A stretch of 64,000 nt of DNA from Deltaproteobacteria bacterium (GTDB lineage: Bacteria > Desulfobacterota > RBG-13-43-22), in NCBI GenBank assembly GCA_016219225.1, contig JACRBX010000047.1:3846-67845 (forward strand), read 5' to 3'. Shown piece by piece: positions 1 to 64,000 of the stretch. Positions within the stretch are counted from its first letter, which is position 1, and every line of letters starts with the position of its first letter. Both the position numbers and the translations under genes were made by a program. The notes beneath the pieces are model-generated. The model did no database searches and was not told the DNA's origin. It worked only from the letters and a program-made list of their open reading frames with translations.

Positions 1-12
1 CCGGGTCGAAAA

Positions 13-960
13 GTGGCCTACCCCTCCCCGGACGACTTTGTAGACCACTTTAAAAAGGTCAGTCAGGCCATCCGGCAGGTGCAGCCCAAGGCCCAAATCG
101 GGCTCCCTATCTCCGAGACCCCCTTATGGGGAACCTATCTCCTGAGTAAGGCAGCCGGATATTATGATTTTGTGACCGGTCACTATTATGCCGTCTCCCA
201 GGCCCACCGCCGAAAGTTTGAAGCCGTTGCCTTAACTGAAAACTTCAAGATCCTGGATAAAATAATCCGCATCAATGAACTGATCAAGGCCTATAATCCT
301 GGGAAAGAGGTCTACCAACTGGATACCGAATGGGGAATGCACAGTGGAGGGCCGAACAATGAAGCGGCCGACTTTGTAACCCGAAACGCCAACATCTTCG
401 GGCTCCTTCATCGGGCCGTACGCCTGATCTATTATGCCCGGGAGGGGATCCTCCGAGGTGCCGGCTCCTGGAATTTATTGTCCAATCTGGATGCCCCCGG
501 GTTTGCCGTCCTTTCTTCTCAAGCCCCGGGGGAAAAGACTCTTTTGTATTGGCTTTATTATTATTTTAATCGCCATTTAGGAGACTGGGTTCTCGATATG
601 AAGGGGACGGCTCCTTACTATATTCCAGTTTCAGGAGAGGACCCGCTGACCAAATCAGGTGAATTTCCAGGCCCTTTAACTCCGGTCCTAACCACCATGA
701 GTAAGGACGGAAAGGCCCTTTTTTTTGTTATCGCCAATGGATCATGGCATAAGGAGGTCCCTTGCCTGGTGACTATTTTAAATCATCATTCCAGTCAGGC
801 GGAGGCTGTTTTGCTTACCCATCATGATTCTAACGGAAGACCCTTTTTGGATAGAAAGGAAGATGCTGTTTCCCGATTGCCGGTTTCGATCCAGAAACAG
901 GAACTGCGATGCAATATTCCGCCTCATTCGGTGGTTTTTATTACCGTGCGGGGGAAATAA
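13..960 (+). CDS. hypothetical protein, probably 5'-truncated at the window edge
   Basis: ORF open from the first in-frame codon of the window; no start context visible; no motif I can assign confidently. Confidence 0.35.
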   Translation: MAYPSPDDFVDHFKKVSQAIRQVQPKAQIGLPISETPLWGTYLLSKAAGYYDFVTGHYYAVSQAHRRKFEAVALTENFKILDKIIRINELIKAYNPGKEVYQLDTEWGMHSGGPNNEAADFVTRNANIFGLLHRAVRLIYYAREGILRGAGSWNLLSNLDAPGFAVLSSQAPGEKTLLYWLYYYFNRHLGDWVLDMKGTAPYYIPVSGEDPLTKSGEFPGPLTPVLTTMSKDGKALFFVIANGSWHKEVPCLVTILNHHSSQAEAVLLTHHDSNGRPFLDRKEDAVSRLPVSIQKQELRCNIPPHSVVFITVRGK

Positions 961-1014
961 GTCTCTCTCCTCTTTGCCCTGCACCTAGGGAAGCAATACA
1001 AGAGAAGAATTAAC

Positions 1015-2388
1015 ATGGGTCGTTCAAAAGCCATCTGGATCATCCTGATAATCTGTCTTGTCAGCCGGTTGATTTTCTTCCTGGCCGTTAAACCCTGGGA
1101 TCAACGGGTTAGAGACGGGATCCTTCTTAAAGAGGATGCCTTAGAGTACCACCAATTGGCCATCACCATGGCCCAAGACCATCAGTTTGCCTATGAAAAG
1201 GATGGACCTACAGATACCTTCAGAACCCCTCTATATCCTTTGTTCGTCAGTCTGATTTATTTTTTTCAAGACCAACCCAGGCCATGGACGGTTCTCTTAG
1301 TCCAAATATTGATTGATACGGCCTCCTGTTTTTTACTCTTTTTATTAATCGTTAAATTTTTAAATAAACGGATAGCGTTTTATGCCTCTCTTTTTTATGC
1401 CGTAGATCCGTTCTTTATTTTGTACTCGGTCACCCTCCTAAGTGATATCCTTTTTGTATTTTTATGCATCCTGGGGGCCATCTTTTTGGCCGTGCCCTTG
1501 GCCAGAGAATTCAAGGAAAGGAGCAGCGTCTGGATCGCCCTATCCGCCCTGACCTTCGGCCTGGCCACTCTGGTCAGACCGGTCTCCCAATTTATTCCTT
1601 TTATCATTTTTTTCTTTCTGCTCTATATCTTGAGGGAAAAATTGAAGAAAGGAATAGGGTTGATGTTGTTATTTTTTCTTTTCTTTCTATTAACCCTTTC
1701 CCCTTGGATGATAAGAAATCTGGTCCGTTTCGATACACCTTCTTTGTCAACTGTAGGGAGTTATGATATCGTCATCCTATATATTCAACCCATGGAGATC
1801 GAGCGCAGGGGACAACCCTTCGAGGATGTTCGAAAGGCCCTCCTCAAGGAGGCGGACCAGCTTATGATCCAAGATGGTAAAGATCCTCAGAGGATGAATG
1901 AATTCCAAAAAGACCCATACTGGAGAAGACTGGCCTTCCGCTATATCGCCCAATATCCTTTCTCTTTTTTAAAGCATTTTTTATTCGGTATTTTACATAC
2001 CATGGGAAATCTGGCCACCGGTCCTTATGCCGAGTTGCTCCAGCTTTCAAATAAAACGGGGAATTTTCAAATCAAAGGCCATTCCGGCTTGATCGCTTTA
2101 ATAAAAGGATGGTTTAGTCAAAAATCCAGGGTAGAAATAGGAATCGGCCTGACCATTGCTTTGTATTTAATGGGTAGTTATTTTTTGTGGGCTTTAGGTC
2201 TGATTATTTTTTGGAAAAGTTGGCGTCATCAGCCTTTTTTGTGGTTCAGCCTTTTGATAGCCTTATATTTTATTTTCATTACCGGTTCAGCGGGATTGGC
2301 CAGGTATAAACTTCCTGCCGTTCCCTTTTATTTGGTTTTTGTCGGGTTGGGCCTCCATTATATCTTGTGCCGGGACAAAAGGGAATAG
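1015..2388 (+). CDS. polytopic membrane glycosyltransferase, GT-C fold (GT39/GT83, ArnT/PMT-like)
   Basis: ~12 predicted TM helices; N-terminal periplasmic-loop motif KEDALEYHQLA resembling the DEAxY acidic motif of the ArnT/PMT family; clustered with GT2 and aminosugar genes. Confidence 0.55.
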   Translation: MGRSKAIWIILIICLVSRLIFFLAVKPWDQRVRDGILLKEDALEYHQLAITMAQDHQFAYEKDGPTDTFRTPLYPLFVSLIYFFQDQPRPWTVLLVQILIDTASCFLLFLLIVKFLNKRIAFYASLFYAVDPFFILYSVTLLSDILFVFLCILGAIFLAVPLAREFKERSSVWIALSALTFGLATLVRPVSQFIPFIIFFFLLYILREKLKKGIGLMLLFFLFFLLTLSPWMIRNLVRFDTPSLSTVGSYDIVILYIQPMEIERRGQPFEDVRKALLKEADQLMIQDGKDPQRMNEFQKDPYWRRLAFRYIAQYPFSFLKHFLFGILHTMGNLATGPYAELLQLSNKTGNFQIKGHSGLIALIKGWFSQKSRVEIGIGLTIALYLMGSYFLWALGLIIFWKSWRHQPFLWFSLLIALYFIFITGSAGLARYKLPAVPFYLVFVGLGLHYILCRDKRE

Positions 2389-2392
2389 GGAC

Positions 2393-3742
2393 ATGAAATG
2401 GTTTAAAAAGACTCCGTTTTCATTATGGGCCATTATATTAGGATATGGCTTGCTTAATATTCCTTTTTTGTTCTCAGGATTTGGAGAACCGGATGGTTGG
2501 AGAAATGGATTGGCCGCCCTGGGTTGGGCACAAGATTTGGGTTATATACCCTCCAGATTTCCGGGCTTCCCGGTGGTCGAATTGGCTTACGGTGTAGCGG
2601 CCAAGCTTTTTCCATGGGAGTCGTTTTGGATTTATACCAATTTGGTGACTCTATTCATAACGATGATCGGGATTTATTTTTTCTTTCAGATAGCGCATTA
2701 CCACAAGATATCCCAACTTCTGACAACTGTTTTACTCCTCTTTTTTATACCGGTCGTCTTTATTAACGCTTCCTCATCTATGGATTACCTCTGGACCGCA
2801 ACCTTTATCTTGATTTCCTACTGGGCCTTATTACAAAATAAAGCGATTATAGGAGGTCTTTCCCTTGGTTTGGCCATCGGAGCCCGGTTAACCACAGGCA
2901 TTTTTTTGCCCGCATTTTTACTATTTCTGGTATGGAATGAGAAAGTTTTTACTAAAAAGACTGTCCTTCGGGGAACTCTGCTGTTCGTTTGCGCGACCCT
3001 GTTCATTTCCTTGGGCGCCTATTTCCCCTTGCTCTGGCGATATCATCTTAATTTTCTGGAAACCCTATACCCGCCTCGTGATTTTATCCGGAGCGGCTAT
3101 TATGTCATGCAATGGATTTTCGGATTGCCGGGGTGGATATTTTTTCTATTCTGGGTATTCAAGAAAAGAAAAGGGTTTATGCAATGGAATTGGGAGTTTT
3201 ACTTGTGGGGGTTCATCATTGCCGCTTATCTTGTTTTGTTTCTGGTTAAACCAGAAAAAGTGGAATACCTGATCCCCATGTTCCCTTTTGCGGTCCTCTG
3301 GATCGCTCGATGGCTCAATGGGAAACACTTGACTATCTTGACCTGCCTGGTTATTGGGAATAATTTAATATCCTTCCTGGTGTTCCAACCCGGTCCCCAA
3401 GGATTGAAAATGGAATGGGTCGACAAAGGGACCGCCTTTCAGAAGTACGCCGCCTACAAGCAGTATATCGGAGATAATCGTTTTCTTGTTCGATATCCTT
3501 ATTTGCCTAATTCAGTAGTGGTTGTGGGCTGGTATGAACCTGGCATTGAATATTTCTTAGAGCTTCCTGCCAATCAGACCAGAAAGAATGAGTTGTTAAA
3601 AAACAGGATCCAATTTTCTCATAATTCCGGTTGCGCCTGGCGAAAAAACACTTATTTAGTGGAGGGACCGAGTCGGGAAAAAGAGGGAGATCCTGCTTTA
3701 GTTAATGCCCAGGTTATTCGTCTCCCCTCAATGTCCAAATAA
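2393..3742 (+). CDS. polytopic membrane protein, putative GT-C glycosyltransferase
   Basis: Many hydrophobic segments; start moved to ATG 2393 (MKWFKK) just after the upstream stop at 2386-2388; operon context with ArnT-like and GT2 genes. Confidence 0.45.
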   Translation: MKWFKKTPFSLWAIILGYGLLNIPFLFSGFGEPDGWRNGLAALGWAQDLGYIPSRFPGFPVVELAYGVAAKLFPWESFWIYTNLVTLFITMIGIYFFFQIAHYHKISQLLTTVLLLFFIPVVFINASSSMDYLWTATFILISYWALLQNKAIIGGLSLGLAIGARLTTGIFLPAFLLFLVWNEKVFTKKTVLRGTLLFVCATLFISLGAYFPLLWRYHLNFLETLYPPRDFIRSGYYVMQWIFGLPGWIFFLFWVFKKRKGFMQWNWEFYLWGFIIAAYLVLFLVKPEKVEYLIPMFPFAVLWIARWLNGKHLTILTCLVIGNNLISFLVFQPGPQGLKMEWVDKGTAFQKYAAYKQYIGDNRFLVRYPYLPNSVVVVGWYEPGIEYFLELPANQTRKNELLKNRIQFSHNSGCAWRKNTYLVEGPSREKEGDPALVNAQVIRLPSMSK

Positions 3743-4536
3743 TGGAAGGAAGGCCCATGGTACTTGGTAAAAAAGTAGTCGTAGTTATGCCGGCTTATAA
3801 TGCCGCGCAGACCTTAGAGAAAACCTATAGTGAGATGCCTCATGAAGTAGTGGATGATGTGATTTTAGTCGATGATTTCAGTCATGATCGGACGACTGAA
3901 TTGGCCCGGTCTTTGGGGATCAAAGTTTTTCTCCATGAGAGTAACTATGGGTATGGAAGAAACCAAAAAACTTGCTATGCCGAGGCGTTGAAAGTGGATG
4001 CCGATATCATTGTTATGCTCCATCCGGATTATCAATATACACCCAGGCTGGTTCTACCTATGGCTGCTATGATTGCCGGAGGGGAATATGATGTGGTTTT
4101 AGCCTCCCGGATCATTGGTGGGGGCGCCTTAAGTGGGGGAATGCCCTATTATAAATATATTTTTAATCGCTTTCTTACCGCTTTCCAAAACCTATTGATG
4201 GGTTCAAAACTCTCTGAATTTCATACCGGCTATCGGGCTTTTTCACGGAAGGTTTTGGAAACACTTCCTCTATTGGAAAATTCAGATGATTTTGTTTTTG
4301 ATAACCAGATGTTGGCCCAAACCTTGATTTTCGGATTTAAGATCGGAGAACTCTCCTGTCCGACCAAATATTTCCCCGAAGCCTCATCGATTAATTTTTG
4401 GAGAAGTTCTCGATATGGGATCGGGGTAATCCTGACCAGCCTGACGTTTCGGCTGCAAAAATTGCGATTCGTGCACTCCCGGTTATTTAGCTCCAAAGGC
4501 CAACGTTTGGGGGAAGGTTATTATAAAAAATATTAA
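3742..4536 (+). CDS. glycosyltransferase family 2, polyprenyl-phosphate sugar synthase-like (DPM1/ArnC-like)
   Basis: VVVMPAYNAAQTL...VILVDDFSHDRT GT2 nucleotide-binding and DxD region; start overlaps upstream stop (TAATG). Confidence 0.7.
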   Translation: MEGRPMVLGKKVVVVMPAYNAAQTLEKTYSEMPHEVVDDVILVDDFSHDRTTELARSLGIKVFLHESNYGYGRNQKTCYAEALKVDADIIVMLHPDYQYTPRLVLPMAAMIAGGEYDVVLASRIIGGGALSGGMPYYKYIFNRFLTAFQNLLMGSKLSEFHTGYRAFSRKVLETLPLLENSDDFVFDNQMLAQTLIFGFKIGELSCPTKYFPEASSINFWRSSRYGIGVILTSLTFRLQKLRFVHSRLFSSKGQRLGEGYYKKY

Positions 4537-4716
4537 TTTTTATACTATTTTATCCTTGATAGAGTTTTTTTTATCCTTTATTCTTTCTGAAGATAATAAA
4601 AGAGATTAGGAAATAATCAATCTCAGTCAAAACACGCTAAAAACGATGGTAAGAGATAGGGAGATCAGGGGATAACCTCAAAATAATTGTAGCTAAGAAA
4701 AAACGAGAGGATAAAT

Positions 4717-5196
4717 ATGCCGATAGCATCAGATGTTAAATTGGGGAAAGGGGTCTGCTTCCATCATCCCGAATTAATCAATCTCTATGGGTGCAGTATC
4801 GGTGATGAGACCAAGATCGGTGCCTTTGTGGAGATCCAAAAAAATGCCCAAATAGGTGCCCGTTGCAAGATTTCCTCTCATGGTTTTATCTGTGAAGGGG
4901 TAACGATTGAGGATGAGGTCTTTATAGGGCATGGGGTGATCTTTATTAATGATCGGTATCCTCGGGCAACAAGGGATGGTTATTTACAGGATGATAGCGA
5001 TTGGGAGGTCGTCCCCACAAAGGTTAAACGCGGGGCTTCTATCGGTAGCGGGGCGTTGATCCTTTGTGGCGTAACTATTGGAGAGAAGGCCATGGTGGGT
5101 GCAGGAGCCGTGGTCACTCAGGATGTACCCGACTGGGCCATAGTTGCAGGGACGCCAGCCAGATTCATTAGGAATATCAATGAAAAAGAGCAATAG
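4717..5196 (+). CDS. sugar N-acetyltransferase, left-handed beta-helix (hexapeptide repeat) family
   Basis: Repeated [LIV]G-x4 hexapeptide pattern (IGAFVEI, IGARCKI, IGHGVIF, IGSGALI, VGAGAVV); WbpD/QdtC-like size. Confidence 0.7.
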   Translation: MPIASDVKLGKGVCFHHPELINLYGCSIGDETKIGAFVEIQKNAQIGARCKISSHGFICEGVTIEDEVFIGHGVIFINDRYPRATRDGYLQDDSDWEVVPTKVKRGASIGSGALILCGVTIGEKAMVGAGAVVTQDVPDWAIVAGTPARFIRNINEKEQ

Positions 5197-5199
5197 GAA

Positions 5200-5574
5200 T
5201 TGACTGTTTCTGGTCTGATATTGGTGATTTTCAGCGCTTTATTGACTGTGGCGGCTAATCTCCTAATGAGAGCGGGGATTTTGCGGGCCGGTGGATTTCA
5301 TCTTGGATTAAATACGATCCGTGAACCCATCCTGTCCCTCCTTCAGCAACCCATGTTTCTGATAGGAGTTATTTTATATGGAGCTGCTGCGGTTGTCTGG
5401 TTTCGCGTCCTTTCTTTTGAAAATCTCAGCAATAGTTATCCCTTACTGGTGAGTCTGACTTTTGCCTTGGTTACTTTGGGTGCGGCTTTATTTTTTCACG
5501 AACAAATCACTTTGCAGAAGATAGTGGGGTTGTTGGTAATCTTAGTGGGTATTATATTAGTGGCTTCAAATTGA
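5200..5574 (+). CDS. small 4-TM DMT/SMR-type protein, ArnE/ArnF-like undecaprenyl-phosphate-aminosugar flippase subunit
   Basis: 124 aa, four hydrophobic helices, TTG start; sits between the acetyltransferase and oxidoreductase genes. Confidence 0.5.
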   Translation: MTVSGLILVIFSALLTVAANLLMRAGILRAGGFHLGLNTIREPILSLLQQPMFLIGVILYGAAAVVWFRVLSFENLSNSYPLLVSLTFALVTLGAALFFHEQITLQKIVGLLVILVGIILVASN

Positions 5575-5584
5575 GGAAAATTAA

Positions 5585-6601
5585 ATGATCCAAGTAGGTG
5601 TGATTGGTTATGGGTATTGGGGGCCCAACTTGGTCCGTAATTTTTTGGAGGTCCCTGGGTGCCGGGTAGTAATGGTGAGTGATTTGCGCCCTGAACGGTT
5701 GGCCTTAGTACAACAACGTTATCCAGGGATAAGGATAACCGTTGATTATCATGATTTGATTTCCGACCCGGCTATAGATGCCATAGCTATCGCCACCCCT
5801 GTTCATACCCATTTTAGCTTAGCTCTTGAGGCCCTACGGTTAGGAAAGCATGTGTTGGTAGAGAAGCCCTTGGCCGATACCTCTGATCATTGTCTTCAGC
5901 TTATTGAAGAAGCGGCCGGGCGAAATAAGGTATTGATGGTGGACCACACCTTTGTTTATACCGGGGCCGTGCGAAAAATCAGAGAATTGGTTGAGGGCGA
6001 TAGTCTGGGTGACCTTTACTACTATGATTCGGTGAGAATAAATCTCGGGTTATTTCATAATGACGTCAATGTGATCTGGGACTTGGCGGTACATGATCTT
6101 TCCATTATGGATTTTGTCATGTCGTCACGACCAATTGCTGTATCCGCAACGGGTATCCGCCACATTCAGGAACAACCTGAAAATATTGCCTATCTTACTT
6201 TATTTTTTAATAACTTTTTGATCGCCCATTTACATGTTAATTGGCTTGCTCCTGTTAAAATACGTCGGACGTTACTTGGGGGAAGCCAAAGAATGGTTGT
6301 CTACGATGACTTAGAGTTTAGTGAAAAGGTTAAGGTCTATGATAAGGGAGTCACGGTTAATAGCACTGTCGATAGCCTTTACCAGGTGCTGGTTGGTTAT
6401 CGTACCGGCGACATGTGGGCACCCCAATTATCTACGACTGAGGCCTTGTTAATGGAATCTCAACACTTTATCTCCTGCATTGAGAAAGGCGAGCACCCGG
6501 TTACGGACGGACAAGCTGGTTTGCGGGTGGTGCGTATCATCGAAGCAGCTACCCAGTCCATGGCTCAGCGTGGGCGGCCGATGGATTTGAGCAAGGACTA
6601 A
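5585..6601 (+). CDS. Gfo/Idh/MocA family NAD(P)-dependent sugar oxidoreductase (WbpB-like)
   Basis: N-terminal Rossmann MIQVGVIGYGYWGPNLV; EKPLA motif typical of the family. Confidence 0.75.
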   Translation: MIQVGVIGYGYWGPNLVRNFLEVPGCRVVMVSDLRPERLALVQQRYPGIRITVDYHDLISDPAIDAIAIATPVHTHFSLALEALRLGKHVLVEKPLADTSDHCLQLIEEAAGRNKVLMVDHTFVYTGAVRKIRELVEGDSLGDLYYYDSVRINLGLFHNDVNVIWDLAVHDLSIMDFVMSSRPIAVSATGIRHIQEQPENIAYLTLFFNNFLIAHLHVNWLAPVKIRRTLLGGSQRMVVYDDLEFSEKVKVYDKGVTVNSTVDSLYQVLVGYRTGDMWAPQLSTTEALLMESQHFISCIEKGEHPVTDGQAGLRVVRIIEAATQSMAQRGRPMDLSKD

Positions 6602-6603
6602 CG

Positions 6604-7698
6604 ATGATCCCATTCGTCGATTTGAAAGCCCAGTATTTAAGTCTTAAGGAAGAGATTGACACCGCTGTGGCTAAAATTTTTGAAAGTTGCCAGTTTATCT
6701 TGGGAGATGAAGTTTCGGCCTTTGAAAAGGAATTCGCCGCTTATACCGGAACACGGTTCGGAATCGCCGTAAATTCAGGGACCAGTGCTTTGCATTTGGC
6801 TTTATTGGCAGCCGGAATAGGCTTGGGTGATGAAGTGATCACCGTCCCGTTCACCTTTGTGGCCACCGTAGCGGCTATTGAATATGTAGGAGCCCGCCCG
6901 GTCTTTGTTGACATCGAGCCCGGATCCTATACCATGAATGCAAAACAAATTGAGGAAAAAATCACTGAACACACCAAGGCCATTCTTCCCGTCCATTTGT
7001 ATGGCCAACCCGCCGATATGGATCCAATTCAAGAAATTGCCCGAAGGAATGGTCTGGTCATCGTCGAAGACGCCGCTCAAGCCCATGGAGCCGAGTACAA
7101 GGGGCAAAGAGTCGGAGGGATCGGTCACTTGGGATGTTTCAGCTTTTATCCGGGGAAAAACCTGGGGGCCTATGGTGAGGGTGGAATGGTGGTCACCAAC
7201 AATCCTGAATATGATCGTTTGATTCGTATGCTGCGTGATTGGGGGCAGGACCGGAAATACTCCCATGTATTAAAAGGGTTTAATTTTCGTATGGAAGGGC
7301 TGCAAGGGGCTATTCTGCGAGTCAAATTACGGCATCTCGAAGCTTGGACGGAGTCTCGGAGGACTCATGCGGACGAGTATCGTAACAGGCTAATAGGATG
7401 TGATTTGCAGCTACCGGAGGAGATGCCCTATGCCCATCACGTCTATCATGTTTTTACCGTTCGTTTTTCCCGAAGAAATGTTCTTCAGGAAAAATTAACC
7501 GCCGAAGGGATACAAACAGGGATCCATTATCCTTTGCCGGTGCATTTACAAATGGCTTATTCTAATTTGGGTTATCAGAGAGGTGATTTCCCATTTTCAG
7601 AAAGTGCAGCAGAAGAAGTTCTTTCTCTGCCTTTGTATCCCGAAATGAATGAAACTCAAATAGAAAGAGTCTGCAAGGTCATAAAGCAAAATGGATAA
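6604..7698 (+). CDS. DegT/DnrJ/EryC1/StrS family PLP-dependent sugar aminotransferase
   Basis: Conserved SFYPGKNLGAYGEGG and DAAQAHG motifs of the DegT family. Confidence 0.8.
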   Translation: MIPFVDLKAQYLSLKEEIDTAVAKIFESCQFILGDEVSAFEKEFAAYTGTRFGIAVNSGTSALHLALLAAGIGLGDEVITVPFTFVATVAAIEYVGARPVFVDIEPGSYTMNAKQIEEKITEHTKAILPVHLYGQPADMDPIQEIARRNGLVIVEDAAQAHGAEYKGQRVGGIGHLGCFSFYPGKNLGAYGEGGMVVTNNPEYDRLIRMLRDWGQDRKYSHVLKGFNFRMEGLQGAILRVKLRHLEAWTESRRTHADEYRNRLIGCDLQLPEEMPYAHHVYHVFTVRFSRRNVLQEKLTAEGIQTGIHYPLPVHLQMAYSNLGYQRGDFPFSESAAEEVLSLPLYPEMNETQIERVCKVIKQNG

Positions 7699-7952
7699 AC
7701 CTCCTATGGAATATTATAACGCGAAAATGCTGTTCGTCGTTTACCTTTCGGGGAAATAAATTCTTAAGATTCAAGATGCTCAATGAAGCAGATTTGCGAG
7801 TTTAAAAAGGATTCCTTTGAAAAAATGAAAGTTTATAATAAAGGGTTAACCCTTATCGATAACCCTGAGAATCGTTTTTAGATGATGACCGGCTACAGGC
7901 AGAAGGGATATGTGGGCTCCTCCTTCGGATATCAACGAAGCCTTATGGAAAA

Positions 7953-9569
7953 TTGATGTCGGATAATACCTTTCTGAGGCCTCACCTCGCAAACCCAAAG
8001 CTCATTTTAATATTATTAATCTTATTGGCATGGTCTTGCCGACTCATCCTTGTCTTCCATGGCGGTCAATTGTTTTGGCCGGATGAGATGCGATACTTCC
8101 GGACATGGAAATTACTTTACTATATTTCCAACGGAAATATAGGGGAGGCTGTGGACGCTCTTATCCCAGATTCTTATGTGAATGGAGGATTTATTTTCCT
8201 ATCCACCATTCCTGCTTTTTTTCAATATGGAATAATTCTTTTAAAAAATCTCCCTCTTACTTTAGCATCGGTTGGGGATACGAGTTGGGTGCCTGCCCTA
8301 TTTCTGTCGACTGCCTCCGTAGCCAGTATTGGATTAATCTATGCTGTTTCTCGAAAGAAAGGTGCCGGTGAAACAGAGAGTCTGCTGGCAGCATTCTTGA
8401 TGGCCATCTCGGTGAGTATGTTGTATTATTCTCGTCATCTGTTTTCTTACGACCTTGCCATGGCTTTAGGCCTACTGGCTTTGTGGCTAGGATTGAATCA
8501 GCACTGGAATATTCGACAATCGGTCCTGTGCGGTCTTTTGGCCTTTTCAACTTTTTGGGTTTATAATGGATATTGGTTATTTGCCTTGACATCTCTGGTT
8601 TTTCACACATTATCCGGTAAGCCGCCGAAACGGGACATGATTAAACGAGGGGTAGTCAGCGGATTTGGATTCATCTTACCCATAGCCCTGCTAACCCTTT
8701 GGACTTTTTACCGAGGCACAACTCCGTTTATCACTAAATTGGTCAGGAGTAGCCAAGTCATAACACAAGGTGATTTTTCTGAAGGTTGGTCTTTACCCTG
8801 GGTCTATCTTTGGCAGGCTGAACACGGTCTGCTATTTCTATGGGGAATAGGCATTGGAATAGTCCTTTGGCTGTCTTTTAGGGACCGGCACCCGGCCCGT
8901 GAGCGGGGTTTGGTCTGGGTAGGAGCCGTAGCCGGAATTTATTTGTTTCTTTTCTTTTTTTCTTCTGTCCTTGAAAAAATGGTCGTCTATGGGCGTCTGG
9001 CCCGACAAATGGTGCCTTTTTTATGCCTATCAGCTTCTTGCGGCCTTACCTATTTTGTGGAAAGATATTGGCCTAAAGGTAAAAATTGGATGCTAATCAT
9101 CTTTATCCTTATTTTGATCCAAACAGCGATTAACTTTGCCCAACCTTTCAACCAGCGTTTCCCGGTTGACATTCAGCGTCGGGTAAAGGATCATTATGGA
9201 GAAGTAGCTCTGGATTTATCGATTAAGTGCCCCCCGGCCTTATGTGAAAAGGAGAAAAAGATGTTTTTGATTAAACGTCAGTTAGAAGCCATCTACGGAG
9301 AAAAGGCCCGAAACCTAATTATGAAGGAATCATCGGCAGAGGATGGAAAGGGGGAAAGGTGTCCCTCGCCATATGTTTTAGTAAATGCTCAATATCTCTA
9401 CCCAGTCTGGGGATCCAAGACCATATCGACCGGTGAGACTTTGTTAAGCTTTAACCATCCGTTGCAGTATCTTCCCTATCAGTATGAAGGGTATACCCCC
9501 AAAGAACGCTCAATTCTCAGATCTACGGATATTTCCATGCGTCTGATAGATACCAGAACCACCCGATAA
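7953..9569 (+). CDS. polytopic membrane protein, putative GT-C glycosyltransferase
   Basis: Multiple TM helices; early loop motif FWPDEMRYF (acidic DE..Y motif as in GT-C transferases). Confidence 0.4.
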   Translation: MMSDNTFLRPHLANPKLILILLILLAWSCRLILVFHGGQLFWPDEMRYFRTWKLLYYISNGNIGEAVDALIPDSYVNGGFIFLSTIPAFFQYGIILLKNLPLTLASVGDTSWVPALFLSTASVASIGLIYAVSRKKGAGETESLLAAFLMAISVSMLYYSRHLFSYDLAMALGLLALWLGLNQHWNIRQSVLCGLLAFSTFWVYNGYWLFALTSLVFHTLSGKPPKRDMIKRGVVSGFGFILPIALLTLWTFYRGTTPFITKLVRSSQVITQGDFSEGWSLPWVYLWQAEHGLLFLWGIGIGIVLWLSFRDRHPARERGLVWVGAVAGIYLFLFFFSSVLEKMVVYGRLARQMVPFLCLSASCGLTYFVERYWPKGKNWMLIIFILILIQTAINFAQPFNQRFPVDIQRRVKDHYGEVALDLSIKCPPALCEKEKKMFLIKRQLEAIYGEKARNLIMKESSAEDGKGERCPSPYVLVNAQYLYPVWGSKTISTGETLLSFNHPLQYLPYQYEGYTPKERSILRSTDISMRLIDTRTTR

Positions 9570-9673
9570 AGAATGAATAAGATAGGGATAGGAAACTCAA
9601 GTTTGGCAAATTTTTTATGTTACCAGTGCTTCTGCTCTTCCAGGCAGGTTGCGGATATAAAGGAAAATGACTA

Positions 9674-10447
9674 TTGACTGATCCGATTGGAAAAATAAAA
9701 AAATTTTGGGATGATCGGGCACTAAATGACGATTTGTCGGAAGATCTACTTACTCATCGTGACAAAAATCAGAGAATGTTGGAGATTGAGACCCTATCGT
9801 CCCACCTTCCATACAACCAACATATCCTGGATATCGGTTGTGGAAATGGCTTTTCAACGGCCTTATTCTCCAAACAGGCCCAAAAAATTGTTGGTCTTGA
9901 CTATTCCGGGGCTATGATTGAGCGGGCCAAAAACAATTTTGGACATCTTCCTAATATTGAATTCAAGGTTCAAGATGTGCTCAATTTGGATTTCCCGGAG
10001 TGTCATTTCGATGTTGTTATTTCTCAGCGATGTCTGATTAATCTTGGAACCTGGGAAAATCAACAAAAGGCCTTGCTGAACATTAAAAAGGTTTTAAAGC
10101 CCGGCGGTTTTTTCCTCCTTCAGGAAGGGACACGGCAAGGGCGGGAAAAATTAAATCAAACGAGGGAAATTTTCGGCTTGGACCGCATGCCGGAGGTGTC
10201 TTTTAATCTTGATTTTGATGAAGACAAACTCTGGCCTTTCATCCGGCAGCATTTTGATATTGTCGAAATTCGCCGGTTTGGGCTTTATGATTTGATTTCA
10301 CGGGTGGTGCATCCTCTTTTGGTCAGTCCCGCCAAACCCGAATACGATGCCGAAATAAATAAGATTGCCCGGCGCCTTTCCCGGTTAAGGGGAATGGAAG
10401 AGTTGAGTCGAGAGTTCAGCGCCTTTTTGCGTCGCTTGGACGAGTGA
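9674..10447 (+). CDS. class I SAM-dependent methyltransferase
   Basis: Motif I ILDIGCGNGFST; TTG start as given by the ORF track. Confidence 0.65.
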   Translation: MTDPIGKIKKFWDDRALNDDLSEDLLTHRDKNQRMLEIETLSSHLPYNQHILDIGCGNGFSTALFSKQAQKIVGLDYSGAMIERAKNNFGHLPNIEFKVQDVLNLDFPECHFDVVISQRCLINLGTWENQQKALLNIKKVLKPGGFFLLQEGTRQGREKLNQTREIFGLDRMPEVSFNLDFDEDKLWPFIRQHFDIVEIRRFGLYDLISRVVHPLLVSPAKPEYDAEINKIARRLSRLRGMEELSREFSAFLRRLDE

Positions 10448-11472
10448 CGGGAAAAAGGCACAAAAATACAAAAAGATTGAGTGGCGGGAAGGAATTAGAA
10501 TTGAGATTAGAAAAAAGCAGGGTATTGATTACCGGGGGAGCCGGATTAGTCGGGTCCCATATCGTTGACCATTTAGAAGGAATGGGGCTGGCGGAAATTG
10601 TTATTCTTGACAACTTTGGTCGCGGCCGACGTGAGAATCTATCTTTGGCCATGGCCCGTAGCCCTCTAAACATCATCGAAGGCGATATAAGAGACCGAAA
10701 ATTGTTGGCTGAGGCGATGAAAGGGATTGACGTTGTTTTTCATCAAGCAGCCATCCGTATTACCCAATGTGCCGAAGAACCGCGCTTGGCTCTTGAGGTA
10801 ATGGCCGATGGAACTTTCAATGTTTTGGACGCGGCGGTCCGGGCGGGCGTAAAAAAAGTTGTGGCCGCCTCTTCTGCCTCGGTTTACGGTCTGGCTGACA
10901 CCTTCCCCACCCCTGAGTCCCATCATCCTTATTATAACCGTACTCTTTATGGTGCAACTAAGGTGTTTAATGAGGGTTTGCTGCGGTCTTTTAATGACAT
11001 GTATGGTCTCGACTATCTCGGTTTGAGATACTTTAATATTTATGGACCTCGCATGGATATTTATGGCGCTTATACGGAGGTCTTGATTCGATGGATGGAA
11101 CGGATTGTTAAGGGAGAACCGCCTCTTATTTTCGGGGATGGCACCCAGACCATGGATTTTATTTATATAGAGGACGTGGCCAGGGCCAACATCTTAGCGG
11201 CCGAGGCTGAAGTTACCGATGAAATTCTAAATATAGCCAGTGGGAAAGAGACGAGCCTCAATGAATTGGCCCAGGCCTTATTAAAAACCATGGGATCGGA
11301 TTTGTCTGTCCAGCATGGTCCTGAACGAAAAGTAAATCCCGTTTCAAGACGCCTGGCTGATGTGAGTAGAGCCCGGAAACTGATAGGCTTCGAAGCCCAA
11401 ACCTCTTTGGAGCAGGGATTGGGTCTTTTGGTTGATTGGTGGCGGACGCAAAAGAAGGATGTTGATCGATGA
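10444..11472 (+). CDS. NAD-dependent epimerase/dehydratase family protein (nucleotide-sugar)
   Basis: VLITGGAGLVGSHIVDHL Rossmann motif; YxxxK region (YGATK); GTG start overlapping the upstream TGA, start uncertain. Confidence 0.7.
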   Translation: MTGKRHKNTKRLSGGKELELRLEKSRVLITGGAGLVGSHIVDHLEGMGLAEIVILDNFGRGRRENLSLAMARSPLNIIEGDIRDRKLLAEAMKGIDVVFHQAAIRITQCAEEPRLALEVMADGTFNVLDAAVRAGVKKVVAASSASVYGLADTFPTPESHHPYYNRTLYGATKVFNEGLLRSFNDMYGLDYLGLRYFNIYGPRMDIYGAYTEVLIRWMERIVKGEPPLIFGDGTQTMDFIYIEDVARANILAAEAEVTDEILNIASGKETSLNELAQALLKTMGSDLSVQHGPERKVNPVSRRLADVSRARKLIGFEAQTSLEQGLGLLVDWWRTQKKDVDR

Positions 11473-12653
11473 TTCCGATTATCAAACCCATCATGGACCA
11501 AACGGAGGTCGAGGCCGTAGAACGTGTAATTTTGAGCGGGTGGGTTACCCAGGGACCGGAAGTGGCTGCTTTTGAACAAGCCTTCGCTTCACAAGTAAAG
11601 GCGGAACATGCCTGTGCCGTTTCAAGTTGTACTGCCGCCCTGCATCTGGCCTTGCTGGCTGTGGGGGTTAAACCGGGAGATGAAATCATCACGGTAACCC
11701 ATTCTTTTATTGCCACGGCCAATAGCATCCGTTATTGCGGAGCAATACCGATTTTTGTAGATATACAGCCGGGAACCTATAATATGGATCCCTCTCTTAT
11801 TGAAGAGGCCATTTCAAGCCGAACCCGGGCCATTTTATGTGTGCATCAGATGGGTATGCCTTGCGATCTCAATAAAATCATCAATGTGGCCCGGAGGCAT
11901 TCTCTGCTGGTAATTGAGGATGCAGCCTGTGCCATAGGGAGTGAAATTCTCCGGAAGGGGAAATGGGAAAGGATCGGTAAACCCCATGGCGATATAGCCT
12001 CTTTTTCCTTCCATCCCCGCAAAATTATCACTACCGGAGATGGAGGAATGATTACCACGGCCAACCCGGAATGGGATAAGAAAGTGCGTCTTCTTCGACA
12101 ACATGGAATGAGCGTTCCCGATACGGTGCGACACGGTGCCCAGCAGGTAATTTTTGAGTCTTATCCGATATTGGGATACAATTATCGTCTGACCGATATT
12201 CAAGCAGCGATCGGAAAAGAACAACTCCAAAGACTGTCGAAAATTATAGGGCGACGGCGACAATTAGCCTCTAACTATTTGAGGTTGATGGCCGATTGGC
12301 CTGGTTTTGGATTGCCGGTGGAGCCTTCCTGGGCCAGAAGTAATTGGCAAAGTTTCTGCGTCCGCCTTCCAGATAACTGCGACCAGCGAGAAACCATGCA
12401 ATCTTTGTTGAAGGCCGGGGTTGCCACACGACGGGGGATTATGTGCGCTCATCGGGAGAAAGCCTATGACCGGGGAGATTGGTCCTGTGGCCCCTCCTCG
12501 GAGAAATGTGATTGCCCCCCCAAGACCTGTTTCCGTCTTAAACAAAGTGAACAGGCGCAAGACCGAACCATCATTTTACCTCTTTACCATCAAATGACTG
12601 ATGATGAACAGGAAAAGGTCGTCAAAAGCCTTAAAATGGCCTGCGGGGTTTAA
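11469..12653 (+). CDS. DegT/DnrJ/EryC1/StrS family aminotransferase
   Basis: Family motifs (DAACAIGS, SFHPRKIITTGDGG); ATGA overlap with upstream gene. Confidence 0.75.
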   Translation: MIPIIKPIMDQTEVEAVERVILSGWVTQGPEVAAFEQAFASQVKAEHACAVSSCTAALHLALLAVGVKPGDEIITVTHSFIATANSIRYCGAIPIFVDIQPGTYNMDPSLIEEAISSRTRAILCVHQMGMPCDLNKIINVARRHSLLVIEDAACAIGSEILRKGKWERIGKPHGDIASFSFHPRKIITTGDGGMITTANPEWDKKVRLLRQHGMSVPDTVRHGAQQVIFESYPILGYNYRLTDIQAAIGKEQLQRLSKIIGRRRQLASNYLRLMADWPGFGLPVEPSWARSNWQSFCVRLPDNCDQRETMQSLLKAGVATRRGIMCAHREKAYDRGDWSCGPSSEKCDCPPKTCFRLKQSEQAQDRTIILPLYHQMTDDEQEKVVKSLKMACGV

Positions 12654-12819
12654 GAAAAAACACTCTTCGTCGTTGTGTGATTCGTCGTTCGGCGAAACCG
12701 ATTTTATACTTCAAGGTGCCTCTGGGGGCATGAGGGTGCGAGAAAAAAATAAAGATCGGAGTTCGAAGAAAACCATTTTTATATTGCCTTCTTACCGTTT
12801 CAGGGCATAAGGGTTAATA

Positions 12820-13806
12820 ATGGAAAAAACTTTTCTTTCTCTGGTAACTCCGGCGTTTAACGAAGCAGAGAATTTGCCAGTTTTATATGATCGGTTATCG
12901 AAAATCCTCAAAGCTTTAAACTTGGAATGGGAATGGCTAATAATTGATGATCATTCTGCAGATGATACCTTTGGGGTGATAACCTATTTGGCTAAACAGG
13001 ATACACGGGTTCACGGAATTCGCTTGTCCAGAAATTTCGGTTCTCATATGGCTATAACCTGCGGACTCCAACGGGCCAAAGGGACTGGTGTGATTATTAT
13101 GGCGGCCGATTTACAAGACCCTCCTGAAACACTGCCGGCCCTTTTGGAAAAATGGCGTAATGGTGCCCAGGTTGTTTGGGCCGTTCGACGGTTACGGGAA
13201 GGGGAGAAAAGTTCTAAAGTCGGCTTTTCTCGTCTATATTATTTCTTGATGCGGCGGATTACGGGAATAAAAGATATCCCGGCTACCGGAGCCGATTTTT
13301 TTTTAGTTGATCGTACTGTCGTTAATGCCTTCCGGGAATTCAGCGAGCGAAATGTTAGTATCATGGCTCTGATAACCTGGATGGGTTTTCGGCAGGATTA
13401 CATTTATTACGATAAACAAGCCCGAAAATTCGGTCGTTCGGGATGGGATCTCAGGAAAAAACTAAAATTGGTTGTAGATTCAATGACCTCGTTCACCTAT
13501 TTACCCGTCCGTCTCATGTCATACCTCGGCTTTTTCGTTGCTTTAATGGGACTGGTTTATGCCGCAGTGGTCATCATTAACGCTTTGAGAGGAAACCCGG
13601 TACAGGGCTGGTCTTCTCTCATGTTGGTCGTACTGGTAATCGGCGGTTTTCAAATGATTATGATGGGAATCTTAGGGGAATACCTCTGGCGGTCTTTGGA
13701 TGAATCCAGGCGACGCCCCCCCTATCTGATTGAGGCTGTTACAGATTTTCGATCCAATTCCAGTGATACCGATAATAAAACCGATCGAGAAATCGGAAAC
13801 ATTTGA
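12820..13806 (+). CDS. GT2 polyprenyl-phosphate glycosyltransferase with C-terminal TM helices (GtrB/ArnC-like)
   Basis: LSLVTPAFNEAENL...LIIDDHSADDT GT2 motifs plus two C-terminal hydrophobic helices. Confidence 0.75.
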   Translation: MEKTFLSLVTPAFNEAENLPVLYDRLSKILKALNLEWEWLIIDDHSADDTFGVITYLAKQDTRVHGIRLSRNFGSHMAITCGLQRAKGTGVIIMAADLQDPPETLPALLEKWRNGAQVVWAVRRLREGEKSSKVGFSRLYYFLMRRITGIKDIPATGADFFLVDRTVVNAFREFSERNVSIMALITWMGFRQDYIYYDKQARKFGRSGWDLRKKLKLVVDSMTSFTYLPVRLMSYLGFFVALMGLVYAAVVIINALRGNPVQGWSSLMLVVLVIGGFQMIMMGILGEYLWRSLDESRRRPPYLIEAVTDFRSNSSDTDNKTDREIGNI

Positions 13807-13868
13807 GATGGTGTTCCATTTCGAACCCTGAGAGGACAGTCAGGGGAAAAATTTTTTGAGGTTAAAAG

Positions 13869-14981
13869 ATGGCAACTGAAATTTCTAAAGAAGCCCGTAT
13901 TTATGTGGCCGGGCATGGCGGGCTGGTGGGTTCGGCCGTCCTCCGCCGATTAAGGCAGGAAGGCTTTTCCAATATTTTGACCGCCACCAGGGAACAATTG
14001 GATCTGCGGGATCAGGCGGCGGTCAATTACTGGTTCCGGGCCAACCGGCCGGAATTTGTTTTTCTGGTGGCCGGAACGGTCGGGGGGATCCTGGCCAATG
14101 CCACCCGGCCGGCGGAATTCATCTATGACAACATGATGATCCATGCTACCGTGGTCCATGCGGCCTATATTTTTAAGGTCAATAAACTCCTTTATCTGGG
14201 CAGCTCCTGTATCTACCCCCGGGAATGCCCCCAGCCCATTAAGGAGGAATATCTCCTGACTGATGTGCTTGAACCGACCAATGAAGCCTATGCCATTGCC
14301 AAGATCGCCGGGATTAAACTCTGTCAGGCTTACCACCGCCAGTACGGCTGCAATTTTATTTCCGGTATGCCGACCAATCTATACGGCCCTCATGACAATT
14401 TCGATTTACAGAGTTCCCATGTGCTCCCGGCCCTGATTCGGAAATTTCATCTGGCCAAATTAGCCGCTCAGGGGAAATGGGAAGAAATTGAAGCCGACGA
14501 AAAGATATTCGGTCCCCTGCCGGAAGACTTGCGCCTTTCCCTGGGACTTTCCAATCGGATCCGGCCACTGGCCGGCGGCACACCGCAATCGGTGATTATC
14601 TGGGGTTCCGGGGCCCCCAGACGGGAGTTCCTTTATGTGGATGACCTGGCCGATGCCTGCCTATTTATTATGCGCCACTATGAACCTTATCTCGAACCTG
14701 GGCCTATAGTCCAAAGGAATGTAATCGACCATCTCAACATCGGAACCGGCGTGGACCAGACCATTCGGGAACTGGCCGAAGCCGTGCAAAAGATCGTCTA
14801 TCCGGAGGCCAACCTGATCTTTGATCACACCAAACCGGATGGGACCCCCCAGAAGCTATTGGATATCTGTAAATTGAAAGATTTGCAGTGGCGTCCCAGG
14901 ATCGGTTTGGAAGAAGGGATTGCCCAAACCTATGACTGGTATGTCAAAGAAACCGAAAGATTAAGAGGGCAGGGGGGATAA
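13869..14981 (+). CDS. fcl: GDP-L-fucose synthase (GDP-4-keto-6-deoxy-D-mannose 3,5-epimerase/4-reductase)
   Basis: Strong similarity to E. coli Fcl throughout ([61 protein letters not shown]); contains an internal ~40-aa insertion. Confidence 0.85.
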
Positions 14982-15000
14982 GCTCTAACCGAAGCTATTT

Positions 15001-15195
15001 GAAATTTCGTATCAGTTTAGCTTTTGGAAAACGGCGATAACCCCTCTGTCATTCCGGTGAAAACCGGAATCCAGGTGTTATGTTGAGACGAAAAGAACCT
15101 GGATTCCGGTTTTCACCGGAATGACGTTTGAGAAAGTCAGGATTTTCATGTAAAAGTTTCAAGTTTTTCAAAAGGCTAAATTGTTACGAAATTTC
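15001..15195. repeat. MITE-like palindromic element, copy 1 (terminal inverted repeats plus a 27-bp perfect inner inverted repeat)
   Basis: The ends gaaatttcgtatcagtttagc and gctaaattgttacgaaatttc are inverted; the core cattccggtgaaaaccggaatccaggt is mirrored around a 22-nt spacer; second copy near 19.0-19.2 kb. Confidence 0.7.
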
Positions 15196-15217
15196 TCTGT
15201 TTTTCGTTTTTAGGAGT

Positions 15218-15260
15218 AACCAGCATCCAGCATCCAGTAACGAGTAACCAGTAACCCGCA
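15218..15260. repeat. 7-nt-period tandem repeat array (CCAGCAT / CCAGTAA units)
   Basis: ccagcatccagcatccagtaacgagtaaccagtaacc read directly. Confidence 0.7.
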
Positions 15261-17213
15261 TCAAATATCCGTTCTCATTTTCTGGAGAACAATAACCAGG
15301 ACCACCAATCCCAGACCGATGGCATCATAAAGCCACGAAGAATAAACCAGCATCAAGCCGCCGGCGGCCAGGAAAATACGTTCCATCCCATTGGCCCTTT
15401 TTAAAAACCAGGCATCCACGCCACCGGCCAGGGCGGCAATGCCGATCATGGAAGTGAAGGAGGTCCAGAGGATCTTGGGCCAGGGGCCGGACAAAAGCAG
15501 GCCGACCCCATCGGGATGCAAGGTGAACATGAATGGGACGATGAAGGCCGGCAGGGTGTATTTCCAGGCCATCATGGTGGTTTTAAAAGGGTTCCCACCG
15601 GTCAGGGCCGCCGCGGCAAAGGGGGAGAGGGCCGTGGGCGGAGAAACTTCGGATAAAACGGCATAGTAGAAAATAAACATGTGGGCCGCATAATCCGGAA
15701 CCTTGAGCATGATCAGGGCCGGGGCGGCAATAACCGCGCCGATGATATAAGAGGCTGTTACCGGGACCGCCAGACCGATAACCCACATCAATATCCCCGT
15801 AAATACACAAGTCAGGAATAAATTACCTCCGGCATAGCTGATGACGATAGAACTGAATTTCAGCCCCAATCCGGTCAGGGTCACCACCCCGACAATGATG
15901 CCGGCGCTGGCGCAGGTGGCGGCCACCCCTAATACGCCGATAGAACCGGATCGCAGGGCGGCAATTAATTTTTTGGGTTTTAAGGCCGTTTCGGATCTGA
16001 AAAAGCTCACCCCAAAGGCGATCAGGGTGGCATAAAAGACCCCCATAATGGGCGTAAAACCCACGACCATCAGGACCACGATGGCAATCAAAGAGGTAAA
16101 ATGAAACCAATAGCGCCAGGTTAATTGCTTTAGGCTATAGGTCTCATCGATGGAGACTCGTTGGGCGCCGAATTTTTTGGCGTCAAACTCGACCATCAGA
16201 AAGATGGATAAGTAATAGAGGAGGGTGGGCATTACCGCCATACGCAGGACATCGAGGTAGGAGATTTTTAAAATCTCGGCAATCAGAAAGGCGGCCGCTC
16301 CCAGGACCGGCGGCGAAATGATGGCCCCTATCCCCCCGGCCGAAAGCAATCCACCGGCCGATTCCTTGTCATATCCGGCTTTGGCCAGCATGGGATAGGC
16401 CACAGATCCCAAGGTAACGGTCGTAGCCACCCCGCTGCCCGAAGGCCCACCTAAAAGAAAGGAGGCTAAAGTCACGGTCCGGCCGGCACCGGTAGGTTTC
16501 CGGCCCATAGCGGCAAAGGAAAAATCGATAAAGAATTTACCGGCCCCGGAATATTCCAGAAAGGCTCCATAAATGGTAAATAGAATTATAAAGGTGGCGG
16601 AGACATCGATCGGGACGCCAAAGATCCCTTCCAGGGTCATATACATGTGGCCGACGATGCGTTCCACATCATAGCCGCGATGGGTCCAGGGGGACGGCAA
16701 TTGAGGGCCCATATAGGCATAGATCAAAAAAAGAATACTGATAAAGGGCATAATCCAGCCGGTGGCCCGTCGGACGACCTCCAGGACCAGCAAGATAAAA
16801 ATGATCCCAAAGGCCTTATCCCAGAAAGTGGGTGTCACCGCCCGGTAGATGAATTCTTCAAAGTCAACTAACATATAGACGATGGTGGCTACTCCCAGGA
16901 AGGCCAGACCGATGTCATACCAGGCGATGCGATTTTTTAGTCTTTTTAAGGGGGGAAAGACCAGGAAGCCTAAAAAGAAGACAAAAGCTACATGTACTCC
17001 CCGAAGGATCTGGGTGGTCACCGTCCCCACCGCGGCATAGAGGTGATATAGGGACATGGCTACGGCCATAATAGTGATAAAGGTTTCGAAAGGTCCCGAA
17101 AGCCTTCGGGTGACCCCTTCTTCTTCTTCAATATATTTTTCTGCTTCCTTTATCCGCTCTTCATTGATCAAAGGTTCCGAAGATTCCTGGTCCCCTCTTG
17201 GTTCTGAATCCAT
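15261..17213 (-). CDS. TRAP transporter fused permease subunit (TAXI-type DctQ/DctM fusion)
   Basis: 650 aa, ~16 TM helices; operon with a DUF1850 protein and a TAXI binding protein. Confidence 0.8.
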   Translation of the reverse strand: MDSEPRGDQESSEPLINEERIKEAEKYIEEEEGVTRRLSGPFETFITIMAVAMSLYHLYAAVGTVTTQILRGVHVAFVFFLGFLVFPPLKRLKNRIAWYDIGLAFLGVATIVYMLVDFEEFIYRAVTPTFWDKAFGIIFILLVLEVVRRATGWIMPFISILFLIYAYMGPQLPSPWTHRGYDVERIVGHMYMTLEGIFGVPIDVSATFIILFTIYGAFLEYSGAGKFFIDFSFAAMGRKPTGAGRTVTLASFLLGGPSGSGVATTVTLGSVAYPMLAKAGYDKESAGGLLSAGGIGAIISPPVLGAAAFLIAEILKISYLDVLRMAVMPTLLYYLSIFLMVEFDAKKFGAQRVSIDETYSLKQLTWRYWFHFTSLIAIVVLMVVGFTPIMGVFYATLIAFGVSFFRSETALKPKKLIAALRSGSIGVLGVAATCASAGIIVGVVTLTGLGLKFSSIVISYAGGNLFLTCVFTGILMWVIGLAVPVTASYIIGAVIAAPALIMLKVPDYAAHMFIFYYAVLSEVSPPTALSPFAAAALTGGNPFKTTMMAWKYTLPAFIVPFMFTLHPDGVGLLLSGPWPKILWTSFTSMIGIAALAGGVDAWFLKRANGMERIFLAAGGLMLVYSSWLYDAIGLGLVVLVIVLQKMRTDI

Positions 17214-17264
17214 AGATCATCCTTTTTCCCCTGATACTCTCCGGGAAGTTCATAGTATAGGAAT

Positions 17265-17723
17265 TTAATGGGTTCGTATTTCTATCAGAGTGCCTTCCGG
17301 CAATAAGGTGGATAGGGATATTTTTTCTGTTCCCCATTCTAACCGGACTTCCCCGATAGGAGATATCAGCATCGGGATCTTGCCGATTTTTCTGGAGAGC
17401 CTGACCCAGTCAGAGGTAGATTCTTCAAGGCCATAATATTCCAGGACCGCCGGGCTGCCGGTTTTTATCCTGTCCAGCCAGATTGAACCTTCTGAATCGA
17501 TTAAAAAAGCTTCCCAAACCCAGGTGTCGTAAATCGAATTGCGATGAATCAGGAAGAACTGATCCCCCGGGATAATCGGTCTTTCCCAATAGACCCGGCC
17601 GGCATCCCTTAATACCACTTGAAGCAAAGTGGTCGTGTGAGCTGGTAAAGGCAACAGGACCCACAACAGGATCAGGAGAATGGCCGGCAGGCGTTTTTTT
17701 CTTTTTCGATCCCTGGGTTCCAT
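17265..17723 (-). CDS. DUF1850 domain protein (TAXI-TRAP associated)
   Basis: 152 aa, N-terminal TM helix; position between the TAXI binding protein and the fused permease is typical. Confidence 0.6.
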   Translation of the reverse strand: MEPRDRKRKKRLPAILLILLWVLLPLPAHTTTLLQVVLRDAGRVYWERPIIPGDQFFLIHRNSIYDTWVWEAFLIDSEGSIWLDRIKTGSPAVLEYYGLEESTSDWVRLSRKIGKIPMLISPIGEVRLEWGTEKISLSTLLPEGTLIEIRTH

Positions 17724-17868
17724 TAGGCGCTTAGTACCGATACCTCGACAAAGTTTTGTTGATCAAGGGGCGAACTTCCTCATTTTGCTTCGTCGGTGCC
17801 CACGTCAGGTGGGTATGATGGTTTAACACGCCAATATGAATAATAAATATCGAATTATGAATTTTTTT

Positions 17869-17932
17869 CCTTCCTTCGATATTCATTATTCGATATTTGA
17901 TATTTTCATGTTTCGTAGTGCCCCATAGTGGC
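17869..17932. repeat. Repeat related to the hdrL leader repeat (acgaaacatgaaaat ... atcgaat motif), inverted orientation
   Basis: The reverse complement matches 41325-41385 (cacgaaacatgaaaatNNgaatatcgaat..atgaatatcgaagga). Confidence 0.55.
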
Positions 17933-17944
17933 AAGAGGGGTTTG

Positions 17945-18937
17945 TTAGATTTTTGCCCCTTTTTCCTTATAATACTTGACCGCTCCCGGATGGTAAGGAA
18001 TAGGGGTGCCATGCACCGCCCCTTCCAGGGTCAGGTGGTTGGCCTCTTTATGAACGGCCACCAGTTCCGGTTTATGGGCAAACAAGGTTTTTAAGATATT
18101 ATAAGCCAGGGCGGCATCCAGTTTTTCATGGCAGATCAAGATATTGGCGACGGCGGCCACATGGGTGTCCGAAGCAATTCCAGGGTAGGTGTTTTTGGGG
18201 ATGTTTCCTTTGAAATAGACCGGTCCGTATTTGGCCACCATTTTGGCTACACCATCCTCGTGGCCGATCAGTTTAATTTTGATCCCCGGCGTAGCGGCGA
18301 TATCCAGGATGGAAGCGGTCGGCAGCCCTCCGTCCCAGAAATAGGCATCGATCTTATTATCTTTCAAGGCCCCGGCCGATTCGCTGGCCCCCAGCCGATC
18401 CCGGGTAATATCCTTGTCGGGATTAATACCATAAGCCTCCAAAACCCGTAAGGCCTTAACTTCCGTCCCTGATCCCGGGGCACCGGTCGATATTTTTTTC
18501 CCTTTCAGGTCGGAGACTTTATTGATGCCTTTTCCATCCAAGGCCACGACATGCATAAAGTTGGAATAGAGTACGGCCAGATTGCGGATGGGGAGTTTAT
18601 CCTTGAATTTCCCGGTCCCCATATAGGCATCATAAGCCACATCACCCATGACAAAACCCAGATCGGCCTTTTGGGCGGCCACCAATTTGCAGTTGTCCAC
18701 CGAGGCGGCGGTGACTTCGGCCGTTACCTCCACCCCAGGCAAATATTTGGTCAGGACTGCGGCCATCCCTCCCCCATAGGGGTAATAGACCCCCCCGGTC
18801 CCCCCGGTAACGACGGATAGCCGGACTTTGGTTTGGGCTAAAACCTGGTCCGGGGAATAAATCAGGATTCCCAATCCGACAGCACTGGAAATTTTTAGAA
18901 AATCCCTGCGATTCAAATAATGACTTTTCCTCTCCAT
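17945..18937 (-). CDS. TAXI family TRAP transporter solute-binding subunit (Tat signal)
   Basis: N-terminal RRDFLK twin-arginine motif; TAXI/Imp-like periplasmic binding protein pattern. Confidence 0.8.
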   Translation of the reverse strand: MERKSHYLNRRDFLKISSAVGLGILIYSPDQVLAQTKVRLSVVTGGTGGVYYPYGGGMAAVLTKYLPGVEVTAEVTAASVDNCKLVAAQKADLGFVMGDVAYDAYMGTGKFKDKLPIRNLAVLYSNFMHVVALDGKGINKVSDLKGKKISTGAPGSGTEVKALRVLEAYGINPDKDITRDRLGASESAGALKDNKIDAYFWDGGLPTASILDIAATPGIKIKLIGHEDGVAKMVAKYGPVYFKGNIPKNTYPGIASDTHVAAVANILICHEKLDAALAYNILKTLFAHKPELVAVHKEANHLTLEGAVHGTPIPYHPGAVKYYKEKGAKI

Positions 18938-19018
18938 AAGTAGCCTCCTAAAATAGTTATGCGTTGATCGGGATTATTCCCTTATTTCAAACCATCTAAC
19001 CGGCCAAACTTTAAAAAA

Positions 19019-19240
19019 TTGTTATCAGTTTAGCCTTTTGAAAAATTAGAAGCTTTTACTTGAAAATTCTGACCTGCTTGCCCCGTCATTCCGGATTCCG
19101 TCCCGGAGGGACTACACCCCGGAGGGTGAAAACGGGAATCCAGATGTCATGCTGAGCCGAAAAGAACCTGGATTCCCGTTTTCACGGGAATGACGAAGAG
19201 GTTATCGGCGTTTTTTAAAAAGTAAAACTGATACGATCAA
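19019..19240. repeat. MITE-like palindromic element, copy 2 (inverted relative to copy 1, with a ~30-nt insertion in the core)
   Basis: The arms ttgttatcagtttagccttttgaaaa and gttatcggcgttttttaaaaagtaaaactgatacgatc match the copy-1 arms in reverse orientation; core gtcattcc...ggaatgacg. Confidence 0.7.
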
Positions 19241-20856
19241 TGCACCTTTTTATCATATTTATCCCAGAAGGGATCACGCAAACCCTTTTTATAGAGTTTT
19301 CCTGATCCGGTCCGGGGTAAATGATCGAGAAAGGTTATCGACTTCGGGGCCTTATAATGGGCCAGGTTTGTTTTACAAAACCGGATAATTTCCTCCTCGG
19401 AGGCTTGTTGTCCTTCTTTCAATACCACGGCGGCGTGCACGGCTTCCCCCCATTTTGCATCCGGGACACCGAAGACCGCGGCCTCAAGGGTCTTGGGAAA
19501 CTGGTATAAGATATTTTCCACTTCAGTGGAATAGACATTTTCTCCTCCGGTCAAGATCATATCCTTTTTCCGGTCGACGATATTCACATACCCCTCTCCA
19601 TCGATGACCGCCAGGTCCCCGGTATGAAGCCAGCCGTTTTGGATGGCCTTTTCGGTTTCTTCCGGCAGCTTCCAATAACCCTTGGTGATCGTGTCCCCCC
19701 GGACAATAATTTCACCCACCTCCTGATCATCCGGCCGGACCTCTTCCCCGTTCTCCCGGACTACCTTCAGAGAAACGCCGATAAAGGCCCTGCCGGTCTT
19801 GGCCTTGTAGACGAATTGTTCTTCAGGGGGCAATTGTTTCAGATGTCCCTTCAATAGGGAAAGGGTCAGATAGGGGCTGGTTTCCGTCATGCCGTAGGTC
19901 TGAATGTAATCGCAGCCGAACCCCTGCATAATTTTCCGAACCACCTCCGGGGCGATGGGTGCCCCGCCGCTTAACAACACCCGAAGATCCGGGAAGATAT
20001 AGCCCGAAAAATCCGGATGATGGATCAGCAGATTCAACATGGTGGGGATCATGTTGGAAATCGTCACCTTTTCCCGGACCATGGACTCCAGAACCGCTTT
20101 GGGTTCAAATTCCCTAACCAGAACATGGGTGCCGCCCACCCAGGTAATGGCCCAGGTGGCCCAGGCATCGGCCAGATGGAAAAGGGGAGCCACATGGATC
20201 CAGACGTCGGAATCCGTCAACTGCAGTTCGGCAATAGTCCCCAGGGCATGGAGGTAGCCATTTTTGTGGCTCAGCATGACCCCCTTGGGTCTCCCGGTCG
20301 TTCCGCTGGTGTAATAAATCTGGGCCGTAGCCTCATCACCGGGTCCCCAATCCTGGAGCGGGTCTGAAGAGGATGTCCTTAACGCCTCTTCGTAATCTAA
20401 CCCTCGAGACCGGGTCTGGTCATTTGGATCCACCCAGAGGGTGGTTTTAAGCGAAGGGGTTAAAGACCCAAGGCCTTCGATCTTAGGGAAAAAATCAGAA
20501 TGGGCGATTAATAATCGGGATTCCGAATCCTTGAGAATAAATTCTATTTCCCGGGTGGATAAACGATAATTGAGGGGGACGAGAATGGCTCCGATCAGGG
20601 CGGTGGCAAAATAGGCCTCCAGAAAAACATGACAGTTGTAATGCAAAATGGCCACCGCCCGGCCCGGTCCCAATCCCTGGGCTTTCAGAAAATGGGCCAG
20701 CCGACCGATCCGTTCAAAAAACTGTTCATAGCTCCAAGTTGCCTGATGGCAGCGAATAGCCTCTTTTTGAGGATAGGCCCGGGCCGCTTTAAATAAAAGT
20801 TCGGCTAAGTGAATGGAAACCCCTCCTTTCTCAATTCCGCTTATGGTACTTTCCAA
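19237..20856 (-). CDS. AMP-dependent acyl-CoA synthetase/ligase
   Basis: YTSGTTGRPKGV AMP-binding motif; C-terminal GKLYKKGLRD. Confidence 0.85.
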   Translation of the reverse strand: MESTISGIEKGGVSIHLAELLFKAARAYPQKEAIRCHQATWSYEQFFERIGRLAHFLKAQGLGPGRAVAILHYNCHVFLEAYFATALIGAILVPLNYRLSTREIEFILKDSESRLLIAHSDFFPKIEGLGSLTPSLKTTLWVDPNDQTRSRGLDYEEALRTSSSDPLQDWGPGDEATAQIYYTSGTTGRPKGVMLSHKNGYLHALGTIAELQLTDSDVWIHVAPLFHLADAWATWAITWVGGTHVLVREFEPKAVLESMVREKVTISNMIPTMLNLLIHHPDFSGYIFPDLRVLLSGGAPIAPEVVRKIMQGFGCDYIQTYGMTETSPYLTLSLLKGHLKQLPPEEQFVYKAKTGRAFIGVSLKVVRENGEEVRPDDQEVGEIIVRGDTITKGYWKLPEETEKAIQNGWLHTGDLAVIDGEGYVNIVDRKKDMILTGGENVYSTEVENILYQFPKTLEAAVFGVPDAKWGEAVHAAVVLKEGQQASEEEIIRFCKTNLAHYKAPKSITFLDHLPRTGSGKLYKKGLRDPFWDKYDKKVH

Positions 20857-20901
20857 GCTTTAATAGAGAGTCGGAAAAAATTCAACCAAAATTTTTGTTT
20901 T

Positions 20902-21669
20902 TCAAATAAACTTTTTAGATAGAGGGGCCGGTTTAATCCCTGATTTTTTTAATTCCTTGTTGAGGATCCTGGCCACCTTCCAGGCCCCGGGTGTGTCGCC
21001 ATGAATGCAGAGGGTATCCGCTTTCAGTGTAATTTCCTTTCCTTCCAGACTGGTTATGGTCCCGAAGGAAATGAGTTTAACGATCCTTTCTTTGACCCGG
21101 TCTGGGTCATGGATCACCGCCCCGGCCATGATCCTGGGTGCCAGTCGGCCGTCTTTTAAATAGGCCCGGTCCGGAAATACCTCCTGGGCTACCTTTAGCC
21201 CGGAGGCGGCGGCTAATTGGGCACCCTTCGACCCGGCTAAGAGCACCAGAATTATTTCCGGATCAAAGGCCTTAACGGCTTCGATCACTTCTCGGGCCGT
21301 TTTTTCATCCTGGGCGGCCAGATTATATAAGGCCCCGTGGGGTTTTACATGCTGGAGGGAAAGGCCGCAGGCCTTGGCCAGGGCTTTCAAGGCCCCTATC
21401 TGATAAAGGAGATAATTTTTGATTTCTCCGGGGAAGGTCTGCAAGTTTCGTCGGCCGAATCCCAATAAATCCGGGTATCCGGGATGGGCTCCCACGGCCA
21501 CACCGTGCTTTTTGGCCATTTCCAAGGTTTGGGCCATGACCATGGGGTCTCCGGCGTGATAACCGCAGGAGATGTTGGCCGATGTAATATAGGGGATAAT
21601 CTTTTCGTCTTCGCCGATTTTATAAGAACCGAAACTTTCCCCCATATCGCAGTTGATATCGATCTGCAT
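20902..21669 (-). CDS. pxpA: 5-oxoprolinase subunit A (LamB/YcsF family)
   Basis: MQIDINCDMGESFG N-terminus characteristic of the LamB/YcsF family. Confidence 0.8.
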   Translation of the reverse strand: MQIDINCDMGESFGSYKIGEDEKIIPYITSANISCGYHAGDPMVMAQTLEMAKKHGVAVGAHPGYPDLLGFGRRNLQTFPGEIKNYLLYQIGALKALAKACGLSLQHVKPHGALYNLAAQDEKTAREVIEAVKAFDPEIILVLLAGSKGAQLAAASGLKVAQEVFPDRAYLKDGRLAPRIMAGAVIHDPDRVKERIVKLISFGTITSLEGKEITLKADTLCIHGDTPGAWKVARILNKELKKSGIKPAPLSKKFI

Positions 21670-21725
21670 ATATTCCTACCTTTCCCTAACGGAATCGAGT
21701 CTGACCTTTTCCCGGATCCCTTTAT

Positions 21726-22511
21726 TCACGTTACGGCCAGGGTTTCATTCTTGATATCGGTGATGAACATGTGTCCTGGGGCATGGGTGATACAAACCTC
21801 CGACTTGGCCGATAAGGCCGCCAGGGCGGAAGTGACCCCGCAGGCCCAGAAGACCGGCGTCTCCCCTTTTTGGATGGTCACCGGGTCCCCGAAATCCGGT
21901 TTTCCAAGATCTTTTATCCCCAACTTTTTTTCATTCCCTATATGAACAGGCGCACCGTGCACCAAGGCATAACGGGCGGTGACCTGTACGGCCCGGGGGA
22001 CCAGCTCCTCCTGGATGGGCCTCATGGAGACCACCAAGGGAGCGGAAAAAGGCCCGGCCGGATCGCATTTCCGGTTGGTGATATACATGGAGACGTTTTT
22101 GTTTTCGTCGATGTTTCGGATGGGAATGCCCGCCCCAATCAGGGCCTCTTCAAAAGAAAAGCTGCAACCCATTAAGAAGGAAACCAGGCCGGGATTAAAA
22201 AAAGAAGAAATTTCCCGAACCTCCTCTTTCAGCTTCCCCCTTTCCCAAATCCGGTACAAGGGAAGATCGGTCATTAGGTCCGCTCCCGGAGCGGTCCTTC
22301 GGGGTTCAATCTGACCCGGTTCGATGACCTCCAGGACAGGACAGGGCTTGGAGTTTCTTTGGCAGAAAAGGAGGAAGTCAAAGGCATAGTTCCGATCCAG
22401 GATGACCAAATTGGCCTGGGCATAGCCCGGAGCCAAACCGCTGGTAGGTTTGGCCCAAAGGCCCTTCCGGATTTTTTGTCTGATCTGACATGGGAAATCG
22501 ATCTTTTTCAT
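21726..22511 (-). CDS. DUF1445 (YcsI-like) putative hydro-lyase
   Basis: Size and location between pxpA and pxpC, as in the Bacillus ycsF-ycsI-kipIA arrangement; weak motif-level recognition. Confidence 0.5.
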   Translation of the reverse strand: MKKIDFPCQIRQKIRKGLWAKPTSGLAPGYAQANLVILDRNYAFDFLLFCQRNSKPCPVLEVIEPGQIEPRRTAPGADLMTDLPLYRIWERGKLKEEVREISSFFNPGLVSFLMGCSFSFEEALIGAGIPIRNIDENKNVSMYITNRKCDPAGPFSAPLVVSMRPIQEELVPRAVQVTARYALVHGAPVHIGNEKKLGIKDLGKPDFGDPVTIQKGETPVFWACGVTSALAALSAKSEVCITHAPGHMFITDIKNETLAVT

Positions 22512-22563
22512 GACAACTCCTTTTATTAGATTCTAACGCTCTATATCTGAGGATTTATCCTCT

Positions 22564-23505
22564 TTAAAACCATAGAGCAATCTGCTTTTCTTTTTTGATG
22601 TAAAGCTCCTGGGCTTCCTCTATTCCGATGGCCTTAAATTGAACCCGATAACCAGGGAAGGCTTGGGCGATGAGGGGCAGATCAACGGTAGCCACGGTGG
22701 CAATCTTGACATACCCCCCGATGGTCTGACGGTCGGCCATGAGGATGATCGGTTGGCCGCTTCCGGGAATCTGGATGGAACCGAAGGCCATGGCGTCGGA
22801 GAGGATGTCCGGCCCGGTTTTGTGCCTTATGGGGGGGCCGGCCAAAAGACAGCCCATCCGGTCGCTCCGTTGGGTGACGCTATAATCAGCCGTTAAGAAG
22901 GTGGCCAGCCCTTCTGCGGTAATCGCATCGTCCTGGGGGCCCAGGACCACCCGCAGGATGGGTTCACGACTATAGATGGGAATAAATTCCGCCGGCAAGG
23001 ATGAAAAAATTCCCGGACGGATCGGTGGGCCTGATTCCAGGACATCTCCTTTGCGTAAAGCCCGTCCAGCCAATCCTCCGAACCCGCCGCGCAGATAAGT
23101 GGACCGGCTTCCCATGACCAAGGGAACCTCAAACCCTCCGGCCACGGCTAAGTACCAACGGGCGCCTTTTCGCCCAAAGACCAAAGAAAGGACATCCCCC
23201 TTGGCCGCCTGATGAGCGGTCCAGGTAGGTATGATTTTGTTGTTCAGGCGGGCTTCCTGCTCGGCACCGGTTACGGCAAACCAGGTGTCCCTTAAAAACA
23301 CGGCGGTGAATCCGCCCAAGGTGATCTCCAGAGAGGCGTCCTTTCCCGAATTGCCGGCCAAAAGGTTGCCGAGACGATAGGCGGTCTGATCCATGGCCCC
23401 GGATACGGGCACGCCCCGGTCCTGGAAACCATAACGGCCCTGATCCTGGACCGTAGTCAGCGGTCCGGGACGTATGATCCTAATGGTGTTCAAATTCTTC
23501 TTCAC
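22564..23505 (-). CDS. pxpC: 5-oxoprolinase subunit C (KipA / allophanate hydrolase subunit 2-like carboxyltransferase)
   Basis: IRPGPLTTVQDQGRYG N-terminal motif. Confidence 0.8.
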   Translation of the reverse strand: MKKNLNTIRIIRPGPLTTVQDQGRYGFQDRGVPVSGAMDQTAYRLGNLLAGNSGKDASLEITLGGFTAVFLRDTWFAVTGAEQEARLNNKIIPTWTAHQAAKGDVLSLVFGRKGARWYLAVAGGFEVPLVMGSRSTYLRGGFGGLAGRALRKGDVLESGPPIRPGIFSSLPAEFIPIYSREPILRVVLGPQDDAITAEGLATFLTADYSVTQRSDRMGCLLAGPPIRHKTGPDILSDAMAFGSIQIPGSGQPIILMADRQTIGGYVKIATVATVDLPLIAQAFPGYRVQFKAIGIEEAQELYIKKEKQIALWF

Positions 23506-24154
23506 TTATGGGGTTAAATTTCACCCGGTCCCCGGGCTTCAGATAAAAGACCTCTTCCCGGTCCAGGTCAAAAAGCTTGATCGGGGTCCGTCCGATCAAC
23601 TGCCAGCCCCCGGGACTGTCGATGGGATAGATCCCGGTCTGTTGGTCGGCAATACCAACCGTGCCGGCCGGGACTAATTCCCTGGGAACTTTTTTCCGAG
23701 GCGCAAACAACCGGGGGTCCAATCCCCCCAGGTAAGGAAAGCCCGGGGTAAACCCGATCATGTAAACCTGATAAACGGCCTTCGAATGGATTTCAATAAT
23801 CTCCTCTTCGGTTAAATGAAGGTAGTCAGCCACCACCTTAAGATCCGGCCCATAGGCGTTCCCATAACAAACCGGGATCTCGACCAGACGGCCCACGGTT
23901 TCGGCAGCGCCTCCCGATAATTCGCTAAAGGAGAAGACGATTTTTTGAAGGTCTTTAAAGGATAACACGGTTGGATCGTATTGGACCAGGAGGGAGCGAT
24001 AGGTGGGGATTAAATCGATGAGTCCTAATGGCGGCTCAGCCTTCAGCTTATTAAATAAAGCATAGACCTCACGGTTTATCAACGGATCGATGACGGATCC
24101 GAATTCGACGGCTACGGCTGAATCGCCGCAGGGAAGGATTTTGGGATGACCCAT
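23480..24154 (-). CDS. pxpB: 5-oxoprolinase subunit B (KipI / allophanate hydrolase subunit 1-like)
   Basis: ILPCGDSAVAVEFG motif; overlaps the pxpC start. Confidence 0.8.
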   Translation of the reverse strand: MGHPKILPCGDSAVAVEFGSVIDPLINREVYALFNKLKAEPPLGLIDLIPTYRSLLVQYDPTVLSFKDLQKIVFSFSELSGGAAETVGRLVEIPVCYGNAYGPDLKVVADYLHLTEEEIIEIHSKAVYQVYMIGFTPGFPYLGGLDPRLFAPRKKVPRELVPAGTVGIADQQTGIYPIDSPGGWQLIGRTPIKLFDLDREEVFYLKPGDRVKFNPISEEEFEHH

Positions 24155-24171
24155 GGAGAAAGCCTTTTAAT

Positions 24172-24882
24172 TTAGAGGCCCAGAAAGGCCTTTTGGACGG
24201 CATCGCTTTTCAGAAGTTCTTCTCCCGGGCCTTCCAGGATCGTTCGACCCGTTTGCAGGATATAGCCGTGATCACAAATTTCCAGGGCCTCGCGCACATT
24301 TTGTTCCACCAGTAGGATGGTCATGCCCTGACTTTTTAGTTGATCGATGACCCGAAAGACTTCATCCACCAGGATGGGGGCCAAGCCCAGGGAGGGTTCA
24401 TCCAGGAGCAATAGCTTGGGATCGGACATGAGACCCCGGCCGATGGCTAGCATCTGTTGTTCTCCCCCGGAAAGGGTGGCTGCGGCCTGAAGGCGTCTCT
24501 CTCCCAAGCGGGGGAAAAGGGTATAGACCCGACTTAAAAGCTCATCGATGCGCACCTTGTCCTTGAGGACATAGGCTCCCAGAAAAAGATTTTCCTCCAC
24601 CGAAAGGGGCCGGAATAATTTTCGATCCTCCGGTATGCAGACGATGCCTTTGCGGACGATTTCAGCGGTCTTTAACCCTATCAGGCCGATCCCGTTAAAC
24701 GTCATCTGACCTTGGGTCGGACGCAGAACCCCCATGACGGCCTTGAAAAGGGTGGTCTTCCCGGCCCCGTTCCCGCCGACCACAGAGACCAGCTCCCCCT
24801 GATCCACGCGGAGGGAGATGTCCTGGATGACCGGGAGCCCGGTGTAACGGACTTCGATGCGCTTTATGTCCAACATGCCCAA
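24172..24882 (-). CDS. branched-chain amino acid-type ABC transporter ATP-binding protein (LivF-like)
   Basis: Walker A GGNGAGKTT, signature LSGGEQQM, Walker B LLLLDEPS. Confidence 0.85.
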   Translation of the reverse strand: MGMLDIKRIEVRYTGLPVIQDISLRVDQGELVSVVGGNGAGKTTLFKAVMGVLRPTQGQMTFNGIGLIGLKTAEIVRKGIVCIPEDRKLFRPLSVEENLFLGAYVLKDKVRIDELLSRVYTLFPRLGERRLQAAATLSGGEQQMLAIGRGLMSDPKLLLLDEPSLGLAPILVDEVFRVIDQLKSQGMTILLVEQNVREALEICDHGYILQTGRTILEGPGEELLKSDAVQKAFLGL

Positions 24883-24883
24883 G

Positions 24884-25633
24884 TTATGCCTTATCCTTTT
24901 CCTGCCGATGTTTTAAAAAACTCTCTCCCAGATAGGCCCTGATCACTTCCTCATCCTGGATTACCTTCCGGGGTTCACCTTCTGCGATCTTTTTACCGCT
25001 TTCCAAGACCACCACTTTTTTGCTTAAGCGCATCACCAGTTCCATGACGTGCTCGGTCAAAAGGAGGGTGATCTTCATTTCCTGATTAATTCGTAAAAGA
25101 AGGGCGATCAGCTCCTCGATCTCCGAAGGGTTCAGACCGGCGGCCACCTCATCCAAAAGGATCATTTTCGGCCCTGTGGCCAAGGCCGTGGCCAGGGTGA
25201 CCCTTTTTTGGGCGGCCACCGGGATTTCGGTCATCCGGTTTTTCTCCTGAGCCCTCAGGCCCATAAAGTCCATCACTTCATGGGACCGCTCCTGGGCCTT
25301 TTTTCTGGAAGGGGTTTTTAAAAAAGCCCCGATCATGATATTTTCCAGGACATTGAGGTCACCGGAAGCGGCATAGACCTGAAAGGTCCGGGCCAAACCC
25401 ATTCGGGAGATCTCAAAATCTTTCAGGAAGGTGATGTCCCGGCCATGGAAAAAAACCCGTCCGGAGGTTACCGGGTAATACCCGGCGATACAGTTAAAAA
25501 GGGTGGTCTTACCGGCCCCATTGGGACCGATGAGTCCCACAATTTCCCCTTCTTCCACATCGAAAGAGATTTGCTGGTTGGCCACCAGCCCCCCAAAATA
25601 TTTGGAAACTTCCTGGACCTTGAGGAGGCTCAT
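24884..25633 (-). CDS. branched-chain amino acid-type ABC transporter ATP-binding protein (LivG-like)
   Basis: Walker A GPNGAGKTT; C-terminal extension typical of LivG. Confidence 0.85.
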   Translation of the reverse strand: MSLLKVQEVSKYFGGLVANQQISFDVEEGEIVGLIGPNGAGKTTLFNCIAGYYPVTSGRVFFHGRDITFLKDFEISRMGLARTFQVYAASGDLNVLENIMIGAFLKTPSRKKAQERSHEVMDFMGLRAQEKNRMTEIPVAAQKRVTLATALATGPKMILLDEVAAGLNPSEIEELIALLLRINQEMKITLLLTEHVMELVMRLSKKVVVLESGKKIAEGEPRKVIQDEEVIRAYLGESFLKHRQEKDKA

Positions 25634-26643
25634 GGGTATTTTCTCCTCTTAAGCCGGACCTTTTCCACGATCCCCCAGATTCCCCGGGGCTCAAAGGCGG
25701 CCACGGCCATGATGATGGCGCTGTAAATGATCAGGTCTATCCCGACCAGGCCGGCCGAGGCCCCCAACCATTCTTTGAGATAGCTCTTCAAAGGGATAAG
25801 GATGGCCGCACCGATGATCGGGCCCCAGAGGGAACCGGCCCCGCCGAGCATGGCCATTAAGGCGATCAAAACCGAGATGTCCAAACTCATGGTATCTTCC
25901 GGTTCGATGTTTTTGATGTAACAGGCATGAAAAGAGCCGACCGCGCTGACAAAGGCCGTGGCCACGGCATAGGTCTTGATTTTGGCCCAGTGGACGTCGA
26001 TGCCCAAGGAGCGGGCCACTTCTTCATTGTCTTTGATGGAGCGGAGCTGGAACCCCAGCCTGGACTTGCGAAACCAGTTCATATAAAAAAGGCCGATAAA
26101 AAAGAACCCCAGGATCAGGTAATAGTAATAGACGTCCTCCTTGAAGATGAGACGGAAAAAATCGGGTGGTGCATATTTGATGGGCGATATTTCCAGGCCC
26201 CGGGCGGCCCCGACAAAATTCCAGACCTCAAAAATATCCTTGAGCACCAGGGAAGTGGCGATGGTGGCGATGGCAAAATAATGCCCCTTTAGACGGAACA
26301 GCGGGTAGCCGAGGATAAAGGACCAGCCCACGGCCAGGGCCATACCCAGCGGCATGGAAAACCAAAAGGGGATATCCCAGCGGATCAAAAGCACGGCCGT
26401 GGTATAGGCCCCGATGCCGACGTACTGGGCCTTGCCCAGATCGACCTGACCCCCATAGCCGCCGATGGTGTTCCAGCCCATGCCGTAGACACTGAACATC
26501 AAAAACTGGATCAGGGTGGCCAGGGCAAAATTGGAGTGGGAAAACAGAGGGAAGCTGATCAGGAAAAGGCCTACCAGAGCGGCTATGGTCCGATCAAACC
26601 GGGTGAAATCCGAAAAATCCAGGGCGTTTTTTATTGCTTCCAT
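25630..26643 (-). CDS. ABC transporter permease (LivM-like)
   Basis: Polytopic; LivM-family length; overlapping stop/start with neighbours. Confidence 0.75.
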   Translation of the reverse strand: MEAIKNALDFSDFTRFDRTIAALVGLFLISFPLFSHSNFALATLIQFLMFSVYGMGWNTIGGYGGQVDLGKAQYVGIGAYTTAVLLIRWDIPFWFSMPLGMALAVGWSFILGYPLFRLKGHYFAIATIATSLVLKDIFEVWNFVGAARGLEISPIKYAPPDFFRLIFKEDVYYYYLILGFFFIGLFYMNWFRKSRLGFQLRSIKDNEEVARSLGIDVHWAKIKTYAVATAFVSAVGSFHACYIKNIEPEDTMSLDISVLIALMAMLGGAGSLWGPIIGAAILIPLKSYLKEWLGASAGLVGIDLIIYSAIIMAVAAFEPRGIWGIVEKVRLKRRKYP

Positions 26644-27545
26644 CCGAACAGACCTCGGGGCCGCAAGACCATGATTAGGAAGTAGACCAAATAAACCAGG
26701 GTATATTTAAAAGAGGTCATGGGGACCTGCTCCATCCACTTAATATGAAACGTATAGGTAAAAAAATCCCAGATCCCCGGGAATTCGGTAATGATGCCCA
26801 CCACCAGACCGGCCAAAAAGGCCCCGGGAACGCTCCCGAAGCCCCCTAATGCCACGATGGTAAAGGCGATCATGGTAAATAAAAGGCCCGCAAAGGGATT
26901 GACCGACCAGAAGTTGACCAGCAAGGCCCCGGCGATGGTGGCCGTGGCTCCGCCCAAACCCCAGGCCAGGGCATTCATCCTTTCGGTCCGGATGCCCATA
27001 TAGCGGGCCCCTTCGGCGTTCAAGGCCGTAGCCGTCAGGGCCCTGCCTATTTTGGAGCGGTTCATGAGCAGCCAGATGGCTAAAAAGGCGGCTACGGATA
27101 AAAAAGCCGCAGCCAACTTGGTGGCCGGAAGGACCACGCCCATGCCGATTTCAAAACTCTTGCCCACCAGGATCCCTTTATTGACGGCCCGGTCTTCGGA
27201 GCCCATGAGCAGCAAGGCCAGGTTTCTCAAAAAAAGCATGAGCCCGAAGGTGCCCAGGAGCTGAGCCACCATGGGCCCCCGCAACAGATATTTGGCCAGG
27301 CCGTAATAACAGAGGAGCCCTAAAAGAAAGCCGAACAAAGCGGCGGCCGGGATGCTGAATAAAGGGTCCAGACCCGTGACCTGGGCAATCAATAGACCGG
27401 CATACATGCCGATCATCAGATATTCGCCGTGGGCGAAATTGACCATATCCATCACACCGAAGATAATGGTCAGTCCCAAGGCCACGATGGCTAATACCAT
27501 CCCCAATAACAAACCGGATACGATGGCGCTCAGTAAGATTTCCAT
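26631..27545 (-). CDS. ABC transporter permease (LivH-like)
   Basis: Polytopic, ~300 aa, first permease of a Liv-type operon. Confidence 0.75.
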   Translation of the reverse strand: MEILLSAIVSGLLLGMVLAIVALGLTIIFGVMDMVNFAHGEYLMIGMYAGLLIAQVTGLDPLFSIPAAALFGFLLGLLCYYGLAKYLLRGPMVAQLLGTFGLMLFLRNLALLLMGSEDRAVNKGILVGKSFEIGMGVVLPATKLAAAFLSVAAFLAIWLLMNRSKIGRALTATALNAEGARYMGIRTERMNALAWGLGGATATIAGALLVNFWSVNPFAGLLFTMIAFTIVALGGFGSVPGAFLAGLVVGIITEFPGIWDFFTYTFHIKWMEQVPMTSFKYTLVYLVYFLIMVLRPRGLFGWKQ

Positions 27546-27705
27546 TAACCGTGTTCTCTTAAGAAAAGGCCCAAGGCGCAGGGTTCAAGGTTCAAGGAAA
27601 ACCGAGGGCCGGGGCGGGTTTAAAACCCACCCCTACAAAGGTTGAGGACTATTCATAGGTTTTCGAACCGAACTCCGAACTCTTAACTCCGAACTTTCTA
27701 TCGGG

Positions 27706-29010
27706 TTAAAAACCCTTAAAAGGAAAAATCAGGTTCGCGCTGGCCACGTCAAAAGGATAGGCGATTTCCAGGGTGATATTTCCATCCTTGTCTTTCTGAT
27801 ACTGGCCGATCATACCGGACCCCAAGGCATTCTGACCCAGATCCGGCCCACTGGTATTGAATTTGATCCCGGCCCAGGGGACAATGAGTTGATTGCCGGG
27901 GATATGGATCGTGTTGGCCCCCTTCTGAATATCGGCCGGTTTGGTCGATCCGGCCTTTTCCAGAACCTCCACCCAGGTCTGAACACCGGTAAAGGCCCTG
28001 GCCGAGGCCCCGCTTAAATCATGGCCGGTTTTTTTCTTATAAAATTCATTAACCTGTCCGGCCACCTTTTTGACCGTGGCCACTTTGGGTAAAAAAACCG
28101 TCCGGGTCAGGACCCCGACAATGTCATCGCCAAGGGTGTTTTTGAATTCCGGAGCCTCAAATCCGGCATCCTGTCCCCAAACGATCTTGGGTTGAGCCTT
28201 TTGGGCCTTGAGGGTCTTCATCATTAAGATGGCGTCCGAGGCATAAGAGGCAAAGAGCATGGCGTCGGGTTTAACGGCCTTCAGCGAGCCCACTTCACTG
28301 GAAAGATCCACGGATTTGCCGGCATAGAGTATGGACTTTTTAACGGTAAAGCCGTATTCTTTGGAAAAAGTTTCGATCAATTTAGAAACACTTGACCCCC
28401 ACTCGGTTTTTTCACAAGCCGAGGCCAAATTGGCGATCTCCGCCTTGGGAACGGCCTTTACTCCCTTGGCTTTGCCTTCGGTCAGGCCTTTTAAAAATTC
28501 GAAGAGGTCTTTGGTAAAGGTCACATCATGGGGGGTGGTCCGCCAGAACCATTTGAACCCCCGATCGGTCAAATCCGGGGAGGTGGAGGAATCGTTGATC
28601 ATGGGGGTACCGTATTGTTCACAGACGGCGCTGACCGTTTTGGTTACAGCACTGTGATAGCAACCCATGATACCCACGACCTTATCATCCAAAATCAACT
28701 TCTTGGCCAAGTCGGCCCCCAAGGTCGGGTTGCCTTCATGATCTTTGAAGATCAATTCGATCTTGGCCCCATCCAGTCTTTTGATTCCTGAATTTTTGGC
28801 CATGGTCATGGCCATGTTGGGATAAACATTATTGGCTATTTCTTGGGCCAGCTCGGCCCCGGCCCGGAGCTCCCGCCCTTCGGCTGCGGCCCCGCCGGTC
28901 AGGGGATAGATAACCCCTATCTTGACCGTATTGGCGGCCAAGGCCGTTCCCATTCCCATAACCAAAGCAACTAAGACCAACATCCCCGAAATTCCCCATT
29001 GCTTTTTCAT
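27706..29010 (-). CDS. ABC transporter periplasmic substrate-binding protein (type I PBP, Liv-like)
   Basis: Signal peptide MKKQWGISGMLVLVALVMGMGTALA followed by the PBP1 fold pattern. Confidence 0.75.
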   Translation of the reverse strand: MKKQWGISGMLVLVALVMGMGTALAANTVKIGVIYPLTGGAAAEGRELRAGAELAQEIANNVYPNMAMTMAKNSGIKRLDGAKIELIFKDHEGNPTLGADLAKKLILDDKVVGIMGCYHSAVTKTVSAVCEQYGTPMINDSSTSPDLTDRGFKWFWRTTPHDVTFTKDLFEFLKGLTEGKAKGVKAVPKAEIANLASACEKTEWGSSVSKLIETFSKEYGFTVKKSILYAGKSVDLSSEVGSLKAVKPDAMLFASYASDAILMMKTLKAQKAQPKIVWGQDAGFEAPEFKNTLGDDIVGVLTRTVFLPKVATVKKVAGQVNEFYKKKTGHDLSGASARAFTGVQTWVEVLEKAGSTKPADIQKGANTIHIPGNQLIVPWAGIKFNTSGPDLGQNALGSGMIGQYQKDKDGNITLEIAYPFDVASANLIFPFKGF

Positions 29011-29459
29011 AAGTTCCTCCTCGTCTTTTTGGGTTTAGTACACTATTCAATGAATATTCTTGCCCTGCTTCACTCCCTTGTTTCTGATGAGTTTATTTTT
29101 CTGTTTTTTTTAACACTATTTTGGGGATTCTTCTATTAAATAAAATCAAACAGATCCCTGTCGGGAATGATGACATCCGCCGGTGTGTCGCCGCCTCTGG
29201 CCTCCGGGCCGTAGGATTGGGATTGGACCGTGTTCAAGCCCTTATGGAGCACTAAGTGGGGGGCTTTTCTATGCAAAAAATATCTTGTAAATATTATTAT
29301 GTCAATAAAATAAATATATTAAAAAAATATTTTGTAAATATTTTTATTAATTTATTATTTGACATTGGAAATGGGTGGCGATACACTTGACCAAACTAAT
29401 AATTTGTTATATAAAAACAACTTGTTATTAAATGAATACCCTTCAAGAGGCAACTTTCT

Positions 29460-30152
29460 ATGGCTAAAATTGAAAAAGCGCCCAAGATTCCCATGGGCAT
29501 TCAAGCCTACCATCTTATTCATAAGAAAATCATTACTCTCGATCTGGAGCCGGGGCAGCATCTGGACGAGAAACAATTGGTCCACCAATTAGGGATCGGA
29601 CGCACCCCTATCCGGGAGGCCTTACTGCGGTTAGCTTCAGAGTTTTTAGTCGAGACCCAGCCGAGCAAAGGGTTTATTGTCAGGCCCTTAACGGTTCAGA
29701 ACGTCAAAGCCATGTTTGAGGCTATGCATATCATGGAGATGGGAGTAGTTTCTTTAGCCATACGTCAAGATCCATCCAAGTATCTGCCCATGATGGAAGA
29801 ATCTCAGAAGCGTTTTGAGAAAGCTATTGAGACTAACGACGTCCTGGAGATGGTCTTGTCCAACCATAGTTTTCACATGCACTTCGCGCAATGCTCGGCC
29901 AATGAATACCTGATTCGGGCTTTAAAAGATGTCCGTAACGAGGTCAACCGATTGTCCTATCTCTCGTTCGGCAGCAGAATGGATATTACAGATGATATCC
30001 GTCAGCACTACAAATCCGTCGATCAGGATCATTTGCAAATGATGGATTGTTTGATAAAAAAGGACCAGGATTTGTTGCAAAAGACCGTTGAGGAACATAA
30101 CAAAGCCTTCCAGCGGCGCGTCATTTTTTACCTGACCAGTTCGAAACTCTGA
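29460..30152 (+). CDS. GntR family transcriptional regulator (FadR/FCD-type C-terminal domain)
   Basis: N-terminal winged HTH (GQHLDEKQLVHQLGIGRTPIREAL) and C-terminal all-helical FCD-like region. Confidence 0.8.
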   Translation: MAKIEKAPKIPMGIQAYHLIHKKIITLDLEPGQHLDEKQLVHQLGIGRTPIREALLRLASEFLVETQPSKGFIVRPLTVQNVKAMFEAMHIMEMGVVSLAIRQDPSKYLPMMEESQKRFEKAIETNDVLEMVLSNHSFHMHFAQCSANEYLIRALKDVRNEVNRLSYLSFGSRMDITDDIRQHYKSVDQDHLQMMDCLIKKDQDLLQKTVEEHNKAFQRRVIFYLTSSKL

Positions 30153-30379
30153 GTGAGCCGGATCAGGCCTGAACCCCTAGGAAGTCAAAGAGTTTCATCC
30201 CCTATCCAAATCCCCTATCCAAAATAATCAACGAAAAAATTGAGTCTTCCGAAGAGAATTTTAATTCAAACAAGTGGAAGTCCTTCCCTGCCGTTTTTGA
30301 TAACAGCCGAGGGATTGAAAATCCCTAGACATTGCCATACAAAACAAATACATTCGCCCAATTTAGAGGAGAATAGCCG

Positions 30380-30694
30380 ATGGCCCAAAATGAAGCCCCA
30401 GAAGATGAAATGCAGAACTTATTGGAAGTCAAGGATGAGATTTTGGAAGTCTTGAACCAGCTTCGAGAGACTTCCGAGCGGCTGCAAAAGGGTTTAGAAG
30501 TCCCTTATGATAAGGTCAATTCCCTGTTAGCCCGGGGGGAAGCCCTGGCCCAAAAAATTGGTTCCCTGCCGGGAATGGGGCAGGCCGGAGAGGACTTTTC
30601 AGTCCATATCAACAAAATAGGCCAGGCCATAAAAGACCTTCAGAACTTTGATGCCTTAAAAAAAGAAAATCTCATTACAGGCGTTAAATTTTAA
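30380..30694 (+). CDS. hypothetical small acidic coiled-coil protein
   Basis: Good Shine-Dalgarno (gaggag 8 nt upstream of the ATG); no recognisable domain. Confidence 0.4.
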   Translation: MAQNEAPEDEMQNLLEVKDEILEVLNQLRETSERLQKGLEVPYDKVNSLLARGEALAQKIGSLPGMGQAGEDFSVHINKIGQAIKDLQNFDALKKENLITGVKF

Positions 30695-30848
30695 TTTTGT
30701 TTCCATAAATTTTTTGGGTTGCATTTATTGAAAAGATATGATACCTAATCAAGGTAAGTGTGGTCATCCCCTTATAAATCAGAGTAGCGCATGGGCAGCC
30801 GAGTACTCTAAGGCCGCGTACACCAGTATAGAAAAGAAAGGGTGGGGA

Positions 30849-32705
30849 ATGAGTGGAATTGATTGGTTGAAGGTATGTTGGCTGTTTATAATATGTCTGA
30901 TTGCTGTTCCTTCAAATTCGTATGCGTTGGCGCCTCCCAACCCCACAGCTTTCAAATCCCCTCCCGTTCCTGAATTAATACCCACACCAACAGCCAAAAA
31001 TCCCAACCTTTCATCGTCACCTTCAGAAACTTTTGAATTGATCCCTCCGGTCCTGGTGGATGAAGAGGCTCTTGATGTTGTGGCCAATGATCTTCCTCCA
31101 ATCATCAAACCTTCTCATGAAGAAATCAAAGAAAAGGTTATTTTAGAATTAAAAGAACTCGAAAAGGGAAGAGAACCCAAAATAAAGGCCTCTTTCGATT
31201 TTCCTATTGTGATTAATGACCAGGTGGAATACTTTATCGACTATTTCCAGACCAGACTCCGTAACCGTTTTTCCCTTTGGATGGCCCGGTCCAGCCGTTA
31301 TATACCGATGATGAAAAAGATTTTAAACGAACACGCCTTGCCGGAGGATTTAGTCTATCTGGCCATGATCGAAAGCGGCTTCAGCACCAAGGCCTATTCC
31401 AGGGCCCATGCCGTAGGGCCTTGGCAATTCATCCGGGAGACCGGAGAGCGATACGGCCTTCGAGTCAATTCCTGGGTGGATGAACGGAAAGACCCCATTA
31501 AATCCACTAGGGCAGCAGCCAAGCATCTGTCCGATCTTTTTAATCGCTTTGGTTCCTGGTATCTGGCGGCCGCCGGCTATAATGCCGGTGAAGGAAAGAT
31601 TTCCAGGGCCCTGGCCCTTTATAACGCCCAGAATTTCTGGGAAATCACGGCCGACCATTGTCATTATATAAAAGAAGAAACCAAACAATATGTTCCCAAG
31701 ATGATTGCGGCCGCCCTGATTGCCAAAGAACCCGAAAAGTACGGATTTGATAATATTCCCTACTTCCCGCCTCTTTCCTTTGAAGAAGCCACCGTTCCGG
31801 GAAATGTGGAATTAAAAGATGTCGCCACCGCCTGCGGGGTGGACCTGGAGACCATTGTCGATTTGAACCCGGAATTAAAGCGATGGATTACGCCACCGGG
31901 AGTTTCCAGCTATGCCCTTCGTATTCCCAATGGAACCAAAGAAAAACTCCTGGAAAATTATGCCCAGTTAGTAAAACCAAAACCGGTGGTTACCTATGCT
32001 GAACACCGGGTCAGGAAAGGGGAGCGCCTGGCTTCCATTGCCAGGAGATACGGGGTCAAAGCCAGCCTGATCGCCCGGGTTAACCGGATTAAGGGCAAAG
32101 GCCAGCTTAATGCCGGCCTGGTGTTATTAATTCCCCAAAAAGGGGGGTCTTCCGGATCTGCACCTGATGTTGATTTAATCGACCGTGAAAACCAGTTCGA
32201 TAAAACCGCATCCCTTCGGGCATCCCGAACCTCCAGGGGGAAAAAGGTTTCTTTCGTTGCCCATAATGAAAATGAAAAAGAGGACCAGATTCGTCGCATC
32301 CAATACAAGGTTAAAAAGGGAGATTCCCTTTCTTCTATTGCCGAAAAATTTGATGTTAAGATTGCTATGATTAAAAAATGGAATCCTAAAGGAGGCAAAA
32401 AAGTCCAGGCAGGAAGCACCTTGACCTTGTTTGTTCCCAAGGGTAATTCCGATCGAGAAGGAAAGAAAGAAAACGGGAAACCCGGCAAGTTAAATCAGAA
32501 AAAATTCAAAGCCGAAGGGAAGAGTGGCATTAAACTTGTGACTTATACGGTTAAAAAAGGAGACAACCTGTCGGAAATCGCCGAAAAATTTAATACGACC
32601 CCTGATCAAATCCGGGCCTGGAACAGGCTTTCCTCGAAAGGTCTGATTAAACCCGGAGATAAACTGAGTCTCAAATCCCTTAAACTCCCGGCCGAAAATA
32701 TTTAA
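30849..32705 (+). CDS. membrane-bound lytic murein transglycosylase D-like protein with three LysM domains
   Basis: Signal peptide; SLT catalytic motif LAMIESGFS...GPWQF; three YxVKKGDxLSxIAxKF LysM repeats; start set at the internal ATG 30849 preceding the signal peptide. Confidence 0.8.
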   Translation: MSGIDWLKVCWLFIICLIAVPSNSYALAPPNPTAFKSPPVPELIPTPTAKNPNLSSSPSETFELIPPVLVDEEALDVVANDLPPIIKPSHEEIKEKVILELKELEKGREPKIKASFDFPIVINDQVEYFIDYFQTRLRNRFSLWMARSSRYIPMMKKILNEHALPEDLVYLAMIESGFSTKAYSRAHAVGPWQFIRETGERYGLRVNSWVDERKDPIKSTRAAAKHLSDLFNRFGSWYLAAAGYNAGEGKISRALALYNAQNFWEITADHCHYIKEETKQYVPKMIAAALIAKEPEKYGFDNIPYFPPLSFEEATVPGNVELKDVATACGVDLETIVDLNPELKRWITPPGVSSYALRIPNGTKEKLLENYAQLVKPKPVVTYAEHRVRKGERLASIARRYGVKASLIARVNRIKGKGQLNAGLVLLIPQKGGSSGSAPDVDLIDRENQFDKTASLRASRTSRGKKVSFVAHNENEKEDQIRRIQYKVKKGDSLSSIAEKFDVKIAMIKKWNPKGGKKVQAGSTLTLFVPKGNSDREGKKENGKPGKLNQKKFKAEGKSGIKLVTYTVKKGDNLSEIAEKFNTTPDQIRAWNRLSSKGLIKPGDKLSLKSLKLPAENI

Positions 32706-32744
32706 TCCCCCTTCCCAAGCCCCTTTCATTCTTTCATTCTAAAT

Positions 32745-32764
32745 CCCCAGGCCTTTGCCTGGGG
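32745..32764. terminator. GC hairpin between convergent genes (possible bidirectional terminator)
   Basis: ccccaggc-cttt-gcctgggg perfect 8-bp stem; lacks a strong U-tract on the + strand. Confidence 0.35.
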
Positions 32765-32840
32765 GGGAACGAATCAGGAAAATATATTAAAAAAGGGCTA
32801 TAGACCAGGAGCTGTAGGTTAAACGATTTCAAGTTTTTCT

Positions 32841-32874
32841 TCGCCCATAGCCCATAGCCTATTGCCCATAGCCC
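32841..32874. repeat. 7-nt-period tandem array (GCCCATA units) overlapping the 3' end of the hydrolase gene
   Basis: gcccatagcccatagcctattgcccatagccc. Confidence 0.65.
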
Positions 32875-33683
32875 TTTTGAGGTATTCTCCACTTGAAACT
32901 TGCATCTTGCATCCTGAAATTTAACAGGACGAAATCCCGAACAGCCTGATTGACCTCTTTGTGTTTTTCCAACATCACCAGGTGTCCTGCTCCGGGAATC
33001 AGGATGAGCCGGGAGGAAGCTATCTTTTTTTGAAGAAAGTGAGAAGAGGCCGGTGGAGTCATGACATCTTGATCTCCGACCAGGATCAGCGTTGGGATTT
33101 TGATAGTTGAGACTTCTTCCTGTCGATCGAAATGATCACAGGCCTGAAAATCTCCCTGAATAACGGGGATCGGGGTTTGCTCCATTAACTGGATGGATTG
33201 CCTGATAAGCTGGGGGGGAGTCCCCTGGGCAAAGCTCCCTTGAATGATCTTGGCCAGGGTTTCGTCCGGCTGTTTCTTTAATCCGGATACTATCTTGGGA
33301 GAAACTCCCAAAGTGGCCCCGGTGGCAATCAAAATCAAACCTTGGATTTTCTCCTGAAATCGCAGGCCAATCTCCAGAGCGATAGCCCCGCCCATAGAAT
33401 GACCGCCGAGGAAAAAGGTGTCGAAGAAAGGCCCCGTCAGGGTTTCGTGAACCCATTGGGCGTAAGAGGAAATGGAGGTCCTCCCCGGACCCGTAGTATT
33501 TCCATGACCGGGGAGTTCCAGGGTCAGTATGTTTAAAAAACGATCCAAGCCCCTCAGTTGCGGCAGAAAAGACTGGGAACTTCCGCCGGCCCCGTGAATC
33601 AGGACCAGGGTGGGTCTCTTAGGGAGCAAGCCGGAGTCGCCTGTCCGGAAACCTACATCAGCCGGCAGACCGTAACGTTGCAT
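32859..33683 (-). CDS. alpha/beta fold hydrolase
   Basis: HGAGGS oxyanion region and GHSMGG nucleophile elbow. Confidence 0.75.
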   Translation of the reverse strand: MQRYGLPADVGFRTGDSGLLPKRPTLVLIHGAGGSSQSFLPQLRGLDRFLNILTLELPGHGNTTGPGRTSISSYAQWVHETLTGPFFDTFFLGGHSMGGAIALEIGLRFQEKIQGLILIATGATLGVSPKIVSGLKKQPDETLAKIIQGSFAQGTPPQLIRQSIQLMEQTPIPVIQGDFQACDHFDRQEEVSTIKIPTLILVGDQDVMTPPASSHFLQKKIASSRLILIPGAGHLVMLEKHKEVNQAVRDFVLLNFRMQDASFKWRIPQKGYGQ

Positions 33684-33790
33684 GGTATGGAAATTTTGAG
33701 GAAGTTTTTTCAGACAGGATTTACAGGATGGACCGGATAACTTGTTGACCTTAAATCCTGTTTGTCCTGTCTGAAAAAAAGTTTGTCTTT

Positions 33791-34774
33791 TTACATGATC
33801 TTTTTAAATTCTTCTTCGAGAACCGGAACCACCTCAAAAAGATCGCCGACGATCCCATAATCGGCCTTCTGGAAAATCGGGGCGTCCGCGTCTTTGTTGA
33901 CGGCCACGATAACCTTGGATGATCCCATACCGGCCAGATGCTGAATCGCCCCAGAAATACCGCAGGCGATATAAAGATTGGGATTGACGACCTTGCCCGT
34001 TTGTCCCACTTGATCGGTGTGGGGACGCCAGCCGGCATCTACGGCTGAACGGGAGGCGCCGACACTGGCCCCGATGATCGCAGCCAGTTTTTCCAGAATG
34101 ATGAAGTTCTCGGAACCCTTCATGCCGCGGCCGCCGGAAACGATACAAGTGGCCTCGGTAAGATCTACTTTGCCGCTTTGATCGGCAAGCTCTTCCACCA
34201 GGGTGGTCCGCAGATCTTCCGGCTTAAGAGAGACCGGAACCGGAACAGTCTCAGCGGTGCGGTTGGTATCGGGCTCAAGAATGGCAAAGACATTCGGGCG
34301 GGCTGTTACCATCTGGGGCCTGGCGGTCTCACAAACCACCTCGGCATAGATTTTACCGGCGTACATGGGCCGTTTGGCGACCAATAATCCGTCTTCCAAA
34401 CGGAGGCCGACGCAGTCCATGGCCAAACCGGTTGAAAGTCTGGCCGCTAACTTGGCCGCCAACTCCTTGCCTTGTTGACTGGCCCCCCCTAAAACGATAT
34501 CCGGTTCGTTGGCCTTGATGAGTTCGGCCAGGACCGCCGTATAGGCTTCCGGGGTATAGGCCGCCAGTTCAGGGGCATCGGCAATATAAATAGTCTCCGC
34601 TCCATAGGCGGCTAATTTTTTGGCTTCCTCGCCGATTTGATGGCCTATAACGATTGCCGCCAGGGGCTGTCCCGATTGATCGGCCAAACGCCTTCCTTCA
34701 CTAACCAATTCAAACGATATCTTGCGCAGGGTTCCCCCTCTTTGTTCCGCAATAATCCATATTCCTTTTGCCAT
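33791..34774 (-). CDS. etfA: electron transfer flavoprotein subunit alpha
   Basis: C-terminal FAD-binding motif region (PNLYIACGISGAIQHLAGM); paired with etfB. Confidence 0.85.
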   Translation of the reverse strand: MAKGIWIIAEQRGGTLRKISFELVSEGRRLADQSGQPLAAIVIGHQIGEEAKKLAAYGAETIYIADAPELAAYTPEAYTAVLAELIKANEPDIVLGGASQQGKELAAKLAARLSTGLAMDCVGLRLEDGLLVAKRPMYAGKIYAEVVCETARPQMVTARPNVFAILEPDTNRTAETVPVPVSLKPEDLRTTLVEELADQSGKVDLTEATCIVSGGRGMKGSENFIILEKLAAIIGASVGASRSAVDAGWRPHTDQVGQTGKVVNPNLYIACGISGAIQHLAGMGSSKVIVAVNKDADAPIFQKADYGIVGDLFEVVPVLEEEFKKIM

Positions 34775-34790
34775 AACCTCTTCTCCTTCA

Positions 34791-35585
34791 CTAAATAATT
34801 TTGGCTTCTTCTCGTAATAACTTGACCAGTAACAATCCTTTCTCTTGAATCGTTTCTCCTTCGACGATTTTACCGGGTTGGCGTTCGGGAGGCGGGGTTA
34901 AGGATCTGATCTTTAACTTGGAGCCCGCTTCCCCGACCTGGTCCGGAGAAAGGCCTAAGTCACCGAGCTTCTTGGCCGTCAGGGGTTTTTTCTTGGCCTT
35001 CATGATCCCTGGCAAAGAAGCATAACGAGGTTCGTTCAAGCCTTTTTGGGTAGTAATAAGAGCCGGCAAGGAGGTTTCAAGGACCCAGGTGGCCCCTTCC
35101 ACCGGACGATGAACCTTAACTTTGGTCTTGTCCTCTGAAATTTCCACCTTGGTAATAACCGACAATAAAGGGATCTGTAACTGTTCCGACAAGGCGGCGC
35201 CCACTTGGGCATTGTCGTCATCCACAGCGCGCTGGCCGCAGAAAATAAGATCAAAGGGCACTCCCTTTACCGCCGCGGCCAGGACCCGGGCCATGGCCAG
35301 GGCATCCCCTCCATCGGCTGCCGGATCATCGACGTGAATAGCCTCATCGGCCCCCATGGCCAGGGCCGTACGCAAGGATTCTACGACCCGTTGAGGCCCG
35401 ACGCCGATCACAGTCACCTTACCCCCTGTTTTTTCCTTAATACGCAGGGCTTCTTCCACTCCAAATTCATCATAAGGGTTCATCACCCATTTAATGTCAG
35501 CGGTTTGAATCCCTTTTCCCCCGGAATCGATTTTAATTTGCGTTTCGGTATCCGGAACTTGTTTGATACAGGTTAATATATTCAC
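34791..35585 (-). CDS. etfB: electron transfer flavoprotein subunit beta
   Basis: MNILTCIKQVPDTE N-terminus typical of EtfB/FixA. Confidence 0.85.
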   Translation of the reverse strand: MNILTCIKQVPDTETQIKIDSGGKGIQTADIKWVMNPYDEFGVEEALRIKEKTGGKVTVIGVGPQRVVESLRTALAMGADEAIHVDDPAADGGDALAMARVLAAAVKGVPFDLIFCGQRAVDDDNAQVGAALSEQLQIPLLSVITKVEISEDKTKVKVHRPVEGATWVLETSLPALITTQKGLNEPRYASLPGIMKAKKKPLTAKKLGDLGLSPDQVGEAGSKLKIRSLTPPPERQPGKIVEGETIQEKGLLLVKLLREEAKII

Positions 35586-35652
35586 CTTTTCCTCCTTTTC
35601 CGCCCATCCCCGTTCGATCGGAAGGGCCGGTATTTTTTTGATTGTACAATAA

Positions 35653-36234
35653 TCAGGCCGTTAATCCTTTTAAGAAAAAGTCACTGATCTGTTTGGCCGC
35701 CGTGGGGATCGAATATTTTTTTTGAGGCGCCAGGACCCAAAGTCTGGACAATTCATCCAGAGCGCCAAAAAAGGCCCGTTTGGCGATCCCGGGATTAATG
35801 TCCTGGCGGAAGACTTTTTGGGATTGTCCTTCAATAATGATCTCCGAAATTAAATCCAAATATTGGGCGAATTTGCGATTGTCATATTCTTTCATAAATT
35901 TACTGCTTTGCCGGGTCTCCACCTGAATAACCTCAGCTAACGCTCTATCCTTTTTAACCATTCCCATATGGATCCTGGCAAATTTTTCAATTTTTTTCCG
36001 GGGATCCGTTTCCTTGGCGATCTGAGAGCGCATTTCATCGATAATCCTGGTCATGGCCTCTTCAAAAAGGCTGATCAAGATATCATCTTTATTGTGAAAA
36101 TAGAGATAAATGGTCCCGTCCGCCACATTGGCGGTTTCGGCAATCTCGGAAACTTTGGATTGATAGAAGCCTTTCCGGGCAAATACACTGACGGCTGCTC
36201 GTAATATTTTTTCTCGTTTATTGAGATCGCGCAT
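35653..36234 (-). CDS. TetR/AcrR family transcriptional regulator
   Basis: N-terminal HTH (KREKILRAAVSVFARKGFYQSKVSEIAETANVADGTIYLYF). Confidence 0.85.
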   Translation of the reverse strand: MRDLNKREKILRAAVSVFARKGFYQSKVSEIAETANVADGTIYLYFHNKDDILISLFEEAMTRIIDEMRSQIAKETDPRKKIEKFARIHMGMVKKDRALAEVIQVETRQSSKFMKEYDNRKFAQYLDLISEIIIEGQSQKVFRQDINPGIAKRAFFGALDELSRLWVLAPQKKYSIPTAAKQISDFFLKGLTA

Positions 36235-36244
36235 AGGACTTCTG

Positions 36245-36264
36245 TGAATGATGTCTCATTCACT
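36245..36264. promoter_or_regulatory. Perfect palindrome GTGAATGA-tgtc-TCATTCAC just upstream of the TetR start; candidate TetR operator
   Basis: Read directly; lies 11 nt upstream of the tetR start codon, in the divergent region shared with the ABC transporter operon. Confidence 0.4.
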
Positions 36265-36592
36265 ATATAACCAAGGTATTTTGGAGTGTCAAGTTTTTAT
36301 TTTTGATGTGATAGCAAAGAGATGAATTAAGGTTGACAAAAGATGCGTTGTCTATCAATATCAGCACCAGGGATTAAAAATCCGGTTCGATGGATCTCCG
36401 TTAATTAAATCTCTTGACAGGATAACCAGGTAATAATATAGCTATTTAAAAGTCATTATCCCTTGGAGGTCTTCGAAAACCAGACAGAAGGGAGGGGGGG
36501 AAGAACTTCATAACAACAGGAAACGGAAAGCATTTCTTAACAAACTTAAATGAAGCCTTTAATCTTTTTTGAGGAGAAAGGGGAGAAACGTT

Positions 36593-37798
36593 ATGAAAAA
36601 ATTATATTGGATCTTTCTGGGTGCCATCCTGTTAACCTTTAGCCTGGCCGGCCTCCTGATGGCGGCTGAACCCATCAAAATCGGATTCATTGCCTCCATC
36701 ACCGGTCCAGCCTCCTTCCTCGGTGAACCGGAAAAAAACACTGCCCTGTTGATTCAGGATTGGATCAATAAAGAAGGGGGAATCAAAGGGACTCCGGTGG
36801 AAATTATCATCGAAGATTCCAAAAGCGAAGAGAGCCAGGCGGTTCTGGCGACTAAAAAGCTGATCGAAAGGGAAAAAGTGGTCGCAGTGGTCGGATCTTC
36901 CACCACCGGCGAATCCATGGCCATGGCCCCCATTTGCGAAAAGGCTCAGATCCCGATGATTTCCATGGCTGCAGCTTTGCAAATCGTCACACCGGCCGAT
37001 GAATATAAGCGGATCGTTGAAAGCCCCAAGGCGGCTTTTGAGGTTCCCAAAACCCAACGTCCCTGGATTTTTAAGACGCCTCAAACCGACACCCAGGCCG
37101 TCGAAGCGATTTACAATTACCTGAAGAAAAAAGGGATCAGTAAAGTCGGGATCATCAGTGTCAGTGCAGCCTTTGGTGATTCAGGACGGAAGGAACTTAA
37201 ACGGTTGGCTCCCAAATTCGGTATTACCCTTACCGCCGATGAAGTCTACGGACCTAAGGATTCAGACATGACTGCCCAGTTGACGCGGGTTAAAGCCAGC
37301 GGGGCCCAGGGGGTCATCAACTGGTCTGTCGGCCCGGTCCAGGTGGTGGTGACCAAAAACTGGAAGGCCCTGGCCATGGGGATTCCCTTGTATCAAAGCC
37401 ATGGTTTTGGGAGCAAGAAAAATATCGAATTGGCCGGCGGTGCGGCCGAAGGGGTCATCTCTCCTTTGGGGCGACTGGTGGTCTGGGATAAACTGCCCAA
37501 AAATCATCCGCAATATACGGTTCTTTCCAAGTATGCCCAGGAATTTGAAAAAAAGTATAAGGCCGAGGTTTCCACCTTCGGAGGCCATGGTTATGATGCC
37601 TTAATGATGCTGATTGAAACGATTAAAAATGTGGGGACCGATAAAACCAAGATCCGGGATTATATTGAAAACCATATTAAAAAGTGGCCTGGGACCGGCG
37701 GGGTCTTTAACATGTCTCCTACGGACCATACCGGGTTGGATCATACCGCTTTTGAAATGATTCAAGTGGTCAAAGGCGATTGGGAATTTGCCAAATAA
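36593..37798 (+). CDS. ABC transporter substrate-binding protein (type I PBP, Liv-like)
   Basis: Signal peptide; start chosen at ATG 36593, the in-frame Met that begins the signal peptide (MKKLYWIFLG); PBP1 pattern. Confidence 0.75.
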   Translation: MKKLYWIFLGAILLTFSLAGLLMAAEPIKIGFIASITGPASFLGEPEKNTALLIQDWINKEGGIKGTPVEIIIEDSKSEESQAVLATKKLIEREKVVAVVGSSTTGESMAMAPICEKAQIPMISMAAALQIVTPADEYKRIVESPKAAFEVPKTQRPWIFKTPQTDTQAVEAIYNYLKKKGISKVGIISVSAAFGDSGRKELKRLAPKFGITLTADEVYGPKDSDMTAQLTRVKASGAQGVINWSVGPVQVVVTKNWKALAMGIPLYQSHGFGSKKNIELAGGAAEGVISPLGRLVVWDKLPKNHPQYTVLSKYAQEFEKKYKAEVSTFGGHGYDALMMLIETIKNVGTDKTKIRDYIENHIKKWPGTGGVFNMSPTDHTGLDHTAFEMIQVVKGDWEFAK

Positions 37799-37811
37799 GT
37801 GAATAAGCATA

Positions 37812-37890
37812 GGGTTCGGAGTTCGGAGTTGGGAGTTTGTAGACGGACTATACTATAAACCTTATACTCCGAACTCTAAACTCCGAACTT
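37812..37890. repeat. Inverted pair of 7-nt-period arrays (GTTCGGA)n ... (TCCGAAC)n, potential long hairpin
   Basis: gggttcggagttcggagttgggagttt ... actccgaactctaaactccgaactt. Confidence 0.7.
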
Positions 37891-37929
37891 GCCCCCCTTT
37901 TGTTAATTGTTTCAGAGTGAAGGCGCAAA

Positions 37930-38823
37930 ATGGACCTCCAGAGTCAGATTATTCAATATTTAGTGACTGGATTGACCGTTGGCAGCATCTATGCCATGGT
38001 CGGGTTGGGGTTTACCATCATCTATAACGCCACCGGCATCATCAATCTGGCCCAGGGAGAATTTGTCATGTTCGGGGGTCTGGTTATGGTTTTTTTGACC
38101 GTTACCCTGAAGATTCCCATGTTTTTTTCCTTTCTCATCACTCTGGTCCTGATTACCCTGGTGGGGGTTTTTTATGAGCGGTTTTTTATCAACCCTTTGA
38201 AAAATGCCCCGTTAATGACCCTGCTGATTATCACCGTGGCCGTGTCGATTTTTTTCCGGGGAATTGCCATGTTTATCTGGGGGAAAGACCCTTACAGCCT
38301 TCCCCCCTTTTCTTCCGGTCAGCCCCTGATTGTGGCCGGCGCAGCTATTTTGCCTCAGATCTTCTGGGTCCTGGGCCTTTCATTGCTGGCCGTTATTGGG
38401 ATGAATCTTTTTTTTAATCGAACCATTACCGGCAAGGCCATGAGTGCCTGCTCAGGAAATCGTCTGGCTGCCAGTTTAGTAGGGATCAATGTCTCCAAGA
38501 TGGTCCTGCTTTCTTTTGCCCTGAGCGCTACTTTGGGAGCGGTAGCCGGAGCCAGCATCACCCCCATTGCCCTCATGGAATACGATCGGGGGCCTCTTCT
38601 GGCCCTAAAAGGGTTTTGCGCGGCCGTGCTGGGCGGTCTGGGTATGGGAACAGGGGCTGTAGTTGCCGGGTTTATCATCGGGGTGATAGAATCCTTTTCG
38701 GCGGGGTTTATCTCATCCGGTTTCAAGGATGCCATTGCCTTAATTATCCTGATCCTGGTCCTCTTTATCAAACCCAGTGGCATATTCGGCAGTGCGGAAG
38801 TCGGGAAGATTAAAAAAATTTAG
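37930..38823 (+). CDS. ABC transporter permease (LivH-like)
   Basis: Polytopic; family length. Confidence 0.75.
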   Translation: MDLQSQIIQYLVTGLTVGSIYAMVGLGFTIIYNATGIINLAQGEFVMFGGLVMVFLTVTLKIPMFFSFLITLVLITLVGVFYERFFINPLKNAPLMTLLIITVAVSIFFRGIAMFIWGKDPYSLPPFSSGQPLIVAGAAILPQIFWVLGLSLLAVIGMNLFFNRTITGKAMSACSGNRLAASLVGINVSKMVLLSFALSATLGAVAGASITPIALMEYDRGPLLALKGFCAAVLGGLGMGTGAVVAGFIIGVIESFSAGFISSGFKDAIALIILILVLFIKPSGIFGSAEVGKIKKI

Positions 38824-38837
38824 GGGCTGGCACAGGG

Positions 38838-39788
38838 ATGGGCAAACAAAACTACCTTAAACTCCTCGGACTCACCTTTCTGGTTATCCTGATCCCTTTA
38901 TTTATCAGAGGGGATTATTACCTGAGTGTTCTGGTTTTTATGGGTATCAATAGTTTGGTGGTTATGGGTCTTAGCCTCCTGATGGGCTATGCCGGCCAGA
39001 TATCCTTAGGGCATGCCGCTTTTTATGGTATCGGAGCCTACTGCACCGGGGTTCTGGCAGCCAAATACGGATTATCCATCTACCTGGCCTTCTTGTCAGG
39101 GATCTTTCTTTCGATTGTAGTGGCCATTATCATCGGCATACCGGCCCTGCGGTTGAAGGGCCATTATCTGGCCGTGGCCACCTTAGGGATAGGAGAAATT
39201 GTCTTTATATTTTTTAATGAACTGATGGAATTGACCGGAGGGCCATCAGGGCTTTCCAATATTCCAGGGGTCCACATCGGTGGTTTTCAATTCAACTCCA
39301 GTTTCCGCTTCTATTATCTGGTCTGGGGGATTGTCCTTTTAGCCCTGTGGTTCTCTCTTAACCTGCTCCATTCCCGAGTGGGGCGGGCCCTGCGTTCCAT
39401 GCATGGTAGTGAAGTTGCGGCCAATGCCATGGGGGTCAACCTTTCTCTGTATAAAATCCAGGTTTTTGTTCTGAGTGCTATTTATGCCTCCATCGCCGGC
39501 AGCCTCTATGCCCATTTTGTTAATTTTATCGCACCTAATAATTTCGGGCTCATGACTTCCATCCTGTTCCTTATGATGGGGGTTATCGGGGGCATCCAAA
39601 ATATCTGGGGTTCTATCCTGGGAGCGGCCCTCTTAACCTTTTTGCCGGAATATCTCAGGGTCTTCGAACAATACGACATCCTGGTCTATGGGGCCATTCT
39701 TCTGGCCATCTTGTTATTCATGCCGGAAGGGTTCTTGGAAGGCACTCCTGTTTTAATCCGAAAACTGTTCAGGCGGGGGAAAAACTGA
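38838..39788 (+). CDS. ABC transporter permease (LivM-like)
   Basis: Polytopic; family length. Confidence 0.75.
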   Translation: MGKQNYLKLLGLTFLVILIPLFIRGDYYLSVLVFMGINSLVVMGLSLLMGYAGQISLGHAAFYGIGAYCTGVLAAKYGLSIYLAFLSGIFLSIVVAIIIGIPALRLKGHYLAVATLGIGEIVFIFFNELMELTGGPSGLSNIPGVHIGGFQFNSSFRFYYLVWGIVLLALWFSLNLLHSRVGRALRSMHGSEVAANAMGVNLSLYKIQVFVLSAIYASIAGSLYAHFVNFIAPNNFGLMTSILFLMMGVIGGIQNIWGSILGAALLTFLPEYLRVFEQYDILVYGAILLAILLFMPEGFLEGTPVLIRKLFRRGKN

Positions 39789-39790
39789 TC

Positions 39791-40567
39791 TTGGCAGAAC
39801 CTCTTTTACGGATTGAAGGCTTAAAAAAGGCCTTTGGTGGCTTGATGGCCATTGTCGATTTGTCTTTTGAGGTCCGTCCCGGGCAGATCAAATCGATCAT
39901 CGGTCCCAATGGGGCCGGGAAAACCACCCTTTTCAACCTGATTACCGGAGTGTATCCGGTCTCCGAAGGGCGCATCTTTTTCCAGGGCGGAGATATTACC
40001 GGCCAGAAGCCCTATCTGATTGCCGGGTTGGGGATCTCCCGGACGTTTCAGACCGTTGAACTGTTTGGAAACATGACCGTTCTGGAAAATATCATGGTGG
40101 GTTGTCACTGTCGGTTTAACAGCGGCTTGCTGGCTTCCGGCCTTCGTCTACCCCGCATGAAAAAGCAGGAGACCGAGATCCTTCAAAATTCCCTCAACTT
40201 ATTGGAGATGGCCGGGCTTTCTGCCAAAGCCCACCTCCCCTCGACCAGCCTTCCCTTAGGGGAACAAAAAACCCTGGAAGTCCTTCGCGCCCTGGCCACC
40301 GAACCGACCCTGATCCTGCTGGATGAACCGGCTGCCGGACTCAATGAATCGGAAACCCAGAGGATGTCGGAACTGATTTATGCTATCCGGGACAGCGGGA
40401 AAACTATTCTGCTGGTTGAACATGATATGAGTCTGGTGATGAAGGTTTCCGACGAAATCGTGGCGATTAATTACGGCCAGAAGATTGCCGAAGGACCGCC
40501 GGAATTTATTCAGAACGATTCCAAAGTGATTGAGGCTTACTTGGGCGGAGAGATGGAATATGCTTGA
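39791..40567 (+). CDS. ABC transporter ATP-binding protein (LivG-like)
   Basis: GPNGAGKTT Walker A. Confidence 0.85.
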   Translation: MAEPLLRIEGLKKAFGGLMAIVDLSFEVRPGQIKSIIGPNGAGKTTLFNLITGVYPVSEGRIFFQGGDITGQKPYLIAGLGISRTFQTVELFGNMTVLENIMVGCHCRFNSGLLASGLRLPRMKKQETEILQNSLNLLEMAGLSAKAHLPSTSLPLGEQKTLEVLRALATEPTLILLDEPAAGLNESETQRMSELIYAIRDSGKTILLVEHDMSLVMKVSDEIVAINYGQKIAEGPPEFIQNDSKVIEAYLGGEMEYA

Positions 40568-41273
40568 TCTGAAGGGGGTTAATGCGTTCTATGGAACGAT
40601 TCAAGCCTTAAAAAACGTCTCCATCAAAGTGGGGGACGGAGATATTGTTACCATCATCGGAGCCAATGGGGCCGGGAAAACCACATTACTGAAAGCCATA
40701 TCGGGGGTGATTCAAAACAGGAGCGGAACGATACGCTATCAGGATATTAATATCATCCACCATTCCCCGGTAAAAATTGTTGCCCTGGGGATTTCCCAGG
40801 TCCCGGAAGGCCGTCAGTTGTTTGCCCACTTGACCGTATTGGACAATTTGCATCTGGGGGCCTATCTGTATCATAATCGGAAATTCAAGAACGAGATCGA
40901 AGAAAAACTGGATTGGGTGTTTAATTTATTCCCCGTTCTGAAGAAGCGGGCCAAGCAATTGGCTGGAACCATGAGCGGAGGGGAACAACAGATGGTGGCT
41001 ATTGCCCGGGCCTTGATGTCCCGTCCAAAACTCCTCCTTCTGGATGAACCCTCCATGGGCCTGGCCCCTCTGGTGGTACACGAAATTTTTAAAGTCATCC
41101 GGCGACTGAATGAGCAAGGAACGACTATCCTGCTGGTGGAGCAAAATGCCCGGGCTGCTTTACAGATCGCCGGATACGGTTATGTCCTGGAAACCGGCAC
41201 CGTAGCCCTGGAAGGCCCGGCCCAGGAACTTCTGGCTGATGAAAAAGTCCGTCATGCGTATCTGGGGAAATAG
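40560..41273 (+). CDS. ABC transporter ATP-binding protein (LivF-like)
   Basis: GANGAGKTT Walker A, MSGGEQQM signature; start chosen at the ATGCTTGA overlap (MLDLKG). Confidence 0.85.
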   Translation: MLDLKGVNAFYGTIQALKNVSIKVGDGDIVTIIGANGAGKTTLLKAISGVIQNRSGTIRYQDINIIHHSPVKIVALGISQVPEGRQLFAHLTVLDNLHLGAYLYHNRKFKNEIEEKLDWVFNLFPVLKKRAKQLAGTMSGGEQQMVAIARALMSRPKLLLLDEPSMGLAPLVVHEIFKVIRRLNEQGTTILLVEQNARAALQIAGYGYVLETGTVALEGPAQELLADEKVRHAYLGK

Positions 41274-41305
41274 ACTCCCCTGAGAAACATCACGGTGTAA
41301 GCCCT

Positions 41306-41544
41306 CATGCCCGCACGAACACCACGAAACATGAAAATGCGAATATCGAATATCGAATATCGAATCATGAATATCGAAGGAGAGTTTCCTTTTAATTCCG
41401 AAATCCGAAATCTAAAATCCGAAATCGGAATATATTTTCGTACTAAGCCCCCATGCCTGTTTTGTAGGCCACGAACAATGAAAATGGGTTTCGCCGAACG
41501 CCGAACGCTTAACGCCGAACGTTTTTTTCGTACTAACTCCCATG
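41306..41544. repeat. Tandemly duplicated ~100-150-nt leader unit with three different embedded 7-mer arrays (ATCGAAT, TCCGAAA, GCCGAAC); the hdrL ATG lies inside the unit's terminal motif
   Basis: Each unit runs catgccYg ... cacgaaNcaNtgaaaatgNg ... 7-mer array ... tttcgtactaaScccatg; the second unit ends with the hdrL start codon. Confidence 0.6.
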
Positions 41545-44500
41545 AATCAAACCGTAGACCATAAAATTGGAGCCGTATTAATTGCCGGGGCCGGTATATC
41601 CGGCATGCAATCGGCCCTGGATCTGGCCAATGCGGGCTTTAAGGTCTATCTGGTAGAGAAGAACATCAGCATTGGCGGGGTTATGGCCCAGTTGGACAAG
41701 ACCTTTCCGACCAACGACTGTTCCACTTGTATGATTTCCCCTAAATTGATCGAAGTAGCCGGTAACCCCAATATCGAAATTATAACCCGGACCCGGATAA
41801 AAGGGATCGAGGGAGAACCGGGGAATTTTACCGTTGCTTTATATCGGGAACCCCGATTGATCAAGGAAGAGGCCTGCACCGGATGCGGAGAATGTATTAA
41901 GGCCTGTCCCGTCGAAGTCCCGGCCGATTTTAATCTTGGGCTCAACCGCCGGAAGGCCATTTACCGACATTTTCCACAAGCCGTACCTTCGGCCTTTGCC
42001 ATCGACCGGCGGGGTACCTCTCCCTGCAAGGCCGCCTGCCCGGCTCACATCAGCGTCCAGGGCTATGTGGCCCTGATTGCCCAGGGAAAGTTTGCCGAAG
42101 CCCTGAATCTCATTCGGCAGGAAAACCCCCTGCCTTTTGTCTGCGGTTATGTTTGTACCCATCCCTGCGAAGAAGCCTGTTTGCGACAAGAGGTGGATGC
42201 CTCGGTAGCCATCCGGGACCTCAAGCGCTTTGTGGCCGATTATGAGAGAAATCAAGAACCGGTAAGGCTTCCCCTGGTGGAAGGGAAAAAGCCCCGGAAG
42301 ATAGCCGTTGTTGGCTCCGGGCCGGCCGGGCTGACCTGCGCCTATTATCTAACTTTACAGGGATATTCCGTAGAGGTTTTTGAGGCCTTGCCCGTGGCCG
42401 GGGGCATGTTGACCGTCGGGATTCCCACCTACCGCTTGCCCAAAGAGGTGGTGGCAAGGGAAATTAAGGCCATTGAAGGCCTGGGGGTCCGAATTCATTT
42501 GAATGCACCAATTGGGCCTGATCATACTCTGGCAGATCTCAAAGAGAAGGGATTTGAGGCCGTTTTTATCGGTGTCGGGGCCCATCAAGGGATTCGTTTA
42601 GGGCTTGAAGGGGAAGACCTGGAAGGTGTGGTGGCCGGAGTGGATTTCCTCAGGCGGACAGCCCTGGGTCAACAGAAATCGTTGGGGAAAAAGATAGCCG
42701 TCATAGGCGGCGGCAATGTGGCCATCGATTCCGTACGGACCGCCCTGAGGATGGGGGCCGAAGAGGCCATGGTCCTTTACCGGCGGACCCGGGAGGAAAT
42801 GCCGGCCTACGAAGAAGAAATTGAAGAGGCCCTTGAGGAAGGGGTGTCCATCCATTACCTGACCGCCCCGATGAAATTTATTGGAGATGAAGGGGGCAAG
42901 CTTAAAGCCATTGAATGTCTTAAAATGGAGTTGGGTGATCCGGATGCCTCGGGCCGACGGAGACCGGTACCCATCGAAGGTTCCCTTTTTACGATTCCCG
43001 TAGACGGGGTGATTACGGCCGTCAGCCAACAACCAGAGATGGAAAAGCTGAAGCTTCCAGCAGGCGTTAAGGTTTCTCCCTTTGGGACCCTGGAGGTCGA
43101 TCCGGTTACCTTTCAGACCGACCTTCCCTGGGTTTTTGCCGGTGGAGATGCGGTTTCCGGGCCAAAGACGGTTATCGAGGCCATAGCCGCAGGCAAGGAA
43201 GCGGCTCTTTCCATTGATCGTTTTTTACAAGGGAAGGATCTGGCCGCGGACCGGGAGAAAATTTTCGAACCGGCCCGGCCGGATATTCAGGGTATAGCCA
43301 AATCCCCTCGTTGTAAACCCCGGCGAACCGATCCCAACAGACGCCGGACCCGATTTGAAGAAGTGGTCCAGGTCATGACCGAAGAGGAAGCCCGGACGGA
43401 AGCGGCCCGCTGTCTGGCCTGCGGAATCTGTTCCGAGTGCTATCAATGCCTCGAGGCCTGCAAGCCCGGGGCTATCGATCATGCCATGAAAGGAGAGGAT
43501 ATTTCTCTTCAGGTGGGGGCGGTTATTTTATCTCCCGGGTTTGAAATCTTTGATGCCCGTCTTAAAGGAGAATACGGTTACGGCCGATATCCCAATGTCT
43601 TGACCAGTTTGGAATTCGAACGCCTCCTTTCGGCCTCCGGTCCCTTTATGGGTCATATCCAGCGGCCTTCAGACGCTCAGGAACCCCGGAGGGTGGCCTG
43701 GATCCAGTGTGTCGGCTCCAGGGATGCCTCCATCAACCAGGATTACTGTTCCTATGTCTGCTGTATGGTTGCTACCAAGCAGGCCGTTATTGCCAAAGAA
43801 CATTTGCCTTCTCTGGAACCGACGATTTTTTTTATCGACCTGAGGGCCCAAGGCAAAGGCTTTGACCGTTATTATGAACGGGCCAGGCATGAGCATGGGG
43901 TCCGCTATGTGCGCAGTATGATTTCCCGGGTGGTGGAGCATCCCAAGACCCACGATTTAATCATCTCCTATATTGATGAGAACAATGCTTTCCAGAATGA
44001 GGAATTCGACCTGGTAATCCTTTCGGTAGGCCTCAAGCCCCATTCCGAATCCCGGCAGCTCGCCCGGATATTAGATATCCGGACCGATCGCTTTGGTTTC
44101 AGCCAGGCGCCGCCTTTTAATGCGCTGGGAACTTCTCAACCGGGAATTTTTGCCAGCGGTGTCTTTCAAAACCCCAAGGATATTCCGGAGACGGTAACCC
44201 AGGCCAGCGGTGCAGCCGGGGAAGCGGCCGCCTTGCTCTCGGGGGCCCGGGGCACGAAGATCAGGGAATTGGTCTTTCCGGAAGAACGGACGGTGGCCGG
44301 GGAAGAACCGAAGATCGGGGTGCTGATCTGCCATTGCGGCATCAATATCGCCGGGGTGGTGGATGTGGATCAGGTGACGGAATATGCCAAAACCCTGCCC
44401 CAGGTTGTTTATGCCGATCACTTCCTTTTTACCTGTTCGACGGACAGCCAGGAACGGATGCAGCAAATCATAAAAGAACAGGGCTTGAACCGGGTTATCG

Positions 44501-45963
44501 TGGCCTCCTGTTCCCCCCGGACCCACGAAGGTTTATTTCAAGATACGCTGCGCAAGGCCGGACTGAATAAATACCTCTTTGAGATGGCCAATATCCGTGA
44601 CCAATGCTCCTGGGTCCATCAGAGCGAACCGGGGCTGGCCACGGAAAAGGCCAAGGATCTGGTGCGCATGGCCGTGGCCCGGGCCGGGCGTTTGGAATCC
44701 CTTTATGACCGTCCGCTCGATGTAATCCAAAAGGGCCTGGTCCTAGGCGGGGGTGTGGCCGGGATGACGGCGGCCCTCAACCTGGCCGAACAGGGATTCG
44801 AGACCTGCCTGATCGAACAATCCGATCGGTTGGGTGGCCAGGCTTTGAGACTGCATCAGACCCTGGAAGAAAGGGGTGTGCAGGATTATGTGGGCCGGTT
44901 GATTAAACAGGTAACCGAACATGCCGGGATTCAGGTCTATACCGAAAGCCAGGTCCTGGACATGAAAGGGTCTATCGGCCAATTTACGAGTACTATTGCA
45001 AAAAACGGGGAAAAGGTCTCGATTGACCACGGCGTGGCTATTGTGGCAACCGGGGCCTCGGAGTATCTGCCGAAAGAGTATCTGTTTGGGAAGCATCCCG
45101 GTGTGGTCACCCAACTGGAATTCCAGGACTGGCTTTTTCAGCAACCGGAAAAAATCCAGGGGGCTAAGCAGGTCGTCATGATCCAATGTGTGGGTTCCCG
45201 GGAAGAAGAGCATCCCTACTGCAGTCGGGTTTGTTGTTCCACGGCGGTGGCCAATGCCTTAAGGATCAAGGAAATCAGCCCGAAAACCGAGGTTATTATC
45301 CTGTACCGGGATATGCGGACGTACGGCCGGAAAGAGCTCTATTATAAACAGGCCAGGGAGGCCGGCGTCCGGTTTATCCGCTTTGATTTTGAAGTCAAAC
45401 CCGAAGTCGTGGAAGAAGGAGGCGGCTTGAAGGTCACGGTTATGGACCAAAGCCTTAAAGCCTACCTCATCCTTAGGCCGGATTATCTGGCCCTTTCAGC
45501 GGCCATACGCCCGGCCCCGGAAATTAAAAATCTGGCCACAACGCTGAAACTCCCGCTGGATGCCGATGGTTTTTTCCTGGAGGCTCATATTAAACTGAGA
45601 CCCTTGGACTTTGCCAATGCCGGGATGTTTCTCTGCGGTCTGGGGCACGGCCCTAAATCCCTGGAAGAAAGCATTGTCCAGGCTAAAGGGGCCGCAGCCC
45701 GGTCAGCCACGATCCTGGGCCAGAAACAGATTCAGGTCGGCGGTAAGACGGCTGTGGTGGATGAAGAGTTATGCATCGCTTGTCTGACCTGTGTCCGGGT
45801 GTGTCCTTTTGGGGTTCCCATGATCAATGAACGCCATTTTGCTGAAATGAACCCGGCCGCCTGCCAGGGATGCGGGAACTGCGCCACGGCCTGTCCCCAG
45901 GGGGCCATTCAGGTAGGCCATTCCAAGGACGAACAGTTTATAGCTTTATTGGAGGCGTGTTGA
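41542..45963 (+). CDS. HdrL-type giant flavoprotein: HdrA N-terminus + 2x[4Fe-4S] ferredoxin + GltD/NfnB-like NAD(P)H domain + second HdrA-like module
   Basis: GAGISGMQSALDLA (HdrA FAD site); CxxCxxCxxxCP ferredoxin motifs; KIAVVGSGPAGLTCAYYL...GGMLTVGIPTYRLP (GltD-like); two CVGSRD..CSxVCC Cys clusters; second Rossmann VLGGGVAGMTAAL. Confidence 0.75.
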   Translation: MNQTVDHKIGAVLIAGAGISGMQSALDLANAGFKVYLVEKNISIGGVMAQLDKTFPTNDCSTCMISPKLIEVAGNPNIEIITRTRIKGIEGEPGNFTVALYREPRLIKEEACTGCGECIKACPVEVPADFNLGLNRRKAIYRHFPQAVPSAFAIDRRGTSPCKAACPAHISVQGYVALIAQGKFAEALNLIRQENPLPFVCGYVCTHPCEEACLRQEVDASVAIRDLKRFVADYERNQEPVRLPLVEGKKPRKIAVVGSGPAGLTCAYYLTLQGYSVEVFEALPVAGGMLTVGIPTYRLPKEVVAREIKAIEGLGVRIHLNAPIGPDHTLADLKEKGFEAVFIGVGAHQGIRLGLEGEDLEGVVAGVDFLRRTALGQQKSLGKKIAVIGGGNVAIDSVRTALRMGAEEAMVLYRRTREEMPAYEEEIEEALEEGVSIHYLTAPMKFIGDEGGKLKAIECLKMELGDPDASGRRRPVPIEGSLFTIPVDGVITAVSQQPEMEKLKLPAGVKVSPFGTLEVDPVTFQTDLPWVFAGGDAVSGPKTVIEAIAAGKEAALSIDRFLQGKDLAADREKIFEPARPDIQGIAKSPRCKPRRTDPNRRRTRFEEVVQVMTEEEARTEAARCLACGICSECYQCLEACKPGAIDHAMKGEDISLQVGAVILSPGFEIFDARLKGEYGYGRYPNVLTSLEFERLLSASGPFMGHIQRPSDAQEPRRVAWIQCVGSRDASINQDYCSYVCCMVATKQAVIAKEHLPSLEPTIFFIDLRAQGKGFDRYYERARHEHGVRYVRSMISRVVEHPKTHDLIISYIDENNAFQNEEFDLVILSVGLKPHSESRQLARILDIRTDRFGFSQAPPFNALGTSQPGIFASGVFQNPKDIPETVTQASGAAGEAAALLSGARGTKIRELVFPEERTVAGEEPKIGVLICHCGINIAGVVDVDQVTEYAKTLPQVVYADHFLFTCSTDSQERMQQIIKEQGLNRVIVASCSPRTHEGLFQDTLRKAGLNKYLFEMANIRDQCSWVHQSEPGLATEKAKDLVRMAVARAGRLESLYDRPLDVIQKGLVLGGGVAGMTAALNLAEQGFETCLIEQSDRLGGQALRLHQTLEERGVQDYVGRLIKQVTEHAGIQVYTESQVLDMKGSIGQFTSTIAKNGEKVSIDHGVAIVATGASEYLPKEYLFGKHPGVVTQLEFQDWLFQQPEKIQGAKQVVMIQCVGSREEEHPYCSRVCCSTAVANALRIKEISPKTEVIILYRDMRTYGRKELYYKQAREAGVRFIRFDFEVKPEVVEEGGGLKVTVMDQSLKAYLILRPDYLALSAAIRPAPEIKNLATTLKLPLDADGFFLEAHIKLRPLDFANAGMFLCGLGHGPKSLEESIVQAKGAAARSATILGQKQIQVGGKTAVVDEELCIACLTCVRVCPFGVPMINERHFAEMNPAACQGCGNCATACPQGAIQVGHSKDEQFIALLEAC

Positions 45964-45967
45964 AAGA

Positions 45968-46146
45968 AAGGTGTAAGGTACAAGGTATAAGGTGTAAGGT
46001 AAAACCGTTCGGCGAACATTAAATGTTCAGTGTGCGTCAATCAACCCATTTAAACCTGACATCTTGAACCTGGGCTAACTATTGGGGGAAGGTGTAAGAC
46101 ACACGGTTGGTTTTACCTTGAACCTTGAACCATGTACCTTGCACCG
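45968..46146. repeat. Inverted pair of AAGGTNN 7-mer arrays around a ~100-nt spacer (which contains the palindrome gaacattaaatgttc)
   Basis: aaggtgtaaggtacaaggtataaggtgtaaggtaaaacc ... ggttttaccttgaaccttgaaccatgtaccttgcacc. Confidence 0.7.
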
Positions 46147-46156
46147 TTAATTTATT

Positions 46157-46573
46157 ATGTTTGAATCATTCGAACCTAAAATCATTGCCATGGTCTGTAC
46201 CTATTGTACCTATACGGCGGCTGATATGGCCGGGTCCATGAGATTGCAATATCCCTGGAATGTGCGGATTGTCAAATATCTTTGTACCGGCAAGATCGAT
46301 ATTCAGCACATCTTGAAAGTCTTTGAAAAAGGGGCTGATGCCATCCTGGTCGGCGGCTGAGAAATCGGCGACTGCCATTTCCTGGAAGGAAATCTAAGAG
46401 CCAAAGAACGAGTGGAATATGCTAAAGAACTGTTGAAAGAAATCGGTCTGGAACCCGGGCGACTCGAGATGTTCCACATCGGGGCCTCCGATGCTCCGGC
46501 CTGGGCCAAAGCCGTGACGGAGATGACCAACAGGGCCAGGGATCTGGGGGCGAACCCACTTAAAAGATATTAG
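46157..46573 (+). CDS. mvhD: MvhD-like [2Fe-2S] hydrogenase delta-subunit homolog, selenocysteine-containing (in-frame UGA at 46358-46360)
   Basis: The ORF stops at TGA in GADAILVGG-TGA-EIGDCHF, exactly where MvhD has the conserved Cys of G-C-x-x-GDCHY; translation continues in frame for 70 more codons with the conserved MvhD C-terminus (GNLRAKERVEYAKELLKEIGLEPGRLE) to TAG 46571-46573; hairpin atttcc-tggaa-ggaaat at 46377-46393. Confidence 0.7.
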
Positions 46574-46627
46574 ACAGGATTAACAGGATCCTATTAGATA
46601 ATATTTTTCATAGGTAAAGGATTTTGA

Positions 46628-47311
46628 ATGATCATTGCCAGTCGTAAACCTTTTGAAGAAATCAAAAAGAGTTTAACGCCTTATCAAAATATTCTGGTTG
46701 TGGGTTGCGGGACCTGTGTGGCCGTTTGTCTGGCCGGGGGGAAAAAAGAGGTCGGTCTCTTAGCCAGCCAGCTCAAGATGAGTTTTGGAATAGACCAGAA
46801 AAAGGTGCATATAACGGAAGAAACCCTGGAACGTCAATGTGATCGGGAATTCCTGGAGATGATTCGGGACAAAGTCAAAGACACCGATTGTCTACTTTCT
46901 TTGGCCTGCGGTGCCGGAGTCCAGTTTTTGGCCGAAACCTACTCTGAAAAGGCGGTTTTCCCAGGGGTAAATACAACCTTTATCGGCGTGGCCGAGGCGG
47001 CAGGATTATGGACCGAGCGCTGTCGGGCCTGCGGTGACTGCCTGCTGGCCGTGACCGGCGGGATCTGTCCCCGAACCACCTGCACCAAGGGGCTTAATAA
47101 CGGTCCCTGCGGAGGCATGATCGAGGGAAAATGTGAAGTGGACCCTGAGCGGTCATGTGCCTGGGTTTCCATCTATGATCGGCTGGCCAGGGAAGGACGG
47201 CTCACCCAGATCGAATCCATGCGCCCTCCCGCTGACTTTCGCCGCCGGACCAAACCCGGAAAGGTCCATCATCCGGCTTATCTGAGGAGGTATCATGCCG
47301 GGTCCAAATAA
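46628..47311 (+). CDS. metV: methylene-THF reductase-associated zinc-ribbon/FeS protein (MetV-like)
   Basis: Cys-rich (CGTCVAVC, CRACGDC, CPRTTCTKGLNNGPCGG); directly upstream of and overlapping metF. Confidence 0.65.
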   Translation: MIIASRKPFEEIKKSLTPYQNILVVGCGTCVAVCLAGGKKEVGLLASQLKMSFGIDQKKVHITEETLERQCDREFLEMIRDKVKDTDCLLSLACGAGVQFLAETYSEKAVFPGVNTTFIGVAEAAGLWTERCRACGDCLLAVTGGICPRTTCTKGLNNGPCGGMIEGKCEVDPERSCAWVSIYDRLAREGRLTQIESMRPPADFRRRTKPGKVHHPAYLRRYHAGSK

Positions 47312-48176
47312 GTTTGCCGAAGGATTACGATCCGGGACTTTTATGGTGACCTGCGAGTTGGATCCGCCGAAGGGAACCGATCCAACAAAAGCAAAAAAGA
47401 TAATGGATCTCCTTAAAGACAAGGTACAGGCCGTAGTGGTTTCCGATAATCCGCAGGCCCGAATGCACATGGCCCCCATCGGATTTTGCCGTTATCTCCT
47501 GGATCAGGGCATCGAACCGGTCATGACCATCACCTGCCGGGACCGTAATCGCCTGGCCTTGCAATCCGATCTTTTGGCGGCCGTGGGGCTCGGCATTCAA
47601 AATATATTAGCCGTAACCGGTGATTATATCACCTGGGGCGACCACCCGGAAACCAAACCGGTTTATGATCTGGATTCCGTTCAGTTGATCCGGGCCATTT
47701 CCCTGCTGAATGAAAATAAGAACCTTTCCGGGAATGGGGTTGAAGGGCCATCCCCTTCATTCACCATCGGCGCCGCGGTGACGCTGGCCGGCAACCCGAT
47801 CCTGCCTCAGGTTTTGAAGTTTAGGAAAAAGGTGCAGGCCGGGGCCCATTTTTTTATGAGTCATCCGATTTTTGATCTGGCCGGTGTAGAGGAATTCTTT
47901 AAAGAGAAGAGACCTGACCGGAAAACCCCTTTACTGGCCTCGGTTTGTTTGTTAAATGAGACCCGGATGCGGGAATATGCCCCCGGCAAATACCCCGGTC
48001 TATATATTCCCGAGACTGTTATGAAAAAATTTCGGACCTTAAGTTCGGGAGAATTTCAGGCCGGGATGATGTCCCACACGGTCAGGCTGATTGAAGAGAT
48101 AAAAAAAGACGGCCGCTTCCAGGGGGTCCATTTGATGCTTAACGGCGATGAAGAGCGGATTGTGGAGCTCATTTAA
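47295..48176 (+). CDS. metF: methylenetetrahydrofolate reductase
   Basis: TCELDPPKG N-terminal motif and overall MetF pattern; GGAGG Shine-Dalgarno. Confidence 0.8.
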   Translation: MPGPNKFAEGLRSGTFMVTCELDPPKGTDPTKAKKIMDLLKDKVQAVVVSDNPQARMHMAPIGFCRYLLDQGIEPVMTITCRDRNRLALQSDLLAAVGLGIQNILAVTGDYITWGDHPETKPVYDLDSVQLIRAISLLNENKNLSGNGVEGPSPSFTIGAAVTLAGNPILPQVLKFRKKVQAGAHFFMSHPIFDLAGVEEFFKEKRPDRKTPLLASVCLLNETRMREYAPGKYPGLYIPETVMKKFRTLSSGEFQAGMMSHTVRLIEEIKKDGRFQGVHLMLNGDEERIVELI

Positions 48177-48210
48177 GTTCGGAGTTTTGAGTTCGGAGTT
48201 CGGAGTGAGG
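48177..48210. repeat. GTTCGGA 7-mer array just downstream of metF
   Basis: gttcggagttttgagttcggagttcggagtgagg. Confidence 0.65.
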
Positions 48211-48241
48211 ACTTTGAAATGCAGAAGGAAATAATTACAAG

Positions 48242-49288
48242 GTGAATCCCACTAATTCCAAAGTACTCATCCTCGGCGGCGGCATTGCCGGCCTAACGGC
48301 TGCCCTGGCCCTTGGCCGTTTGAATATACCAGTGGAACTGATCGAAAAATCAGAGGCCCTGGGAGGAATGGCCCGGAATTTTTGTTGTAAGGCCACAGAA
48401 GCCTGCCAGCAATGCGGTGCCTGTCTTATAAATGATGCCCTGGCGGCCTTGACTAAAGAACCCTTTATTGAGATTCATTTGCAAACCGAGTTAACCGCAT
48501 TAAAGATGGAAGCCAAGGAATTTCTCTATACTTATAGCCGCCCTGGGGGGGGCGGCGAGGGAAGGGCCCAGGCCCTTCTCCTGGCAACCGGTTTTACCCC
48601 CTTCAGGGCTGAAGACAAACCCCAGTATCGGTATAAAACCTTGCCCAATGTCCTGACCGGGTTAGATCTGGAAAGACAACTTAAAGACACCGGGAACATC
48701 GTCAGACCATCCGATCGGACCATCCCCCAGTCCATAGCCTTTATTCAATGTGTCGGCAGCAGAGACCTTCATTCAGGACATCCCTATTGTTCTCAGGTTT
48801 GCTGCGGTTATGCCCTGCGCCTGGCCAACCTGATCAAGCATAAGAATCCGGAGATGGCCGTCACTGTTTTTTATATGGACATCCAGACCTTCGGCCAGAA
48901 TTTCCCCCTCTTTATGGAACAAAGCCGAAAGCAAATAACTTTTGTCCGTTCCATTCCCGGCGAAATACAAAAGGGGGAGAACGATCAGGCCGTCTTAACC
49001 TTCCAGAAGGAGACCGGGGCCGGCAGTCAAAAACAAGCCTTTGATCTGGCCGTGCTCTCCATCGGCATCAGACCCGGGCCGGACCATTTGTTTTTAGCGC
49101 AACGATTGGGAATTTCACTAACGCCCGATGGTTTCCTGAGTAAAGACGAAGGGTCTTCCTTCCGGCCGGAAGGGATTTTTTTTGCCGGCACTGTTCAAGG
49201 GCCTAAAGGCATCGAGCGAAGCATTTCCCAGGCCTATCAGGCCGCCGAAGAAGTGGCCGATTATTTGAAAACGAGGTCGAACCAGTGA
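48242..49288 (+). CDS. short HdrA-like FAD-dependent oxidoreductase (lacks the ferredoxin insert)
   Basis: LILGGGIAGLTAA Rossmann motif; FIQCVGSRDLHSGHPYCSQVCC cluster; HdrA C-terminal motif FFAGTVQGPKGIERSISQA. Confidence 0.7.
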   Translation: MNPTNSKVLILGGGIAGLTAALALGRLNIPVELIEKSEALGGMARNFCCKATEACQQCGACLINDALAALTKEPFIEIHLQTELTALKMEAKEFLYTYSRPGGGGEGRAQALLLATGFTPFRAEDKPQYRYKTLPNVLTGLDLERQLKDTGNIVRPSDRTIPQSIAFIQCVGSRDLHSGHPYCSQVCCGYALRLANLIKHKNPEMAVTVFYMDIQTFGQNFPLFMEQSRKQITFVRSIPGEIQKGENDQAVLTFQKETGAGSQKQAFDLAVLSIGIRPGPDHLFLAQRLGISLTPDGFLSKDEGSSFRPEGIFFAGTVQGPKGIERSISQAYQAAEEVADYLKTRSNQ

Positions 49289-50943
49289 TTCCCCTGGAAG
49301 AATTTAAAAAGATTCCCAGGGTGCTCATCCTGGGGAAGGGACTGACGGCCCAGGAAACGGCCGCACAACTGATTTCCTTAGGCTATGAGGTACTGTCGGT
49401 CGATCCCGATGACCAAAGGCCATTGCTGCGGATCGAAGGTTTTGCCGGGGACTTCCAGGTGCAATTTAAATCCGGACAAAAGCAATGGACTGAGGCTGTA
49501 GGCGCCATTGTTTTTGCTCCTGAGTTGGTTGCTGAACCCAAACCAGATGTCTATTCCTTGACCGCTTCCGATCAAATCATAGGTATTGATGGCCTGGTTG
49601 AACTTCTTTCCCCCTCACCTTCACCCCATGGAATGGAAGAATTGGTTCCAGCGGGCCAGTCTCCTTCGGCCTATCCGGCCTTCAGTTCTTCTTCTTATAT
49701 TGCCTTCCTGGTTGGGTTACAGGACGAAGGAAACGTGGCCGAAATGGCCAGGATCTTTTGGCTGGCCTTAAAGATTCGAAAGGAATATCAATCACAAGTT
49801 TATATCTTTTGCCGTCATATCAAGGTGGCCGAAGAGGGGATGGAGAGGCTCTACCAGACTTGCCGGGACGAAGGGGTGATTTTTTTCAAGTTTGATGGGG
49901 CAGGGCCGGAAATGGTCAGGATTGGAGAATCGATCGGCTTGGAATTTGAAGATGCCGTGTTAGGACAGCCTTTTGAATTAAAGCCCGATCTTCTGGTTAT
50001 TGAACCCCTCCAGGTGCTGCCCCGGGAAATCCGGGAATTGGCTGTTTCCGCTCAAATCGGGATGGATGGAATGGGTTTCCTTCAGCCGGCCAATGTTCAC
50101 CTGCTGCCCCAGGCCTCAAAGCGGGAGGGGATATTTATCGCCGGTCCGGGAAAAGGCCCCATGGTCCCTCAAGCCTGTTTGGAAGAAGCCCGGGCCGCGG
50201 CGTTGTCGATCCATCATTTTTTTGAAGGCCGGATTTCAGACCAGATGGACCGGGAGGTTACGGTTGATAAGGGGCTTTGCACCATCTGTCTAACCTGTCT
50301 CCGCTACTGTCCCCATCAGGCCATAGGCTTTACCCACCGGGTTTTTATCCACCCTCTGGCCTGCCGGCGTTGCGGCATCTGTGCCAGTGAATGCCCCATG
50401 GATGCTATACAAATCGCCGGTTTTTCCGATCAGGAGGTGGAGCTGAAATTAGCGGCCCTCCAGGAAAGATGGGAGCAAATGGAAACCGGTCTGGTCAGGA
50501 TGGTTATTTTCGGTTGTCAGCGGTCGGCCGGGAGGGCCTGGGAGGAAGCTCAAAGCTCAAAGCTCAAAGTTCAAAGCGACAACGAAGAGGTGCAAGGTAC
50601 AAGGTATAAGATACAAGGTGAAATCGAATTTATTGCACTGCCCTGTGCCGGAAAGCTGGACCCCGATTATATACTGAAAGCCTTGAGTATGGGGGCCGAT
50701 GGGGTGCTGGTTCTGGCCTGTCCGGAAGAAAATTGTAAATCCTTACACGGGAATACTTACGCCCGGGAGCGTATCCAGGAGGCCCGGCATTATGTGGAAG
50801 AGGCGGGCCTCAATCCGGAAAAGATCCGTTTTAACAATTTATCGAGCAACATGGTTTGGTATTTAAAGGAAATTATCGGGGAATTTATGGATGAACTAAG
50901 CGAATCCAAAATTCCGCAATCCGCAATCCGCAATCCGAAATAG
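49285..50943 (+). CDS. fusion protein: degenerate HdrA-like domain + 2x[4Fe-4S] ferredoxin + MvhD-like domain, with an internal repeat-encoded insertion and repeat-encoded C-terminal tail
   Basis: CTICLTCLRYCP / CRRCGICASECP motifs; MvhD motifs VIFGCQRSAG ... IALPCAGKLD ... GADGVLVLACPEENC; 7-mer arrays at 50546-50616 and 50896-50943 lie in frame. Confidence 0.65.
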   Translation: MIPLEEFKKIPRVLILGKGLTAQETAAQLISLGYEVLSVDPDDQRPLLRIEGFAGDFQVQFKSGQKQWTEAVGAIVFAPELVAEPKPDVYSLTASDQIIGIDGLVELLSPSPSPHGMEELVPAGQSPSAYPAFSSSSYIAFLVGLQDEGNVAEMARIFWLALKIRKEYQSQVYIFCRHIKVAEEGMERLYQTCRDEGVIFFKFDGAGPEMVRIGESIGLEFEDAVLGQPFELKPDLLVIEPLQVLPREIRELAVSAQIGMDGMGFLQPANVHLLPQASKREGIFIAGPGKGPMVPQACLEEARAAALSIHHFFEGRISDQMDREVTVDKGLCTICLTCLRYCPHQAIGFTHRVFIHPLACRRCGICASECPMDAIQIAGFSDQEVELKLAALQERWEQMETGLVRMVIFGCQRSAGRAWEEAQSSKLKVQSDNEEVQGTRYKIQGEIEFIALPCAGKLDPDYILKALSMGADGVLVLACPEENCKSLHGNTYARERIQEARHYVEEAGLNPEKIRFNNLSSNMVWYLKEIIGEFMDELSESKIPQSAIRNPK

Positions 50944-50947
50944 AACG

Positions 50948-51415
50948 ATGGATCGTATTGACCTGAAAAAATTAGACCCCGATTTTAAGCACCGGTTAGC
51001 CCGGGAATTGGGGGGGGAACACATCAAAAAATGTTTTTCCTGCGGGGTCTGCTCGGCCCGCTGCCCCGTAGAAAAAATCGAGCCGGAGTATAACCCGAGA
51101 AAGATCATCCGTATGATCTTGTTAGGCATGGAAGAGGCCTTGCTCAAAGAAGAATTCCTCTGGCACTGTTCGACCTGTTATACCTGTCAGGAATCCTGCC
51201 CCCAGAAGGTTAATTTTACGGAAGTCATCTTCGCCTTGCGCAACCTGGCCGTCCGCAAAGGCCTGGCCCCGCCCGGTATGGGAGCGGCCCGGAATTTACT
51301 CAGTCAGCAGGGTCGGATGTATGAGGTGGGGGATTTTGAAAATGAGAAACGTCAGGAACTGGGGCTGCCGAAGATAATGGGAAACCCGGAGGAATATAAG
51401 AAGCTCTTAGGATAA
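50948..51415 (+). CDS. hdrC: heterodisulfide reductase subunit C-like (2x[4Fe-4S])
   Basis: CFSCGVCSARCPV and CSTCYTCQESCPQKV motifs. Confidence 0.8.
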   Translation: MDRIDLKKLDPDFKHRLARELGGEHIKKCFSCGVCSARCPVEKIEPEYNPRKIIRMILLGMEEALLKEEFLWHCSTCYTCQESCPQKVNFTEVIFALRNLAVRKGLAPPGMGAARNLLSQQGRMYEVGDFENEKRQELGLPKIMGNPEEYKKLLG

Positions 51416-51510
51416 TAATCGAAGTGGTAACGGTTTATTAAAATATCACAGCCGGGGGCGGCTGTGCTACATAAGACTGTGCCCCAAAAGATGGTTGAAT
51501 AAAAACAGGG

Positions 51511-52407
51511 ATGTTTAAATCTGATATGAAATATGCATTCTTTTTAGGCTGTACGGTCCCGGTCCGGAATCTGAATTACGAGCTATCCGCCCGCCTGGTG
51601 GCCCGGAAATTGGGGATGGAGTTGGTCGATCTGGAAGCGTTCCAGTGTTGCGGCTTTCCTCTGAAATCGATCAATTTTTTTGAATCGTTGGTGATTGCTG
51701 CCGCCAATCTGGCCCTGGCCGAGCAGGCCGCTTTGCCGGTCTGCACCTTATGCAGTGCCTGCGGGGGCTCCTTAAGCGAAGCCGATCACCTGCTCAGACA
51801 CAACAGCCCGTTAAAAGAACAGGTTAATGACCGCCTGAAGGTATTGGGTCTGGAATACCAAGGGACCGGGGAAGTCAAACATTTCATCCGCATCCTCTAT
51901 GAGGATCTGGGGCTTGAAAAGATAAAAGAGAAGATCGTACGGCCTTTGACCGGTTTTAGCTTTGCCCCCCATTACGGGTGTCATTATTTCAAACCGGCCG
52001 AGACCGCCGGCGGGATTGACCCGGTGGAAACCCCCCAATCCTTAAGCCGGTTGATCGAGGCAACCGGGGCCGAGGCCCTGGCCTACGAAACCTTGCTTAA
52101 CTGCTGTGGCGGGAGTATTTTAGGGGCCAAGGAAGATCTGGCCAATACCCTGGCCGGGCAGAAGCTGGCGGAGGTGAACCGTTTAGGGGCCACTGGTTTG
52201 GTCTTGATCTGCCCCTTTTGTAATGTCATGTTTGAAGGCCAGCAGAAAAAAATAGAGAAGAAACTGGAACAAAAATTGAAAGTGCCGGTCCTTTACTATC
52301 CCCAGCTTTTAGGGTTGGCCCTGGGGGCCGGGCCGGATGAACTCGGATTTAAGTTGAATCGAATCAAAGACAAGGAATTCTTAAAATATTTTGACAAGGA
52401 GGTCTGA
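51511..52407 (+). CDS. hdrB: heterodisulfide reductase subunit B-like (CCG domains)
   Basis: KYAFFLGCTVP N-terminus; CCG motifs (FQCCGFP, LNCCGGS); true start may be the internal ATG at 51526. Confidence 0.8.
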   Translation: MFKSDMKYAFFLGCTVPVRNLNYELSARLVARKLGMELVDLEAFQCCGFPLKSINFFESLVIAAANLALAEQAALPVCTLCSACGGSLSEADHLLRHNSPLKEQVNDRLKVLGLEYQGTGEVKHFIRILYEDLGLEKIKEKIVRPLTGFSFAPHYGCHYFKPAETAGGIDPVETPQSLSRLIEATGAEALAYETLLNCCGGSILGAKEDLANTLAGQKLAEVNRLGATGLVLICPFCNVMFEGQQKKIEKKLEQKLKVPVLYYPQLLGLALGAGPDELGFKLNRIKDKEFLKYFDKEV

Positions 52408-52408
52408 C

Positions 52409-52840
52409 ATGGAGATCGAAGGCTATTTTTTTCCGGATGATTTATGGTATGATAAAAACCACTTCTGGGCCCGCATCGATGGAGACCAGGTCGTGATGGG
52501 GACAACGGATTTTGCGCAGAAACTGGCCGGTGATATCGGGTATGTGGAAATCCCCGAAGAGGGCCAGAAGGTTCAGCAGGGGAAACCCTTTGGTTCCATC
52601 GAATCCGGGAAATGGGTGGGGCGGATCTACGCTGTTTTTTCCGGAAAGGTGACGGTGGTCAATGAAGCCCTGGAAGATGAGCCGGAATTGATCAATTCAT
52701 CCCCCTATGATCAGGGCTGGATCTGTCAAATCGCTCCGGAAAATCTGGAGGCGGAAAAAGGGAATCTGATGCCGGCTTCGGAATTGAAACCCTTTATTGA
52801 AGCCGAGATGGCCAGGGTTAAGGATTTGATGAACAAATAA
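52409..52840 (+). CDS. glycine cleavage H-protein-like lipoyl-carrier protein
   Basis: GcvH pattern ...FGSIESGKWVGRIYAVFSGKVTVVNEAL with candidate lipoyl-Lys in ESGK; GGAGG Shine-Dalgarno 8 nt upstream; starts 1 nt after the hdrB stop. Confidence 0.65.
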   Translation: MEIEGYFFPDDLWYDKNHFWARIDGDQVVMGTTDFAQKLAGDIGYVEIPEEGQKVQQGKPFGSIESGKWVGRIYAVFSGKVTVVNEALEDEPELINSSPYDQGWICQIAPENLEAEKGNLMPASELKPFIEAEMARVKDLMNK

Positions 52841-52843
52841 AAT

Positions 52844-52926
52844 CAGGCGCAAGGCGCAGGGCACAAGGCGTAAGGTAAAAAAAGAAGAAGATTTTCCTTG
52901 AACCTTGCGCCTTGTGCCTTGCGCCC
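52844..52926. repeat. Inverted pair of AAGGCGN 7-mer arrays (hairpin-forming)
   Basis: caggcgcaaggcgcagggcacaaggcgtaaggtaaaaa ... ttttccttgaaccttgcgccttgtgccttgcgcc. Confidence 0.7.
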
Positions 52927-52945
52927 GCGATAAAGGAGTGCTGTC

Positions 52946-55528
52946 ATGGGATACATTGAAGAGTTAAAGGCCATCGTTGGTGAGGATAATGTCCATACCG
53001 GGAAAATTGATTGTTTCAGTGTCTCCAGGGATCTGTCGGTTCACGAGGGGTTTCCGGAAGCCATCGTTTTCGCCCGTACGACCGAAGAGGTGGTCGGTGT
53101 AGTGCGAATAGCCGGGGCACACAAAATTCCGGTGACGCCCCGGGGGGCCGGGACCAGTGTGACCGGCGCGTCCCTGGCCTCTAAGGGCGGTATCCTGCTG
53201 GACCTTTCCCGGATGAACAAGATCAAAGAGCTCAATAAAAATGACCGGTATGTGATTGTCGAACCGGGGATCGTCTGCAACGCCCTGAATGCCCAATTGG
53301 AACCCACCCACTTTTTCCCTCCCGATCCGGGCAGCGCACCAATCTGCACGGTCGGAGGGATGATCGCCTGTAACGCCAGCGGGGTGCGGGCCGTCAAGTA
53401 CGGGACCACCCGGGACTACGTCATGGGGTTGGAGGTGGTGCTGGCTGACGGCCGGGTTATTCATACCGGCTCCCTGGCGCCGAAGACCGCCGCCGGTTAT
53501 GACCTGACCCATCTGTTCGCCTCTTCCGAGGGGACCCTGGGCATCATCACCGCGGCCACTTTGAAAATCCTGGCCAAGCCGCCTTATATCGCCTTTGCCA
53601 AGGCCACCTTCCCCTCTGTGAAGGCGGCCGGTGATGCCGTGGAAAAGATGCTGACCTCGGGGATCCGCCCGTCTTCCTGCGAAATCCTGGACGACATGTC
53701 GATCGAGGTGGTCAAACAGGCCATGAATCTCGAGTTTGCTCCTGAAGTTAAATGTATTCTGTTCATTGAAATCGACGGCCACAAATTAGAGGTTCAGGAT
53801 TACATTACCCGGATCGACGTCATCTGCCAGGAGGCGGGAGGGCTGGGAAATGAATGGTCCGATGATCCGGCCAAGCGGCTGGTTATGTGGTCCGCCCGAC
53901 AGGGTTTGACGCCCTCCCTGTCGCGGATCAAGCCCGGCTACAGGCTCATGCCTATCGTGGAGGATTTCGGCGTGCCCATCAGCCAGATCCCGGCCACGAT
54001 CGCCGCCATCCAGGAGGTGGGCCGGAAAAATAATATCCCTGTGGCCACCTTCGGTCATATCGGCGACGGTAATCTGCATGCCGTTATCATTATCGATGTG
54101 CGGAAGCAAGAGGAGTGGGAGACCATGCGAAAGGTCGCCCAGGGTTTTGTGGACCTTACCCTGAAATTCAATGGCACTCTGACCGCTGAGCACGGTCTGG
54201 GAATGGCCAAATCGCCTTATATTAAGACCGAGCTGGGCAACAGCCTGGAGGTCATGGAAGGGATCAAGCAGACCCTGGATCCGGGAAATATCCTCAATCC
54301 GGGTAAAATGGGTTTTCAGGACAGTATCCTGGATATCTTCGACCAGTTCGCCTTCGCCCACCTGGTGGAGCACCCGGAAGACCGGCAGAGCTTCGGTGAA
54401 AAAATCGATAATGAGATCCTGGCCTGTATCCAGTGCGGATTCTGCCGGGGCGGCTGTCCAACTTACGGCCAGACCGGCCTCGAATCCATGAATGCCCGGG
54501 GCCGGGTACTGATGGCCTTTAGTCTGATGAGCGGCCGACTGCAACCCTCGGAAGAAATGGCCACCCGTCTTTTTCAATGCACGAACTGCTTGAACTGCAA
54601 GTTCACCTGTCCTTCCAGAGTGGAAGTGGCCGATATCGTCCAGGCGGCCCGTAAACGGTTGGTGGACAGCGGACTTCTTCCGCCGGTATTTCAGAGCAGC
54701 GGGAAGAGCATCGCCCAGTACGGCAACCCCTTCGGGGAGCCCAGGGAGAAAAGGACCGATGTCTTCCCGGCTGGCTTTATACCGGCCCAAAAAGGCGCCG
54801 AGGTCCTGCTCTTCGGCAGCTGTGTGGGGTCTTACCAGGATATCAACCTGATCCCCAATTTGATGACCATCCTGGATAAGGCCGGCATCTCCTATTCGGC
54901 CCTGGGACAGGAAGAAGACTGTTGCGGTTATTTGAGCTACCTGGTGGGGGCCGAGGAAGATTTCAGGAAATGTGTTCAGGCCAATACTCAAAAGTTTGCC
55001 GACCTGGGGGTCAAGGAGATCGTCACCAGTTGTCCTGGCTGTTTCCGGACCCTGTCCAAGCTTTATCCGGCTTACGGCGGGGCAGGGGATATCAAGGTCC
55101 ACCATGTGGTCACTTATCTGAAAGAACTGATGGGCCAGGGGAAGATCCCTTTGAAGGAGAGCAGCCCCATGGTCGTGGCTTATCATGATCCCTGCGATCT
55201 TGGGCGTCACATGCAGGTCTTTGAAGAGCCCCGGGATATCTTAAAACAAATCCCCGGCGTACAACTCAATGAATTTAAGATGAATCGCCTCTTAGCCAAG
55301 TGCTGCGGCAGCGGGGGTGGGGTTAAGGGTTTTGACAACCCCCTTAGTCAGGAGATTGCCTACCAGCGGGTCCTCCAGGCATTGGAAGTCGGTGCTGAGG
55401 TGATCGTTTCCGCCTGCCCCTCCTGCAAGAGCAATTTGACCCAGGGGGCGGCCCGTCTGCGGAAAGAGAAGAAGGGAAAAATCAAAGTTAAGGACATCAC
55501 CGAGGTCATTGCCAATGCCTTGGCCTAA
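52946..55528 (+). CDS. FAD-linked oxidase (GlcD-like) fused to a 4Fe-4S/CCG (GlpC/HdrD-like) domain; D-lactate/2-hydroxyacid dehydrogenase-like
   Basis: FAD-binding PCMH region (RGAGTSVTG); C-terminal CxxCxxC ferredoxin motifs and two CCG motifs (CCGYLS, KCCGSGG). Confidence 0.75.
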   Translation: MGYIEELKAIVGEDNVHTGKIDCFSVSRDLSVHEGFPEAIVFARTTEEVVGVVRIAGAHKIPVTPRGAGTSVTGASLASKGGILLDLSRMNKIKELNKNDRYVIVEPGIVCNALNAQLEPTHFFPPDPGSAPICTVGGMIACNASGVRAVKYGTTRDYVMGLEVVLADGRVIHTGSLAPKTAAGYDLTHLFASSEGTLGIITAATLKILAKPPYIAFAKATFPSVKAAGDAVEKMLTSGIRPSSCEILDDMSIEVVKQAMNLEFAPEVKCILFIEIDGHKLEVQDYITRIDVICQEAGGLGNEWSDDPAKRLVMWSARQGLTPSLSRIKPGYRLMPIVEDFGVPISQIPATIAAIQEVGRKNNIPVATFGHIGDGNLHAVIIIDVRKQEEWETMRKVAQGFVDLTLKFNGTLTAEHGLGMAKSPYIKTELGNSLEVMEGIKQTLDPGNILNPGKMGFQDSILDIFDQFAFAHLVEHPEDRQSFGEKIDNEILACIQCGFCRGGCPTYGQTGLESMNARGRVLMAFSLMSGRLQPSEEMATRLFQCTNCLNCKFTCPSRVEVADIVQAARKRLVDSGLLPPVFQSSGKSIAQYGNPFGEPREKRTDVFPAGFIPAQKGAEVLLFGSCVGSYQDINLIPNLMTILDKAGISYSALGQEEDCCGYLSYLVGAEEDFRKCVQANTQKFADLGVKEIVTSCPGCFRTLSKLYPAYGGAGDIKVHHVVTYLKELMGQGKIPLKESSPMVVAYHDPCDLGRHMQVFEEPRDILKQIPGVQLNEFKMNRLLAKCCGSGGGVKGFDNPLSQEIAYQRVLQALEVGAEVIVSACPSCKSNLTQGAARLRKEKKGKIKVKDITEVIANALA

Positions 55529-55603
55529 AAGCAATTCACTTCTGACAGGATTTACCGGATTAATAAAATCCTGTTAATCCTGTCTAACCCAAAAGGATCA
55601 ACT

Positions 55604-56821
55604 ATGAAAGAATTTCAATCATCCAAACTACTCAAAAAAATCATGGCCGATCATTTTCTGGATATGGATCGGGCCGCCAAAGAGGGAAATCCGAAGATCG
55701 CCTGGTGCACCAGTGTCGGTCCGGCCGAGCTCTTGCGGGGCATGGGTTTTTTGGTTTACTTTCCGGAAAACCACGGGGCCATGCTGGGGGCCACCCGGAT
55801 GGCCACGGATTTTATCCCGTCGACCAATGCCCTCGGCTATTCCCCGGATATTTGTTCGTATCTGACCTGCGATATTGGGTCTTATCTCAAGAAGACGACC
55901 CCCCTACAAAAGGCTTATGGGATACAATCCGTTCCCAAGCCCGATGTGCTGGTTTACAATACCAACCAATGCCGGGACGTGAAGGACTGGTTTTCCTGGT
56001 ATGCCCGGGAACTGAAGGTCCCTTTGATCGGGGTCCATTCTTTTCGAAACATCGGGACCATCACCCAATACGAAATTCAGGATATTGCCGAGCAGATTAA
56101 AGGCTTGATCCCGACCCTGGAAGCAGTCAGCGGCCGGAAATTCGATATGGACCGGTTTAAAGAAACGGTACGGTTATCCAGGGATTGTTCCCGACTCTGG
56201 CGGGCCACCCTGGAAACCGCTGCGGCCGTCCCATCGCCCTGGACCTTTTTTGATGCCACCATCCACATGGCACCGGCGGTTGTGGCCAGAGGCACCCAGG
56301 AGGCGGTGGATTATTATCAGACCTTAATACCCGAATTAAAACAAAGGATCGCAGATGGTGTCGCGGCCGTAGATGGAGAGAGACACCGCCTCTACTGGGA
56401 AGGTATGCCGATCTGGGGAAAACTTCGTCCTTTATCCGAACTGCTGGCCTCGTTGAAAACCTGCGTGGTGGCCTCGACCTATTGCAATAGCTGGATCTTC
56501 GATCAGCTCGACCCCGATGAGCCCTTTGAAAGCATGGGCCGGGCTTATACCGAGCTGTTTATTGTCAGGGACGAGGCTTATAAGGAACGGTATATTGAAA
56601 GCTGTCATCAACTTTTTAAATTCGATGGGATCCTCTTTCACGATGCCAAGACCTGTCCCAACAACTCCAATAATCGGTACGGCATGCCCGAGAGGCTGGC
56701 CAAAAAATTAGGCCTGTCCACCCTGACGATTAACGGAGATTTATGCGATTTGCGTTGTTATTCCGAAGAACAGGCCAAAACCCAGATTGAGGCCTTTATT
56801 GAACAGTTGGAAGAAAGATAA
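55604..56821 (+). CDS. 2-hydroxyacyl-CoA dehydratase family protein (HgdB/BcrB-like), single subunit
   Basis: ~400 aa, conserved Cys positions and family-like motifs; adjacent to an activase-type ATPase. Confidence 0.6.
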   Translation: MKEFQSSKLLKKIMADHFLDMDRAAKEGNPKIAWCTSVGPAELLRGMGFLVYFPENHGAMLGATRMATDFIPSTNALGYSPDICSYLTCDIGSYLKKTTPLQKAYGIQSVPKPDVLVYNTNQCRDVKDWFSWYARELKVPLIGVHSFRNIGTITQYEIQDIAEQIKGLIPTLEAVSGRKFDMDRFKETVRLSRDCSRLWRATLETAAAVPSPWTFFDATIHMAPAVVARGTQEAVDYYQTLIPELKQRIADGVAAVDGERHRLYWEGMPIWGKLRPLSELLASLKTCVVASTYCNSWIFDQLDPDEPFESMGRAYTELFIVRDEAYKERYIESCHQLFKFDGILFHDAKTCPNNSNNRYGMPERLAKKLGLSTLTINGDLCDLRCYSEEQAKTQIEAFIEQLEER

Positions 56822-56825
56822 AAGA

Positions 56826-56908
56826 AAGGTACAAGGCGTAAGGCTCAAGGTAAAAACGGGGAAATTAAAAGGTCTAACCCTTGTGCCTTGTGCCCTGCGC
56901 CTTGCGCC
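56826..56908. repeat. Inverted pair of AAGGNNN 7-mer arrays
   Basis: aaggtacaaggcgtaaggctcaaggtaaaaac ... cccttgtgccttgtgccctgcgccttgcgcc. Confidence 0.7.
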
Positions 56909-56922
56909 AAAAGAGTTTTTAT

Positions 56923-57702
56923 ATGATTTACGCCGGTGTCGATGTAGGCTCGTCTACCACTAAGGTGGTTCTCATGGGCCAGGAGAAAAACCTATTGGGC
57001 TGGTCGGTTCAACGGTCGGGAACCGATTTTGCCGCTGTTGCCGAAGCCTGCCTGAAACAGGCCCTGCGCCAGGCCGGGCTGGCCGTAAACCCAAAAGAGA
57101 TAAAAACCATATCCACCGGATATGGGCGGAAAAATGTCGGTTACACCGACGGAGACAAGACCGAAATCAGTTGTCATGCCCGGGGGTGTTATTATTATTT
57201 TCCGGAAGCCATAACCATAATCGATATCGGGGGCCAGGATAATAAGGTCATTCAATTAGATGAAAAAGGCCGGCGGATCAATTTCAAAATGAATCGAAAA
57301 TGTGCAGCCGGGACCGGTGCTTTTTTGGAAGAGATGGCCTTGCGGCTGAATATCCCTTTGGAAGATTTGAATGATCTGGCCCGGCAATCCCGGGAGGCGG
57401 TTGAGCTGGGGAGTTTTTGCACGGTTTTTACGGCTACCGAGGTTTTGGAAAAGATCCGCCATGGGAAAAAAGTGGCCGATATCGTCAAAGGTTTGTTTTT
57501 GTCGGTCATCAAACGGGTTTTGGAAATGGATCTTTTAAGTGAACACGTTGTGATAACCGGAGGGGTGGTGGCCTATAATCCTTATTTGAAGGTTATATTG
57601 GAAGAGCACCTTCATCGGCCGGTCTGGGTTCCCAGGTATCCACAGCTTACCGGGGCCATCGGGGCCGCTTTGTTTGCCCGGGAAACGTTTACAAACAAGT
57701 AG
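56923..57702 (+). CDS. acyl-CoA dehydratase activase-type ATPase (BadF/BadG/BcrA/BcrD / HgdC family)
   Basis: MIYAGVDVGSSTTKVV (ASKHA N-terminus); two Cys for the bridging [4Fe-4S] (KCAAGTG); start at ATG 56923 rather than the upstream TTG. Confidence 0.75.
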   Translation: MIYAGVDVGSSTTKVVLMGQEKNLLGWSVQRSGTDFAAVAEACLKQALRQAGLAVNPKEIKTISTGYGRKNVGYTDGDKTEISCHARGCYYYFPEAITIIDIGGQDNKVIQLDEKGRRINFKMNRKCAAGTGAFLEEMALRLNIPLEDLNDLARQSREAVELGSFCTVFTATEVLEKIRHGKKVADIVKGLFLSVIKRVLEMDLLSEHVVITGGVVAYNPYLKVILEEHLHRPVWVPRYPQLTGAIGAALFARETFTNK

Positions 57703-57891
57703 TGAACGCGGATAATTAAATAGTATAAAAATTTGTCTTTGGACGCAGATGAACTCGGATCGGCAAAAGGCCGATCGTGCAGATTGCCAAGATTTTGAAT
57801 ATAAAGAACGAATAGAATATTTATTATCTGCGGCTATCGGCGAAAATCGGCGTCCTAATTTATTTTCCCGAAACGAAAAGGAGGAGAGATC

Positions 57892-59475
57892 ATGACCAAA
57901 AGTAACTGGATGCCAATGGGAACGATACTCAAGATGAATGCCATCAACTTTCCGGACAAGCTGGGATGGCAGGATAAATCCAAGGAGTTTACCTTTAAAC
58001 AATGGAACGATCGCTCCTGCCGATTGGCCAACGGTCTTAGAAATCTGGGAGTGCAACCCAAAGACCGTTTCGGGGTCCTGGCTTATAACCGGGGGGAGTG
58101 GATGGATATCTATGCCGGGGCGGCCAAGGGCGGACAGATCGTCGTCCCCCTGATGTTCCGGTTGGCCGGACCGGACATAGAATTTATCGTCAATCATTCG
58201 GAATGTAAAGGGTTGATCGTCGAAGAGCCCTTTGTCGAACTGATCAACGGGATCAAAAACAAACTGGCCATTCCTGAAAATGCCTATGTTTTTTTGGGGG
58301 ATGGTCCTGTGCCGGGCGGGTATGTGGGCTATGAAGACTGGTTGTCCCAATCCTCCCCGGAAGAATCGGATTATCTGGTTGATGCCGCTGATCCCTGGAC
58401 CTTTATGTACACCTCCGGGACCACCGGCCGTCCCAAAGGGGTGGTCCGGTCCCACGAGAGCTATCTGGCCCAGTATTACCTGAACAATATCAACATGGGG
58501 ACCCGGACTACCGACAAGGTGATGCTGGTTATGCCCATGTGCCATGTCAATTCCATTTTCTATTCTTTCCCCTTTACCCTGTTAACGGCCCCGGTTTTTG
58601 TCTACAACATGGTTTCCTTCGACCCGGAGGATCTCCTGCGCACCATTGATCAATACAAGATCACCTTCACCTCTCTGGTGCCTACCCATTACATCATGAT
58701 CCTGTCCCTGCCCGAGGAGATTAAAAAAAGCCTTGATGTCTCATCTATCCGGCAGCTCCTGATTTCTTCGGCTCCGGCCCGGAAAGAACTCAAACTGGCT
58801 ATTATGGAATATTTTAAAAATGCCGAACTGTGGGAAGCCTACGGGTCCACCGAGGGCGGTCTGGTGACCCTGCTCCGACCGGAAGACCAATTCAAAAAAT
58901 TAGGTTCCATCGGCCGTGAAATTTTCGGAACCGACCGGATCCGGATTTTGGATGAAAATCGTCAGCCGGTGCCGGATGGCCAGGTGGGGGAGCTTTTTTA
59001 CCGGACCCCCATGCTTTTCACCGAATACTGGAAGGCACCGGAAAAGACCGAAGAAGCCTTTGACAACGGCTGGTCTTCTGCCGGGGACATGGTCCGTCGC
59101 GATGAAGACGGCTATTACGCCCTGGTGGATCGGAAGGCCAATATGATCATTACCGGAGGAGAGAATGTCTATCCTTCCGAAGTGGAAAATGTGGTGGGCA
59201 GCCACCCGGCGGTGAAGGATGTGGCCGTTATCGGCATACCGGACAAGAAATGGGGTGAGGCCATCAAGGCTATCGTGATCCTCCATGAAGGCTACAAGAG
59301 TTCACCGGATCTGGCCAAGGAGATCATGGATCACTGCAAAGGCAAGATCGCCGGTTTTAAAAAGCCCAAAACCCTGGATTTTATCAGTGATGCCGAAATG
59401 CCCCGCACCGGAACCGGCAAGATCCTGCACCGGATCTTGAGGGAAAAATACGGGAAATGGAGTGACCAGGGATAA
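57892..59475 (+). CDS. AMP-dependent acyl-CoA ligase
   Basis: MYTSGTTGRPKGV motif; C-terminal GKILHRILRE. Confidence 0.85.
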   Translation: MTKSNWMPMGTILKMNAINFPDKLGWQDKSKEFTFKQWNDRSCRLANGLRNLGVQPKDRFGVLAYNRGEWMDIYAGAAKGGQIVVPLMFRLAGPDIEFIVNHSECKGLIVEEPFVELINGIKNKLAIPENAYVFLGDGPVPGGYVGYEDWLSQSSPEESDYLVDAADPWTFMYTSGTTGRPKGVVRSHESYLAQYYLNNINMGTRTTDKVMLVMPMCHVNSIFYSFPFTLLTAPVFVYNMVSFDPEDLLRTIDQYKITFTSLVPTHYIMILSLPEEIKKSLDVSSIRQLLISSAPARKELKLAIMEYFKNAELWEAYGSTEGGLVTLLRPEDQFKKLGSIGREIFGTDRIRILDENRQPVPDGQVGELFYRTPMLFTEYWKAPEKTEEAFDNGWSSAGDMVRRDEDGYYALVDRKANMIITGGENVYPSEVENVVGSHPAVKDVAVIGIPDKKWGEAIKAIVILHEGYKSSPDLAKEIMDHCKGKIAGFKKPKTLDFISDAEMPRTGTGKILHRILREKYGKWSDQG

Positions 59476-59489
59476 GGCAAGCGGGCCGA

Positions 59490-59530
59490 GAGGAATAAGT
59501 AAGGGGAGGTTTGGATGCCCATTCAACCTC
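59490..59530 (+). terminator. Rho-independent terminator downstream of the acyl-CoA ligase
   Basis: ggggaggtt-(loop)-aacctcccc 9-bp GC-rich stem followed by cttgttttt. Confidence 0.7.
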
Positions 59531-59598
59531 CCCCTTGTTTTTAAGAATAAAATCATGGATAAGATTATTGGTAACCCTTTAGGTGAAGCAATAAAGTA

Positions 59599-60498
59599 AT
59601 GTTAAGCCCTGATCTTAAAGGCCTGGATGATCCGGAAGGAGAAACCGTTCCGGAGGGACTCCCAACGGTCATTGATGCCCATGTCCATGTCTTTCCCGAC
59701 AATATATTTTCGGCCATCTGGGCCTGGTTTGATCAAAATGCCTGGCCTATCCGCTACCGGTTGACCACCTCTGGGGTATTGGAAACCCTCCTGTCCCGCG
59801 GTGTGAGTCAGGTAATCGCCCTGCAATATGCCCACAAGCCCGGCATTTCCCTCATGTTGAATCGCTACCTGGTGAAAAAATGTCAGGAGTTCCCCGGCAG
59901 GGTTTCCGGCCTGGCCACGGTCTTTCCCGGGGAAAAGGATGCCGCCCAAATCCTCAAGGAAGCCTTCGATAACGGCTTAAAGGGGGTGAAGCTGCACGCC
60001 CATGTCCAGTGTTTTGACATGGACTCCGAAGCGATGGCGGTGATTTACGATCTATGTGCGTCAGAGGGGAAGCCCCTGGTCATGCATGTCGGCCGGGAGC
60101 CTAAAAGCACGGCCTACCGTTGCGATCCCCATCTAATATGCAGTGCCGAGAAGCTGGAGAGGGTCCTTAAGAATTTTTCCGGATTAAAAATCTGCGTGCC
60201 CCATTTGGGGTTTGATGAGTTCTCCGCTTATAAGAACCTGATTGAGAAATACGACCACCTCTGGCTGGACACGACCATGATCATGGCCGATTATTTCCCT
60301 TTAAAGGACCCGGTTGATCTGAGAGATTTCAGGGTGGATCGGATCATGTACGGATCCGATTTCCCCAACATCCCTTATGCCTGGGACCGGGAGCTCAAGC
60401 ATTTGAAGGCCTCGGGGCTGCCGCCGGATACTCTGGAATGGATCCTGAAAAAAAGCGCCGAAAATTTTTTCGGCTTTCTTCTTGACGATTCTTCTTAA
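59599..60498 (+). CDS. amidohydrolase-2 family metal-dependent hydrolase/decarboxylase (TIM barrel)
   Basis: VIDAHVHVFPD metal-binding motif at the N-terminus; ~300 aa. Confidence 0.7.
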   Translation: MLSPDLKGLDDPEGETVPEGLPTVIDAHVHVFPDNIFSAIWAWFDQNAWPIRYRLTTSGVLETLLSRGVSQVIALQYAHKPGISLMLNRYLVKKCQEFPGRVSGLATVFPGEKDAAQILKEAFDNGLKGVKLHAHVQCFDMDSEAMAVIYDLCASEGKPLVMHVGREPKSTAYRCDPHLICSAEKLERVLKNFSGLKICVPHLGFDEFSAYKNLIEKYDHLWLDTTMIMADYFPLKDPVDLRDFRVDRIMYGSDFPNIPYAWDRELKHLKASGLPPDTLEWILKKSAENFFGFLLDDSS

Positions 60499-60580
60499 TC
60501 CAACTTATATTACCTTATAAAAAACCTCTGCCTTGATCTTCAAGAGGAAAGGGTAATCAACTCTGACCAGAGGATGATTT

Positions 60581-60820
60581 ATGGGAAAGTATTCTTTTGA
60601 GATTTTTTCGGAAAGATGCACCGCCTGTCTTCGCTGCCGGTTGGCCTGTTCCGAGCTTTATACCAAGGCCTTTAATCCTTCCCGGTCCAGGATACGGGTT
60701 GACCTATCCGGAACGGGGTGCACCATTTCGTTCGCCGATGACTGTGAGGGATGCGGGGTTTGTGCGGATCACTGTTATTACGGAGCCATTGAAAAGATCC
60801 GGAAGGAGGTGGCCCCATGA
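60581..60820 (+). CDS. small 4Fe-4S ferredoxin-like protein
   Basis: CTACLRCRLAC and CEGCGVCADHC motifs; ATGA overlap with the downstream AOR. Confidence 0.65.
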   Translation: MGKYSFEIFSERCTACLRCRLACSELYTKAFNPSRSRIRVDLSGTGCTISFADDCEGCGVCADHCYYGAIEKIRKEVAP

Positions 60821-62706
60821 CCAGGGACCGAGGAGGCTTTGCCGGAAAGATCCTGCATGTAGACCTGACCCGGGAAATCATCCATCAGGAACCTTTGGAT
60901 TGGGGCCTGGCCGAGAAGTTCGTCGGCGGTCTGGGTTTAACCATCAAGCTGGCCTATGACAAAATCCAGCCTCGATCAGAGGCCCTTTCCCCCCAAAATC
61001 CCATCCTCCTGGGGGCCGGCCCCCTGGTGGGAACCAATCTTCCATCCGCCTCACGGGTCTACGGGGTCACAAAACTGCCGGCCAGCGGCACCATCGGCTG
61101 GTGTGGCGCGGGCGGGGTGACCTTCGGATACCAGCTCAAGAACGCCGGCTTTGACCACATCATCATAGAAGGCCGGGCGGATAGACCGGTATATCTGAGC
61201 ATCATCGATGAAAACATAGAAATCCGTGATGCCCGCCACCTTTGGGGAAAGGACGTGGAGGAGACCTGTGAAAGCCTCTGGAAAGAGATGCCCTGGCCCG
61301 CCGGGATCCTCAGCATCGGTCAGGCCGGGGAGGCCCTGATCCCCTTTTCCATGGCCTATGTCAACCGCCTGTCCACCTTGGGGCGGGGCGGTTTCGGCGC
61401 CGTCATGGGTTCCAAGAACCTTAAGGCCGTCGTGGTTCAAGGTACGGGCGAGGTAAGGGTGGCCCATAGGAAGGAGTACCAGGGACTTCTAAGGGATTTT
61501 TTAAAATCCATCCGTGAATATCCCTATCTTAAGGAATGGCAAGACCTGGGGTTGATCAAGGCCTTTCCCTTTATTCCCCCGGAAGTCTACCAGAAAATCA
61601 AAGAAAGACGGGTGGCCTGCGTATCCTGCCCAACCGGCTGTAAAGACATCATCAGGATCCAGGATGGGGAGCATCAGGGATTTCTGGCCCATTCCAGCTC
61701 GGCGATCAACCTTTTGACTCCCATGAATTATGGATTCAAGGATTACCGGGAGGCCATCAAGTGCACCGCCACACTGGATCGGTACGGCCTGGACATGTTC
61801 GAATTTTTCGGCCTTATGACCATGGCGCAGGCCCTTGGCGAACAAGGGGTCATCCCTCCTGAAAGCCTGCCGGTCCCGATCCGAACCGGCTCGTTGAATT
61901 CCATGGAAACCTGGGCCGCATTGATTGTTCGAAGGGAAGGCCTGGGTGAAATCCTGGCCGAAGGCTTCAAGGGCCTTCTAAATGCCTTTGGCCAGGATGC
62001 CAGGGCCTGTGCCCCGGCCCTGGTTAAGGGCATGCATCCCTACGCCGGACCGGGGGCTGCCTTGCCCTGGGACCTCTTCGGCACCATGGAGTTGGGTCAG
62101 GTATTGGACCCCCGGGGTCCTCACGTAGGGGCCGGCGGCTCACCGACCTATTTTGCCAAAAGACCCCTGGAGGTCTTTCCCAAGCACCTTACACGCATGG
62201 GGGTCCCTAAAGAAGCCATGGAAAGGATTCTCCCAAGCAAAGGATCGGGAGATTCGGTTAAGGAGATCAAGGTGGGACGGCTTCTTAAATATTCCCACGC
62301 CTGGTTCAGTATCCTGGGTGCCCTCGGCATCTGCGCCAGGGGCCAAATCAACCGTTTTTACAATGCCCCCTTGTGCGCCCGGTTTTATGAAGCGGTCACC
62401 GGCATCGAAACCGATCCGGAGGCCCTTCGGAGAAGAGTGGACCGTTCCTGGACCTTGCTTCGTATGGCCAATGTGCGGGAGGGATTTGGGAGAGATTATG
62501 ATGCCCTGCCCGAACAATGGTTCAAAACACCGGGCTTTAAGGATTATTGCTCCGAACAGCCCTTGACCATTGAAGAAGCAGGGGCCATGATCGAGGATTA
62601 CTATGATGAGCAGGGCTGGGATAGAACAACAGGGATTCCCACCCGGGCCAGGCTCGAAGAATTGGACATTAGGGAATGTTTCGCCTTAGCCCCCGCCGCT
62701 TCTTAG
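60817..62706 (+). CDS. aldehyde:ferredoxin oxidoreductase family protein (tungsten/molybdopterin AOR)
   Basis: N-terminal AOR_N pattern (GGFAGKILHVDLT...), ~630 aa, preceded by a ferredoxin gene. Confidence 0.75.
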   Translation: MTRDRGGFAGKILHVDLTREIIHQEPLDWGLAEKFVGGLGLTIKLAYDKIQPRSEALSPQNPILLGAGPLVGTNLPSASRVYGVTKLPASGTIGWCGAGGVTFGYQLKNAGFDHIIIEGRADRPVYLSIIDENIEIRDARHLWGKDVEETCESLWKEMPWPAGILSIGQAGEALIPFSMAYVNRLSTLGRGGFGAVMGSKNLKAVVVQGTGEVRVAHRKEYQGLLRDFLKSIREYPYLKEWQDLGLIKAFPFIPPEVYQKIKERRVACVSCPTGCKDIIRIQDGEHQGFLAHSSSAINLLTPMNYGFKDYREAIKCTATLDRYGLDMFEFFGLMTMAQALGEQGVIPPESLPVPIRTGSLNSMETWAALIVRREGLGEILAEGFKGLLNAFGQDARACAPALVKGMHPYAGPGAALPWDLFGTMELGQVLDPRGPHVGAGGSPTYFAKRPLEVFPKHLTRMGVPKEAMERILPSKGSGDSVKEIKVGRLLKYSHAWFSILGALGICARGQINRFYNAPLCARFYEAVTGIETDPEALRRRVDRSWTLLRMANVREGFGRDYDALPEQWFKTPGFKDYCSEQPLTIEEAGAMIEDYYDEQGWDRTTGIPTRARLEELDIRECFALAPAAS

Positions 62707-62816
62707 TCTTTTTTGTTGCCACTTGTCACAGACCTTATTGCGGTAAATAAACTGCAACTATCGCCTGCTCCCCAGTCAACCGGGTCCGAAAAACGGGGGA
62801 GGGGGCACTAAGCCCG

Positions 62817-64000
62817 TTACCGGTCGATCTCCAAATCCTGGGTGCGCACGTCGGGCCATTTCAATCTTCCCCCTTCGAAGAGCACCGTAAACACCTGACC
62901 CGGGTCGGCGCTTTCCTGAACGTTGGGAAGGTCCTGCCCGGCATAGCCGGGCGGAACGAAAAAGGTAAAATTCAGGGGAGCCATGTCTTTGTTTCGGACG
63001 GCCTCGACATATTTCTGGGCCGCTTCCGGATCCGGAACACCGCGAAGGGACCCGACGAACCTCCGGCCGTTCTGCCGAAAGTCGGCAAAGGCGCAGACGC
63101 TGCCATAAAGACTGGAAATCCCGATTTTGGCCGGGTACTTCCAGCCGTAGACGATTTGTTTGATATACCGGTCATAGGCCAGAGAATAACTCGGCCACTT
63201 TCCCTTCCCCCACAGTAGACCCGGGAAGAAAGGATCTTCCTGTTTTTTTGCGGACTGAGACATCATCTGGGCCACCACAGCCACCGAGCCGTATACCTGT
63301 TCCCTGGTAAAATGGTGACCCTCGGGATTCCAGCGGGGGTTGGAACATCTCAGGGAAGTGGCCATCAGGGCATAGAAGGCCCGGAAAGATTCCGATTCAT
63401 CGGCCCCCCCTTTGGTGCTCAAGGCCAGTCCCCCTAAAATCATGGTCGGTCCGTAGAGTCCCTTTTTCCCATATTCTTCGTAGGTCACGGTGCCGTCCCT
63501 GGTTTCGTCAAAGGCCTCGAGAAAACCGCTTTTTAAAGAAGACCCCTCTAATTGATCCACGGCCGTGAGGTAAGCGAAAAAAGTCTTCTGCAGGTCCCAG
63601 GGCATCTTATAGATGTCGGAGTAGAGGGCTTTGGTGAAAATCTCCTTAAAGGTATCCCCTTCCACCAATCCAATGCGTCCCCGAAAGGAGGCTAGGGGCA
63701 GACCGGATATCCCGTCCTGGCCGACCGCATAATAAGAACGCTTTCCGAGACCGCGCTTTTCGGCCCGGGCCAAACAGGCATCCCGGCTCAAAGGGGAATC
63801 GTATCCCCCCTGGGTGAGGATGGTCTTGCCGTCGAATACGGGCACCGGAACCGCCTGGGGAAAACGGCCGCCGGCCCCGTCTTCCAGCCCGGTCCCTTCG
63901 GCCTCTTTGAGTCCCACATTGCTGAACATATAGCGGGCGCAGCAAAGGTCCGTGGCTACCGGGTCCAGGCCGGCCATCACCAGGCCGTCCGGCACCTTGA
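62817..64000 (-). CDS. hypothetical protein, N-terminus beyond the window end (possibly DUF362-like: GLDPVATD motif)
   Basis: Long ORF running off the 3' window edge on the minus strand; no confident family assignment. Confidence 0.4.
   Translation of the reverse strand, partial: KVPDGLVMAGLDPVATDLCCARYMFSNVGLKEAEGTGLEDGAGGRFPQAVPVPVFDGKTILTQGGYDSPLSRDACLARAEKRGLGKRSYYAVGQDGISGLPLASFRGRIGLVEGDTFKEIFTKALYSDIYKMPWDLQKTFFAYLTAVDQLEGSSLKSGFLEAFDETRDGTVTYEEYGKKGLYGPTMILGGLALSTKGGADESESFRAFYALMATSLRCSNPRWNPEGHHFTREQVYGSVAVVAQMMSQSAKKQEDPFFPGLLWGKGKWPSYSLAYDRYIKQIVYGWKYPAKIGISSLYGSVCAFADFRQNGRRFVGSLRGVPDPEAAQKYVEAVRNKDMAPLNFTFFVPPGYAGQDLPNVQESADPGQVFTVLFEGGRLKWPDVRTQDLEIDR

Follow-up and report, generated by a model that had tools for sequence, protein, structure and literature searches.

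The window analysed here is a 64,000-nucleotide stretch of DNA in which hdrA, mvhD, metV, metF, hdrA′, a gene for a 552-aa fusion protein, hdrC and hdrB follow one another in that order, which is the known gene arrangement of the acetyl-CoA pathway. The stand-alone MvhD (at 46157) is encoded near the fusion gene and is a paralog of its MvhD-like domain. The features considered are as follows.

45968–46145, forward strand: HdrA/MvhD spacer with two inverted heptamer arrays, AAGGTNN (45968–46001) and ACCTTGN (46115–46145), giving a long hairpin
49285–50943, forward strand: fusion gene, a single ORF of 552 aa (MBI5602474.1) joining an HdrA C-terminal part, a 2x[4Fe-4S] ferredoxin and an MvhD (FlpD) domain
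50548–50575, forward strand: heptamer sub-array 1, three GCTCAAA units and GTTCAAA; encodes AQSSKLKVQ(S)
50576–50589, forward strand: two degenerate units, GCGACAA CGAAGAG, 14 nt in phase, common to the relatives L001 and L081; encode (S)DNEE
50590–50624, forward strand: heptamer sub-array 2, GTGCAAG GTACAAG GTATAAG ATACAAG GTGAAAT; encodes VQGTRYKIQGE and aligns with the canonical MvhD loop
50913–50941, forward strand: TCCGCAA/AATCCGN array (4.1 copies by TRF); encodes the tail PQSAIRNPK and ends 4 nt before the hdrC start codon

The fusion sequence has an exact match in the protein collection, the accession given above. Its phmmer matches include HdrA chains in the PDB and the solved MvhD chains 5odc_D, 7bkb_F and 9sfi_K, its predicted structure contains an HdrA-like fold, and Pfam places Fer4 at residues 325–376 and FlpD (PF02662) at residues 437–539 (profile positions 18–120; E = 7e-27; 94.3 bits against a cut-off of 22.3). 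With its matches to FlpD and to solved MvhD chains, the host domain resembles that of the HdrA–MvhD fusions in MetFV-HdrABC-MvhD-type clusters. Positions 1–17 of the FlpD profile are left unaligned because the repeat loop intervenes; the AF2 model, whose quality is moderate (mean pLDDT 67), still puts a strand (404–411) and a helix (412–424) before the strand at 445–452, with pLDDT below 50 at 427–440. The array stretch is thus predicted to be a disordered α1–β2 loop of the MvhD fold.

As the earlier note had seen, the array lies in frame inside this single ORF. Between FGCQRSAGRAWEE and EIEFIALPCAGK, positions 50548–50617 consist of ten heptamers in one register, running from the first GCTCAAA to ATACAAG and encoding A422–G445, and the peptide accordingly repeats every seven residues (AQSSKLK/VQSDNEE/VQGTRYK/IQGE). 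TRF reports two period-7 arrays here, at 50546–50577 (AAGCTCA, 4.6 copies, 92% matches, score 57) and 50588–50619 (AGGTACA, 4.6 copies, score 43), and the best 28-nt window gives 20 of 21 lag-7 matches. The units are tandem and head to tail and the run is longer than chance would give in this genome, which, for units of 1–11 nt, is how long simple sequence repeats (SSRs) of prokaryotes are defined. Where the canonical MvhD/FlpD α1–β2 loop stands (...GSMRLQYPWNV... in the paralog), the fusion protein has a repeat-encoded linker. BLASTP aligns R440–K457 without gaps against the paralog from R29 onwards, and the net gain over the paralog is 14 aa, or 42 nt and six units. The insertion that had been described as absent from the paralog is therefore absent in those 14 aa, but not in the whole 23-aa stretch.

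An assembly artefact, which had been raised as a possible explanation, is ruled out: the array is merely 70 nt long, and three independent assemblies (the window, L001 and L081) agree on the length and architecture of the loop. Also ruled out is a pair of genes parted by a stop-free spacer, since the MvhD fold extends across the array and in-frame stops or plausible restarts are missing from all the orthologs.

The array belongs to the same kind of period-7 repeat that fills the intergenic spacers, as had been proposed. The window holds 20 such arrays where 30 Markov-1 shuffles give an expectation of 1.1. Other periods mostly occur about as often as expected; period 9 (7 arrays against 1.0) and periods 10–15 are in excess, though far less so than period 7. 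The counts are those of TRF with shuffles, since a stricter custom repeat finder under-called degenerate arrays. The clade carrying the gene, uncultured Thermodesulfobacteriota represented by ‘Desulfobacca-like’ MAGs, is rich in these arrays, with 4.4 per 10 kb in the ortholog loci against 0.98 in the outgroup loci. Across ∼200 kb there are 83 period-7 arrays, of which 17 are well within long open frames. Fifteen of the 17 are the MvhD-like loop, which is the sole coding exception among the arrays sampled; nearly all the others are in spacers. Each spacer of the operon has arrays, at syntenic positions that are conserved, and the spacer arrays are mostly inverted pairs that form hairpins (z = −2.6 to −7.6), the HdrA/MvhD spacer RNA folding at −76 kcal/mol (z = −6.5). 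The coding array is not such a pair, having no second complementary array.

The earlier note had taken the coding array to be inserted and the repeat family to be mobile or expandable; on this view the AAGGTNN repeat of the nearby spacer would have moved into the gene recently, in this strain. The added 14 aa fit this reading, as does the likeness of the two arrays, which is a near-identity in one half: positions 50594–50610 match 45975–45991 exactly over 17 nt and there is a 13-nt reverse-complement match to 46133–46145, but the GCTCAAA half has no comparable match. However, the shared AAGGT core leaves only four variable positions in the 17-mer, so that a chance match would have a probability of roughly a few per cent. 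In L001 the longest match between the loop and that genome's own spacer is just 11 nt, the 17-nt match not being preserved. Co-variation or gene conversion between loop and spacer arrays, suggestive by eye in L007, L008 and L016, was rejected, since the longest matches within a genome are no longer than those between genomes. Neither the array nor its flanks show target duplications or mobile-element features. A heptamer array occupies the same codons of exactly this loop in almost all orthologs, down to ∼50% protein identity, and the extra units of the window are in register with it. From this shared position and the canonical four-unit spacing, the array is ancestral to the gene clade and did not come from the neighbouring spacer; the HdrA/MvhD spacer arrays are context and not its source. 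We therefore give very little credence to recent insertion, and the terms ‘inserted’ and ‘mobile’ do not hold.

The loop is heptamer-periodic at the same site in 27 of the 30 orthologs examined as DNA (50–94% protein identity), and among the 16 genome orthologs TRF picks out a period-7 array there in 15. Most often the array has four units, and at that length the loop has the canonical MvhD spacing. Examples are perfect GTTCAAA x4 in L008 and L082, GCTGAAA GCTCAAA GCTGAAA GCGCAAA in L004 and GCGCGGG x2 in L090; the array has decayed in L091, L093 and L094, and the equivalent loop of an outgroup family (Desulfobacterales, 33% identity) shows no periodicity. The earlier note had named as a refutation of its reading that orthologs universally carry an equivalent linker of unrelated nucleotide sequence. 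The outcome is one that it did not foresee: a linker is indeed universal among the orthologs, yet its nucleotide sequence is related in being heptamer-periodic.

A conserved sequence of amino acids could in principle produce such a pattern, if [AV]Q[GS]S[GK][FY]K[VA]Q[GS] were kept for docking or as a flexible hinge and the nucleotide periodicity were a by-product. The motif, especially [FY]K[VA]Q[GS], does recur across most of the 62 orthologs, of which 28 have the preferred, canonical loop length. Yet successive heptamers are read in different frames, and selection on the peptide therefore cannot hold the units identical. The DNA is also more 7-nt-periodic than synonymous recodings of the same peptide at all 17 genome loci, the window included (P ≤ 0.016 each), as it is at most of the metagenome loci. 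Units of one array have a mean identity of 0.75, whereas units from different genomes have 0.505 when they occupy the same position and 0.497 when any positions are compared, which indicates concerted evolution. Lineage-wide switches of unit alter several residues together, as in QGSGFKVQG to QSSKFKVQS to QSAERQAQG, and the loop is predicted to be disordered. Selection for the peptide as the cause of the repeat is accordingly quite improbable.

The closest relatives, at 93–94% identity, show the array in motion. The window, L001 and L081 all carry the additional 42 nt and have loops of identical length, so the expansion is not strain-specific, as an alignment of orthologs might have shown it to be. 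Nevertheless, array identity among them is 0.78–0.88, against 0.96–0.97 for the upstream CDS (Fisher p = 0.007 to 3e-8). In L081, whose gene is 97% identical upstream, the units of sub-array 1 read GTTCAAC GTTCAAC GTTCAAG GTTCAAA, which amounts to coordinated unit changes relative to the window. A loop of a conserved redox enzyme has thus been lengthened by six units in this lineage, and the array itself is not a recent insertion.

That the repeat can expand in frame, as the earlier note supposed, is borne out by the loop lengths of the 62 orthologs, which cluster at 16 (28 proteins), 23 (8), 30 (3) and 37 (1) aa, in steps of 7 aa or three units. Twelve of the 34 lengths other than 16 differ from it by a multiple of 7 aa (binomial p = 0.002, uncorrected for relatedness; kinship among the sequences inflates such simple statistics), and P0015 and P0032 contain clean duplications of a 7-aa peptide in the loop. 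In simulation, a change of ±21 nt in the array keeps the frame, whereas ±7 or ±14 nt truncates the protein at 436–468 aa (443 or 461 for ±7 nt).

Truncation before the MvhD core is what would be expected of a contingency locus, where one 7-nt unit more or less would put the MvhD-like domain out of frame and so turn it off reversibly, 7 not being divisible by three. Full homogenisation of the units would imply such single-unit events, and the nearby stand-alone MvhD paralog could buffer an OFF state. Among the 30 orthologs examined as DNA, however, none has a frameshift within the array, and the closest relatives have kept a single loop length. The arrays are short (∼4 perfect units), predicting low slippage rates, and the gene encodes a core energy-metabolism subunit with no surface or host-interaction role. 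The frameshifts of L014–L016 were considered as OFF alleles of the array and rejected: the single-nucleotide insertion of L014 lies just 3′ of the loop, and the many frameshifts of L015 and L016 are spread along the gene; none falls in the array. These three are MFD-series MAGs and are taken to be long-read assemblies, and the same explanation is taken to apply to the truncated proteins P0068 and P0070. Phase variation is, on this balance, highly improbable.

A functional nucleic-acid element within the ORF deserves more weight. The repeat, as mRNA or DNA, might be recognised by a factor that also acts on the spacer arrays, might serve as a single-stranded binding platform, or might cause a translational pause between the ferredoxin and MvhD parts. 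The array has persisted and been repeatedly re-homogenised across deep divergence, it is the only coding site among some 80 arrays, and the operon's spacer arrays keep their syntenic positions. Moreover, base pairing in coding arrays is slightly lower than in their flanks (P(paired) 0.57 against 0.63, p = 0.02). On the other hand, the units vary widely between genomes and between arrays of one genome, and there is thus no common motif for a sequence-specific factor. Unlike the spacer hairpins, the coding array has no complementary arm nearby and its mRNA folds no better than shuffles (z = +1.2); a scan of the whole window found no Rfam family at the gathering threshold. The array also evolves faster than the flanking CDS and, as noted, has decayed in three orthologs. 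We regard such an element as unlikely.

The explanation that we favour, with a probability of roughly two-thirds, is that the feature is an old, tolerated heptanucleotide SSR maintained by slippage in the α1–β2 loop of the MvhD-like domain. The clade would generate period-7 tandem arrays genome-wide, nearly all of them restricted to intergenic spacers, since within a gene one unit more or less shifts the reading frame. An array of about four units (consensus GYNCARR) would have become fixed at this loop before the clade of orthologs diverged, encoding a linker of canonical length, [AV]Q[GS]S[GK][FYL]K[VA]Q[GS], that is short, hydrophilic and disordered. Thereafter the stretch would have changed in the manner of a DNA repeat and not of a conserved peptide: units would have been homogenised lineage by lineage, probably by slipped-strand mispairing or template switching, and the array would have decayed in a few lineages. 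Only frame-keeping changes of length would have survived, typically of three units (21 nt, 7 aa). The lineage of the window would have gained six units (42 nt, 14 aa) before its split from the relatives at 93–94%, and the array would then have diverged faster than the gene. The sequences themselves show that the array is present, periodic and universal among the orthologs, that its units evolve in concert, that the frame is conserved and that disorder is predicted; slippage as the mechanism and the tolerated or neutral status of the peptide are inferred from these patterns.

Besides the moderate quality of the AF2 model and the relatedness of the sequences, some points weigh against this reading of the SSR as tolerated and slippage-maintained. 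A purely neutral four-unit repeat should decay past recognition over ∼50% protein divergence, yet in several distant lineages it is perfect or nearly so. In addition, three-unit steps alone cannot fully homogenise the units; this needs either single-unit events, with frameshifted intermediates, or length-neutral template switching, both of them hypothetical. Selection on the nucleic acid, or on the fairly conserved [FY]K[VA]Q[GS] motif, could therefore explain why ∼27 of 30 orthologs still have the array. A broader proposal, which we consider rather unlikely, is that the heptamer arrays of the clade are positionally conserved functional elements, with hairpin pairs in all the operon's spacers, and that the coding copy is retained and re-homogenised as a recognised DNA or mRNA repeat (for binding, processing or pausing), or as a slow frame-switch. 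If so, the coding sequence would hold a second, overlapping layer of selected information.

Heptamer repeats are known from several bacterial groups, the cyanobacterial STRR family among them. Long SSRs with heptanucleotide units have been described in prokaryotes (Mrazek et al. 2007, in the summary given in PMC4679880), and particular families include the GGGAATC/GGGGAYT arrays of Xanthomonas and Nostoc (PMC4692102) and the TAACTGA arrays of Beggiatoaceae (PMC4679880). The arrays described here share with published heptanucleotide SSRs the tandem 7-nt units, typically in ∼4 copies, the intergenic excess with under-representation in genes, the occasional inverted pairs able to form stem-loops, and the occasional overlap with ORF ends, here in the C-terminal tail. 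They differ in that the named families have one characteristic unit per genome, whereas each array here has its own unit on a loose GYNCARR / NNCAAGG theme. The TAACTGA, STRR, GGGAATC and GGACCGG units are absent from the 20 window arrays, whose units include GCTCAAA, GTNCAAG and TCCGCAA. Furthermore, published coding heptamers lie at protein termini or in hypothetical proteins, whereas this one belongs to the interior of a conserved catalytic-type domain and occupies the orthologous site throughout the clade. A literature search for heptamer arrays, sulfate reducers included, found no report for this clade.

A further precedent is in Geobacter metallireducens, where elements of four tandem heptanucleotides (GGACCGG) number 49, some intergenic and some inside genes (Aklujkar et al. 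2009, PMC2700814). Both cases concern related anaerobic ‘deltaproteobacteria’, both have four heptamers as the basic form, and both include intragenic and intergenic examples. The Geobacter elements, however, belong to one multicopy sequence family, detected with BLAST, for which a role as a regulatory RNA element was proposed (PMC2700814). The units here are heterogeneous, and the intragenic case, the only one of its kind in the sample of arrays, is conserved by position, not sequence. The contingency loci of host-adapted bacteria, such as Haemophilus and Neisseria, are phase-variable SSRs inside ORFs (PMC3315296, PMC2651432). They resemble the present array in having a unit not divisible by three within an ORF, where ±1 unit would switch the frame, but no ON/OFF polymorphism of copy number was seen in the 30 orthologs, the arrays are short, and the gene is a core metabolic one in a free-living anaerobe.

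Genes normally lose repeats with units that are not a multiple of three in length, unless these serve as on/off switches. In this clade one with period 7 has stayed in frame at a single orthologous site of a conserved redox module and still evolves as a DNA repeat. It is a clear case from nature of a microsatellite that has written a protein loop and keeps rewriting it, and it raises the question of how units can be homogenised without frameshifted intermediates. The array is also a marker for an undescribed heptamer-rich lineage of Thermodesulfobacteriota, and the repeat loop explains the truncated MvhD matches that these proteins give in domain searches.

A second array is translated at the end of the same gene. 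As the earlier note recognised, the tail ...KIPQSAIRNPK is encoded by a CCGCAAT array; its residues 543–552 have pLDDT below 50, and hdrC starts at 50948. Since the stop codon falls downstream of a conserved AATCCGN spacer array that precedes hdrC, the tail is a read-through into that array, translated incidentally. The position of the stop relative to the array varies: the array follows it in L002 and precedes it in L001 and L004. The tail array is 15 nt shorter in L001 than in the window and is absent in L081. The odd C-terminal tails of this family (NPQSAIRNPK-like) are thus translated spacer repeats rather than functional extensions.

The heptamer array occupies a gene whose product has an exact match in public collections, MBI5602474.1 of a MAG labelled 'Deltaproteobacteria bacterium'. 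Pfam places Fer4 at residues 325-376 and FlpD at residues 437-539 of this 552-aa protein, phmmer matched it to solved HdrA and MvhD chains, and an HdrA-like fold is predicted.

Gene and its period-7 arrays (TRF)
49285-50943, + strand: 552-aa ORF; C-terminal half of an HdrA-like flavoprotein, then a 2x[4Fe-4S] ferredoxin module, then an MvhD/FlpD domain
50546-50577: period-7 array, score 57
50588-50619: period-7 array, score 43
50913-50941: period-7 array (TCCGCAA) at the 3' end of the ORF, score 51

The cluster runs hdrA(long) - mvhD - metV-like - metF - hdrA'(348 aa) - 552-aa gene - hdrC - hdrB - gcvH. The 348-aa FAD-binding HdrA-N-like ORF (48242-49288) overlaps the 552-aa ORF by GTGA, and as a pair they look like a split HdrA; a thioredoxin-reductase-like fold is still obtained for the first ~320 residues of the 552-aa protein. 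Upstream lies a very long HdrA-like fusion ORF (41542-45963, 1473 aa), preceded by a spacer (41274-41541) with three differing heptamer arrays (CGAATAT, TCCGAAA, CGCCGAA). In the stand-alone MvhD paralog (46157-46573) an in-frame TGA at 46358-46360 lines up with a conserved Cys at the 'ACPEENC' site of the fusion protein and probably encodes selenocysteine; 17 nt 3' of it is a small hairpin (46377-46393) with a fold that is not significant (z = -1.0).

Flanked by FGCQRSAGRAWEE and EIEFIALPCAGK, the coding array reads in a single register from 50548 as GCTCAAA GCTCAAA GCTCAAA GTTCAAA GCGACAA CGAAGAG GTGCAAG GTACAAG GTATAAG ATACAAG (GTGAAAT). Since 7 and 3 have no common factor, three units make seven codons, so that the peptide beats every seven residues (AQSSKLK / VQSDNEE / VQGTRYK / IQGE). 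In the window 20 period-7 arrays were counted, where 30 composition-preserving shuffles give an expectation of 1.1, so that their abundance exceeds chance; other periods are mostly near expectation, with period 9 (7 against 1.0) and periods 10-15 somewhat enriched but far below period 7. Seventeen of the 20 lie within the ~8% of the window that is intergenic, and the remaining three are all inside the 552-aa gene. The observation of an in-frame heptamer array is confirmed. The near-identity to the spacer array at 45968 described in the earlier note is real as a 17-nt exact match (50594-50610 = 45975-45991), although limited in extent; the second array of that spacer has a 13-nt reverse-complement match to the coding array.

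A protein search gave ~70 orthologs at 50-94% identity, and DNA was examined for 17 genome loci (L081 included) and 13 metagenome loci. In the alignment all orthologs share a linker at this site, usually of the type AQGSGYKVQGE, AESSKLKAQSN or VQSSKFKVQSD, and in almost all of the 30 loci the linker DNA is a heptamer array, called independently by TRF in 15/16 genome loci. Among the ortholog loci examined as DNA, the periodicity signal is gone only in L091, L093 and L094.

Loop units in ortholog-bearing DNA loci (L handles)
L008, L082: GTTCAAA x4, perfect
L007: ATTCAAA GTTCAAA GTTCGAA GTTCAAA
L003: GTGCAAG GTTCAGG GTTCAAG GTCCAAG
L004: GCTGAAA GCTCAAA GCTGAAA GCGCAAA
L010: GCGCAGA GCGCAGA GCGCCAA
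L090: GCGCGGG GCGCGGG GCGCGGA GCGCAGG
L084: GTTCAAC x3

At the matching site a more distant fusion family (~33% identity, Desulfobacterales) carries ...AGEMAKKFKIKLPDGLKMIKVPC, which is not periodic. The array is thus as old as the ancestor of the ortholog clade, and recent insertion of a mobile repeat, as earlier proposed, is extremely improbable. In BLASTP, R440-K457 aligns gap-free to the paralog from R29 onwards, and the distance from the first Cys to that point is 29 residues in the 552-aa protein versus 15 in the paralog. As the common four-unit form has exactly the canonical MvhD spacing, the window carries an additional 14 aa (42 nt, six units); the loop is indeed longer than that of the paralog, but holds no foreign 70-nt block. 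The same expanded length is found in L001 (94%) and L081 (93%), so the six-unit expansion predates their split and is not strain-specific.

The AlphaFold2 model, built on the ortholog alignment, is of moderate confidence (mean pLDDT 67): residues 404-411 form a strand and 412-424 a helix, 427-440 are unstructured (pLDDT < 50), and the next strand is 445-452. In this model the repeat encodes the predicted alpha1-beta2 loop of the MvhD-like domain. Tail residues 543-552 also have pLDDT < 50.

In 17/17 genome loci, window included, recoding the peptide synonymously at random gives less 7-nt periodicity than the actual DNA has (P <= 0.016 each, many < 0.0005), as it does in most metagenome loci; a selected loop peptide, present though the linker is throughout the orthologs, is a very unlikely explanation. 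Mean unit identity is 0.75 within arrays versus 0.505 between genomes at the same unit position, which is no better than at any position (0.497), a hallmark of concerted evolution. The clearest case is the window versus L081, 97% identical across the upstream 1258 nt, where the first four units are GCTCAAA x3 GTTCAAA and GTTCAAC GTTCAAC GTTCAAG GTTCAAA, respectively. Array identity is 0.78-0.88 compared with 0.96-0.97 for the flanking gene, the array diverging faster (Fisher p 0.007 to 3e-8). Comparison of L081 1900-2400 with window 50621-51000 showed the gene 3' of the array to be 85% identical, against 97% for the 5' part, with unrelated sequence downstream, pointing to recombination with a breakpoint at the array or close by. 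The unusual unit GTTCAAC (peptide VQRSTF...) occurs in the 93% relative L081 and in 54%-identical orthologs (the loops of L084 and of protein P0023), reflecting either convergence or loop exchange between lineages.

Loop lengths in 62 ortholog proteins are 16 aa (28), 23 (8), 30 (3) and 37 (1), the rest being scattered; 12 of the 34 proteins with a loop other than 16 aa depart from that length by whole multiples of 7 aa (binomial p = 0.002, treating related proteins as independent). Clean three-unit duplications are present in the ortholog proteins P0015 (IRGSRSK IQGSKFE) and P0032 (VQGSWFK VQGSNIN VQNN). In simulations, gaining or losing 7 or 14 nt cut the protein short at 436-468 aa, ahead of the MvhD core, while +-21 nt kept the frame. 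The earlier suggestion of a repeat expandable in frame is supported by the 7-aa steps and by the frame kept across the array in orthologs. L014 has a 1-nt insertion just 3' of the loop, and L015 and L016 have frameshifts all along the gene; these three are MFD-series MAGs, presumably long-read assemblies.

The comparisons show an ancestral, position-fixed, in-frame heptamer SSR, subject to concerted evolution and frame-preserving length changes, whose peptide is predicted to be a disordered loop. The periodicity would be regenerated repeatedly by slipped-strand mispairing or template switching, frame-breaking outcomes would be removed by selection, and the loop peptide may be merely tolerated. 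Four identical units are unreachable by three-unit steps alone, so events of a single unit, or template switches that leave the length unchanged, must take place; the frameshifted allele expected from single-unit events was seen within the array in 0/30 orthologs examined as DNA. Homogenisation without such alleles leaves room for rivals: the selected peptide and the recent insertion mentioned above, slow phase variation, and a nucleic-acid-level function of the coding array. The last we consider unlikely: the mRNA fold near the array is no better than shuffles (z = +1.2), pairing in the array is if anything slightly below that of the flanks (0.57 versus 0.63, 17 orthologs), and no Rfam family matched anywhere in the window.

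Heptanucleotide SSRs are described as the commonest long SSR class in prokaryotes, spacer-enriched, often of about four units and at times in inverted pairs (PMC4692102; PMC4679880, also for its summary of Mrazek 2007). TAACTGA arrays sometimes extend over the end of an ORF (PMC4679880), and a four-heptamer element has 49 copies between and within genes of Geobacter metallireducens (PMC2700814). In the present case the units are heterogeneous, none with the unit sequences of the named families, and the coding array sits in a conserved domain, at the same orthologous position throughout the clade, demonstrably turned over as a repeat yet in frame. Unlike contingency loci it has no ON/OFF polymorphism among the 30 orthologs examined as DNA, and as this is their key test, slow phase variation is very improbable indeed. 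Our literature searches found no description of such arrays for this clade.

Immediately before the hdrC start codon is an AATCCGN array. The stop codon precedes it in L002, where it is untranslated, and follows it in the window, L001 and L004, where it is translated; L001 has 15 nt less of the array than the window, and L081 lacks it. NPQSAIRNPK-like tails end ~15/62 orthologs. The C-terminal tail results from incidental translation of a spacer array. Unlike other arrays, AATCCGN keeps its unit sequence across distant orthologs, a protein with 60% identity having the very same PQSAIRNPK tail; at 50913-50950 it abuts the hdrC ATG with no Shine-Dalgarno motif visible, and it may help to initiate or couple hdrC translation. 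In L005, L007, L008 and L015 it is replaced by a conserved REP-like palindrome (ggggccggttttaaaccggcccc) 3' of the stop codon.

Period-7 arrays number 4.4 per 10 kb in ortholog-bearing loci versus 0.98 in outgroup loci, and where an outgroup locus has several, it is from a MAG that also has an ortholog. The same syntenic spacers hold arrays across all the related genomes, with differing units: HdrA|MvhD, MetF|HdrA', 552-aa gene|HdrC and downstream of GcvH.

Intergenic period-7 array sites in the window
45968-46145
37814-37889
52845-52925
27582-27695
32843-32913
41340-41521
56826-56908

Spacer arrays are mostly inverted complementary pairs forming long hairpins (z = -6.5, -6.8 and -3.7 in the window; -2.6 to -7.6 in syntenic spacers of L004, L006, L010, L014, L015 and L016). 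The pairs in those six genomes have unrelated units (e.g. AATGCAA/ATTTTGC, GATGCTG/TATCCAG), amounting to en-bloc compensatory change. Tracking of its own genome's arrays by the loop array, a sign of gene conversion or pairing, was tested and is not seen. Of 83 arrays in the window and L001-L013, 17 lie > 60 nt inside long open frames and 15 of these 17 are the MvhD-like loop, making the coding array a lone 'orphan arm', the one coding exception. The inverted spacer arrays may represent a type of spacer element that has yet to be described for this Thermodesulfobacteriota clade, and may be of greater interest than the coding array.
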